From NCBI GenBank assembly GCA_964188305.1, contig OZ076892.1: DNA of 64,000 nt, one strand, 5' to 3'. Origin of the DNA: Podarcis bocagei (Eukaryota). The first letter of the stretch is position 1, and each line of letters begins with the position of its first letter. Made by a program: the position numbers and the translations under genes. The notes beneath the pieces are model-generated. The model was not told the origin of the DNA. It did no database searches and was given only the letters and a program-made list of their open reading frames with translations. Shown here piece after piece: positions 1-64,000 of this stretch.

Positions 1-285
1 CATATAGCAAATATACCAATACTGCCACCCCACCAAAAAAAGAGAGATTTCTATGCATGTGATTGAAAACAAATGAAATGGACAACGTGACCAGTACCAT
101 TAAGTTTGCACCACTTGTAGCATCACTGGAAGGAACTTCAATAATCTGCCGATAACAGGAAATCCATTGCTATGCCACCCCTGAAAGGTGACCACACACC
201 CTCTGCCTAAAAAACTATATTGAAGGAGAGTCTCCAAGCATCCTGAAGAAGTCTATTCCACTGTCAAAAGCTCATACTATCAAGC

Positions 286-372
286 ACATAAGAACATAAA
301 ATGAGCCCTGCTGGATCAGGCCAATGGCCCATGTAATCCAGCTTGCTGTTCTCACAATGGCCAACCAGAGGC
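286..372 (-). mobile_element. Old CR1-type 3' tail fragment
   Basis: cataagaacataa...ctgctggatcaggccaatggcccatgtaatccagc resembles the reverse complement of amniote CR1 3' ends with a (TTCTTATG)-type tail. Confidence 0.6.
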
Positions 373-527
373 AAGTGGGAAACATGCACGCAGGAAGTTC
401 TTCTTAATGTGTAGTCTAAATCCCCCTTTTTCTTTATAATTAGTTTGGATGCTAGTTTGTATAACTGCACTACAGTATAGGCCCCTTACTTTTGTATGAT
501 GACTGATGATAACACCACAGATTATAG

Positions 528-1458
528 AGCTGCATCTGCACTACACATTCAAAGCAGTATTGCACCACTTTAAACCATATTGGCTTCCCCCAACGAATCA
601 TGGGAAAGCATAGTTTGCTAAAGGCAATGACAGCTGTTAGGAGATCTATGTGCCCTTCAGCAGAGCTACAATTCCCTGAATGCTTTAACAGTCGATTTCT
701 CTTCCTGGGGAGCTCTGGGAATTGTAGCTCCATAAGACAGGCAGGGGGTCTCCTAATGACTCCCAGCACTCTTAACATGTTACAGTTCCCAGGATACTTT
801 GGGAGAAGCCATGACTGTTTAAACTGGTATGATACCGTTTTACCGTATTTTTCACTCCGTAAGACGCACCTGACCATAAGACGCACCAAGTTTTTAGAGG
901 GGGAATGCAAGGGGAAAAAATCTTTAAATGGAGTGCTGAGCAGAGCCTGCATGCATCCCAAGCTCTGCTCAGCTCTCCCTTTCATGACCCGCGAGGAGCG
1001 TGTGTGCGGCGCTTGCAGGCTTTTCCCGAAGGAGGGAGAAGGGCAGCCCATCACTGAACGGCTGCCTTTCTCCCTCCTCGGGGAAAAACTCCCAAGAGGA
1101 CACTCCACGCAGTTCTTTAAAGGGAGTGTGGCTGTTGGGGACTTTTCTGGGAGGTGGGAGAAGGGCCAGAGCTGTGCACTCTGTCCCTTCCCCACCACCC
1201 GCAAAATCAAGGGATAGCTCCACGAAGCCTTTGCAGGGCACAGGGATGAAGGCTCCCCATGCCCTGCGGAGGCTTCGCACGAAGCTATAACAGCTAGAGG
1301 GAGTGTTGTGCAGCGCTCCCTCTAGCTGTTCTGGCTTCTGGGATAGCCGCACAGCCTGCATTCACTCCATAAGACACACACACATTTCCCCTTACTTTTT
1401 AGGAGGGGGAAAGTGTGTCTTATAGAGCAAAAAATACGGTAAATGTATAGCGCATAGG
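528..1458. mobile_element. Long palindromic (foldback) MITE, interrupted by a Tc1/mariner-type MITE
   Basis: Self-complementary arms (aaagcagtattgcaccactttaaa...tttaaactggtatgatacc); related copies at 5738-6075 and 38088-38322. Confidence 0.65.
843..1439. mobile_element. Non-autonomous Tc1/mariner-superfamily (Tc2/pogo-like) DNA transposon
   Basis: TIRs CCGTATTTTT...AAAAATACGG with TA duplication at 841-842 and 1440-1441. Confidence 0.85.
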
Positions 1459-2518
1459 AAGCTAAGTCTACATTTACTGTTGCCACTGGAGTTCTTCATT
1501 TATTTTATTATTTTGTGGGTATTTAGAATGCGTTCATTCAATCAATCAACCGCAGAATGCCACTAGGATAAAAACCATGTGTCAGCAACATCTAAAATGC
1601 CTGGGCAAATCATATTATGCCATTGTGGTTGCTGGGATTTTTTCCTGGTCCAAAGTTTCGTTTGCTTAGCAGTGTCTGTGTTTGATGTATGTAAATAATT
1701 GTAGTTCTGCTTTCTTGAAACAACAACAAACATAATTAAAGCTCAATCTCTCGTCAAAATGGCAGGATGCTTTTGCTGGCTGCTGTGGACTCCTAGGCAG
1801 CTGGTAACATCTTAGCTCATCAACCACTTTCAACAAGGGAGAAGGCGCCTTTATGGTAAATAAGCGGTGAGCTGTCAGCCGGCTGGCAGTTTCCACCACT
1901 GAGCTGGCAAAGGAAAAGGCGAGCTGCATTTCACAGAGGTATCTTGTATGTTCAAGCGGGGGTGGGGGCGGGGTGTAGAAGAGGGTCCAGGTGCAAGCCA
2001 GAGCAATGAGAAGAGCAGGCCAGGAGGCAGAGCAAGATTCACAGAGGTGATGCCGTTGGAAAACGGATGCAGCGCCCATCTGTCCAGTTCTTATTTTGGA
2101 TGAAAAGAGAGTTCCTTGAAACCATCCCAACATTTCATTCAAAGATCAATCATCTTGAAATGCAGCCTCAATGGGGGATTTTAAAAAAAAAAACCGTCTA
2201 AGCAATACTGCAAGCAGTTCGGTAGTTTAGTTGGAAGAGGAGGCAGAAAGCGGTAAGGAAAGAGAAGCAAAAACAACAGGTTGTGCATGGGGGGGGGGAT
2301 ATTGAGGGTCCACTTCCATAGGTGCTATTCATTCACTGGGTCTTCAGATGCTGAGAGTACTAGAATACCTTCATAGCGACCTGAGTGTAGAGCGCTGCAC
2401 AAGTCTGCTATTTGTCTTGGTGGGTGCCTAGTTTCTGCCACATTTCACGTACAGCAAGCAGGAAGGCTATTATTTCATTTATTACCTGCCCTTCATTACA
2501 ATGCCCCATTCATCCAGA

Positions 2519-3316
2519 TATCAGGGACAGACTTGACGATGAGGAATGGTGGGAGGCTCCAGCCAGAGAATCCCCCTTAGGAAGTCTCAGAAGAGGAAGG
2601 CTTGGAGTCAGGGGAGACAGGTCAGAGAATGAAGTGGGGAGGCAGAAGGGTTGGATGCTGAGCAAGCAACAGGCTTGAGTGAGAGAGAGGAAGAAGAGGC
2701 AGAAAGCACTGCAGACACAGGACAGGGAGCTGAGAAAGAGGTGGGGGCTGAGGTTCCAACAGATTCACAGGAGCCTGCTGGTCCTACTGTATTCAGCTCC
2801 TCTCCTCCCTTGTCTCTAAGGACACAGAGGGCTTTGCAAGTAGCAGAGGAATGAGCACAGTCTCCCCACCCCACCGACGAAGCTTAGGACTGCAGGGAAG
2901 TGGGTGGCCCAGAACAGAGCCAGTGTGCTGTAGTGGTTAAGAGCGGTGGACTCGTAATCTGGTGAACCGGGTTCGTGTCTCCGCTCCTCCACATGCAGCT
3001 GCTGGGTGACCTTGGGCTAGTCACACTTTTCTGAAGTCTCTCAGCTGCACTCACCTCACAGAGTGTTTGTTGTGGTTGAGGGAAGGGAAAGGAAAGAAGA
3101 ATGTTAGCCACTTTGAGACCCCTTAAGGGGAGTGAAAGGCGGGATATCAAGTCCAAATTCTCCTCCTCCTCCTCCTCCTCCTCCTTCTTCTTCTTTACCA
3201 GGGGCCAGACTCTCTGTAGGTTTCTCTGTTTGTACTCTGTTTCATTGAACAAAGAATCAACTTTACTGCTCACCTCTGAGTTTCCATGCTGACCTGCAGC
3301 TGAACCAGCCCTAACA
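2519..3316 (+). mobile_element. Solo-LTR-like element carrying a SINE insertion
   Basis: Collinear similarity to 18861-19415 on the minus strand (shared ...ACAGATTCACAGGAGCCTGC...); TATCAGGG...CCCTAACA termini; TSD not clear. Confidence 0.65.
2916..3195 (+). mobile_element. tRNA-derived SINE (Squam2/Anolis SINE2-like)
   Basis: A box (gtagtggttaagagc) and B box (gggttcgtgtc), (TCC/TTC)n tail; near-identical copy at 14310-14568. Confidence 0.85.
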
Positions 3317-3414
3317 ACCAACAGGTCCCAGGGCAGGTTACAACAATTTTAAATTCAGTATATAAAAAGTTAAAGCAAATCTCAGTCACAGGAATAAGGT
3401 GTGCCATGAAAATA

Positions 3415-3720
3415 AACAAAGCCCTCAACAATTTGGGCCCTGGATACCTTAAGGACTGTCTGAGTCCTTATATCTCTACTCAACCCCATGTCTAGATCAC
3501 CCAGTGCGGTGCTGTTAGCTGCACCCTGCATTTAAAAAGTCCAGTTAGCTTCAACTAGAAGCTGGGCACGTTTAGTGTCATCGGTTCCATGCTGTGAAAT
3601 ACTCTTCTAGCAGAGATTCAGGCAGCATGCTTTCTGCTATAACCTTCAGACGTCTCTTAAATAACTTTTCATGACAACTGGCCTATTCATTTTGAATTTT
3701 TTCTTGAAGGTGAGCCGGTC
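3415..3720 (+). mobile_element. Degraded L2 LINE 3' region
   Basis: aaagccctcaacaatttgggccctggataccttaaggactgtct encodes KALNNLGPGYLKDCL, typical of the L2 ORF2 C-terminus. Confidence 0.65.
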
Positions 3721-5737
3721 CTTTTTGTGATCATTTATGGTAGCATATATTTAATCGTATCCACTGCCATGCACAGGCTTGACGTTTTATATAAGTGGGT
3801 GGTGTGCAATATTTTTAGTAAATAATTTTTAGTAAATAAACACCATTGGAAAAGGCACTTAACGCTGGAATGCAAAGCAGGCTGCAAGCATCAAAGGTTA
3901 GAACTGCAGGGAACTTTGCTGTCCCCCACATGAGTCCCCTCGTTCTCTCTTCCTCCTTGCAGTTGCTACCAGTTCACTGGCCCTCTTCAAAATGCAAGGA
4001 CTGGTGTCATCAAGGAGAAAGAGCAGAGGTCTCCACTTGCCTTGTCCTCACCTTCTGGGAAAGGCTGTGGATTAGGGCCTGGAAGAGTAAATCAAAAGCA
4101 AATGTCCGGTAGTAACAGAAGTGAAGAGATCAGCCCACTACAGGAGGGGCATTGATGGCATTGTGCCCAAAGCAAGGGCCAAAACCTGGGGGCAGCACAG
4201 GTGCAAAGTAAACATGAGAATGAACCAGTTGGGAACTCTAAGCCTATCCTCAATGCCACAGCAAAAGGAAAAGGAAAAGTACAACTTTTTTCAGATAAAT
4301 GTCCTGAATAAATACAGATCCACTTTTGAAGATAGGTGTCCCAAATACATGGTGTCCTTTGTCAGAACTTTCTAGAGAAAATAATGCTGAAGGTTTTTAA
4401 ACATCCCTGGGCTGTGGATTCCTTGGCAGCAGGAAGCCTGGAAAGGATCAAACAGCAGCAGGGATCTTTTTTTGAAAAAGACAGCAAAATTATACAGATT
4501 ACAAAACATTCTGGGCATTTAAAAATTTAGTAATTTCTTTCCATGCCATACAGAACTAATTGCAAAGAAACCCTGGAGATTAAACAAAAGAAAGATGTCA
4601 AGGCATTCACGCTGTTTACGGAACTCTGCCAAGACAGGACTGAGCTGAACTGTGAATGCTTTGGTGATGGATATCAAACTACTGTTAAATGCTACTTTGC
4701 CATATTAAAGTCATTAGACATGGAAGGAAGGCACCCTCTACAAAGCCTATTAAGCTGCTGGGCTTGCAAAAGGAAGCTTCTTGTTTGTAGGATTCTCGCT
4801 GCTGGATTCACAAAAACATTGGACAGAAAACACGGAAAAGCACTTTCCTGATGAGCTCATAAAATATTGGTAGGAGTATATGTTCCAAGTCTGTGGGGTG
4901 GGGTGGGGTGGGGGAGAGAGAGAGAATGCTTCATCTCACCCAAAATATTACTGACAGTCTATCAATGGCCAGGAAACCTAAATAGAACCTCCATTTTCAG
5001 AAAAAGTCAATGTGATTTTCCTATGCTCCCATTCATACTTGTGTTCTGTTCCCACATTTAATCTTCATTTTTTTATTTTTAAAAATCTTTCTCCCATATA
5101 CTGTAAGTATGGGTGGGCGTATTCTGATACACTTAAACTTGCAGAGAACATTGCAAGTACACCTCTGAATACTTTGGGAATGTGTGGAGTATTCATTTAA
5201 ATTGCCTGTAGGCTTCTTGGGAGTAGCTGCCTCAGACCGAAGGTCTGGCCTAGCTGTTGTTGTCTTCGTAGAAGTGGAGATTAGCAGTCTCAAAAGATTC
5301 CCCCAACCAACATTCTCAGTTTTGAGTACTGTTGGTGGGAGCCCAATTCTTGCTCTAATGCACACTGTGTACGTATTTCCAGAGCATCACCATCTGTGAA
5401 GATGCACTAGAGAACCAGGAGTTGTATGTTTGCCGTGCTGTACCAGAAGCAACAAGAGCAAAGGCAGCCTACCAGATCTAACCACAGACCCTCAAAGCAG
5501 CTGCCAGTTTCTAAGAAGGAAAGTATCAGAGGGTCAGCCTGCCTAAACGTTATTTCCTGCAGTGTGAAAACTTTAAGCCACACAAGAGCTTTGTTACAGC
5601 GCAGTCTATAAATACAGATATGTATGCAACCAAGAATCATTGATGCAGAGGGGATTTAGTCTACCACACCTTCTCAATGGAAAGTGATATGGAGCTCGAA
5701 CAGCCCCAACATGTCTCCTGTTTCTATGACTGTCTCT

Positions 5738-6075
5738 GGCTCCATCGGCACTATACATGTAAAGCAGTATCATACCACTTTAAGAAGTCATGTCTTTCAC
5801 CCAAAGAATCCTGGGAAATGTAGTTTGTTAAGGATGCTGAGAGCTGCTAGAAGACCTCTAATCCCTTCAAGGAGCTACAATTCTCAGAGTGGTTTAGCAG
5901 TCAATCTCTCTTCCCAAGGAACTCTGGGAATTGTAGCTCTGTGAAGGGGAACAGCCATCTCCTAGCATCTCTCAGCACCCAAAACAAACTACAGCTTCCA
6001 GAATTCTCTGAGGGGGAAACCATGACTGTTTAAAGTGGTATGATACTGATTTCAATGCATAGTGCAGGTGGGGCC
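5738..6075. mobile_element. Long palindromic (foldback) MITE
   Basis: aaagcagtatcataccactttaa / ttaaagtggtatgatactg inverted arms, internal gagctacaattc / gaattgtagctc. Confidence 0.75.
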
Positions 6076-7238
6076 TCTGCTTCACATCCAGGAAGTTGGA
6101 TTACATCAACACCTGGAGGGCCACCCCCACAGCAAAGTCAGTAATTCCAAAGTCAACTAGATTAGAAGCAGCCTCATCATTCCTGCTCTATTATTTATTC
6201 TCTATTCCAGATCAGAACTGGCCTTGGAATCCAAAAACAGTCACAAAATAAACCCTGCCAGGAAGAAAGCTACAGAAGGAAATTAAGATGGCAAACACAC
6301 AGGCCAATGAAGGTTTTTTTTAAAAAAAATAAAGTCATCAAATGCACATTTCTTTGAAATTATCTTCCTTCCAAATTGCCTACTGTGATCGCAATAGGCA
6401 TCATATCTAACAGGATTATATTTAAGCCTTTGGCGGTGTGCTTTTTTAATTTCAAAGTTGGCTTTTCTTTCTTTCTTAAGTAAAGCTTTGCAACGAGTTT
6501 GCAGGCTGGGATAAGCAGACTTTCTTATTTTCTTGCGTGGTTGTGGTGATGACATACAATTTTGGGTGAGTGTGATACATGGTCAGCCCTCCTCCCAAGT
6601 GAGGTGGGAAGGGATCACCCCAGAAGGTACACAGCCATCCCTGCCCCTCTCAAGCTCCAAAGTTGAGAGGAAGCCCTGGGGTTGTTTTCCTGATTTGTTG
6701 CACAGGGTGCATCAGCCATGAAGCAGCCAAACCGGAAATCTCCATGCCACCACTTCCTGCAAGCAGAAGCCCTGGAAGTGTGTTAAAGAGGGGCAGGCAG
6801 ACTCAGTGGGGTCCAACAGCAGATTAAAAATTAAATGCAAAAGGGATCGCAACTGCACTGAAAAATGCCACAGCTCATTATGATTATTGAATGACAGAAA
6901 GACTGGATGTTCACCACTTGGTGCTGAGCCTCTCCACTCTTAACCTCAACTTTGTCTATCTACCTCCCTTTCCCCCAAACATTATCTTCCAGCTCATCTT
7001 AGCCCCTCCCTCCTCAGCAAGAATAGGGTGGAGTCGATTTCTAGCTCCTGGGAAATGGGCTACACCTCTTTCATTTTCTCTGTTAGCCTTGTCTGCAAAA
7101 GCATTCCTCCCCTTTTTTTCTCTGATTATCCCTTGGTACCTTAGCCAATCTTGGGGTCCTACATGTTGTTTAAAATATATCTTCATTTTAGTTTATTGGT
7201 ATTGTTTTATCACTTTATCCAATCACCTCCATCTATAC

Positions 7239-7644
7239 TAGGAAGGGAGGAAAGGTTCGGTTCAGTTCAAAAAAATAAAATAAAGATGAACCTATTTAAT
7301 TTGCACTTCCTGAAACAATGTGGAAATTGGGTCACTGCCATCCTTCAAAATTCACACTTTTGTAGTGCAGTGCTCTAGCCAAGTAAACCATAGGAAAAAT
7401 GCATTTACTAGGGGGAAATTGTGGCGAATGCTGGTGGAAGTAACATACCAAAAAATGTGTTATATTGGGATGGGTTTACTAAAATGTATATATATGGCAG
7501 AATTGCATACTAAATGGTTGCATTAAGATAAATTCACTTTTGAATTTATTTTATTTAATACTTTTGTAAACTGATGCAGGAATGTGGAGAGCTGAAAAGA
7601 CTGAGAAAAGGAGAAACCTAGGTTGATAAATCCATTCATCCCTA
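7239..7644. mobile_element. Non-autonomous hAT element (TAGGGATG...CATCCCTA family)
   Basis: Degenerate TIRs; 8-bp TSD atctatac/atgcatac; related copies at about 12810-13588, 15127-17846, 42715-43160, 52804-53080 and 61035-61490. Confidence 0.7.
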
Positions 7645-8079
7645 ATGCATACCGGTTCTCATTTACTGCCGCAAATCCATCTCTTCTCTGCAAAGTCCTG
7701 CTGAGCCTTTCAAGCTACTTTACACACCTTCTCCCTTTCCTTCCATGGCCTGAGGGAGGCCTCGCACAACCACTAATGTCCAATCCGATTGCATTTTTCT
7801 TACTCCTAACCAAGTTTCTGCCTGCAATGGGCTGCTGAGGCAGCAACAGCCTCTTCCCCAGCTATTAGTTTCGACTGCAGGATGTCCCCAGCCACTGCCA
7901 ACTGGAGCACATTAAGCAGCAGAGGTAACACGGAGGAGTACACTGCGTGCATCACGATGGCCATTTAAGCAAATATATATATATATATATATATATATCA
8001 GGTCCTAGGTCAGCAGATCCCCAGAGATGTACTGCAGTTCTCAAAGTGTTCAAATGCCGTGCCGGTAGATTTTGTCTTC

Positions 8080-8110
<31 letters not shown>

Positions 8111-8146
8111 CAATTAACATTTTTGCATTTTTGGAGTTTCTGTGTA

Positions 8147-8361
8147 CAGTGGTACTTCAGGTTACAGATGCTTCAGGTTACAGACTTCACTAACCCAGAA
8201 ATAGTACCTTGGGTTAAGAACTTTGCTTCATGATGAGAACAGAAATCGCACAGCGGCAGCAGGAGGCCCCATTAGCTAAAGTGGTACCTCAGGTTAAGAA
8301 CAGTTTCAGGTTAAGAACAGACCTCCAGAATGAATTAAGTTCTTAACCCAAGGTACAACTG
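8147..8361 (+). mobile_element. Tigger/pogo-like MITE (CAGTGGTACCTC TIR)
   Basis: TIRs plus TA TSD; five copies in the window. Confidence 0.85.
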
Positions 8362-8649
8362 TACCAGGATGGGGAACCTTTGGCCTTCTGCATGTTACTG
8401 AACCACAACAACTCTCAATCATCCTTGGCCATGGGCCATGCTTGCTGAAGCTGAGGAGAAGCAGAGAGGGTTTGCCAGTGCCACTTCAGATTGCACAAAT
8501 GTGGGTGGGGGAGCCTGCTAGTATCTAAGCATCCCCCTGCAAAACCAAGGGGGGCAGGTTGCATTCATGTTCTTCCTACCAGGTGAAAAGTACAGACTGG
8601 GGTGTTTTCTAGCACTTAACTTCCATTTCTAGAATAAAACGTGTCTCCC

Positions 8650-8798
8650 TAGTGGACTCCTCGCTTCACTGGAGGTTTTTAAGCAGAGGGTAGATGGCCT
8701 TCTGTCGAGGATACCTTAGTTGAGATTCCTGAGTTGCAGGGATTGAACCAGATCACCCTCAGGCTCCCTTCCAATTCAGCAGTTCAATGATTCCATGA
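8650..8798 (+). mobile_element. CR1 3' end fragment
   Basis: ctggaggtttttaagcagagg...ttccaattc matches the 3' end of the CR1 at 17600-17777. Confidence 0.75.
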
Positions 8799-11275
8799 AT
8801 TCAAGCATGGTAAATCATGCTGATTAGTTGGCCCATTCCAGGGCTGAAAGTTGGGGTGTTGGGGAACCAAAGTTTCCAGAAACTAATACATCTAAAGTGC
8901 ATAAGAATCTGCTTTATACCAGGTCACACCCTTGGTCCATCTATCGTTACAATGACTGGCACCAGCTCTCTGGGGTCTCAGGCAGGGGTCTTTCCCTGGA
9001 GATGCTGGGGAATGAAGCTGGGGATTACAGGCAGAAAATCCTGGGTCCTCTTCACATTTTCTCCAACAACAGAGCTGAGAAAGACCAACACAGATGTCAG
9101 CAGGAAGAGACAGTGCTAAGCTAATGGAGGAAACTACCTTATATTGAATCAGACCATTGGTCCAGGTAGCTCAGTATTCTCTGGCTGGAAGTGGCTCTCT
9201 TCCAGCCCTACCAGGTACCATTTATCCTCCCTGTTACTCACATGCGTGAGCAGAACATTTAAAAGTAAAACAATTAGTTGGCAGAGTTTAAAACACCAAC
9301 CCTTGAAGCATTGAAGTGGAAGCTCTGGGACTAGACTGTGTAGACTTATTGCAATTTATCCAGTCTGTTAGCCCTTTCCTTTCTTAATTAAGAGAATAAT
9401 GCAACAGACTGTAGATTAAGAATAAAAATAGTCTTTACTTACATAAAGTCTTGCACTTGATTCCAGCAGTGTCAGTAATGAAAACAAGAGAGGCAAATTC
9501 TACTTCTAGATTGCAAATTACATAGCTGGGTTCAAAATGAAGTCTCTGCTTAAAGCAGAGACCAGGCAGACATCGGTCTGCCTCAGAAGCATGGTGAAAA
9601 AGAGGCTGATATCTGAGGCTAGGGCAAATAGAAAGGGTTAAATCCTTTTGTCTTTTTCCTGCCAGAGAACTCAAGGGAAGTGACATCACACACTGCCCTC
9701 TCTAGCAATCAGAAACTCTGTGAGTCTTAACCCCTTCATCTCCTTATTTAGCAAACATGCATTTGTTATTTTGACTGCAAATTCCCACATGATGAACCTG
9801 GGAATTTCTGCATGCAAAGCAGATGCGCTGCCGCTGAGCTACAACACTTCCCAATGTAGCTAAATAGACCAATGGTTTATGCAGTAACTCCCAAGTATCT
9901 CAATGATGCCCAAGTGCCTCCCCCCCCCCCAACTGGAGCTTTCCTTTTTTAAAAAAACCCCGTTCTTTAATGCATATTTGGAACAAACAGCAATCTATGG
10001 ACCCACTCCCCCCCCAAAAAAAACAACCCACCCCTGCTCGGATACAAAGCTTTTCAGCGCAAACCTGTGCCTGGAAAGAGCAGGACAAAAGGTAAGTCTG
10101 GATAGGTCCTAAGGCTTGGGGGGTCCAGATTCAAATCCCAACCCAGTCATGAAGGGCATGGACCAGTCACTCTCTGTCTCTCAGCTAACCTATGTCACAG
10201 GTCTGTTGCGATTATAAAAGGCAGTGGAGGAGAGCTATTTGATTTGTTTGCCACCCTGTGGGCCTTTGTGCTGAAGGGTGGAATAAAATTTGCTTAAAGA
10301 TATATTTGTTTGCTTACATAATTTATATCCTGTATTTTCAATGTAAGTGAATGTCCCCAAGGGGCAGTTATCAAAATGACAGAGGTGGTAGGGTGTAAAA
10401 AGAACAGTACAAAGAGGACTCACGATTAGAAGTAGCTTGATCAGGTTTGTGCAATATTTTTTTCTTAAATGCAGTTCTCTAGGAAACAGTTTTTTTTATC
10501 AAAGACGTGCGCATCTCACAGATGGCAGCTAGCCTATAATGAGGGGTTTCTTCTGGCAGAGTTCTGTTTCTTAAAGACAGCTTTTATATAACAATTCCTG
10601 CCAGAGAGATGAAACCTTCTCAAATGCCACACAGTCAAAGACAAACCTGTCTGGTTTTTTGTTTTGTTTTGTTTTTAATCCAGTTATGTCATAATCATGT
10701 ATAAAAGTCGGCGGCGGGGGCAGGGGGGGAGTCATTCATTTTATTTTAAGGCAAAAACAATGAGGGGAGCTCCTGGGCACCCAACCATTTGCCTCCCTGT
10801 TTTCTTTTCTCCTACCTCGTCCAAGGGAGACGGTACTGGGGAAATTTGGCCTGTTTCATATTCTCTCCTGCATTGCAAAGAATTAAATTCAAGAGCCAGC
10901 TTATGCCAGCATGAATCTGTAACTAGCCTAGAAGTCACACCTTTGTACCTGAGAGCTGACCTTGGTGCTGACAGTCCCGTGGCAAGTCCCTGGTGTTCAG
11001 CAAAATACAGAGTTTGATTCTCTGCATATCCAAGAGGCAGGGATGAACAGGGGTTTCTGGGGGCAAGTGCCTTGTGCCCTTCATGTGCTCCCTGCCATTC
11101 ACCTCCCAGAGTATTCAGCTAAGAAACATCACTAGAATTCTTACAGGGAGGGCTAGAGAAATATCCCTGTCTCCTAGTCTCACCTCCGTGGCTCACTCCT
11201 GTTTATCTAAGGATGCTTAGGGACATAATAAGCTGCCTTAAGCCATCAATCCACCTACCTCCAATCTGTCTACAC

Positions 11276-11411
11276 CAGTGTTTCTCAAACTTGGGTCTCC
11301 AGCTGTTTTTGGACTACAGCTCCCATCATCCCAAGCTAGCAAGACCAGTGGTCAGGGATGATGGGAACTGCAATCCAAAACCAGCTGGGGACCCAAGTTT
11401 GGGAAACACTG
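11276..11411. mobile_element. Short hAT MITE inserted in an old SINE
   Basis: TIRs CAGTGTTTCTCAAACTTGGG / CCCAAGTTTGGGAAACACTG; perfect 8-bp TSD GTCTACAC at 11268-11275 and 11412-11419. Confidence 0.9.
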
Positions 11412-11748
11412 GTCTACACTGACCAGCAGCAGCATTCCAGGGAGTCTCTCTCAGCCTTACCTGGAGGTGCCAATCATTGTACCTGGGACCTTCCTTGTGC
11501 AAAGCTGGTCCTCCATCGCTGAGAGACAGTCCTTCTAAAATTCTACTCTGGCATTCAAAATCCGGTCACTTGGTATAGTTTTCAGAATGTCAGGCAAGGA
11601 TTAGGGGTGGGAAGACACCCTCAGCCACTGAAACTCACTGTGTGACCTGGGGCCAGTCACCATGATCTCTCAGCCTAATCTGATGCTGTTGCAAGGATAA
11701 AATGAAGTTGGGGAGAACTCTATGCCCCACCTTGAGCTATAATGATGG

Positions 11749-11782
<34 letters not shown>

Positions 11783-12950
11783 ACTCCACCCATCTGGCTG
11801 GGTTGCCCCAGCCACTGAAAAGCAAGATAAAAGCAAAGAGGGCTGGTGAATTAATATCCCTTATTAGTGCAAGATCTGTGAAGCTAAATATGTTTCTGGA
11901 TCTCACTACTCAAAAACACACAGGCAGTGGCAGTGGAAATCAAAGAAGTCATCTGCAGATTCAACAGTAATTAGGGGACAGGGTTCTCTACAAGTCTAGC
12001 ATTCCTCCTGGCCAGCACCATAAGTTATACAAAAGAACCAAATACAGGCTAAGTAGGCATCTATGCACACATTATTCAAATCAGAGAATGGTAGGTTTTC
12101 AGAAAAAATGAGAGAATAGAATTGTCTTTGTAACTTGGTTTTTTTAATCATCAACACGGCTACCTGGGCACAGGATTCTATTTTTTCGGTCTTCAGGAGA
12201 CGGAGCATAAACAAATGTACCGCTCTCCATTTGCAAGCTCTTGCATCCTCTCCCCCCCCCCTTTATTCCATTTGTCTGGCTACACACAGCAGCACATGGG
12301 GCAGGCATGGCGGGGGGGAACTGTCACAAACCCTCAGCCACGTGATTCTAAAATTAGCATCCTCAGCTACTGCAAAGCCTTGTGGAGTCTGCAAAGGCCA
12401 GCAGAAAAAAAAATTCTGGAGCTTTGTCTTGAATTGAATAATGGCAGAGTAGAGTCTCCAGACTGTATCCCTTCGGGCACCAAAAGCAGAACTCTTTCCA
12501 AAAAAAGGGCTTTATGATGTGAATCTCTGGTTGGTTGCTAACTTCTTCCCAAATGGTGTTTGCCACTTTCTTCTGCAAAGGATTTGACAGCTCCCAGAGC
12601 TGGAATTGGATGAAACTTTGTTGTTAGAAGAGAAGTCCATCTTGAGCCCAACATGAATCAGGAGCAGAAGGAGACAGGCCACATAGAAGGTACTCTTGGA
12701 ATCATACCCCGGAATTGGAAGACCCATTATGTCCCAGCTGGACTCTCTCTCCAACTCTGGAATCATTTGAAGGCATGGTGTCTCCAAATGGATCCTTGGT
12801 GTTTGGCAGCGATTGGGAAGAAATTTAATTCATTCCACTTTTAAAGGCAATCCTACCTAATAAACACTTTCAAAAAACAATATGTGAACCAAAACACAGC
12901 CATCCTTCCAATTTTGCAATGCAGTTTTCCAGTCAGGTAATGCCTACAAA

Positions 12951-13300
12951 GGGACGTGGGTGGCGCTGTGGGTTAAACCACAGAGCCTAGGATTTGCCAA
13001 TCAGAAGGTCAGCAGTTCGAATCCCTGCGACGGGGTGAGCTCCCATTGCTCGGTCCCTACTCCTGCCAACCTAGCAGTTCAAAAGCACATCAAAGTGCAA
13101 GTAGATAAATAGATACTGCTCTGGCAGGAAGGTAAACAGAATTTCCGTGCGCTGCTCTGGTTTGCCAGAAGCGGCTTAGTCATGCTGGCCACATGACCCG
13201 GAAGCTGTACGCCGGCTCCCAATAAAGCGAGATGAGCGCCGCAACCCCAGAATCGGCCACGACTGGACCTAATGGTCAGGGGTCCCTTTACCGTTACCTT
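12951..13300 (+). mobile_element. Sauria SINE (Squam1), full length
   Basis: gggacgtgggtggcgctgtgggttaaacc head, (TTTACC)-type tail; 13-bp TSD TAATGCCTACAAA; inserted in a hAT MITE. Confidence 0.92.
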
Positions 13301-14216
13301 TAATGCCTACAAATACATGTACACTAGGGTAAAATATGCATTAAAATGAATATATTAGTAAAAATAACATACAAATTGCATTAGGGAAAATTGGTTCTCA
13401 GAAATTCATGTAATAGGCAAAATTGCATAGAAAATGCATACAGTAGATGAAATACTAATGAAGTCTCATAAGCACTTTTTCTTTTAAAAATATTGCAAAG
13501 TTATATGGAAATGTGTAGAAGTGGATTTAAGGATGGAAAAATGAGGAAACTGAGGGAAACCGAAACTGACAGTTTCCTCCATTCCTAGTGTGTGGCAATT
13601 ATATTTTTATACATGGCCCTACTCTTCTGCGATGGAAAACCGAAAGCAAATGAGGCATCCCATTTATTGGGCCAACTAATGTTTAAAATGCTGGGGGCTA
13701 CCTTATGAGTCCCACAGAGAGAAGAGAAAGCAAGGATATGGCAAAGAGATAGTTAGTAGGGGGATAAAATGAGCTGGTTCAGAGAACAGAGATAAATCTT
13801 GCCCCAAGCAGCAGCTCAGCAAAGAATAAGGGAAAGAAAGCTTAAATTGCAAAGTATCAAACGGTAAAAATTAACAAGTGTGCCCAATGACCCCATGCAA
13901 GACCAATCATTTGGGGTGACGGACTTCCGATTACAGCGGCACAGCGTGGTCTGAGACGTGCAGGCTTCTGTGATCCGACACCCAGGTGTTATGCTGGGAA
14001 GAACAGCTCTTACGTAACCACCCCTGGAACACAAACCTGCAGTCAGCTGAAAAGGCAGCAGCTGCCACAGCCTCCTGGGAGGGGATGCTTTGCCAGGAGC
14101 AAAGGAACACCGTGCAAAGCTACACCTGACACACACCACAACAATGTGACTAAAAACTGGGGTTTGCAAGTACTGATCTGCTGGCCGATATCTGTCTGCA
14201 GGGCTAGTTTTCTGCA

Positions 14217-14650
14217 AGGGCTGTAGCTCAGGGGCAGAGCAACTGTCCTGCATACAGACGTTCTCTGGTTCAATCCCCAGCATCTTCAGGTAGGGCTGGG
14301 AAAGACTCAGGGAGAGAGCCAGTGTGGTGAAGTGGTTAAGAGCGGTAGTCTCGTAATCTGGGGAACCGGGTTCGCGTCTCCGCTCCTCCACATGCAGCTG
14401 CTGGGTGACCTTGGGCTAGTCACACTTCTTTGAAGTCTCTCAGCCCCACTCACCTCACAGAGTGTTTGTTGTGGGGGAGGAAGGGAAAGGAGAATGTTAG
14501 CCGCTTTGAGACTCCTTCGGGTAGTGATAAAGCGGGATATCAAATCCAAACTCTTCTTCTTCTTCTTCCCTGTCTGAGTCACTGCCAGTCAATACTTATC
14601 TAAATGCACCAATGGTCTGGCTCACTTCCGGGCAGCTTCCTTTGTTCCCA
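14217..14650 (+). mobile_element. Old tRNA-Ala(TGC)-headed SINE, interrupted by a younger SINE
   Basis: gggctgtagctcag...tgca...ggttcaatcccc head; ggcagcttcct..gttcc tail; relatives at 14712-14868, 18283-18490(-), 33759-33960(-) and 41740-41900. Confidence 0.65.
14310..14568 (+). mobile_element. tRNA-derived SINE (Squam2/Anolis SINE2-like)
   Basis: Same family as 2916-3195; (TTC)n tail. Confidence 0.85.
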
Positions 14651-15430
14651 TCATACTTTTCTTCATTTAGACTCATGAGGACTAGGATCTTACTTTTTGG
14701 GGGGGTTGGAGATGAGTGGTAGAGCATCTGCCTTGCAAGCAGACGGTCCCAGGTTCAATCCCTAGTATCTATCCCCTGTCTGAAGCCCTGGAAACATGCT
14801 GCCAGTGAGTGTAGATAATACAGAGGAAGATAGACCAATGTTGTGATAAGGTAGCCTCCTATGTTCATAGGGGACTGGGGAAAGGGTATTGGGCCTGATC
14901 CTGATCCTCCCTCCATGCATTCAGTCTAAACAGTTTGGCCTGGACTTTTTCAGCAGTTTCAGGTGGAAGAGCGAACAGGCCCAGAGAAGACTGGATTACT
15001 CTTCCAGCGGCTGAGAGCAAATTTGAAAATTCTCAGGTGGTGGGGATGATTTGCCTTCAATGTCTGTCCCATTGTTGCTGCTGTTGTTACCACAACAACA
15101 ACAACAACAACCACATTGCCCCTGACTAGGAAATGTGATTCATTTCACATTTAACGGTGAATCTACCTGATTCACACTTTTCAAAACAATATGAGAACTG
15201 GAGAGCAGCCACCCCTGTGAAATTCACACTTCTCTGAATTTTGCAATGTAGTTCTCCAGCCAAGAGATGTATACAAAAATGCATAGGGTAAAATGTGCAT
15301 ATAAATGCCTTTATTAGTGAGAAGAATGTACAAGATGCATTCTATCAGGGAAAAACTTAATTAAGAAAAACTTGCCTTAATATGGAGATTAGGCATACAA
15401 ATTGCATACAAATATGTGTGCATATGAGGA

Positions 15431-15519
15431 GAATCATAGAATCACCAAGAATCACAGAATTATAGAATTGTAAGGGCCACATGGATCATTTAGTCCAATC
15501 CCCTGCAATACAGGAATAT
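15431..15519 (-). mobile_element. CR1-type 3' tail fragment
   Basis: Degenerate (TCATAGAA)n followed by tagtccaatcccctgcaatacaggaa. Confidence 0.7.
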
Positions 15520-15593
15520 TTCATCCATGCTGATAATTTTTCATGGGGAGGGATTGACCAAAAAAACCCCAAACTGTGGCAGGTGATGTGGAG

Positions 15594-17777
15594 GACTCAA
15601 TTTCTTGACTTTAAGAAAGCCGACTTCATAAAACTTAGGGAAGTGCTGGGTGAGATCCCATGGACAGCAATACTAAAAGGAAAGGGAGTTCATGATGGCT
15701 GGGAGTTTGTTAAGAGGGAGATAGTAAAAGCACAACGTCAGGCAATACCAATGAGACGGAAACATGGAAGGTGCCTAAAGAAGCCAGGGTGGCTATCTAA
15801 AGAACTTTTAACTGAATTAAGATTAAAAAAGGATGTGTACAAAAAATGGAAAAGGGGGGAAACCACCAAAGAGGAATTCAAACAAATAGCCAGCACGTGT
15901 AGACACAAAGTCAGAAAAGCTAAAGCACAGAATGAACTCAGGCTTGCTAGAGAGGTTAAAAGCAACAAAAAAGGCTTTTATGGGTATCTTCGTAGCAAAA
16001 GGAAGAACAAAGAAACAGTGGGGTCACTCAGAGGAGAAGATGGTGAAATGCAAACAGGGGACACAGAAAGGGCTGAACTCCTCAATGCCTTCTTTGCCTC
16101 AGTCTTCTCCGATAAAGAAAACAATGCCCGACCTGAAGAATTTGGAGCAAATGATTCACCAAACAAACACAGCCCAGAATAACTAAGGAGACAGTACAAG
16201 AATATTTGGCTAGTTTAGATGTATTCAAGTCTCCAGGGCCAGATGAACTGCATCCAAGAGTATTAAAAGAACTGGCAAATGTGATCTCAGAACCACTGGC
16301 AGTCATCTTCGAGAAATCCTGGAGAACAGGCGAAGTCCCGGCAGACTGGAGGAGGGCAAATGTTGTCCCTATTTTCAAAAAGGGGAAAAGAGAGGACCCA
16401 AATAATTACCGCCCAATCAGTCTGACATCAATAGCAGGGAAGATTCTGGAGCAGATCATTAAGCAAACAGTCTGTGAGCACCTAGAAAGGAATGCTGTGA
16501 TCACCAATAGTCAGCATGGATTTCTGAAAAATAAGTCATGTCAGACTAACCTGATCTCATTTTTTGACAGAATTACAAGCCTGGTAGATGAAGGGAACTC
16601 AGTGGATATAGCCTACCTTGATTTCAGTAAGGCATTTGACAAGGTGCCCCATGATATTCTTGTAAAGAAGCTGGTAAAATGCGGTCTTGACTCTGCTACC
16701 ACTCAGTGGATTTGTAACTGGCTGACTGACCGAACCCAAAGGGTGCTCATCAATGGTTCCTCTTCATCCTGGAGAAGAGTGACTAGTGGGGTGCCACAGG
16801 GTTCTGTCTTGGGCCCGGTCTTATTTAACATCTTTATCAACGACTTGGATGATGGACTCAAGGGCATCCTGATCAAATTTGCAGATGACACCAAACTGGG
16901 AGGGGTGGCTAACACCCCAGAGGACAGGATCACACTTCAAAACGACCTTGACAGATTAGAGAACTGGGCAAAAACAAACAAAATGAATTTTAACAGGGAG
17001 AAATGTAAAGTATTGCACTTGGGCAAAAAAAATGAGAGGCACAAATACAAGATGGGTGACACCTGGCTTGAGAGCAGTACATGTGAAAAGGATCTAGGAG
17101 TCTTGGTTGACCACAAACTTGACATGAGCCAACAGTGTGACGCGGCAGCTAAAAAAGCCAATGCAATTCTGGGCTGCATCAATAGGAGTATAGCATCTAG
17201 ATCAAGGGAAGTAATAGTGCCACTGTATTCTGCTCTGGTCAGACCACACCTGGAGTACTGTGTCCAGTTCTGGGCACCACAATTCAAGAAGGACACTGAC
17301 AAACTGGAACGTGTCCAGAGGAGGGCAACCAAAATGGTCAAAGGCCTGGAAACGATGCCTTATGAGGAACGGCTAAGGGAGCTGGGCATGTTTAGCCTGG
17401 AGAAGAGGAGGTTAAGGGGTGATATGATAGCCATGTTCAAATATATAAAAGGATGTCACATAGAGGAGGGAGAAAGGTTGTTTTCTGCTGCTCCAGAGAA
17501 GCGGACACGGAGCAATGGATCCAAACTACAAGAAAGAAGATTCCACCTAAACATTAGGAAGAACTTCCTGACAGTAAGAGCTGTTCGACAGTGGAATTTG
17601 CTGCCAAGGAGTGTGGTGGAGTCTCCTACTTTGGAGGTCTTTAAGCAGAGGCTTGACAACCATATGTCAGGAGTGCTCTGATGGTGTTTCCTGCTTGGCA
17701 GGGGGTTGGACTCGATGGCCCTTGTGGTCTCTTCCAACTCTATGATTCTATGATTCTATGATTCTATGATTCTATGA
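15594..17777 (+). mobile_element. CR1 LINE, 5'-truncated, young
   Basis: ORF2 motifs ([36 protein letters not shown]), 3' UTR and (TTCTATGA)n tail; one frameshift near 16160; inserted in a hAT MITE. Confidence 0.97.
16206..17681 (+). CDS. CR1 ORF2 reverse transcriptase domain (partial; no APE endonuclease; upstream part in another frame at about 15595-16160)
   Basis: 491-aa open frame with the non-LTR RT motifs [23 protein letters not shown] and LGV. Confidence 0.9.
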
Positions 17778-18860
17778 GAGCTGAACTTGATTGGAAAAAT
17801 GGGAAACTGAGTGGAACTGAAAAATTGACAGATTCACCCATCCGTACCACTGCTTAAAGCCACGGCTTGGCTGTCCACAGAAGCTCAGCAGGGTTCCTCT
17901 GAAATTTGGAATAGAAAGCTCCATTGGGACCATGATGGATCTCAGGAGTTTCTGACAGGTGGCAAAGCTGTTTTCATGTGCAAAAAACGAAAAGGAGAAG
18001 GCCTCAGCCACCTTGTCTTTGAAGAAGAAGCCCACTGGCAAAATTAGCTTTTTGAATCAATTTGCCTCCCCTAACTTTTTGAGGAGACAAATGGACCTAC
18101 GGAATGGGGAGGGAGGAGAGTATATTCAGCCCAGCTTTAGCAGCAACTCAGCCCCTACTGCCTATGAGAGTGGGAAGAAAAAGCTATCAGGGAGATCAAA
18201 CCACTTACAGATGGATTCGCAACTACAGGACAGCTCTCTTTATTGACCCAGAACGGACTGACCCAGAGGTTCATCATCATGGAACATAAGAATCTGCCTT
18301 ATACTGAGTCAGAACATTTATCCGCCCACACAGTACTATGCACTCTGACTCTTATGTTGCTCTCTAGGGTTTCAGGTGGAGAGAGGTGTTTCCTATCACC
18401 TGACCCTTTTAGCTGGAGATACCAGGAACCAGATACCAGGAACCTAGGACTTTCTGCTTGCTAAGTGCTGTGCCACTGAGCTGTGATCCTGGAGAGGGAT
18501 AGACAGTGAGGATCACATTGCAGGAGTGTAGGAAGCCACCTTAAACAACATCAGTTTGTATATCTAGCCCTGGTCATGACAATGCTTTACAGTCAGATAA
18601 AGGACTTTCCCGTCAGCTGCTACTTGATACTTTCTTAACTGGCAATGCTGAGGAATGAACCTTGGGCCTTCTGTATTCAAAGCAGGTGTCCTCCCTCTCC
18701 CTCTGCTGAAGCTAAGCAGGACTGGCCCTACTAGCTGCCTGGATGGGAGACCAAGTGAGAGCCATTTCCACCTACTCAGGTTAAAAAGCTATTCTTGTCA
18801 CTCCAATGAAAGGGACACAGTCTTGTCCGCAGTCCAAGCAGTAAAGGTTTGTCTGCAAGG

Positions 18861-19415
18861 TGTCGGGGCTGGTTCAGTCGACGGTCAGCACAGAGACTCA
18901 GAGATGAGTGGTAAAGCTGTTTCTTTATTCAAGAAAACAGAATACAAACAGACAAACCTATTGGCAAGACTGGCTCCTGATAAAGCAGTTACCAAAATGG
19001 ACTATCAGTGCCTCCCACTTCCACCTAAGTCTTCTTTCCGGCTGCTTGTCTTCTCAACCATCTTAAACTCCACTGGTGAGGGCCCCCACAGCACTCTCGG
19101 TACAAAGCTCTCTGTGCCCTTGGAGACAAGGGAGGAGGAGAGCTGAATACAATAGGACCGGCAGGCTCCTGTGAATCTGTAGCAGCCTCAATGCTCACCT
19201 TCTCCTCAACTGCCTGTCCTGCATCTGCCATGCTTTCTGACTTTTTTCCCTCTCTCCCACTCAAGGCTTTTGCTTGCTCAGCAACCAACCATCCTCTGAC
19301 CTGTCTTCTGTGTCCCACCACCACTCCCCTGACTTCCTTTTCTGAGGCTTCCCTAGCCTAGGGGGTTCTGGCTGGAGCCTCCCACAATTCCTCATCATCA
19401 AGCCAGTCCCTGATA
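18861..19415 (-). mobile_element. Solo-LTR-like element
   Basis: Same family as 2519-3316; terminal inverted TGTCGGG...CCCTGATA; AATAAA on the minus strand. Confidence 0.65.
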
Positions 19416-19757
19416 TCAGGATTAATGGGGCAGTGCCCCATCAAACTCAGTCTGCCTTCAGACAGCCCCCATCTTCCAGCCTTCTTACTTAAAATCAGAC
19501 AGCTTCCTCCTCCTCTTTAGTCTCAATTTTCCACTTATAGCATTCAGCAGGGAAGGGGATGATAATGTTGTTGTTGTTGTTGTCACATTTTTGCACACAT
19601 GTGCCTCAAAGTGATTTACATAGTAAACTAAAAGATCAGATTCCCAGATAAAAACAGCAATACCCAAAAACTAAAAGGCTCACTCAACAATATTTTTGAA
19701 AGGGGCAAGTCCTACTCATGCCACTTAAAAGACGGGGGGGTGTCAGTTGGCTCTGCC

Positions 19758-20090
19758 ATTCCTCTGGCTCTGGCTTGCAACAGACTTTTAAAGAAGCAGT
19801 TTTTCCATCGAGCTCTAAAAGTGATGAAGATGAAGCCAGACAAGGATGCAAAGAAAGAAAAGGAAAAAGAGAAAGGAAAGATTGAAAGTGGAAAAGAAGA
19901 TGAGAAAAAGAGCAAAAAAGATGGAGGAAAGGAAGAAAAAGCTAAAAAGGAGAAAGAGAAGGAAAAGAAGAAGGATGGTGAGAAAGAAGGCAGCAAAAAG
20001 GATGAGACTCCTGGCACACCTAAGAAGGAGACAAAGAGAAAATTCAAACTTGAACCTCATGAAGATCAGGTATTCCTCTGGCTCTGGCTT
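19758..20090 (+). repeat. 19-bp target-site duplication around the SEC62 fragment (19758-19776 and 20072-20090)
   Basis: Identical ATTCCTCTGGCTCTGGCTT on both sides. Confidence 0.95.
19777..20071 (+). pseudogene. SEC62: Processed internal fragment of SEC62 mRNA (tailless retrocopy)
   Basis: Translates CNRLLKKQFFHRALKVMKMK...KKDGEKEGSKKDETPGTPKKETKRKFKLEPHEDQVFL, recognisable as vertebrate Sec62; no introns; flanked by the 19-bp direct repeat ATTCCTCTGGCTCTGGCTT. Confidence 0.92.
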
Positions 20091-20664
20091 CACCTACTGT
20101 TTCACCCCACCAGTCCTGGTGGGCACCAGTCACCAATGACACCAGCCAACAGATATGTCAGAGTTTCATTGGGGAAGGTGGCAGGAATACAATGGTTTGA
20201 TGCACTATACGTCACCATCTCCCAAAGCTGGTGCTTGGGAGAAGTCAGTGAGGCCAACGTAGATGTCAGCCCTGGGACAAAGTTAGTGAGTAGAAAAGAG
20301 AAATGACAATGTACAGCAAGGATCAATCATATGCATCAAAAACAGTAATCTATTACCTGCAGCGTTCACCAAGTCAGATGAAACTGGAAAACTGACGGGG
20401 ATGAGGGAGAGAGAAATGGCAAATTTTTTTTTGCTTAGCCCATAATTAGTCATTAAGCATCCTCTGCTGCACATTAATCTCACAGACAGCCACAGATGCA
20501 GCTTCTATGCCACTGACTAATTTTCCATTCACTGGATAGAGGTTCCTTTCTCCCGTGTTAAAGGCCCCCAGCAATGCCATTTCCACGGTGGGCCTTGGAA
20601 TTACTCAACGTATGAACTGAAGATCTAAAATTTCTGGGTCTTCATTTCACACACAAATTAGAAC

Positions 20665-20699
<35 letters not shown>

Positions 20700-22332
20700 A
20701 ATGTCATTACAAGGCACTATGAAATTCATCTTGATAAAATTTGGCCGCACTGGATCTCTGCTTCGGGGCATAATTAGAATGTTTCAATAAAACTTCTGCA
20801 TCTGACGCTTATTAACGCTCTTGCATCCCACTGCTTCAATCTGATTCAGAATAACAGCTTTTCAGCAAGAGCTAGCTTGATTTATCACCTAGGCACTGGA
20901 ACTCTCTTATGAATTGGAAAAAAACAGATAATAATTCTCAATTCCTCTGTGTCCAAACTAGCATTCATAATCTTCCAGCTATTGATGGGCTGCAACATTT
21001 TTTTAAAAAAAATAGAAAAAGTTTTAAAATAAAATACACATAACAAAACCAAAATCTGTAGCAACATCAAAGGGGGAGAGGAGGAAGAGTGGTAAATAAA
21101 ACAGCAATGGACAAAATACACACTCGGAAAGGCACAAGATAAAGCAACGGCAAGTATTCAAGAGAGAACAAGGTAATCCAACTATCATCAATCGAAGGCA
21201 AGGTCGGTTTGGTGAGAGGAATGACTCCTCCCCACTGAAGGCTTCAGCAAAAGGCTTCAGCAGACCCTTCCTGTTCCTTCCAATAGGAGATTAGCGATTA
21301 TGAGAAATGAATTGTTTGTAGTTTGTAGCTCATAAACGATCTTGCGTTTGGCGTTTAGTACTTAGCCCAACCCCACTTCATGCAGCCCACAATTTTAAGG
21401 GAGGGCAACAACATACAAGGACATAAAACAATAAATTAAAACAATTAACTGGAGCACTAAGAGAATTTAATTTAACACAGTAAAACAAAAAAATTTAAAA
21501 CAGACACTAAAAATTGGTTATAAGTAACTTGCCTCAGGTGCAACCTCAGGTGTGCCAGCCTCTCGGTGGCCATCTTTCTAGGTGTCATCCGTCATTCTCA
21601 ATACTTGATCAGAAATGCTGTTTGCCCATGAAAAGTTGAGTTCTTACTTTCATATGGAGGGGACAATTGATGGGTTTTCACTCTGGACTCTATTTTTGCA
21701 TTGACTGTACCGTATCTTTACAATGGAAAACTGCACTTGTTGCAACTCATTGGTTTTAAAACTTGTTCTCCGCAGGGGACATGGTTTGCACCGGAAATGA
21801 GGGAGTCCCTGGCCAACATCAAGGGGTAACTCCCCCACTGGATTGCACCTGGGGAAGTTCTGTTGCCCCCTCACCCTCGCACGGGCACCTCTGGATCTCT
21901 TTAACAAGATACCCCACTTTGGAGGGGCCAGGGAGAGGCTGCTGTCTCCCCTCCGACCAAGACTATGCCTATCCAATGCCTAAGCTGCCAAAGTTGTGAC
22001 GACTGCTGTGAGGATGGCGAAAACTAGAGGGCTGAAGCCAATTTGCCAACTGGGAAAATTCCAAACTGGCCTTGAATACGGCATTGGACTATGGCATAGC
22101 AAGACTGAGCAGATCAACACGCGACAGCAATATATAAATGGAGGGAGATCCAACGGAAAGTGGCTGCAGTGCAAGTCATGACCCTTTGATACATACAGGA
22201 GGGGGTGAGCTCAGCCCGCCCCTTAGTGGCCCATGCCCACTCACGATTTGCCAATTAGGCAAGTTAAACTTTGCACTGTATGTTATGAATGTCATCAAAT
22301 AGCTGCCCCTGAGCTCTGATGCTACTATTAGG

Positions 22333-22335
<3 letters not shown>

Positions 22336-22373
<38 letters not shown>
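22336..22373. repeat. (TA)n microsatellite, left flank of the Penelope insertion
   Basis: Direct reading; matching (AT)n at 24743-24766. Confidence 0.97.
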
Positions 22374-22375
<2 letters not shown>

Positions 22376-23557
22376 TTTCGTAGATTTTCACGGGTACAGG
22401 AATGCAGGTTTTGGTGTCTTCGGGTGTCTTCCCGTGTAAGAGTTGGGGTGTCTAGGCGACGTTTCGACGAGGTCTCACTCGTCATCTTCAGGCTGGTGCT
22501 TTCGGCTTCTTGTTACTGGAACAGAGCAGGATCTCAGTGTTTGAGTTCCTATAAATACTGTTGAGGGGGTGTGGTGTATAGCCTCCAACGTTCTGGGCAG
22601 AGAGGAAGTTCCCAGGTTAGTGTGTCTTTTCTTCTTTTGTTCATTAATTACTTGAGGGATATCTTGAGTGATTTCTTGAGTGATATTCTGAGTACCACTT
22701 AGGAGGGTCATTAGGTGTGGATTAGTTGCTAAAGCTTTCGTGTCTTGACCTCTTGAGCTTGTAAAGAGTTTTTTCTGAGAAGATGGCTGTACTTCACTTA
22801 GTTGTGCTCTGGCTTGGCTTCGTGTATAGGGGCGAGCTGTGGTTTTGTGCCCTGTGCCAGCCAGATCTGTGTAAGGATTGCAGGGGGGTGCAGCATCCGG
22901 AGGTGCCACTATGGTTTGGCTACTGGATGGTGTCTGTAATTTATCTGTGGAGAGGGTCTGGGTTTGGGTCTGGTGTGGTTGATTGGAGATGGCGTTCTGT
23001 GTGCCTCTGGTTCTGGTGTCGGTTTTTGTGGGGAGGGCTATTTTCCAGATGTCTGGCAGGCGGGACGTATCGTCACGCTTGTTCATGTTGTGAGGGTGTT
23101 TCTCTATCTCGATGGCTTCCATGATTATTCTCTTGTGGTGGTGTTCCGTGTTAAAGAGCAATTTGGAATCTGAAAAATTAATTTCGTGTCCTGTTTCTTT
23201 CATGTGTTGGTAAAGAGAGGAAGTTTTTTCTTCTTTTTTGACGGCATTCTTGTGTTCTGCGATACGTGCATTTATTCGTCTGTTTGTTTGTCCAATGTAC
23301 GTGGCTGGGCAGACTTTGCAGGGTATTTCATAGACCCCTTGGTTTTCTAACTGGATTTTATCTTTGGGGTTTCTGAGGATATTGGCTATTTTTTGGTTGG
23401 TGCAAAAGGCTGTTTTGATATTGTGTTTGTGGAGGATTTTGCTAATTTTATCTGTAGTGCCCTTGATATAAGGAAGGAGGGCCATGCCATTGTTTTCTTC
23501 TGTGTCTTGGTTTTTGGGGGGTGTTTCTTTTTGGATTAGCTTCGTAACCCTGTTTTG
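22374..23557 (-). mobile_element. Penelope-like element, 5'-truncated, left (inverted) arm
   Basis: Reverse complement of 23589-24744, plus about 29 extra 3' bases; GIY-YIG ORF at 22475-23485. Confidence 0.95.
22458..22491 (-). ncRNA. Minimal hammerhead ribozyme, mirror copy
   Basis: Exact reverse complement of 24655-24688. Confidence 0.8.
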
Positions 23558-23579
23558 TTACGAAGCTAATCCCTGTTTT

Positions 23580-24671
23580 GGATACCAGCAAAACAGGGTT
23601 ACGAAGCTAATCCAAAAAGAAACACCCCCCAAAAACCAAGACACAGAAGAAAACAATGGCATGGCCCTCCTTCCTTATATCAAGGGCACTACAGATAAAA
23701 TTAGCAAAATCCTCCACAAACACAATATCAAAACAGCCTTTTGCACCAACCAAAAAATAGCCAATATCCTCAGAAACCCCAAAGATAAAATCCAGTTAGA
23801 AAACCAAGGGGTCTATGAAATACCCTGCAAAGTCTGCCCAGCCACGTACATTGGACAAACAAACAGACGAATAAATGCACGTATCGCAGAACACAAGAAT
23901 GCCGTCAAAAAAGAAGAAAAAACTTCCTCTCTTTACCAACACATGAAAGAAACAGGACACGAAATTAATTTTTCAGATTCCAAATTGCTCTTTAACACGG
24001 AACACCACCACAAGAGAATAATCATGGAAGCCATCGAGATAGAGAAACACCCTCACAACATGAACAAGCGTGACGATACGTCCCGCCTGCCAGACATCTG
24101 GAAAATAGCCCTCCCCACAAAAACCGACACCAGAACCAGAGGCACACAGAACGCCATCTCCAATCAACCACACCAGACCCAAACCCAGACCCTCTCCACA
24201 GATAAATTACAGACACCATCCAGTAGCCAAACCATAGTGGCACCTCCGGATGCTGCACCCCCCTGCAATCCTTACACAGATCTGGCTGGCACAGGGCACA
24301 AAACCACAGCTCGCCCCTATACACGAAGCCAAGCCAGAGCACAACTAAGTGAAGTACAGCCATCTTCTCAGAAAAAACTCTTTACAAGCTCAAGAGGTCA
24401 AGACACGAAAGCTTTAGCAACTAATCCACACCTAATGACCCTCCTAAGTGGTACTCAGAATATCACTCAAGAAATCACTCAAGATATCCCTCAAGTAATT
24501 AATGAACAAAAGAAGAAAAGACACACTAACCTGGGAACTTCCTCTCTGCCCAGAACGTTGGAGGCTATACACCACACCCCCTCAACAGTATTTATAGGAA
24601 CTCAAACACTGAGATCCTGCTCTGTTCCAGTAACAAGAAGCCGAAAGCACCAGCCTGAAGATGACGAGTGA
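23580..24671 (+). CDS. Penelope ORF 3' part: linker, GIY-YIG endonuclease and low-complexity extension (no RT core)
   Basis: GVYEIPCKVCPATYIGQTNRRINARIAEH...HMKETGH...EAIEIEKH..NMNKRDD; identical translation on the minus strand at 22475-23485. Confidence 0.85.
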   Translation, partial: GYQQNRVTKLIQKETPPKNQDTEENNGMALLPYIKGTTDKISKILHKHNIKTAFCTNQKIANILRNPKDKIQLENQGVYEIPCKVCPATYIGQTNRRINARIAEHKNAVKKEEKTSSLYQHMKETGHEINFSDSKLLFNTEHHHKRIIMEAIEIEKHPHNMNKRDDTSRLPDIWKIALPTKTDTRTRGTQNAISNQPHQTQTQTLSTDKLQTPSSSQTIVAPPDAAPPCNPYTDLAGTGHKTTARPYTRSQARAQLSEVQPSSQKKLFTSSRGQDTKALATNPHLMTLLSGTQNITQEITQDIPQVINEQKKKRHTNLGTSSLPRTLEAIHHTPSTVFIGTQTLRSCSVPVTRSRKHQPEDDE

Positions 24672-24688
24672 GACCTCGTCGAAACGTC
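24655..24688 (+). ncRNA. Minimal type I hammerhead ribozyme of the Penelope pLTR
   Basis: CTGAAGA-T-[GACGAG tgagac CTCGTC stem II]-GAAA-C-GTC (GUC cleavage triplet; ACGT palindrome for a dimeric stem III); stem I very short. Confidence 0.8.
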
Positions 24689-24766
24689 GCCTAGACACCC
24701 CAACTCTTACACGGGAAGACACCCGAAGACACCAAAACCTGCATATATATATATATATATATATAT

Positions 24767-25900
24767 GCGCACCAAACAAGGCTGTGTTCTCCCCACCCCA
24801 TCCCCAGTTCTCTTTGCAATATCAAAAGAGGCATCGGTGGTCAAAATCAGAGCAGACTCAGAAATTCAAGGTGCAACTGTAAATAGTAGGGTACAGCTTA
24901 TTAATTTTTTTGTAGACAAGTGTGCCGTGAATGCTTTGCAAGCAGCTCCCACACTCAAACATCAGTTAGATAGTTCTTGTAAAGTGGCTGGTTTTGAAAT
25001 TAATTACATGAAGATAGAACTTCTGTGTCTCTGTATACCAGCTCCATACAAAAAAAAAAAATGTCTGCAAGATATCTCAGATTTTGACATTGGCTTTCGT
25101 TACTTTGGTGTCCCCATAACAAAGGACTTAAATGAAACTGAGACAGTGGAATGTCACTCTCCTGTTAAAAGCTTTAAAGAAAGAAATATACAGCTGGAGC
25201 ACTATTAATATTGTCCTGGTTTTGTCAGAAATGCAGCAGTGATCACAATGATTCCCTGAAAATTATGTTTTTATTCCAAACCTTCCCTGTTTCTATCCCA
25301 GCCTAATTTTCTTTTAAAAGAAAAAGAAATGACAGAAAATGATTGAAAGCTTAAGTGGAGGAGGGGAAAAGACTCTGTCTCAATAGGGCAAGCTTGTATC
25401 AGAACAGTAATAAGCGAAGCTTTCGTTTGCCAGAATTAAAGCTCTATGATGCCTGCTGAATAAAAAAATGAATGTGAAATTAGGAATGACAGTGAAATCC
25501 AATCTGCCTCAATGGAGCTGCTTCTGACCTACCCGTCAATCAGAACTCAATCCTTCTCACCGCTTCCAAACCCTTAGGGCTGAGAAAATGGGATAGCTCC
25601 TTCTTCCTCCAGACAACACAGCGAAAGTATGCCAAAAATGGGTAAAATTGTTGGCAACCCAGCTATCTCCACTGCTCCCATGTTTAGATCATCCCAAGTT
25701 CAGAGACTGCAACAAGTATAGGTAGTTTGCAAATTAAGAAGAGAAGAGACTTTATAGGGTACCAGATCTTTCCTAGTGAGAAAAGCCCCAGTTATTAAAA
25801 AGCTGGAGGCACTCCTTAAAGAGTGTAAAGACAAATTAGTTCCCCCCAAAAGTGCCAGAAGGATCTTTCGCTAAGACACTCAATTTCTTCCTGTTTTGGA
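24767..25900 (+). mobile_element. Ancient degraded L1/Tx1-clade ORF2 remnant (probable host of the Penelope insertion)
   Basis: TKQGC..SPVLFAI..E....IRADSEIQG, FFVD (decayed FADD), YFGVPITKDL, FLFQT, LPELKLY; probable continuation left of the insertion at about 22270-22335 (VIK..ATIRI). Confidence 0.75.
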
Positions 25901-26960
25901 AAACCTATGGAAAGTGAGCAATATCCATGTTGTATTGCTTGATGCTGACTCTTTAATTTGCTTGGGGCGGGGGAGGTCTGAAATTAACCTCAGAGACTGG
26001 CTTTGGACACACAGTTTGAGGCGAGTGAATGTGAAAGTGTTGAGGGCCAAATCTCACCTGAAAACCTCATCAGCAAAAAATCAGGAAGGCTATGCTGCAA
26101 CTGACACACATCTCCAGTGTGCTGGAGAATCAAGAAAATGGCCACTGATCCACCTAGCATGGAAATGTGCTTTGGTGTGGGACTTTGGGGTGGTGATTTT
26201 CACCCTAGTTGGAGGAATAGTGTGACAGTCTGTTCAACTGGACCCAGACTTTGCCCTGCTCTCCATTTCTGCAGGTTAGTGGAAGGTTTATTTTTATTTT
26301 TATTTTACATAAGGATTTAAAGTTGTATCCAACTAAGCTCCATTATATTCATTAAGTCTACTCTGAGTAGACTCGCACTGGATGACACCCTTAACCCATG
26401 AACTATTGTTGTGGCACATATAAAAACTGCACAGAATCGAAAGGGATTGACTGTTTCTTTGTTCAAAGGTGTTGCTCCAATATTTGGCAACAATTAGTCC
26501 TGGATGGAAAACTAACTCAATGGTTGTCAAGGGCCAAAATTCAGGGGGGGGGGATGGCTTAATGGCTTACAATATCTCAAAAAAAGAGGGACGGTACAAC
26601 TCCCTGATCTCTCAGCAATCATTTTGGCAGTATACATTTGCATGCTTGTGGTTCCTCTATATCAGGGATGGGAAACCTTTTTGGCCCAGAAGACCAGATC
26701 TTTGTCTTCCCACATGCCACAAAGGCCAACCTTGCTAGGTGGGCAGAGCCACCCACATGTCAGTAAAAAGACATAATGATGATGTCAGATGATTGACAGG
26801 TGGGCAGTCCCGCCTACCTGTTAAAGTTGAACCACAGGAATGGGATAGAGGGTCTTCTTCAGCAGCTCATTCCCCACAGCAAACAGACAGATACAACAGC
26901 AGATGGTTCAATCCTGTCCTTTGCAAGGGCCTGCTTCCAGGGTTCACTACACCCAGTGAT

Positions 26961-27292
26961 AAGGTAAAAAGGTAAATGATCCCTGGATGGTTAAGTCCAG
27001 TCAAAGGCGACTATGGGGTTGCGGTGCTCATCTCGCTTTCAGGCCGAGGGAGCCGGCATTTGTCCACAGACAGCTTTCCGAGTCATGTGGCAAGATGACT
27101 AAACTGCTTCTGGCACAACGGGACACCGTCATGGAAGCCAGAGCACATGGAAACGCTGTTTACCTTCCCGCCGCAGCGGTATCTATTTATCTACTTGCAC
27201 TGGCGTGCTTTCGAACTGCTAGGTAGGCAGGAGCTGGGACAGAGCAACAGGAGCTCACCCCATCACGGGGATTTGAACTGCCAACCTTCTGA
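26961..27292 (-). mobile_element. Sauria SINE (variant subfamily) inside a hAT-like element (about 26663-27381)
   Basis: (AAGGTA) tail, ctatttatctacttgcac core, gagctcacccc. Confidence 0.85.
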
Positions 27293-28416
27293 ATCAGCTA
27301 ACTGACAGATTAGAGTGTTGGGGGTGGGATATGGCCAGGGGAAGGCAAGATTTCCCTGTGGTTCAGTAACTCCCCACCCCTACAACATGCCCTGTTGTTT
27401 GTCTACTATGTAGAATTGACAGTATGCACATATTGCTCCCTCCATTCTGCATTAAAGGTCTCATTGTTATTTTACTCAGTACAAAATTTCAATAAAACTA
27501 ATACAATCAAATCACAATTTATGGGCATTTAACTTGTGCAAATTCAGCTTTGCAAGATTGGTCAATTAAAAAAAAAATTAAAAGGGGGTGGGCATCCAGG
27601 AAAAAGGGGTTGGCAATCCCACTCACCATTGCACTCACTTTGGGAGAACATTCAGAGGTGTTTGCAGATCAGGGCTGCTATCCTATGCACCACTTACTCA
27701 TTGAGCTCAGTGAGTTTGACTTCTGAGTAAACACGTTTGTGGTTGCACTGCAAAAAGGCAATCTTAATTCCACTTGGGAAAACAGCCTGAGGCTTTGTTT
27801 TAATCCTGTTTCTTTTCAAAATTGGTTTAATGAACACACAGCAGACTATAAAAGTTCCATTAAATATGCAAATTGTAATTATCTACAGAGTAGGTTCGGA
27901 GATTATATCCCAATTATGAAGAGAGAGAAAAGTAGTAGTAAATTCAGCAGATAAATGTCAGTGGACACTGCACTCATCCCGTCTACTCTGAGCTACTGCA
28001 GGATAAAGAAGAGGAAGAGGAACTTCATGAGCTTTTCATTTGAAAATTGCTTTCTTCAAGAGGATTATTCAGTTCTGGTCCTACCCACAAACTCTGCATA
28101 GAAGAGCGGAAATGCAAGTCAAGGGGTATCCCCACTGGGAGGGTGTCCAGAAGAACCAAGCATGCAGAAAAACTTTTGCAAGCAGCAAGCCAAGTGGAGC
28201 TAGGCAGGTATTTCACGTGGATCTGAGCATCTATGCAGAGTGCCTCATATGTTGCACTTACAAAGTTCTGGAGCTCGTTGAAGGTTTATAAAGATGGCTG
28301 CACAGCCAGGAGTTTGCTCCATGGCACCTTTCCCCACCCCGCTGCTCAAGACAGTCTTCTGTGGTTTAAAGGAGCCACACCTGATTTTAAGATGTTGGCT
28401 CCAGCAGTGTTGGGAG

Positions 28417-28860
28417 TGTTAGAATTCCTGCTCCATGATTGCAGTCATGGGATTTTTGTCTACCACATGACGGTGTATGTTTTGACTCCACAGGGTAGGA
28501 AGTGATGGAGACAGATATTTGTGTTACTGTGTTCCGTGATGTGGGACTATTGTCCTTTGTTCTTTCTCTTTGCTCTCTGATGCTAGAGAGAGAGAGAGCC
28601 ATGTTGCAGTGCTCCATGTGTGTTTATATGTAAATAAAGTAGATTAGCCAAAATGCTGAGTTGCTGAGGTCTGTTACGCAAACTGTGAAGACTCTGCGGA
28701 TCCCCAAGTGTGCCGATGTCTGTTGGCATCGGTCGCTGTGATGTTAAGGCTGAAGAAAGCTTTTGAAGCTCCTGAACAATCGACCAGAAGGGAGAGAACA
28801 TGCCAGTCGGGCATGTGTCTCTGCCAGGGTCCTACTCGAGTGTAGGATGAGCTCCTGACA
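28417..28860 (+). mobile_element. Solo LTR (444 bp)
   Basis: TGTTAG...CTGACA termini; 5-bp TSD gggag/gggat; AATAAA at 28633. Confidence 0.75.
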
Positions 28861-31140
28861 GGGATAACCTTGGTTCTTTTGAACATTCCAAAAAAGAGCC
28901 CTCAGATGCCTTGCCAGAAGATTGAGTGACCTCCTCACTCTATAAAGGCGGTGGCACACTGACTGCAGGGGCTCTCCTGATACCGGATCTTCTGGTGAAG
29001 GGGGATGTTCATGCTGAGGGGAATGCCTTCCCCTAATCTGCCTCCTCCTTAGAGTCACACACCTTGCCTTTGGATTGTGAAGTGCCTGGTGTCAGGGTCA
29101 GGACACTGACTGGCCTTTTGATTTGCACCTGCTTCGTCTTGCTTGCGTGTTATGCTCTTGTGACCTCCAGGTTAAACTACTGAAATATGTTTTTTTTGGG
29201 GGGGGCTGCATTTCAAGGCAGCTTGGGAAACTAGCTACTACAGAATGTGGCAGCTAGACGTTTAGCTGGAACAGGAAGGTGTGGTGATGAGAGGAACCCT
29301 GAAAGATAAGTGGCGCTGGCATTCTGAACACACTTGAGATTTTATACACTTAGGATCCTCAGTGTAAGAGAAAGGAGGTGGTATGAGAAAAACTCCCCTT
29401 CAGTTCCAATATTGCAACTCCAACACACACACACTTTCAAAAAAATAGAAGAAGAAGAAGACTGTGTGGTCTAGGATTTCCAAATTATGCAGTTCGTGAC
29501 ATGATAGCTAGCACAGCATAGTGGTTACAGTGTTGGAGACAAGGAGCAGAGGAAACTGGGTTCAAACAACCACTCAGCTGGGTGACCTTGGTCTGGTCAC
29601 TATCTCTCAGGTTTAGCAATCTCATATGGTTGTTTTGAGGATAAAATGGGAAGGGGGAGAATTTAGAGAAAGGGTGGGATGAAAAATTCAACAAATAAAT
29701 GCACATTTCTAGATCTCCCTTTTGGCCAATGTGAGCTCCTTCTCTGAACTGTTTCAACCTGTCTAGCCCCAGGAGTGACTTGCTGGCCTTTAGAAATAGG
29801 TAGCAATGAGTCTGTAGGTGTTTTTAACAGTGGGCAAGGGATGAGAATGACATGTCGCACTTTCCATCACCTCCGCATCAGCTCCTTGGGCCGAAAGAAA
29901 ATTAAGCGGCTGGAATGAACCACAATGTGACAGGCAATCAGTGTGGGATGGATGGAACAAACAGGCCCCATGTGCAGGAGAAGGTCTGATGTGATCGACG
30001 CAGCTAACGAGGCATGTTCCTTCTCTCACTGAACACCAGCGTCACAGCATTCTCCTTTCACCAGCAGAGCTACCAGGAAAGAGCTAGCAGAATGCCATTT
30101 CAGTCTCCATCTCGTCTTCCGAATAAACTTGGCTGACTGTTTGGCTGACTGAAGCCATCAAGGCCACTGCAGCAAATGAGTCAACCAAATAGACCAGGGG
30201 TAAACTAGTACTCCTACGTATACTGCTCAGATCAAAGAGCAAGGCCAGAATCCGAGGTTTTGTAGGGCCACAGGAAACCCCACTGGCCTCTCATGTCATC
30301 TGACTACTACGAAGCCAGTATTACCCAGAGTAAAGATGGTATTCTAGCGCAATAGATAGTGGTTCTACTGTGGAAGCTGATCCATTATAGTGCATGGGGG
30401 ACTGTTCCACCAACCTCAATCTGCCTCCACTTGTCTGCCTTCTCACTTGCAACCAGTACAGGTAGATGCCCCTGATGGTCAGCTTCTTCTTCTTCTTCCG
30501 CAGCCTCAGTGCTGCCCTAATAAAACTCATTAGGGAAGACAAAAACTAGGGCTGCGTTCACACGTTGGTTTATTCCCTTTCCCTAACATCCCCCCAATTG
30601 TGAATTTCTGCATTATATCTGGGCTTACACTTGACATGAAAGCCGCTTCCAGAAACGTTGCAGAATGTAGTTCACATCTAGCATTCACTTCTGGGTCTAT
30701 TTGCAAACAGAGTTTTCTGGGAAAAGATAACATGGAAATAATCACTAAACATTAGCTACATTCCATTAGTTTCCTGGAAGTGGTTTTTACATCGAGTAAA
30801 AGCTCAACTATGCTGCAGAAGTTAACCGTTAGAGGTGCACTTGGGAAACAGGATAAACTGCTATGTGAATGCAGCCCAAAATGAGTTGCCTGTGATTGTC
30901 TCTGGCTCCACCTACTCTTTGTCTCCCCGCCTTTCTGCCTACCAGGTCCAACAGTACTTCTTAGCATAAGCCCCTTAGCATAATGCTATGCATATCTTAC
31001 ATGTAAGTAAGTAATTCTTTAGCTGTGATTCCAGCATTGCAGGGAGTTGGCCTTAGGTGAGAAGTTTTCTAAAAGGCAGGCAATCAACTTAATAAACAAA
31101 CAACAAATTGCATAATAATATTGCAGCCTGTTTTTTACAT

Positions 31141-31478
31141 GGGTGGCGCTGTGGGTTAAACCACAGAGCCTAGGACTTGCCAATCAGAAGGTTGGCGGTT
31201 CAAATCCCTGTGATGGGATGAGCTCCCATTGCTTGGTCCCTGCTCCTGCCAACCTAGCAGTTCGAAAGCACGTCAAAGTGCAAGTAGATAAATAGGTACC
31301 GCTCCGGCGGGAAGGTAAATGGTGTTTCCATGCACTGCTTTGGTTTGCCAGAAGCGGCATAGTCATGCTAGCCACATGACCCGGAAGCTGTACGCCGGCT
31401 CCATCGGTCAATAAAGCGCAACCCCAGAGTCAGCCACAACTGGACCTAATGGTCAGGGGTCCCTTTACCTTTACCTTT
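31141..31478 (+). mobile_element. Sauria SINE
   Basis: Full head, core and (TTTACC)n tail. Confidence 0.92.
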
Positions 31479-31889
31479 ATATATATGTTTGCAAGACAAA
31501 CCCTAGATTTATTTATTTATTTTTGCAAGTCAAACCCTAGATAATAATTTTAAAAAACCATATCAGTGAAATGTCTTATCCTACATATTCTGATTCTCCT
31601 TCCTTCCCTCTTAGGGCAGCCCCATTCTGCCCCATTGGTCTCTCAAAATAATCTCTGCGTAGCCTTCTCGCTGTTTGAGGAGAAGCGCTTGCAGTCAGGT
31701 AAGCACAGAGAGTTTTGCCGGCAATCTTCCTCCTGCCCTCCCCCAACTGCAGACACAAAAGCTGGAGACAGCACAGCTTGAATTTTCCAGATGACAGACC
31801 TGGTTGGAACACACAAGAGTTTCATTTTTTTTTCTCATTTTTTTTTTCAGAGCAGGTTTTGATATGGAAATCGTTAAAGCTAGAAAATA

Positions 31890-32600
31890 GAGACTGACCA
31901 GAAAGAGATGTTGGGTTTGTGCAGCAGAAAACTCAATGAAAATGTTGGCCCGGGGAGGGGGGAGAGTTAATGCAATGTTAGGGATCGTTAGGAAAGGGAA
32001 TGAAAATAACACTGCCCATATCATACTGGCATTATAGTATGTCTATGATGGGATCCCCCTTGGGATCTCCTGCACGATACTATTTGCCACATTTCAGAAA
32101 GAATATTGTAGAGCTGGAGAACCATAAATGATCCCAGGGCCAGATCAACTCTCCTGTGACGAAAGCATAACGGTAGCTAGGGCTCTATAATGGGGGGGGG
32201 GAGAGATGAGGAAAAGGTGGGAACATGACAGAGATACGTGAAATCAGGCATTGTGTGGAGAAGACAGAGAGAGAGAAAGAGAGGTTTTCTTCATCTCTCA
32301 TAATACTAGAACCCGGTTTCATCTAACAAAGCTGGAAGCTGGAAAGACAGACAAAACAAAACACTTCTTCACACAGCGCACAGTGCAACTATGAATTTGC
32401 TGTCAGAAGGTGCAAAAGCGATCACCAATTCGAGTGGCTACAAAAGAGCTTAAGACAAATTCATTCATAATTTAATTTGTAAGGCGCTTTTCCAGATCTT
32501 TAGGCAAATTCCTGGAGGACCAGTGGCTACAAAATATCATGGCTATCTTCCATCTCCTGTGTCAGAGGCTGTATGCTTCTGAATACCAGTTGCTGGACCA
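31890..32600 (+). mobile_element. Old CR1 ORF2 3' remnant
   Basis: NAMLGIVRKGNENNTAHIILALY; ...cacttcttcacacagcgcacagt...; many indels. Confidence 0.75.
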
Positions 32601-32626
32601 TCTGTAGGTCAGCAGCAAGGTTAGTA

Positions 32627-32965
32627 AAGGTAAAGGGACCCCTGGCCATTAGGTCCAGTCGTGGACGACTCTGGGGTTGCGGCACACATCTCGCTTTATT
32701 GGCCAAGGGAGCTTCCAGGTCATGTGGCCAGCATGACTAAGCCATTTCTGGTGAACCAGAGCAGCACATGGCAACGCCGTTTACCTTCCCGCTGGAGTGG
32801 TACCTATTAATCTACTTGCACTTTGATGTACTTTCAAACTGCTAGATTGGCAGGAGTAGGGACCAAACAACAGGAGCTCACCCCGTCGCAGGGAATCGAA
32901 CCGCCAACCTTCTGATCGGCAAACCCTAGGCTCTGTGGTTTAACCCACAGCGCCACCCGCGTCCC
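32627..32965 (-). mobile_element. Sauria SINE
   Basis: Full length; 13-bp TSD AGCAAGGTTAGTA. Confidence 0.92.
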
Positions 32966-33174
32966 TAGCAAGGTTAGTACACCAACCTAAATGATGCGCA
33001 GCATATTGCCTAGACTAGAGAAATTATTTTACATGGTGAATGTGACTCCTCTATCAAAAAAAAATTGGGAAGCTGTGTGCTCCGCCATGCATCCAGATGC
33101 CTCTTAAGATATTGTTGGCAAACTCTGCACAGTGGTTCCTGAGATCAATGAGCAGGTTCTTGTTTGAATACAGC

Positions 33175-33582
33175 TAGGAGCTGGGTAATATCTGGTTTTC
33201 AGCACTGCAATACATCACCAGCTAAACATCATGATATATCACTATGTATCACTATGCCTAAAATAAGGATGGAGCTATGTAGGGGTATTGGCTGGCTTGA
33301 TGTTTTTTCCTGCATCGTGATGTTTGCTGGCGCCTGCTCTCGTGATTCACAGCCCCCTGCAGGAGCCAAAAGACAACTGAGCCAGGAGATGTTAGCAAGG
33401 GTTGCAGGAATCGAGAGAAGCACTGTTTGGCTTCACAGTTTCCTCCACATATTGATTTCTGCATAGCGCACATACACATCATAATTCACGATATACTGCC
33501 AGGTCACAAATTATGAAACCAATATCACGATATGGACTTCAAACCAATTTTGGACGATATAGTGATAAATCGCACAGCCCTA
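33175..33582. mobile_element. Non-autonomous hAT (Ac-like) element
   Basis: Right TIR ATCGCACAGCCCTA, degenerate left TIR; 8-bp TSD aatacagc/catacaac. Confidence 0.7.
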
Positions 33583-34770
33583 CATACAACTGGATGCCAT
33601 TTTGAATCAACAAGTTGGACTGGCCCTTTCAAAACAGCACTGATTTTAATCATTGATTTCAAAACACCACTAGTTTTCTTTTTGCTTCTTAGAATTTCCA
33701 AGCTGCACCAGATACGAGACTGCTAGCAAAATAATAAACAAACTAATAAATAAAAGGTTCAATAGGAACACGGGAAGCCACCTTTTACTGAGTCAAACCA
33801 CTGGGTCCATCTAGGTCTGTATTGTCTACACTGACCGACAGCAGTTCTCCTGGGTTTGAGTCCAGGGTCTCTCCCAACCCTGCATGGAGGTGTCAGGGTT
33901 TGAACCCGGGACCTTCTGCATGCAAAGCAGATGCTCCAGTTATGGAGCCAAGGCCCCTCCCCAATCTCTCCCACTTGCCCAACACCAGGTACAAACTGTT
34001 TGTGGTACCCTCCTTTGTTCAAGCTGCACCTAAACGAAGGTCACAGTCCCTAAAGACTTATATAATTCACAGCACAGTCCTAACCATGTCTACTCAGAAG
34101 CAATTAAATTCAGAGGGGCTTACTCTCAGATAAGTGGGTTGGGATTGCAGCCGTAAGCATGAAATGCTTCTTGTATTATTAATGGAAGGTGCTTTTGCTT
34201 TTTCATCGTTTTAAGCATAGGCAGAATTGCCTCCATGCAAATATTCTAAGTGGGTAGGATTATTGCATTTATCTTACACTATTAATTTTTGTGCCATTTA
34301 TTACTGCTTGGCTGTTGGCATTGCTATGGTCTGTGGTAAGGCAATTAATAAAACTCATTGACTTTGATTAAGCTGTTACCACTTTCACTGATGTTTGAAC
34401 ACAGCCTGCATCTAATAAATTAAAGATAGTTGATTTATTCAGGAAAACAACCAAATTATGCTTCCATAATGTGCATAACATGAGTAATATATTTTGTTCG
34501 TCATAAATATGCACAGTTATTTTCACTTCCTTGCTGGTATAACCTTGGATTCTGACACGCAGTAAACTAACACTCTCATGTGTGGATTTATCTAGAATTG
34601 GAGCAACTGCACCCAAAAGCTTTGAGAAGCTCACCTCCTGCCATCATTTCCCCCTTCCAGAATCTCTTTCCAAAAGTTGCTTTCTCACACACCAAATTGG
34701 CTATTCTGACACTAAAGAGAGATTCCAGAAGGCTAACTGTATGATACTGCTGTAGCAGGAACAATGAATT

Positions 34771-34888
34771 TTATGACACCTTAAAGACTAACAAATGTAT
34801 TATGGCATAAGCTTTCGTGGAGCAGAACCTATTTCTAAGACTTTCAATAAAGTGGGTTCTTCAAAAATTTATGCCACAATAAATCTAA
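34771..34888. mobile_element. Degenerate Penelope-derived short inverted repeat (decayed hammerhead)
   Basis: caccttaaagactaacaaatgtattatggcataagctttcgtg...ttatgccacaataaat, inverted arms; CGAAAGCTTA on the minus strand. Confidence 0.6.
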
Positions 34889-35003
34889 GAGAGTAACAAA
34901 GCTGATTCAAGGACTGTTGTTGTTAAAAGGTACAAGGACACTTTGTGATGTGCAAAGGTGAGTCTTGGGAGTGCACTTTTATTTTTGTTATTTATTGCAT
35001 GTA

Positions 35004-35215
35004 CAGTGGTACCATTCCTAACCTGAAACTGTTCTTAACCTGAGGTACCACTTTAGCTAATGGGGCCTCCCACTGCTGCCGCCGCGCCGCCACCGCACGA
35101 TTTCTGTTCTCATCCTGAAGCAAAGTTCTTAACCCAAGGTACTATTTCTGGGTTAACGGAGTCTGCACCCTGAAGCGTCTGTAACCTGAAGCGTCTGTAA
35201 CCCGAGGTACCACTG
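35004..35215 (-). mobile_element. Tigger/pogo-like MITE (internally deleted)
   Basis: CAGTGGTACC TIRs, TA TSD. Confidence 0.85.
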
Positions 35216-37597
35216 TATAGCACCCCTTTTCATCCAAGGAACCCAAGGTGGTGCATAAGGTTCACCCGTTCCTCATTTAACCCTTTGCAACAACAACCCT
35301 GCGAGGTAGGTTATGCCGAGAAGCAGTGAGTGGCCCAAGGTCACCCAATAAGCTTCATGGCTGAATAGGGAGATCTGAACTGCAACAACATCCAAAGTAG
35401 AAATGACAAGGCAGTTAAAGGCGAAAAGATGAAAAGCAGCCGGAATTTGATGGTCCAGAGAACCCTTTTCCACAGAGAACCCATTGATAAGTTAATGAAG
35501 AGAGACATGCGAGCTTTGATGCCACAGAGCTGGATTCCACAGTCTGCAGAGCCACAACCGTTCTGAAAGGCCTGTGGTAAATCAGTCTCAAACTTACACG
35601 CATATCTGTGAGACAGGAACAGCAGTAGCTTCTCTCAAGAAGTGGATCTTCAAAGGAAAGGAAACTTCTGTAAAGCACTTTGAAGGCTGAAAAGTGTGGG
35701 AGAATATCCATTCACCTGGGGCTCCAGGGGGGTCATTTGCTGCATGGTGCAGTCACAGCCAGAGCCAGAGATGATCACCTTTGTCCTGCATAGCTGAGGG
35801 GGGGGTGACAGCTTGATGCTACTCTCCCTTGGCCTTGCTGGACCCTCTGTTTGGACAGGCCTTGACAGCAAGCCTATCTGGACATGGGCCTGGGGCCTGG
35901 GCCTGACCACCCCTGGGTAATTTAGGAGGACGACTTGGAGCCACCCGCCATCTTGGCTGACCAGCGCAGGATTTACTTCCCTCCCACCCAGACTGTTAGG
36001 GGCCTGTTTAGTGGGGAAGTGGTCAAGTTAGCATGAGGACCTTGTCATGGTTAATCGGTTGCCATATTCGGGGCCAGGAAGCAAGCAAATTGGCTTTTGC
36101 CTACTCATAGCAAGTGACATAACTTTGGTGGATAAGGCATTGGGCCGGATCCTTAGTCATGTGGGTACCCCGTTAAAGGGGTCTAGGAGGGGCAACTCTG
36201 TTCTACTCTGACCTGTAGTCAAGAAAGTTGTGGCCTGATTCAAGCCTGTGTCCATTTCCTCGGTCTTCTCACATCAGCTACAGGCATCACGCATCCATGG
36301 TGACAAATGCCAACAAAGAAACAAGCCTCTGCTCTTCACCCAAACACCAAGGTTGCTGTTGTTTGCCGGGCAGTACTGTTCCATCACAAGCTGACTCCAT
36401 CCTAAAACCAATTGCTAGGCTGCTCCAAAGCCAACTCCGAGGAAATTCCAATGAAAGAAAACTCAACAACCCTCACATTCCTTCTCTTTCTCTATGCACT
36501 GCAGAGTACAGTTTAAATACTATAATATGAACCTGTAATTGTGTTGTCCCCTTTAATACAGTCACTGGAGCTGTGCAGCTTTCAGCTGAGAAACATTCCA
36601 GGAACTGAGCTGCACACCCTGGTACCCACCTATTCACAAAAACAAGGCGGCATCGTTTCTTTTTAATAATAAAACCTGATAGTGGAAATTACTATTTCAA
36701 TTAAAGACTGAGGCATACCTCCAGGTATTAAAAGAGATTATGCATTGTTCAGTGCAAAACAGCTCAGCTGAAATGCTTAGAAATTATACTAATCTGCTTT
36801 GAAGTGTGATAACCCAGGTGCTATTATCTGCCATTGTTTGGGGAAGATTTGTACTAATGCAATTGCACAGTCTCTTCGATTTTTAAAAATTTTAATTTAG
36901 CAAACGGCTCTCAAGCTGCAAATTGAACACTGAAGCACCCGGTGAAGGCATTGAGTCCTCTTGGTGGGGAGATAAAGTCAAGAAAGCCAAAATTCTCCAG
37001 TGCGGTTCTCAGAACCGGGACAAGACAAGTTTCCCTTTTAACATACCAGTCAGAGGATGTTAGCAACGCAATGTGTGCCCAGAATAGACAGAGTGCAAGA
37101 TTGAAGAAATGAGCACACAGTCCTTAAAGTCATTGAATTACTTGGAGCCCAATGTCAAATCCAACTTTGGGCTGTGCCTGTGGTGCACATTTTTTGGCCA
37201 GCGGACACATTTGAAATTTTGAGAATGCGCCATGTGCACCCGTCACAAAAATTCTGCAGTAGATCAGCCTACCAATGGGAGCATGACATAACACAAAAGG
37301 GTCACCATGTATTAAAAAAAAAAAGAGCGGGAAAAGAAACAGGACCACAAAGTGGTGCAGACGTGCCCCTCTCCATCAGCCACTGGGTCAACCAGCTCCA
37401 TGCACACTTAGACAAAAGCTCTTTTGCACCTCTCTTCTGCTGAGAAGGGATGGGAGGGTGGGTATCCCATCCTGGCATCCAGTTAAATGTGGGCATGTGC
37501 AGACCCTCCAAGTGTCCCTATTTTTTCAGGGACAGCCCCAGATTTACAGAAGCAGTCCCAGTTTCTGACTTGATCCCGGAATGCCCCACCTTTCCTT

Positions 37598-37998
37598 TGT
37601 TGTTGTTGTTTAGTTGTGTCCGACTCTTCGTGACCCCATGGACCAGAGCACGCCAGGCACTCCTGTCTTCCACTGCCTCCTGGTCAAACTTATGCTAGTA
37701 GCTTCGAGAACACTGTCAACCATCTCATCCTCTGTCGTCCCCTTCTCCTTCTGCCCTCCATCTTTCCCAACATCAGGGTCTTTTCCAGGGAGTCTTCACT
37801 TCTCATGAGGTGGCCAAAGTACTGGAGCCTCAGCTTCAGCATCTGTCCTTCCAGTGAGCACTCAGAGCTGATTTCCTTAAGAATGGATAGGTTTGATCTT
37901 CTTGCAGTCCATGGGACTCTCAAGAGTCTCCTCCAGCACCATAATTCAAAAGCATCAATTCTTCGGTGATCAGCCTTCTTTATGGTCCAGCTCTCATA
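37598..37998 (-). mobile_element. BovB (RTE clade) LINE 3' fragment
   Basis: ESWTIKKADHRRIDAFELWCWRRLLRVPWTARRSN...LEKTLMLGKMEGRRRRGRQRMRWL, (CAA)n tail; inserted in a MITE (about 37499-38028). Confidence 0.95.
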
Positions 37999-39422
37999 TT
38001 TCCATCCGAGAAATGTTGGAGGATATGCATGTTTTAAGGGGGCATGTTCAATAATGTGAAGAGGCCAAGTCAGTGCAGACTGGCTGTCCCATCGACACCA
38101 CATATTTAAAGCAGCCTTAAACCACTTCAGCAGCCATGGCCTCCCTCATAGAATCCTCACAACTATGGTTTGTTAAAGATGCTGGGAACTGTAACCCCTG
38201 TAAAGGGTCTCCTAGCAAGTCTCAGCACCTGAACAAGCTACAGTTCCCTGGGTTCTTTGGAGGAACCCATGGCTGTTAACATGGCATAATACTACTTTAA
38301 AATGTGTGGTTGGGATGTGACCTGGAGCTGAACAGGAACAGCAAGCAGCCTCCCAGGCATTGTGCATTTGGGAGGAAATAATTACTGGGAGCTTTCATAG
38401 GCACAGGAGGAGGTATTGGCAGGCACACAGATTCCTAGAATACCATACACAATTTGTAGGATACGCAATTATATGCAGAATGCAGTCTGGGCATCTTGGC
38501 TAGATGAATTCAGAGTCAAGTGCTTGTTACCCAGCCTGACCTGGAAATATGGATAGCCCTTTCAGAAGCTGATTGGCTGCCTTGGTGGGTGGAATCCTTG
38601 TAATGCTTGGCAGCACAGCACAACAAGGGGACTTCTCGACATGCTCCCCTGGCTAAATGGCCCCATGGGGCACCAGAATGCAGAGGTAAAGGTTCCTGGT
38701 TCTAGTCCTCAGCAGCCCTAGGCAACCTGCAACCTTTGCATTTCCCATCCCACCCCTCAAACTGTGCCTCCCTCACTGTTGTTTGCAAATTTATTTTAGA
38801 CATTTGTATTCTGCTTTTCCAGCTCATATGAGCTGCCCATAGAGGCTTAAAGTAGAATTTAAATAGAACCAATCAACCAAAAGCAAAGTAAGATGCAAAG
38901 CTTGCAATAATGATGATGATGATAATGATGATGGTGATGATGATGATAAGGAGGAGGAATTGATTTAAAATAAGGCAATTGTTTTTGTTGCCCCTTCCTG
39001 CCTCTTCTCCCGCTCCACAATGACAAAAGGATCCAGCTCGTGGAAACTGTTTATAAACAATAAGAAAGCACTAGTGAAATAATGCATCCCTTTTTCAAAG
39101 GTTTGTGTTTACCTTTTCGGCTTCGGAGCGAAATTCGAGAAGCAGCTAATCTGCATTTCTTCTGGGAGACTTGTTTTGAAAACTTGTTTCTGGGTGGATT
39201 TTCGTAACTTAGAAGCACAGGAAACGTCAAAAGCAATAAAGTGCAATAGCAACTGTTTCTTCCCAGTGGTACCGGGACATACACAGAACTCTTTTCCACG
39301 CCAACAGAAAACATGTTTCTCACATACATACATACAGGCATATTAACACTCACCTGCCACCCACCAACGTTCATGCAAAATGGGACGGTGAGAGATTTAA
39401 AGCAACAGGACAAAATCAAGTA

Positions 39423-39664
39423 CAGTGATACCTCGGGTTAGATATGCTTCAGGTTACATACGCTTCAGGTTACAGACTCCACTAAGCCAGAAATATTACC
39501 TCGGGTTAAGAATTTTGCTTCAGGGTGAGAACAGAAATTGTGCTCTGGTGGTGCGACAGCAGCAGGAGGCCCCATTAGCTAAAGTGGTGCTTCAGGTTAA
39601 GAACAGTTTCAGGTTAAGTATGGACCTCAGGAACGAATTAAGTACTTAACCTGAGGTACCACTG
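39423..39664 (+). mobile_element. Tigger/pogo-like MITE
   Basis: TIRs plus TA TSD. Confidence 0.88.
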
Positions 39665-42470
39665 TATAATTTCACTTGAACCTGAAGAGGTTTGTGGCTA
39701 CACCACTGCCAGCATTTTTTCTCCCCAGTTTCTGATATCGCCTGCATTAACCAAGCAGTATCAAACTTGTCAACTTAACATTTATAGAGTTATCAGTAAT
39801 TACAGTTATGCTTTCATTTTAATTTAAACTTGGTGGTTTGTGAAGATAAAAATGAGGCCAAGGCCAATTTCAGCAGCAGATGCTAGAGGAATAGCTTGTG
39901 ACTTTCAGGCATCTCATGAATAGTTTTTATTCTAAGAGGTCTATGCAGTTGTTTAGAATTTTCTAGAGTAGCATTTCAATGATTGTGCTGTACTGCTTTT
40001 AATTCTAAATCTATATAGCTGTACACCCCACTGGCATTTTGTGAATATGAATTCTGTATTAGTGGTATATGAATACTATATTAGTGTTTGTATTAAGGCA
40101 TGCCCTCCAACACTTCTCTGATGCAAATAGCAACATCTTATTCCATAGCAGTAGTAGTAGTAGTACCCTACCCATCTGACTGGGTTGTCCCAGCCACTCT
40201 GGGCAGCTTCCAACATATATAAAAGCATAATAAAACATTAAACATTTTTTTAAAAAAAACTTCCCTATACAGGGCTATTTTCAGGTGTCTTCTAAAGGTT
40301 GCAGAGTTATTTAGGGTCGCCATATGTTCAGAATTTCCCAGACATAGCCAGAATACAGCAGTCATATTCCGGGATCAAATCAGAAACTGGTACGGCTACT
40401 GTAAATCTGGGGCTGTCCCTGGAAAATAGGGACACTTGCAGAGGCTATGGGGGGGGTCAGTGTGCATAGCAAGTGGTCATTGTGCACATTCAGCAGGCCT
40501 CGTGGAAAATGTGCACAAAATTATTTCATGAAGAGGGAAATGTGCACGTTTTCTGGTCAATACACATAATCCCCAACAGGGAATGTGCTTTGTACACTGT
40601 GTTTTGTACACTCCCCAAGTACATATTCCAGCCTCCAGGTGTATGCATATCCTATTCATATTTCAATGCATGCAGAAAGAATCAATCAATTAACATTCGC
40701 ACAATCAATCAAGAAGTTTAATAATCATGGGCTCTCCAAGTGGCCTCAGCTGCTTCCTACTGTAATATCAACATGATTTCCTGTCACCTGAGCTGCCACC
40801 ACAGTTATCGCCTCACACTGAGTAGGTTTTAGGTGTGTGTTTTTTTGCATTAATTAAATTAATTATTTTTCTGCAAATCATTATGTTAATATAATGCTCT
40901 TTTTTCTGGTCAAAAATGAGAACTCGTTTGCTGTCCCTCCTAGCTGAGGGCTGTCCCACAGCACTGCAGGGGGAAATATAAAATATTAGAAATCAGTGTG
41001 AATCCTACTTATTTCTAGGATAATCTTATAGCAGTGGTAGACTTGCATGTCTACCAGTAAAGCTAGCCAATCTAAAATGGCTAAATCCAAATTCCCAAGC
41101 CAATTCCGTCCTTCCTCACTAGTTACAGAACCCTGAGCTTCCTCCTCGGGAATGAATTATAAATGTTCCTCCCTCTCCCACCCTGCACCTTCTACTCAAG
41201 TCTCAGCCTAAATAATATATGAATAAACAAAGGCTCCAGTATCTGCGAAGGGCTGAACTTTGTGCCGTTGCTACAGGGGCTGAGATCAAAGCTCTGCCAC
41301 CAGGCCTGACCCCAGCTGGTTTCCTCTGGGGTGGGGCAGGACCGGGAAGGGGGGTGGGAATAAAACCACAATGAAAAGCTGGAGCTGGAGTTAACCTTTC
41401 GTGGGGCTTAATGGCAAGGCAGCAGGAGCTCAGTAGGATAGCAGCTGCCTCAGAAAACCTAACAAGAACAGACAGAGGGAGGTGAAAAAATGATACCTGA
41501 GGAAAGGAGAGAGCTGGAGAAGTCGCACAGTGATCAAAGGCCTCCGATATCCTGTGCTAAGGAGGAGAAGCAGCCACAGAAGGGCTCCTATGGAGCCCAT
41601 AATTTGTCCTGGGGCTCATGCTGCAAGGGGTTAATTTCAGCTATAGGCTCCCAATGACACCTATCACATGCTGAGCTGGTTACGGGGGCCCAAGCCAAGG
41701 GAGCCATATGCAAAATCCGCAGTGGTTCAGGATTTCAGCATAGCTCAGTGGCAGAGAACATGGTTTGCATGGGAAAGGTCTTAGGTTCAACCCCAGGTAT
41801 TTCCAGGTACGTCCAGGAAAGACTCCTGTCTGAAAGCTTTGCAGTACATGTAGTCAATACAAAAGCAGATGGCCCAATGGTTTGGCTGGGTACAAGGTGT
41901 TCAGGGGGGGCTATCCAAACATGTCATCTGCTTGATGTACATTGCTGGTCACAATATGGATTTCTTCTTCTCAGCCAATGGTCTGGTTGTGGGGGCATTT
42001 TTCCTCTGCTCCCTTGTTCTGAGCAGAACATTTCCTATTGAGACTTAAGAATACCAGTGAGTACTCTAAGCTCTAGAACTGTCAACTACAGGAGGCTGAT
42101 AAAGCCAAAATTTTTACTGAATAGTTATACGCAGGTTGATTCAACAAGAAAACAAATATCTGGACTTGGAGTGTATGTTCCCCTAAGAAGAGTCCCTGAG
42201 GACTGGAATCTGAAGCGTAGTGTGCAGAAGGTCCTACTTAGAAGAGAGTTTTGTGAGAATTTCACTCCACACTCCAAAGTATACAGTATATTCAGCAAAA
42301 TGGCGACAAGTCATGTGGAGGATCCGCAGAGGCGATTTTAGCTCTGTCCTAAGTGGTACCTTCTGCATGCTAGACCTCCAGCCTGCAGCCAATGACCTCC
42401 ATGGCTGGAGAACACTTCTGGTCTGGATTTGAGTATGGCTGCCATATTCAGTCACATTCCTTTATTAGTA

Positions 42471-42696
42471 CAGTGGTACCTCAGGTTAAGTACTTAATTT
42501 GTTCTGGAGGTCCATTCTAAACCTGAAACTGTACTTAACCTGAAGCACCACTTTAGCTAATGAGGTCTCCCGCTGCTGCCATGCCGCCGGACCACAATTT
42601 CTGTTCTCATCCTGAAGCAAAGTTCTTAACCTGAAGCACTATTTCTAGGTTAGCGGAGTCTGTAACCAGAAGCGTATGTAACCTGAGGTACCACTG
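42471..42696 (-). mobile_element. Tigger/pogo-like MITE
   Basis: TIRs plus TA TSD. Confidence 0.88.
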
Positions 42697-44544
42697 TACA
42701 ATGTTCCTTGTGATTAGGGATTGCGGAGAAATTTGAATCCGTCCACATTTAAAGTTGGAACTTACTTGATATGCACTTTCCAAAACAATATACAAACAGA
42801 ATCACAACCATCTTGCGAAATTCACACTTCTCCCAATTTTGCAATACTGCTCTCTGGCCTGGCAATGTGTACGGAAAAAATATATATACTGGAATTTAAA
42901 GTGTGTAGTAGAATGCATATATTCATGAAAATGACAAATGAAAAATGCATTCTATTACACAAAGATGAATTGCAAAATAAATAATGATGGTGATGATGAT
43001 GGTGATGATGATGCATATATATTTTGTGGGGGGGGATTTGCACAAAAATGCTGCTGTGTTTACAGGAGGACTTTAGAAAAAATATTCTAGAAATGTGGAG
43101 AACTGAACATAAGGTTGGAAGAATGAGATACTGAGAGGAGCCAAACTGGACAGATGTGCTTGACCCAACTTCTTACCCTCCTTGCAGAAGCAGAGCAGTG
43201 GCAGTCAAGGGACACACAGTTTCTCCCTTCAACAAGCTGACCTCTCACAAAGCTCCATGAGCTCCCGCAGACCTGTCTCTGCAGGAGCATCTGACAAAGT
43301 AAATACATACCAGCAAGGTAAACATCACTCAGTACCTCTGATGGGGTAAATGGAGGCAGGGAAAGGAAGAAAACATTGCTGCAGTCTATTTGCCTGTCAC
43401 TTACTGCTGCTTTAAGCGGCGGGTGGCTCTCTTGAACGATGGCACTAAGACGATAAACAGATCACTGGAAATGTTTCCAACATGGCAAGAGAGATGTTGA
43501 GCCAGAGTTTATGCTGCTTACAGTTAAGCTGGGGGTGCACGAACACTGATTCACAGTGCCACGGGTTCCTGCATGGCACGCCGATGATGCTCAGGCCTTT
43601 TGGAGTTTTCTCAGGGGGCGCCACTGTATCACACTGCAGCTTTGCATGTCAAGAGCAGTGTAACAGTCTTGTTGAACCAAAAACTGGTGCATGCATCCAA
43701 GAAAACTGTCTCTATGTGTATCCTAACAACAAGGAGAAATCTGTGCTGGTCTGTGCACCAAGAACACCCAACTTTAGTCATGTAGGGCAAAGCTACCGAT
43801 GTCATTAAATGTGTCTTTGGGATTTACAGACAAGTTTGTTTTTTAATGCAAATAGCATTTGCTGGGGGACTCACAGTTATTTTTATTTATTTATTTCTAT
43901 ACCACCATTTGTTTGGATGGTGTACAGCACTGATTTTTTTAAAAAATATATATGCATATGATCATTAAGAAGACTGGCTAATCGAAGATTTTTTTATTAA
44001 AAAAATTTAAACAGCTGCAAAGATCTGCCAGCGAATAAAATATATTTGAGAGACACTTCAAAGTCAAAAGTGAGGGTGCCTGCCAAATCTCTACTGGAAG
44101 AGTGTCCCAAAGCACAGAACCAGCAGCACTAAATGCCCAACTTCTATTTGAAGCCTGTCGCGTCTTTGTAACACAGGAGATGAAATGCTTGGGGTCTCAG
44201 CTGGTGCTAGAGGGAAGCATAACTCTTTCCTCCCCTGCTGCAATCCTCAGGAACATCACTTTTCAGGAAAGTATTTGCATTGGGAGAAAATACCCCAATT
44301 AGTGTCAATGGAGGATTTTCTCCCAATGCACATGCTCAGCACCAATGCCTGTAGCTCATCCCAGAAGCTAGTAGTCATCCCCATTTACTTTTGCAAAAGT
44401 CCACGGTGGTGGTGCTGCGACATTATCACATCACTACTGAGCACTTTTTGAAAAGGGAAATAGTAGGTACCAGCCACCAGGATGACCTCTAGGCAGTTGT
44501 GGCAATTTTCACCCAATCCGGACCTCTGTTGATATGGTATGAAT

Positions 44545-44990
44545 GAATCTTTATTTGCACCAGCCACAATACAATATACAAAAAAAATAAAAATAAAAAG
44601 TCAATACATTTTAGCTTTTGAATCAATAGTCAAACAGTGGATCTTATTCTAATTGCCCCAGCTAAAAACCTTTGCTGTCACCTGCTCATCTTGATCTGCC
44701 AAGAGAAAGGACACTGTGGCAGTGGCTGGGAATGGACAATAAAAGAGGGGTGATAATCTCATTCCTCAAGTCTTTATAAAGAGTGCAAGCCAAAAGGGCA
44801 CGCACCACTGATTCGGTACTGCCATCTCCACAGGGACATAAGCATTTTTCATGTGGAATCTGTTGGAATCGTCTCTCAAGTACAGCTGAGGGCAATACAT
44901 TCCATCTTGCAAGAGTAAAAGCACGTCTATATTTTAAAATTGCTAGGTTACACAGAGAGTCAAAATGGGTAGGTGGAAACTTCTGTTGAT
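44545..44990 (-). mobile_element. Non-LTR retrotransposon 3' fragment (RTE-X-like, C-terminal Zn knuckle)
   Basis: AFTLARWNVLPSAVLERRFQQIPHEKCLCPCGDGSTESVVRALLACTLYKDLR; AATAAA near the 3' end. Confidence 0.65.
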
Positions 44991-46447
44991 AGTGGGTTGC
45001 ATCCAGCTAAGTTTTAATCAGAGCAGACCCACTGAAGTTAATGAACCTGAGTTAGTGATATCCATGAACGTCAATGGGTCTGCTCTTGGGTAGGATACAA
45101 CCCAATGTGTTTGGCTCAACTTACCCCCAAAGTTCTCATGCTATCCAAAAAGTTCTCATTGGGAGCATCAAAAGAACCTTGAAGTGTAAAACCAGGCATC
45201 AAATTGCATGCAGCACAAGCCTTGCACAGGCTTCTATTTCTCCTCAAAACATAGGAAGAGATGCATTTTTGTCATGTCTGGAAAATATTATCTTGGGCTT
45301 AGGAGCAAAGTTTGGACAATTCCCGCCCTACAATTACTATGCACCGAGGATATGTTCTGCTGCCACATCATTAAAGCTATGCAGATCTCTGCCAGGTCAG
45401 TGCCTGAATGGGTGACTGACTCAAGGAGCTCTGAGAAAAGCTGCCCTGAGTCCTGGATAAAAAAATAATAATAACCAAATAGCGTGGTAGGGGGAGAGCA
45501 AAGAGTAAGTTGACAGATAAGCCGCTGCTGTCATTAAGACATCTTCACAAGTGATCTGCTTTTTCCCCCTACGGCAAAGATGCACATCATAACTATAGTC
45601 GATTTGTGCAGATTAGGTGCACTGCAGGTTTTGGCCCATCCTCTGGGGGAAACAAAGCACTCAGATAATCCACTGCCTTTGGATTTAGTGGTAGAGCCCG
45701 GCTGAAATCATTATTCAGCCTTAGATAGGGACAGCTAAGCAAGATATTCCGCCTTCTGCTGCTCAAGATTTCTCAAGACTGCCTTCTGTGTTGAAAGTCA
45801 CCACTACCTGCAGCAGAGGAATTCATTTCAAGGTTCCTTGGTTCTGACTGAAAAGATATCAGGAATGAAAGCTCTGTGCCTTAACCATGAGGGTTCAACA
45901 ACGGAGCTGTGTTTGTGTGTGTAGGCTTGTACAGAACTTATTTCACAATCATACATTATGTGCAATGGACAAAATAGTACCTATCAGCAAATAAATTAAG
46001 TACCACTTTTGTATCAGCTCTGCTCTTTTTAAAACTTTATTTTATATCTGTGTGTTACAATCCTAACACAAAACGAAGATACAACAGGAATTAACACGAA
46101 GGAGAAACCAGTAATACAGAGGTATCAGCAATTGCAAATACACAGAAGATAATAACTTCTTGTCACCTTCCTGACTGTTTATGGAGTACACAGTCCTGAG
46201 AAATTCCGTTCTCTTCAGCGGGGACAAAATATCAGCAGTCCATAAAAGAGGAAGTATTAATTAAAAACAAAACAAAACAGGGTGCGGAACCTTGGACAAA
46301 TACCATATAGGGAAGTTTTTATTACTTGATGTTTTATTGTGTTTTTAATATTCTGTTGGGTGATAACTTATAGGATTGTAGCGAATGATAGTGCTACTTA
46401 GAGTAAACTCACTGAGTAAATGAACATGACTAAAACAGGGCTATTAG

Positions 46448-46827
46448 TGTCACAGTCCAGTTTACAGGCGGTTGAAGTTCTGGCTGAGGGCAAGACGGTG
46501 GGGTGGGAGAAGAACGAGAGTCCGGAAGCCAGGAGTCAGGAAACCAAGAGTCCGAGGGTCAGAGAGCCAGGAGTCAAGAAGCCAAGGGTCCAAGGATCAG
46601 GAAGCAAGCCAAATGCAGCAAGGCAGGAAGCATGTTGCTGTGGCAAAGAGCCAAAGGGAAATACTGACCTTATATCCCTTCCTGGCTCTTGCCACCAGGT
46701 GCTGTGAGTTACCAATCGGCCTCACCTGTGTGGTCGCGCCTTGCCTCTTCAGAACAAACTTAGGAAAGCCCCAGTCCTCTGAAGCCCTACCGGTCACAGG
46801 GCCTGGCTCCTGCACGCACTCCTGACA
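46448..46827 (-). mobile_element. Solo LTR (380 bp)
   Basis: TGTCA...TGACA termini; perfect 5-bp TSD ATTAG at 46443-46447 and 46828-46832; interrupts a palindromic MITE (about 46373-46864). Confidence 0.85.
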
Positions 46828-47731
46828 ATTAGTTTCAATGGGTCTACTAATGTTGGGTACAACCTTTTGTCCCTTGTTGTGCACTATTCAGATGCTCCAG
46901 ATGCTCAACACAGAAATAACCATGAATGTGCAATAAAAAAAGCCTGTCTCGAGGGGGCTGTCTCTGTAATTGTTACTCTCCCCACTCCAAACATGAATCT
47001 TAACAACGCCCTTGGCAACAGTGGGCGATAGCTAACGTTAGTCACACTCAGATTAGATCCATTGAGATCAATGGACCCAAATAATGCTAAATCCACTGAT
47101 TGTAACAGGCCTACGCTGCTTCTGAGGCTCTGTACCTATGCCCTAGCAACATGATGAAAGACAAGGGAAATGGAGACACCAAGTAATTGTGATGTGAAGG
47201 GAATTGCAGCTGTTGGATTGTAATAACAGCTCGTGATGGATAGTACAATTTAGTTAAAACTGGATAAAATAATGAGCTAAACTGGTAATTTCCCAACTTT
47301 TGTAATTTTTAAAAAAGCTATTCCAGGCAGCCAGCACCCTGAAGGCATGACAAAGAAACCTGGTGACTGGTTCGTATCCTGACTGCTTTTGATTACACTT
47401 AACAGGTGATGGATGGCACCTAATACGTACCTATTCCACCTAGTCCAAATCAATAGAAATTAAGGAGTTTAATCTACAGGCCAGGACCAACGTCAAGAGC
47501 CTACGGTCTTTGTTAAGTAATGATACAGGCTGGTACAAAGCAACTTCGTGGATTTCTCCAGGCTTCAGTCTGACAGTGACATGGGACCATAATCATATTT
47601 CAGGTGTGTCCACACTTTTTTATATATTTTACTAAACAGAATTGTTAAATATGGGCTAAATAATGACTGAAGAGACTTAAAAGAGACTCAAAACTCTGAG
47701 GGATAGCTCTGTAAGAGACTCAAAACTCTGA

Positions 47732-47869
47732 GGGATAGCTCAATTAGTAGAGCATGAGACTCTTAATCTCAGAGTTGTGGGTTCAAGCCCCACGTTGGGT
47801 GAAAGATTCCTACATTGCAGGCTGTTGGACTAGATGATCCTCATGGCCACTTCCAACAATTCTATGATT
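47732..47869 (+). mobile_element. Short SINE: tRNA-Lys(CTT) head fused to a CR1 3' tail
   Basis: tagctca..agtagagcatgagactcttaatctcagagttgtgggttcaagccccacgttggg matches tRNA-Lys-CTT; followed by ttgcagg..gttggactagatga...ttccaac..ttctatga. Confidence 0.85.
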
Positions 47870-48821
47870 ATCTCAAAAAGTCATTGAGTGGGTGACTTTT
47901 AATTGATAAATTCCCAGTTGGAGCTCTTCAAATGTATTCTTACTAGGGGTTTTCTTTTAAAAAAAAAATTCTGGAAAAGAAATTCTAGGAGATTCGGACT
48001 AAATATGCAGTCTTCACCTGGGTTTGTTACTGTTATATAACATAGCATAATACTGTGGGAAAGTCTCACCAATTTTTTGCATGTCAAACATAAACATTCT
48101 AATGTCACCTGGAGTTCTAGAGTGAAATAATTTTGCTACTCTTCCATTTATTTATTTTTAACTTAAGAAAATTTAAACTTTGAAAATTGGCCATTGGGTG
48201 TTTCAAAATCGAAGTTCAGTGTCATCTTGGTGCCATTAAAGAAGAGCAAACCAAGGTGTGCAGGTACACAAGACTTTTTCCACCTATTTACAGATGGTTG
48301 CAGTTAGTGAGTTGGCCACTATTAACAAATTTTTTAAAAGCAAGATGGTAAGGAGTTGGAAACTGAAATCCTGACTTTAGAGGCAGGAAAACATAAGGCC
48401 ACTGACTTGCCTGCAGTATACAAAACATCAAAGGTTTACAAGAAGTGCATAAAATATAATTTGAGAATGTGGCATTTAAAATAATAAAAAAGCTGTTTAC
48501 AGATGCTTCTCAATGAAGTAAAGAAATGAAATCAGTGTTATAACCTAAAGCAAAACTACTGTGAACACAGAAGCAAAAAAATATTTACCTTCCTAAATGT
48601 TAATCACTATCCACTATCAACCTAGGAATGACAAATCCCTTCTGAAGCTTAGATGCATTTCCAAATGATTCTCAATTACCCTCATCTTCCAAAATCAATT
48701 TCCGATTATACTTCTTTGGAATCCAGTGGGAGTTTCAGCCACACACTTCAATGGAAACTCACTAAGAGCAAGTTTTTCTGTAAGCTTTACAACCTTCTCA
48801 ATGAAGAATGCATTTGCTATA

Positions 48822-49063
48822 CAGTGGTACCTCGGGTTACATACGCTTCAGGTTACATACGTTTCAGGTTACAGACTCCGCTAACCCAGAAATAGTGCTT
48901 CAGGTTAAGAACTTTGCTTCAGGATGAGAACAGAAATCGTGCTCCGGTGGCGCGGCAGCAGCAGGAGGCCCTGTTAGCTAAAGTGGTGCTTCAGGTTAAG
49001 AACAATTTCAAGTTAAGTATGGACCTCTGGAACGAATTAAGTACTTAACCTGAGATACCACTG
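48822..49063 (+). mobile_element. Tigger/pogo-like MITE
   Basis: TIRs plus TA TSD. Confidence 0.88.
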
Positions 49064-49177
49064 TACTGTTGTCTATCTTAAGGATCCTAAGAACTGAAAT
49101 CACATAAATAAAAGCCTTTCATTAGCAACCTGTATATCTTTTAATGAAGGCATTTTGTATTTTTTAATGATATAATC

Positions 49178-49537
49178 CATGGAAAGGCAAACTAAGGCCC
49201 AGTCGCCTTCTCAATCTGGCCCACGAATGTTCCAGGAATCAGCTTGTTTTTACATGAGAAGAATGTGTGCTTTTATTTAAAATGCATCTCTGGGTTATTT
49301 GTGGGGCCTGCCTGGTGTTTTTACATGAGTAGAATGTGTGCTTTTATTTAAAATGCATCTCTGGGTTATTTGTGGGGCCTGCCTGGTGTTTTTACATGAG
49401 TAGAATGTGTGCTTTTATTTAAAATGCATCTCTGGGTTATTTGTGGGCATAGGAATTCATTCTTTCTTTTTTCAAAATATAATCTGGCCCCCCCACAAGG
49501 TCTGAGGGACAGTGCACCGGCCCCCTGCTGACCCCTG
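49178..49537. mobile_element. Non-autonomous hAT-Charlie element with an internal 71-bp tandem triplication
   Basis: End ggtctgagggacagtgcaccggccccctgctgacccctg; units phased at 49251, 49322 and 49393; TSD-like tataatcc/aataatcc. Confidence 0.75.
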
Positions 49538-51799
49538 AATAATCCATGTACATTTATGTTTTTAAATGTTTTGTAAGTCGCTTGGAGACCTTTGGGCGGT
49601 AACAAGCAACTAAGAAGTCCAACGAACAAACAACAGTTCGTGAGAGGAGGCTGATAACTCAGTTCAAGTTTTCAGTACTGAGTGCATCAGAAAGCAGGTA
49701 TTTTCCTTGGTAAATGCCTTTCCTCATATCATCAAATCACACCATGAACTATCCAGGTGATAACTAGCAATTGTGGTTTTATAGAGTGGCAAACCCTTTA
49801 CTAAATGATACCAAGCCTGCTGGCTCCTTCTTAGAAGGCGCGCTAGGATCTTTTGCCAGCTCTCCCCCATGTTGCCTCTTGGCCCCTTACAGACAGAATC
49901 CACCCGCACTTCTTATTCAGACCAGCCCCGCCAGCAACCATTTCTAACCACAAATTACAGCATTTGTTCCTGTTAACAAATATTTTATGTGTTCATTCCT
50001 CTTAACCAACTTGGCACAATCCCACCGCTGTTTGCCAATGCAATTTTCTGTGCGCATTAAAGAATTCTCCAATTCAAAACATCCTGCACTCTGTTTTTCC
50101 CCTCAGAGTTTACTACAGTCTGTCATGCGTTTTCTTAATGGTGGGGAGAAGACTTCCTATTAGGCTCCTGCATCTGGGTGGGGACAGAAAGCACAAGTCA
50201 TTGTTTATAGGGGAAATGTGCAAAATGACACAGGAGAGGCGCTCAGAGGAAGCAGCTAAACACAGCTGGCTCAGGAGGGTGACACAGACCTGCCAGCGCA
50301 ATTATGTATTCACATATTTAGGAGGCAGTGTAAATTATGTATAGAAAAAGAGTGTGAAATGCCTCATCCTTCTCCCTACCCAGGTGATAGAACTGCATAT
50401 AAAATACATGCCATCCCCCATAAACCGCAGACTTCCCTGAATTATTCAAGGCAAATAACTACTTCGCACCAATTCTGTGCCCAGTTCTTTCGTCAGTTTT
50501 CACACACCCGAAACAGAAGCCACATCTGATTAACGCCAGCGCAGCCACCAGCAGCCTGCAGATATTAAGCTCTTTGTTCCCCCTGCCATTTGTGGGGTGG
50601 TTTGGGGGAACTTGAAGCCCTTCTGAAGCTGTGGCAAGAGAGAATATTCTCCCCAAAAAATTCATGGGACTCAGAACTATATTTAACTGCATGAAGTGGC
50701 TGAGAGGTTTGCTTGGGAGGGCTGGTTTGTTTTTTTCTCTCTTTTACTTGAAAACAAGGGCCCCTATACCACCCACAGATGTGCAAGGCCCTTTGTGGGG
50801 GTTTCCAGTTGCCTTTGTTACCTATAATGTTTTTGGAGCAATGCATCATGAGACCACATTGCTCCCAAGCCATTCCAGTTAAGTGCAGTCAACGAGGATT
50901 CAACTGAGAACAACGTAGTGTCACTTCCAGGTGGGTTCTGGGAAAAGGAATTAGTGGCCACCAGCTAGTGGCTTCGGGGAACAGGTCAGTTTTCCTCTGT
51001 CAGTAAGTGTGCCTCTAATTTCATCTCCGCACCTTACCCCAGAGTTACCAGTTTTGCCACTTGTAAATGGAAAAGAAGTTGAGGAAGCAATTTTGGCTCA
51101 AAACACCCTCTGTACTTTTGGAAGACCAGAAGGACCAAGGAATTTCAAGGAGCCTCTGAGAGGTAGCTGTAGTGGTCCCCTGCCAGAATTGCAACACAAG
51201 AGCCTGGTCACATGTTGCAGAATTATACATCTGTCATCATTTGCCATGTAAGGCAGTGACAACAGATGCTTTACTACAAAAAAAAAAACCCTTGATGAGG
51301 AATTAACAAATTAGCTTCTTCATTTTAAAGGAATACTCACATCTGAGCTGAACCGAATGCAATAACACATTGTCTCTGCTAGCAAGGTCCTCGGGGAGTC
51401 GTCGTGGCTGTGCAAGAGAACCCATGTTCTTCAATAATGCTGAGCAGTGACATGGCATTTCTTAATTAACAAAATGTTTCTTTTATGTTCTTATGAAAGC
51501 AAAATAACGCAAAACGTGCCCCAGAGGATGTCTAAGAGCCACAGTCAAATGCAGTCACATAGTTTCTAATTCCTGACAAAATTGTACTAATGATAGAAAA
51601 GGCAAAGCATACTTCTAGATGCAACGGCAAAAAAGCATAAATAAAGAGAAGATTAGTGTCAGTACAGAATGAACATCATGCAGCAAAATAATGCGGTTCA
51701 GTCCGTCTAGGATGGTCCTTCAAAAGCAGGTGATGAAGGAGTGGGAAAACATGCTTTTCTGGTGGGTGGGGGGGACCCAAGTTCAATCCCCAACCACTC

Positions 51800-52690
51800 C
51801 GTGTATGACAGGGAAATACCTCTGATGGTTGCACAATCTCTGATGGAGCAGGTACACAGTCTGGGGGTGCTCCTAGATCCAGCTTTGTCACTGCAGATGA
51901 CCTCAGGGGCTAGGAATGCCTTCTACCAGCTTCAGTTAGTATGACAGGTGTGGCAATTTCTGGATCAAGATAGCTTTACCGCAATAGTCCAGGCATTGGT
52001 AACATCAGGATCATTGCAATGCATTTTATCTGGGTCCTCCCTTGTGGCTGGTCCGGAAACTACAGTTAGTGTACAGTCTTGTCAACATACTCTGCTAAAG
52101 GCATGTACCATACACGCCAACATTTCTCCAGTGAAAATAGGGACGTTTTAAGGAAAAGTGGGACATTCCAGGATCAAACCAGAAACCAGGATGGCTTCTC
52201 TAAATCAGGGACATCCCTGGAAAATAGGGACACTTGGAGGATCTGCCGTATTGGCTACCAATTTGTTAACAAGTCCAGTTCAGGATTTTACGGTTAGCAT
52301 ATACAGGACTTTAAAAGTTTGGGACTGGTTTGCTTGAAGGATTGCTTCACCCCATACTTGGTGACTTGACCAGTTCAATGGGCCGAACTTGCATTTTTAC
52401 AGTGTAATGTCTGTGACACATCTCTGAGGTGTGGATCTTATACTGTGGCAACACTTTGGAACTCACTGCTATAAACATTAGACAGGCGCCCTCACTATAA
52501 AGTTTTAGATGCCTGTGAAATACTTCTTTATTTCAGCAACCCTACCCAGATGTATAATTTAATTATGTATAATTGCTGTTATTTTTCATCGTTTTATGTG
52601 TTTATTATTGAGAATTATCTTCTGTACACTGCTTGCATATTTCTCTGATTAAGCAGTTTATAATTTTTCCCTAAAGAAATAAATCACATT
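51800..52690 (+). mobile_element. Degraded L2 LINE 3' part with a MITE insertion (about 52109-52245)
   Basis: EQVHSLGVLLDPALSL..SGARNAFYQLQLV; AIVQALVTS. Confidence 0.8.
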
Positions 52691-52803
52691 TTAAAATGTG
52701 AATCATCTTGTGTACTTTTTTTAATAAAAAAAAACCAAAGATGGTATGGATTTATTTATAAACACATGCAACAGTGAAATGAAGCGCTCTATTAAACTTA
52801 TAT

Positions 52804-53080
52804 TAGGGATGGAGAATAATTTCATTCTGTCTGCATTTTTAAGGGAACTGACCTAATTCATGCCTTCTGGACACACACACATTTTGGAACATAATTGTCT
52901 TCTGGATTTTGCACTTCCACGAATGTTGCATTGTAGCACTCAGCTCAAAGAGCACACCAAAAATACGTACTTTAAGGAGTTAGGTTTCCATACAAAAAAA
53001 CACCCCATAGATTAATGTGGAAATGGGACATTATAAATAAGCCTGTAAAAAACTGACATGGACTCATCCATTCATCCCTA
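52804..53080. mobile_element. Non-autonomous hAT element
   Basis: TAGGGATG...CATCCCTA TIRs; TSD acttatat/gtttatat. Confidence 0.75.
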
Positions 53081-53388
53081 GTTTATATTGAAAAAAGGCA
53101 AAAAGAAAGTAAATGAACTATTGTTGGAAATTTAAAGAAATTGTTCTTCATGCGGTCTTCTGTTCTATAGCGCTTTTAAACAACTTCTGATCGGATCAGA
53201 ATGAAGAGTGTGGTATGTTTTTGGCCCAGTATAAAGTTGAACAGGTTGGCACTTTGAGGAGCTCCACTTGTTAAAATTGAAAAGGAACACAAAATGTTGT
53301 CTTATACCAAGTCAGACTCATTGGTCCATCCAGCTCAGAATTGTCAATACTGACTGCTCCTAATGTTCAACTGAAACACATCCTCCCA

Positions 53389-53470
53389 TATTGTATTGTA
53401 TTGTATTGTATTGTATTGTATTGTATTGTATTGTATTGTATTGTATTGTATTGTATTGTATTGTATTGTA
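53389..53470. repeat. (TATTG)n microsatellite
   Basis: About 16 perfect units. Confidence 0.97.
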
Positions 53471-55050
53471 ATATCTAGTTCTGCCCTTTTTGTCAACAGA
53501 AAACACATCTTTGCACCCCTTTAATTCCTGGGGTTCAGGCAGAAGGAGTTCCGCGATAAGCACTCTCATGCAAAGATGCTTGCATCTTCCTGCCATGTGA
53601 TAATACGAGGTGTAGACATGGAATAGAATGTGAAGTATAATATGTCATCAGTTAGCCTCCCCACCCCCACCAAAAACACAACAGCAATATTTGGAAGGAA
53701 AGTAGCCTTCCTAAAGTCAAGAGAAGGTTGCACCAACCTCACAGCACAGACAGAATTCCATTCAAAGTGAAAAAGGCAGCACAGAAAATTGTGTTGATAT
53801 ACACTGCAGTGGGCTTCAATCACTAAGGTTCAACAGACAGACAAAAAGAGATTTCTTTTGATCAATATATTTTTTTCACCCCACAAATTCGCATCAACTC
53901 CCTAATGCACAAACCCGAAGGAGAAAAATCTCAAAGAAGTGAGATTCAATCTACTCCAAATTGTTTCAGTTTTCATCCAAGCAGATTCATTTTCTTTCTC
54001 CTTTTTTTTTAATATAAAAAAGCTTGAAAGTCTGGGTAAGGGGGAAAAACACACCATCTCCTTACAATATGGTACAGAAAGATTGCAGACTGAATTGCCA
54101 AAGTGAGACTGAATTGTCAAAATGAGTTACCATTATACCAGTGCACATGCATACCGTGTAAATGTTATGGCGGATTTTGGAAGTTGCTTGTGCTGTTAAG
54201 TCTGAAAGGGTCTTTGGGGAGGCTTGAGCAGCTGGGAATCCCACCCAACAACAAGCCCTCACAACAGTTCTAAGGCACTGAAATTCACATTCTTCACATC
54301 CAGAATATTGCAAAACAAGCACAGAATCACATTCCTGGTGCAGCCTTTCGCTGTAAAGGGAGGAACACAAGGAATGGATTGTGTTCTGAATCATTGGTGG
54401 GCAGACTTCAGGCTTGCATGATCCTTCATCTCTATAAGCAGCTTTTGGCAACATTTCCATGTTATTTGAAGGGGATGGAGATGGAACTATACATGCATAG
54501 AGGTAAGTCTTTACAGGGCACTGAAGTTTCCCCTATAGCTTGCTGGAAAACTCCCCACAAAACCATTGCTCATTTCCAGATATTTCAGAAGATACAGCTC
54601 TTGCATTTCAAAATCTACTCCACCGGAAGGACTGCAAACTTGGGCCCAGGGGGTATTAAATTAAAACCAATATATTTATGCTGTTTCTTTTTTCCACTGC
54701 ACCCGTTGTTGTGCACACAAAATGATACTATGAACACACAAAATAGCTAACCATCGGTAGAAATACCTGAAGTATTCAGTATTGGACTACAACTCCCATC
54801 ATTGCTGACCACTGGCCATGTTGGCTGAGGCTGATGGGAGCTGGAGTCCAAGGACATCCGGAAGGCACTATGTGGGCTATGCCCGCAATTGAGTGTAGTG
54901 CCGGCCAACAACATTTTCTGCCTGAAGCAGAGACAATATGACCTACTCCACCATCACCCCTTTGCTGAAGGCAGCACATTCCAAAAGTGTTGCTGCTGCA
55001 CCATTCAGGTACCAGTTGCTGTCTTCATCTACCCACCCAACCCTTTCCCC

Positions 55051-55097
<47 letters not shown>

Positions 55098-55940
55098 CAT
55101 GTAGACAAGTTGTTTCATCATTCTGTATGGAAAAAGCCAGCCCAGGTCAATAGAATGGGGCCAGGTAAGAAACTTAGATGCTGCCCCAAGAGATCTAAAT
55201 GGCCAATCCACTTGCTCTATGGATCATTGGCTTATTAAGTCTGTTCATCTTCTTAATACAATCACACCGCATGGGTTGAATACATGCTGTTTTCTTGTAG
55301 TACCTCTTTTAAGAAACCCTCAGTGTTTCACAGTCCCTACTCATAAATGTCCACTAGTGGGCTTCCTCTGTGCTCTGCTAGCCAGCACACAGCTGTCGCC
55401 TCTACTGGTATCCCATGTGGTGCCCTGACTTCACAGGGTGAGTCAGGCTGCTCATGGTCCAGAAAAGTTTACACTATATTGTTTGGCTCGGGTTGCTACC
55501 ATTTTCTTTTATATTGTCAGCTGAAGGAGTAGGATCTATTCAAAACTGGGATCACCGGGCTGCAGTCCTGTTTGCTACAGCCACTCCACCGCTCCCAAGA
55601 ATTCCCTTGAGTCAGAGATAATGAAAATATATCATTAATTAGGATACTGTACTTATTTTGATGGTTCCAGAGCACCGCTTGCATGTACTGTATGCCTTGT
55701 AATAGCGGGTACATTGTAATGAATACATTCGTTGTACTTTGCTTGCCATATATTGTGTCTTTGCATGCTGGCCTGAACCCCTGTTTTTTTCTATGTGTGA
55801 ATCATTAGGGCACAAAGATGGAGGGGGAAAAGAGAGGAGCCCACTTAGGTTTCAAGAGACGGGCAAGAGCACTAAATCGCGATAAGCCAAAGCCAGGAGT
55901 TGTACCCATTGCCATTCATACTCAAGAGTACATCTACTAA

Positions 55941-56285
55941 GGGTGGCGCTGTGGGTTAAACCACAGAGCCTAAGACTTGCTGATCAGAAGGTCGGTGGTT
56001 CGAATCCCTGCCATGGGGTGAGCTCCCGTTGCTCAATCCCTGCTCCTGCCAACCTAGCAGTTCGAAAGCACGTCAAAGTGCAAGTAGATAAATAGGTACC
56101 GCTCTGGCGGGAAGGTAAATGGCGTTTCCGTGCGCTGCTCCGGTTCGCCAGAAGCGGCTTAGTCATGCTGGCCACATGGCCCGGAAGCTGTACGCTGGCT
56201 CCCTCGGCCAATAAAGCGAGATGAGCGCCGCAACCCCAGAGTCGGTCACGACTGGACCTAATGGTCAGGGGTCCTTTTACCTTTT
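55941..56285 (+). mobile_element. Sauria SINE within a palindromic MITE
   Basis: Full head, core and tail; flanked by gttgtaccc...ggatacaac arms. Confidence 0.92.
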
Positions 56286-57156
56286 TAACTTGAGCCCAAT
56301 GATTTCAATGCATCTACTCTGAGCAGGACTTAGTTGGATACAACCCCAAGTTTTGCACCTCAGATTTTGAACCTTGCACGCTGCTCCACTCCCTAGTGAT
56401 CAATGCCACATTGTATTTCATTGCCAGACGTGTGTGGTGTATTTTAAAAAAAAGAAAAGAAACAACAGCAAAAACAATGCAATTCATTGTCACAGAGACT
56501 TTAATTTGCTAAGCACAGATGGATATTGATTTTCCATCATAAGCTATTTAGAAGCAAATTGTTGCAAGCTTCAACAGCAACCCCTCCATCTTTCAAGTTG
56601 GTTACAGATAAATTACACACGCACATATATTTTGAAAAGCAGCAATAACCATAAGGCGTGTGATTAAAAAGGCAGCCTGTGAACTAACCCTCAGTAGCAT
56701 TCTGATACTCTCGGCTTCATTTAACATACGGCGATTAAAAAGCCCCACTTCCCAGAGAGAAAACACATCAGCAGTACATTAGAGAGCCTGATTTGCACAA
56801 GCAGCAGGTCACATGGCACTATAGCTATTTCTGGACCGTACCACATTAAGAGTAGAGCTCAGCTGAAATTTCTCAGAAGTTTTTTTCTGTAATTTTTCTT
56901 TCTCTCCCCCACCTCCGCCCATTACCCTCAGAAAAAAAGTCATTTTCCAGAATTATCTGCATGTTCAACCTCTAGCATCTCTACATAGGACTGGGAGAGA
57001 AACTCCTGTCTGGAGAGTCACTGTCAGTCAACGTGGAGTGTCCTGAGGTAGATGAAGCAATGGTCCAACTTGACATAAGACTGTTTGCACACAGTTCTAA
57101 TAAGACCAGAGCTAAGGGAGTTATAGGACTGGAACACTTCCCCATAAACAAAACTA

Positions 57157-57506
57157 AAGGTAAAGGGACCCCTGACCATTAGGTCCAGTCGTGGCCGACT
57201 CTGGGGCTGTGGCACTCATCTCGCTTTATTGGCCGAGGGAGCCAGCGTACAGCTTCCGGGTCATGTGGCCAGCATGACTAAGCTGCTTCTGGCGAACCAG
57301 AGCAGCACACGGAAACGCCGTTTACCTTCCCGCCGGAGCGGTACCTATTTATCTACTTGCACTTTGATGTGCTTTCAAACTGCTAGGTTGGCAGGAGCAG
57401 GGACTGAGCAACAGGAGCTCACCCTGTCGCGGGGATTCTAACCGCTGACCTTCTGATAGGCAAGTCCTAGGCTCTGTGGTTTAACCCACAGCGCCACCCA
57501 CATCCC
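57157..57506 (-). mobile_element. Sauria SINE
   Basis: Full length; 13-bp TSD ATAAACAAAACTA. Confidence 0.93.
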
Positions 57507-58434
57507 TATAAACAAAACTAGTTGCCACCTATTTCAGGTCCTAGCAATAACTAAAATCCCTAAACAACTTAAAGTTTGGCAAAGATTATTGGGTAAATTC
57601 ATTCATAGGGGAAAGAAAGCTCAGGTATGCAGCATAATATTATATAATAATGGCAACAAGGGAGGTCTGGGAGTGCCCCATTGGCTTACACATTCTAAAG
57701 GCATTCCAAGTCAGGAACTTGGTGTCTTTGATTCAAGATCCAGAAGGAAAACTGTGAATTGATATAAAATTGGAAGATCAGAAATTCAGGGTGTGGCCCT
57801 TTCTTGCTGTTGCCCCAAAATTAATTCGCAATGTGACAAAAAACCATTTTCACTTAGTACGTTGTTTGGCGAACAATATACAAGAAAGCCACTTCTCCGA
57901 TCTTCCTAATGATTCCACTTAGATATAGCCCAATGTTGGATGCAGCTGGAGATATGATGGACCAGGGTGGGTGGGAATAAGCAGATCTTTATAGAGGGCC
58001 ATTTTTATGTCAATGGCCCTCACAAGTCTAGACCAGGGTTGATTCCACCAGGATCAGCTGTGTGATTTGCTGGGGGGAGGCAATACAGGAATGGGTGGTT
58101 TGAAAGCAGCAACTCACAGATCCTAGTCTTTGCTCTTTCCACCCTTTCAGCTATGGGATAGCAATTATGAGGTAAGGTGGCACCTTTCAGAGGGGCAGTG
58201 TGACAGGGCAGCACAGAACTAGGCCTAGTTCTTACCAGGAGGAAGAGCATATTTGGGAGCTAGCTGGCTGGCTGGCTGATGGAAAGCGATTTTATGTAAT
58301 TGAAGAAGCAGATGTGGTTTTATGTCCACCCTGAAAGAAGCAGCTGTAGAAGAGAATAGCCTATGCTAATAAAAATAGAATTGGTCCTATAAAAAGGAAT
58401 TAGTTCCATGGGTGGCTAGTGGAGTCACCCGATG

Positions 58435-58760
58435 GAGCTGAATGTTGGAAGGAGAGGCAAAACAAAGGACCTTTTCATGTAACACCATAGCTGAACTACG
58501 GAATTTGCCCTCACAAGATGGCCAGCAACTTGAATGGGCTTGAAAGGGGGATTAGACAAAGTCATGGAGGATAAGCCTATCAATGGCTCCTAGCTCAGGT
58601 GGCTGCCTTGTACCTGGAGGATGGAACTGCAAATGGAAAGGGTTGTACTGAAGCCCTGGTTTTTGGGTTTCCTAGCAACATCTAGCTGACAACTGTGAGA
58701 AAAGGATGTTGAACTAGGTGGGTCTTTCGCCTCAAGCAGAAGGTCTCGTCTTATGTTCTT
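58435..58760 (+). mobile_element. Old CR1 3' remnant
   Basis: ggattagacaaagtcatggaggataagcctatcaatggct...tcttatgttctta tail. Confidence 0.7.
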
Positions 58761-59489
58761 AAGGGATATCCAGACAACAGCAAGGGAGAGACAAACGGCG
58801 AGGATGTACTCTCTTGCCAGGGAGGTTGAAGGATTTGTTTCTGCTTGATTGCTATTGCTATTGCTCCTGTCAAAAAGTTCCCCCGCCCCCAGCTCCTGTT
58901 GTGTTGAAGAGAGGAAGCGCAATAAACCAGGCTGTTTGTAATTTCTGGCTGGTTTTGAGTCCAGCATAACTGCAGGTCGGGTCGCCGCATTCCAATACAG
59001 AAGATATTCAAAATACCTGTTATAATATAATTCTTGACATGACAACGTCTAATTGGACGTTCAGTATAGTGGGGCTCGCACCCAGGTGAGTAGGGAGAGG
59101 ATTGCAGCTTAAATCTCCTAACATTATAAGGAAAGACACGCAGTTAGTTCTCTACCCAAGTGCCTAAAGGGAACTTCTGGTGTTCTGGCCAAATAGTTCA
59201 GAGGTATTGGAATAAGTGGCAGCCACCCCACCACCCCGAAATTAGTCTTATTAAATATAATTAGGAAGGGGGCCACATTGAACAGATGGGACTTTTTCCC
59301 AAAGAAACATGCGTAGGATTGCATTACTAAATATTTTAAACTATCATGTCCTACTTGCAGGCTTACCAAAGACATCTGCTTGGCCACTGTGACAACAGAA
59401 GGGGTGGCCTGGATAGGTCCTTGGTCTGATCCAGTAGCAGGCTCTCCTTACGTTCTTAAAACGCAATTAATACTTGACTACATTAGGCT

Positions 59490-59646
59490 TTCCATGCGCT
59501 GCTCTGGTTCGCCAGAAGCGGCTTAGTCATGCTGGCCACATGACCCGGAAGCTGTACGCCGGCTCCCTCAGCCAGTAAAGCGAGATGAGCGCCGCAACCC
59601 CAGAGTCAGCCAAGACTGGACCTAATGGTCAGGGGTCCTTTACCAT
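59490..59646 (+). mobile_element. Sauria SINE 3' half
   Basis: 5'-truncated; 11-bp TSD TACATTAGGCT. Confidence 0.9.
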
Positions 59647-59668
59647 TACATTAGGCTACATTTATTTA

Positions 59669-59787
59669 AACAGCATGAATTTGATCAAACTGCGGGAGGC
59701 AGTGGAGGACAGAAGTGCCTGGCGTGCTCTGGTCCATGGGGTCACGAAGAGTCGGACATGACTAAACGACTAAACAACAACACAACA
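59669..59787 (+). mobile_element. BovB extreme 3' fragment
   Basis: ggtccatggggtcacgaagagtcggac...(CAA)n; 11-bp TSD ACATTTATTTA. Confidence 0.9.
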
Positions 59788-59823
59788 ACATTTATTTAGT
59801 TCCTGTTGTTTTTCATTAGCATA

Positions 59824-60016
59824 GGTAATGTTTACCTTCCCACCAGAGCGGTACCTATTTATCTACTTGCACTTTGACGTGCTTTCGAACTGCTAGGTTG
59901 GCAGGAGCAGGGACCGAGCAACGGGAGCTCACCCCGTTGCGGGGATTCGAACCGCCGACCTTCTGATCAGCAAGTCCTAGGCTCTGTGGTTTAACCCACA
60001 GCACCACCCACATCCC
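59824..60016 (-). mobile_element. Sauria SINE 5' half
   Basis: Head to gggaaggtaaac; imperfect TSD (t)ttttcattagcata / tcttgcattagcata. Confidence 0.9.
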
Positions 60017-62989
60017 TTCTTGCATTAGCATACTTGCACTCAAACTTTTTCCCACAGGTCCCTCACCACAATCTCTCTGGACTGTCTGCCATGGTGGCTT
60101 CTCCTTTAGGGGGTGATGCTGACATCTTTTACTTTGGATCCCAGGAGTTCAAACCTTGCATGCTCACACATACAGACTACAGACTACTCACCCACCCACT
60201 CCCCCCAAAAAACCTTGCATGCACACACACACACACACAAACTGCACAGAGATCAGCAATTAATTCACACTTGAAAAACAACTCTACAAAGTAAGGCAAC
60301 GCACTGCCCCCAAATCACTTCACTGGTCTACTTGGAAAAAGAGCCGCCAGTGCTTGCTTGCTGTCAAGGGGCCAATTAAATTTGCACGATCTCCTCCAAT
60401 CTTGCTTCCCCTAAAAAACGCTCCCTTTATACACACTGAGCAACTTTGCTCCCAGTAGTGAGAAATAAGTTCAAAGATCTTGCAGCAACAGTCCTTATTT
60501 GATGTAATTAGAGTTCTCAATTTCTTTATATTCCACCCACCCCCTTCGTCTCTAGAGAAGAAGCATACATTTGTTTTTGTTGTTGTTGTTGTTTTTATAA
60601 TAATAATAAAAAAGACACTCCAGGGTATGTTTACCATCTCTGGAATAAACCCCCCAGCATTGCAGCATGACACTAAAAGAGATACTGCATGAACAGATGA
60701 ACAGATTGCAATTCCTATTAAAGATGAATGACCCTCCTTAAGTGAAGTCGCTGCTGAAGACACATAACACGGTTCAGGGATTGTAAACACTGCATAGATT
60801 TTCATCTTCATTATAGCTGGCTTTCCAATTTGGGCATGTCTTTGCATCCACAACCAAACGAGCAGTAAGTATATGGAAGCTTTTGTCAGAGTTTGCCTCC
60901 AGATACGAAGGTTGGTGAAGAGATTGAGCAATGAACCTTCAGGTCCCCAGTTTGAATCTAGCTCTGTTGTGTGACCTCAGGCGAAGGGCCAGCCACAAAC
61001 AACTTGCTGCCTGAGGAGAAGGATCTGGCACACAATAGGGGTGGGGAAGAAACGCCGTCCAGTCCACATTTAAAAGAGAATATACTCAATCCACACTTTC
61101 TGAAACAGTATGAGAACCAAAACACAGCCTTCCTTCGAAACTCGTACTTCTCTGAAGTTTTCAATGCTGTTCTCTCAAACCAAGTAACATGTACAAAAAA
61201 ACCCCAAACATATACTTCGTTAAAGTGTGCATAAAAAACACATGGGTTGGTGATAAAAATAACATACAAAAGATGCATTATATTGGAGGCAATTGCTTGT
61301 GAAACTCTGTGTACTGGATATGAACACAAATATTAGAAGGAATTTGTGTGAAAATGCTGGCAAATGTTCATGAGGACTATATAAAAAAAGAGTTTGCAGC
61401 GTTAAAAAACACACAAACTGATGTGTAGTTGTGGAAAACTGAACTTTGAAAAAGTGTGAAGCTGAGAACTTTGCCAGGTTCACCCATATTTACACAAGGG
61501 AAAGGTAAAGAGACATCCCCTGTTCCATGGTCAGAAAATGACCGGACTTAGCAGTTGACTCTTCCTTCAACACCAAGGGATCAGACAGCATCCTCTACAG
61601 TACCTGGGGACAGGTGACTAAATTTTGGGACATTGGGTAAGTCATGTGGAAGACACAGCTACGTCCCCTGAACACCTTCTTGCTTACTCACCGCTCTGCC
61701 TGGCGCCTGATCACTGACCTCTCAAGCAAATACTGCAATGCAGCAGTGGCAGCTCATGTGTCATGTGAGCAGAGCAATGCATAAGCACACATAATGCCTG
61801 CTGGGTCGCTTGTCTCTCTGCCTGCTCGCTCACTCAAGGGCCTTTCCCCTCGGTACTGTCGGCGACATGTTGGGAGAAGGCAATTAGGCAAACACAGCCA
61901 GCCAAGCCAGGCGAGCAACGATCAAGCACTGCTGCCTGTGGACAGGAGAATGGGGATGGCAAAGGGATGTCAGGGGCTGCACCGCCGCTCACCCAGCCAT
62001 CCAGCACCCATCGCAAGAGGCAGCTGCCTCGTTCTGCCTAGCGGCTGGGCTAGCCCGCTCAGACAATCCATTCTCTCTTGGCCTTGGTGGCTCTCCATAG
62101 CCATCTGTAATATGGGGACAATAATGCTGTCCAACTTTCTATGGCGGTTGCAAGGATTAAAATATAATGCTTATAGGTTAAGAAGTGTGAAGGGAGTATG
62201 TACACCCTAGGTGAGCGTTAGCAGAAGGGATGGCGGATAAAACTGATCCAGTTTGTAGTTAAAGGAGAAATTTGCACTTTCTCCTGAGACTGGTCAGAAC
62301 CTGAGAGAGCTTCACTACAAAGCTTCCATCTTCAGACCAGAGACTCATCACACAGGGCAGCTGCCCACAGGTCCTGGGAGATGCCAAACCAAACTCCTTG
62401 CAAAGTGGAGGGAGCCCAAAAGCCACATCTGTTCCTGGCCTAGATCATGCAGAGGCACCTGCTTACCAGCCTGAGCAATGGCAGCCAGGTTTGTTGTTGT
62501 TTTCCAGGGCAATCCCAGGGATCCTGCTCTGCGAGTTTCTGCTGGAACCTTAACTTAATGTTTCATATAGTAGAGAGCTTGGCTCAGTTCCTGCTGGACC
62601 ACAGTCAAAGCTTTCATCACCACCTAATGGCCTCCAAAATAGGAGATGGAAAGGCTGGGGAGTTCATGCAGATTAGGGAAGAAAAACAAATTGAAGAATT
62701 CAACGGATCACTGGCCCAAAAAGAGAAATTTTCTGCAGCGTACAGCTTGCTCCAAAGGATTAGAATCAAGCAGACTCCAATTCATCCTAGCTAATCATTT
62801 TAGCATCCCTCTCCACACATCTATCCCCTGCTAATCTGCCAAAATGCAAATCTCTCTCATTCTGTGCCTCTTCATTACCACTTGACTTTGGTATTTTCTG
62901 CTTGGTAACCCCGACACCAGTTTAAGTGTTTTGCTACCATTTCCTGTAGACTTAGGTTTATTACATATAATTTAGTGTGTGTGTGCGTG

Positions 62990-63038
<49 letters not shown>

Positions 63039-63335
63039 TGGTAAAGCATATGGGCCCGTTTCCCACAAGGAGAAAGAAGCTAATAAATCCAGGGCTCTCC
63101 TAAAAGAAGTTTCGAAAAATCAGGCCTGCTGCCGCCTAGATACAAACCTTACAGAGCGACCCACAGGACCGGTAGACCTTCACTGTCAAAATTATTGTTA
63201 TTCATTGCATGTGTTGGTCACAGTACACAATGAAAAATGGCACAAAGCAGCTTAACAACAGGACAGAATACAAAGAGGTAAAATCCATTCAAAGCTATTT
63301 TTTAAAATTAACTGGCAGTAACGGTGCCAAGTTAA

Positions 63336-63660
63336 GGGACATGGGTGGCGCTGTGGGTTAAACCACAGAGCCTAGGACTTGCCGATCAGAAGGTCAGCGG
63401 TTCGAATCCCTGTGATGGGGTGAGCTCCCGTTGCTCGGTCCCTGCTCCTGCCAACCTAGCAGTTTGAAAGCACATCAAAGTGCAAGTAGATAAATAGGTA
63501 CCACTCCAGCGGGAAGGTAAATGGAATTTGCCAGAAGCGGCTTAGTCATGCTGGCCACATGACCCGGAAGCTGTATGCTGGCTCCTTTGGCCAATAAAGT
63601 GAGATGAGCGCTGCAACCCCAGTGTCGGTCACGACTGGACCTAATGGTCCTACCTTTACC
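63336..63660 (+). mobile_element. Sauria SINE
   Basis: Full head; TSD taacggtgccaagt / taatggtgccaagt. Confidence 0.92.
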
Positions 63661-64000
63661 TAATGGTGCCAAGTGCCAAAAAGTGCAGTAAGGGTATACC
63701 TGTGCTCCAACAGTCCCTATCAGTCAGTAATAGGTGCAATTCTTTGGTCCCAATATCTTGGTCACCTGCTATTAGTAAAACTGGAAGGAAAGCACAGCAC
63801 AGCTACAGACATGGCGGGTACAGCTTTGTCCCTACAGTGCTATAGGTGCACGTGGTCTGTGGCTAGATCACAGGCAGTGGGGCATGCCTGTGAGCCAACC
63901 ACAGAGCACGGTACTCTAGGTATGGCTGCCTTACAGCCAGATCTTCTCTTTCGTATCACAGTCGCACAAAGGGGAAGGAGAGCTGCATAGAGGAGACCGA

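Follow-up and report, generated by a model that had tools for sequence, protein, structure and literature searches.

A very likely tailless retropseudogene of SEC62, made from an internal piece of spliced mRNA, in a lacertid lizard genome

Schmitz et al. are said to have dealt with tailless retropseudogenes in 2004. Such copies have been found only where relaxed L1 elements are active, and the green anole is among the species that have them (Noll et al. 2015, PMC5322556). In human, many mRNA forms truncated at the 5' or 3' end are among the tailless retropseudogenes flanked by target-site duplications (TSDs), and the consensus target of the tailless class is TT/WAAAAWW, where '/' marks the nick (PMC5322556). 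On the basis of green anole copies of 5S and U2, Noll et al. predicted that in lizards copying can begin within a host mRNA that offers no poly(A) tail (PMC5322556). Insertions of Bov-B carry the signature 'Tn-TA' (PMC13295347).

The locus presented here lies in a stretch of 64 kb from a lacertid lizard, which we refer to as the window. It is very likely a tailless retropseudogene: a dead copy, made from an internal part of the spliced SEC62 mRNA, that is truncated on either side and has no tail. As such it joins a class that is rare and already described, with cases known from human and green anole.

Exactly two copies of the 19-mer ATTCCTCTGGCTCTGGCTT were found in the window, with 0 mismatches between them (Table 1), and two 19-mer matches were obtained in 0 of 100 dinucleotide-preserving shuffles. 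Since the bases outside the two copies differ (CC versus GT on the left, G versus C on the right), the repeat is exactly 19 bp long. A scan of the window for perfect direct repeat pairs of at least 13 bp gave two pairs of 19 bp, and the 19-mer is the only pair of that length around a discrete insert that is not a repeat; the other pairs equal to or longer than 19 bp all lie within repeated elements. Between the copies are 295 bp (19777-20071), and the TSD is flush with both ends of this insert. No poly(A) tail is present in 19777-20071, where the insert end ...GAAGATCAGGT is not A-rich and abuts the TSD directly. The original prediction had described 295 bp of Sec62 sequence between two identical 19-mers and the lack of poly(A), and both descriptions hold. 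The insertion site reads GGCTCTGCC/ATTCCTCT with the nick at CC/ATTCCT, and upstream of it, at -11/-10, there is no more than TT.

Table 1. Positions in the window of the parts of the SEC62 insert, its target-site duplication and the Sauria SINEs
Feature	Position	Strand	Remarks
Left 19-bp TSD copy, ATTCCTCTGGCTCTGGCTT	19758..19776	+	last TT (19775-19776) also precedes GCAACAG in SEC62 mRNA
Last 7 nt (GCAACAG) of exon encoding ...VVDYCN(R)	19777..19783	+	7/7 match to L. agilis
Complete 217-nt exon, (R)LLKKQFFHRALKV...GSKK	19784..20000	+	L002 15018-15234, 9 mismatches, no gap
First 71 nt of following exon, DETPGTPKKETKRKFKLEPHEDQ then GT of Val codon	20001..20071	+	L002 21163-21236, 2 mismatches, 3-nt gap
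Right 19-bp TSD copy	20072..20090	+	begins with ATTCCT, similar to TTTTCT at the same place in the parent (4/6)
Sauria SINE	12951-13300 (with TSDs 12938-13313)	+	perfect 13-bp TSD from TA
Sauria SINE	32627-32966 (with TSDs 32614-32979)	-	perfect 13-bp TSD from TA
Sauria SINE	57157-57507 (with TSDs 57144-57520)	-	perfect 13-bp TSD from TA

The insert encodes the Lys/Glu-rich cytosolic region of SEC62. Its identity was searched for in 1.84 billion representative proteins, among which its translation matched the SEC62 protein of Pogona vitticeps with 94% identity across residues 99-198. This full-length match of 420 aa scores 223.6 bits with Pfam Sec62. The fragment by itself scores 14-21 bits with the same model, which is under the cut-off, and the identity was therefore settled via the full-length protein. 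When ten squamate SEC62 proteins were compared, the fragment was most similar to that of Lacerta agilis (97% identity), the one lacertid SEC62 in the protein clusters, and shared with it the Ala of KDAKKE, the GG of KDGGKE and the length of the Lys/Glu repeat. This closeness, as judged from the sequences, fits a lacertid host. A sequence search of PDB with the fragment gave no match.

An open frame had been pointed out at about 98 codons; the frame is indeed open, and the count is 97 codons from 19779 within the 295-bp insert. The open reading frame extends into the flanks, from 19740 to 20306 (188 aa), and an exact look-up of these 188 aa matched no called gene. The window yielded no identifiable host gene.

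We compared the window with the SEC62 gene loci of Pogona (L001) and L. agilis (L002) exon by exon, on the genomic loci and with no joined spliced model. In both species the stretch is encoded by three exons and not by one, and the copy combines the end of one exon, a complete exon and the beginning of the next (Table 1). The exon before the first junction ends in ...TTGCAACAG/GTAAGA in Pogona and in ...TTGCAACAG/GTAGGC in L. agilis. The end of this exon in L. agilis can also be given as ...GATTATTGCAACAG/GT, and in the copy its last 7 nt join directly to the next exon. Of the two introns absent from the insert, the first measures 1,166 nt in L. agilis and about 3.5 kb in Pogona, the second 5,928 nt and about 2.1 kb. 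In the third part of the copy, 71 nt correspond to 74 nt in the parent, which has one extra AAG. The exon junctions CNR/LLK and SKK/EETPG, which the original prediction had given for the human gene, are real in the lizard genes as CN(R)/LLK and KK/DETPG.

The parent gene can also be recognised in contigs from public runs. For organism A, which is the window's own species and covers the window best (share 0.92-0.93), the match of one contig begins at 19782, and that of another, with the extra AAG, begins at 19999. A 2.9-kb contig of organism C likewise matches only from 19782. Hence the parent-gene contigs of organisms A and C lose their match at the exon borders, in organism A at both 19782 and 19999. 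These two positions are the parent gene's two exon starts with an intron before each, and an intron-bearing parent is present in the window's own species. Since both introns are missing from the insert, and since the own-species contigs break at the exon borders, the template was spliced mRNA, as had been proposed. No other SEC62 exon was found in the 64 kb, where a tblastn search with L. agilis SEC62 finds only residues 97-196, and the locus is therefore not the functional SEC62 gene.

The left junction is bridged by contigs in organisms A, B and C. Contigs cross the right junction in organisms A and C, in the latter with 30 letters on the insert side, one under the 31-letter criterion. Because the junctions are present in three related species, the insertion predates their split. 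Over the insert, the depth of contigs equals what one single-copy locus and the parent give together, and the insert is therefore not a multi-copy element. An insertion common to the three species could also serve as a marker of their clade.

Substitutions specific to single species among organisms A, B and C are seen in the retrocopy at 19946 and 19992 and in the flank at 19741-19750; the A at 19946 is found in organism A only. These positions could be used for dating the insertion and for ordering the three species. The left flank contains an old interspersed repeat (19103-19435), of which an inverted copy with 78% identity lies at 2499-2836 (-), and the contig depth over this repeat is very high in all three species. 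Single-copy sequence was found in the 320 bp directly before the insert and in the right flank. In organism B, one contig joins 19561 to 20105 via 37 other letters, which look like the target before the insertion (...GGTTCTGCCTTAACTTCTGGCT). With a side of 28 nt it is uncertain, and it may represent a diverged paralogue of the target region; we set it aside as an empty paralogue, given that side of 28 nt and the absence of 170 nt of the left flank.

A stranded RNA run of organism C shows the parent type in every read over the insert (19808 C, 19882 C, 19925 C, 19931 A, 19946 G and 19990-92 AAG; the retrocopy has T at 19808 and at 19882), and 39 reads run 5' of 19775 into the upstream SEC62 exon as ...GTAGTTGATTA or ...GAGTCTGTAGTTGATTA. 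RNA specific for the retrocopy was not seen, and no read runs from the insert into the flanks in this one run of a sister species, which is about 2 reads deep near the right junction. The copy looks silent, which a single run of the sister species indicates rather than proves.

These observations bear on a reading in which the locus is a DNA-level duplication or an exapted exon, with the 97-codon frame kept by selection. The frame is open through the insert and continues for 188 aa, and the sole indel relative to the parent is 3 nt long and keeps the frame, as this reading would lead one to expect. Against it, the missing introns show an RNA source, the contig depth corresponds to one single-copy locus in addition to the parent, and the RNA reads of the sister-species run are all parent-type with none into the flanks at a depth of about 2 near the right junction. 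Furthermore, with about 11 substitutions in 295 nt relative to L. agilis, an open frame would be expected by chance and would be unremarkable. We regard duplication or exaptation as hardly conceivable. The retrocopy is dead and old, and there is no sign of function in the fragment.

The two junctions were examined for short overlaps between source and target. On the 5' side, the sequence of the mRNA is GATTA-TT-GCAACAG and that of the left TSD finishes with ...GGCTT, which gives a real microhomology of 2 nt (TT). A short 5' microhomology is usual for 5'-truncated insertions of the LINE type. At the 3' end, the parent genes read GTTTTTCT and the window reads GTATTCCT. In L. agilis and Pogona, CAGGT or CAAGT is followed by TTTTCTGGAT, whereas in the window CAGGT is followed by ATTCCTCTGG. 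Between the available parents (CAGGT/TTTTCT) and the window (CAGGT/ATTCCT), 4 of the 6 bases are identical, and the first base differs. If G-U pairs are allowed, 5 of the 6 bases could pair, with the base at the 3' terminus of the primer still mismatched. When ATTCCT was slid over the SEC62 exons of L. agilis, 4.1% of the positions matched as well (nominal p ~0.04), and 6/6 was reached nowhere. The run of the Sec62 frame into the right TSD as QVFL, which had been noted beforehand, is seen at the protein level; the 6-nt microhomology claimed together with it is not seen with the L. agilis and Pogona genes. Similarly, of what had been expected from the parent gene, high identity and missing introns were found, and the 3' junction sequence was not found in these two species (TTTTCT versus ATTCCT).

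Of the contigs of organism C, one stops at 20071 and its successor begins at 20042, which is 20072 minus 30. We take the Logan assembly graph to have been built with k=31. Such contig ends would be expected of a k=31 graph if the parent diverges from 20072. Annealing at the 3' junction may have helped, as the two sequences weakly suggest.

Short and imperfect microhomologies (2 nt at the 5' end and 4/6 at the 3' end), the lack of a tail, the truncation at both ends and the non-canonical nick site would all be in line with a repair patch. Here, a stray SEC62 cDNA or RNA fragment would have been end-joined into a chromosomal break, with neither a LINE endonuclease nor target priming. The perfect 19-bp duplication tells against this, as it needs a break staggered by 19 nt. 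A stagger of this kind is the usual product of first- and second-strand nicking by a LINE, and in L1 biology endonuclease-independent insertions are typically without TSDs. Staggered breaks can lead to TSDs of up to ~20 bp (PMC13295347). Overall, we consider a repair patch quite improbable.

Our preferred reading of the insert is target-primed reverse transcription (TPRT) that began within the mRNA, and a tailless internal fragment lying flush between 19-bp TSDs fits it. The mechanism (TPRT), a start by internal priming and not on a broken RNA template, and the kind of enzyme are all inferred. A LINE endonuclease/reverse transcriptase would have nicked the bottom strand at CC/ATTCC. From the freed 3' end (...GAGGAAT-3'), reverse transcription would then have set out within the mRNA at ...GAUCAGGU, a long way upstream of the poly(A) tail. 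The UUUUCU that comes next could have helped by imperfect pairing at most. Synthesis of cDNA would have stopped after 295 nt, the cDNA end would have been joined across the 19-nt staggered break via the 2-nt TT microhomology, and fill-in would have produced the 19-bp duplication. An internal start of TPRT was already part of the original prediction and agrees with the tailless flush fragment and its 19-bp TSDs; the accompanying claim of annealing to the nicked target is weakened by the mismatch at the primer terminus. We rejected twin priming in which the first cDNA was lost, as unparsimonious.

With regard to the enzyme, the literature points to a relaxed L1 as the most likely one, because according to Noll et al. 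tailless copies are found only with active L1s of this kind, and such copies have been found in the green anole. Three features count against our preferred reading. The nick CC/ATTCCT is unlike the L1 and tailless consensus TT/WAAAAWW, the end of the insert is not A-rich, and the 3' pairing with the available parents is imperfect, with a mismatch at the terminus of the primer. A scan of the window for insertions of the L1 type, with poly(A) and a TSD, gave none that was convincing. A maker other than a relaxed L1 we think unlikely. This might be one of the stringent LINEs of squamates (BovB/RTE, CR1 or L2), the target that it had nicked having happened to anneal to an internal host mRNA stretch that is not A-rich, or an L1 enzyme that primed at a nick that is not T-rich and with a mismatched terminus. 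If true, either would show that microhomology between target and RNA is by itself enough to draw host mRNAs into retroposition in reptiles.

The three Sauria SINE insertions of the window (Table 1) served for a comparison with BovB. They are 340-351 bp long, a T-run lies 10-13 nt upstream in two of the three, and the TA is found in the orientation of the element. Judged by sequence, their TSDs and T-runs match the published Bov-B signature 'Tn-TA' (PMC13295347), and the uniform length of 13 bp suggests a fixed stagger of the BovB enzyme. The original prediction had likened the SEC62 insertion to the BovB/Sauria insertions, and this likeness did not survive the comparison: the Sauria TSDs have 13 bp and begin at TA, whereas the SEC62 site has 19 bp, reads CC/AT and has its TT at -11/-10.

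A further reading, which the original prediction had brought up for RTE, is trans-mobilisation of the SEC62 mRNA by a stringent LINE (BovB/RTE, CR1 or L2) and not by L1. In its favour, the TSD begins with A and has a TT 10-11 nt upstream, a faint echo of the Bov-B 'Tn-TA' (PMC13295347). BovB-dependent Sauria SINEs are also present in the window, and an open reading frame for a LINE reverse transcriptase lies 2 kb upstream. However, the three Sauria insertions have 13-bp TSDs from TA and not 19 bp from AT after C, and the insert has neither a BovB-like 3' end nor a microsatellite; stringent LINEs recognise their own 3' ends (PMC5322556). Mobilisation by a stringent LINE is accordingly a very improbable reading to us, and a relaxed L1 remains the preferred enzyme.

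The upstream element consists of two adjacent non-LTR retrotransposon open reading frames of 233 and 491 aa at 15481-17681 (+), of which the second scores 125.5 bits with Pfam RVT_1. The frames lie 2 kb upstream of the SEC62 insert, and nothing ties them to it. Two further open reading frames, of 336 and 395 aa, are near-identical and lie head to head on opposite strands at 22475-24671; a Pfam search with both gave no match at E <=0.001.

The locus is a clean and well-bounded case in which lizard retrotransposition machinery can begin copying inside a host mRNA without poly(A). Its non-canonical nick together with the 19-bp TSD adds a data point on which squamate LINE makes such copies.

Compared with Bov-B LINE and Sauria SINE insertions (PMC13295347), the SEC62 copy is alike in having no poly(A), in its clean TSDs and in lying in the same genome. 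The 3' tail of such an element is its own or a microsatellite, whereas the SEC62 fragment has neither, and the ones in the window have 13-bp TSDs from TA downstream of a T-run, in contrast to 19 bp and CC/AT at the SEC62 site.

With a classical processed pseudogene made by L1, the copy shares the spliced mRNA template, a TSD in the range of 7-20 bp, 5' truncation with a short microhomology, and being dead on arrival. It differs in having neither a poly(A) tail nor a 3' UTR, and in a start within the coding region, with at least ~0.7 kb of coding sequence between this start and the stop codon.

The closest described class is that of the tailless retropseudogenes. Differences from it are the site CC/ATTCCT in place of TT/WAAAAWW, an endpoint that is not A-rich, a complementarity between target and source RNA of 4/6 when measured on the L. 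agilis and Pogona parents, the lacertid host and the multi-exon housekeeping mRNA as the source. In common are an insert derived from RNA, the lack of oligo(A), perfect TSDs, 5' truncation and a 3' end inside the source RNA, which in the SEC62 copy lies 71 nt into an internal coding exon.
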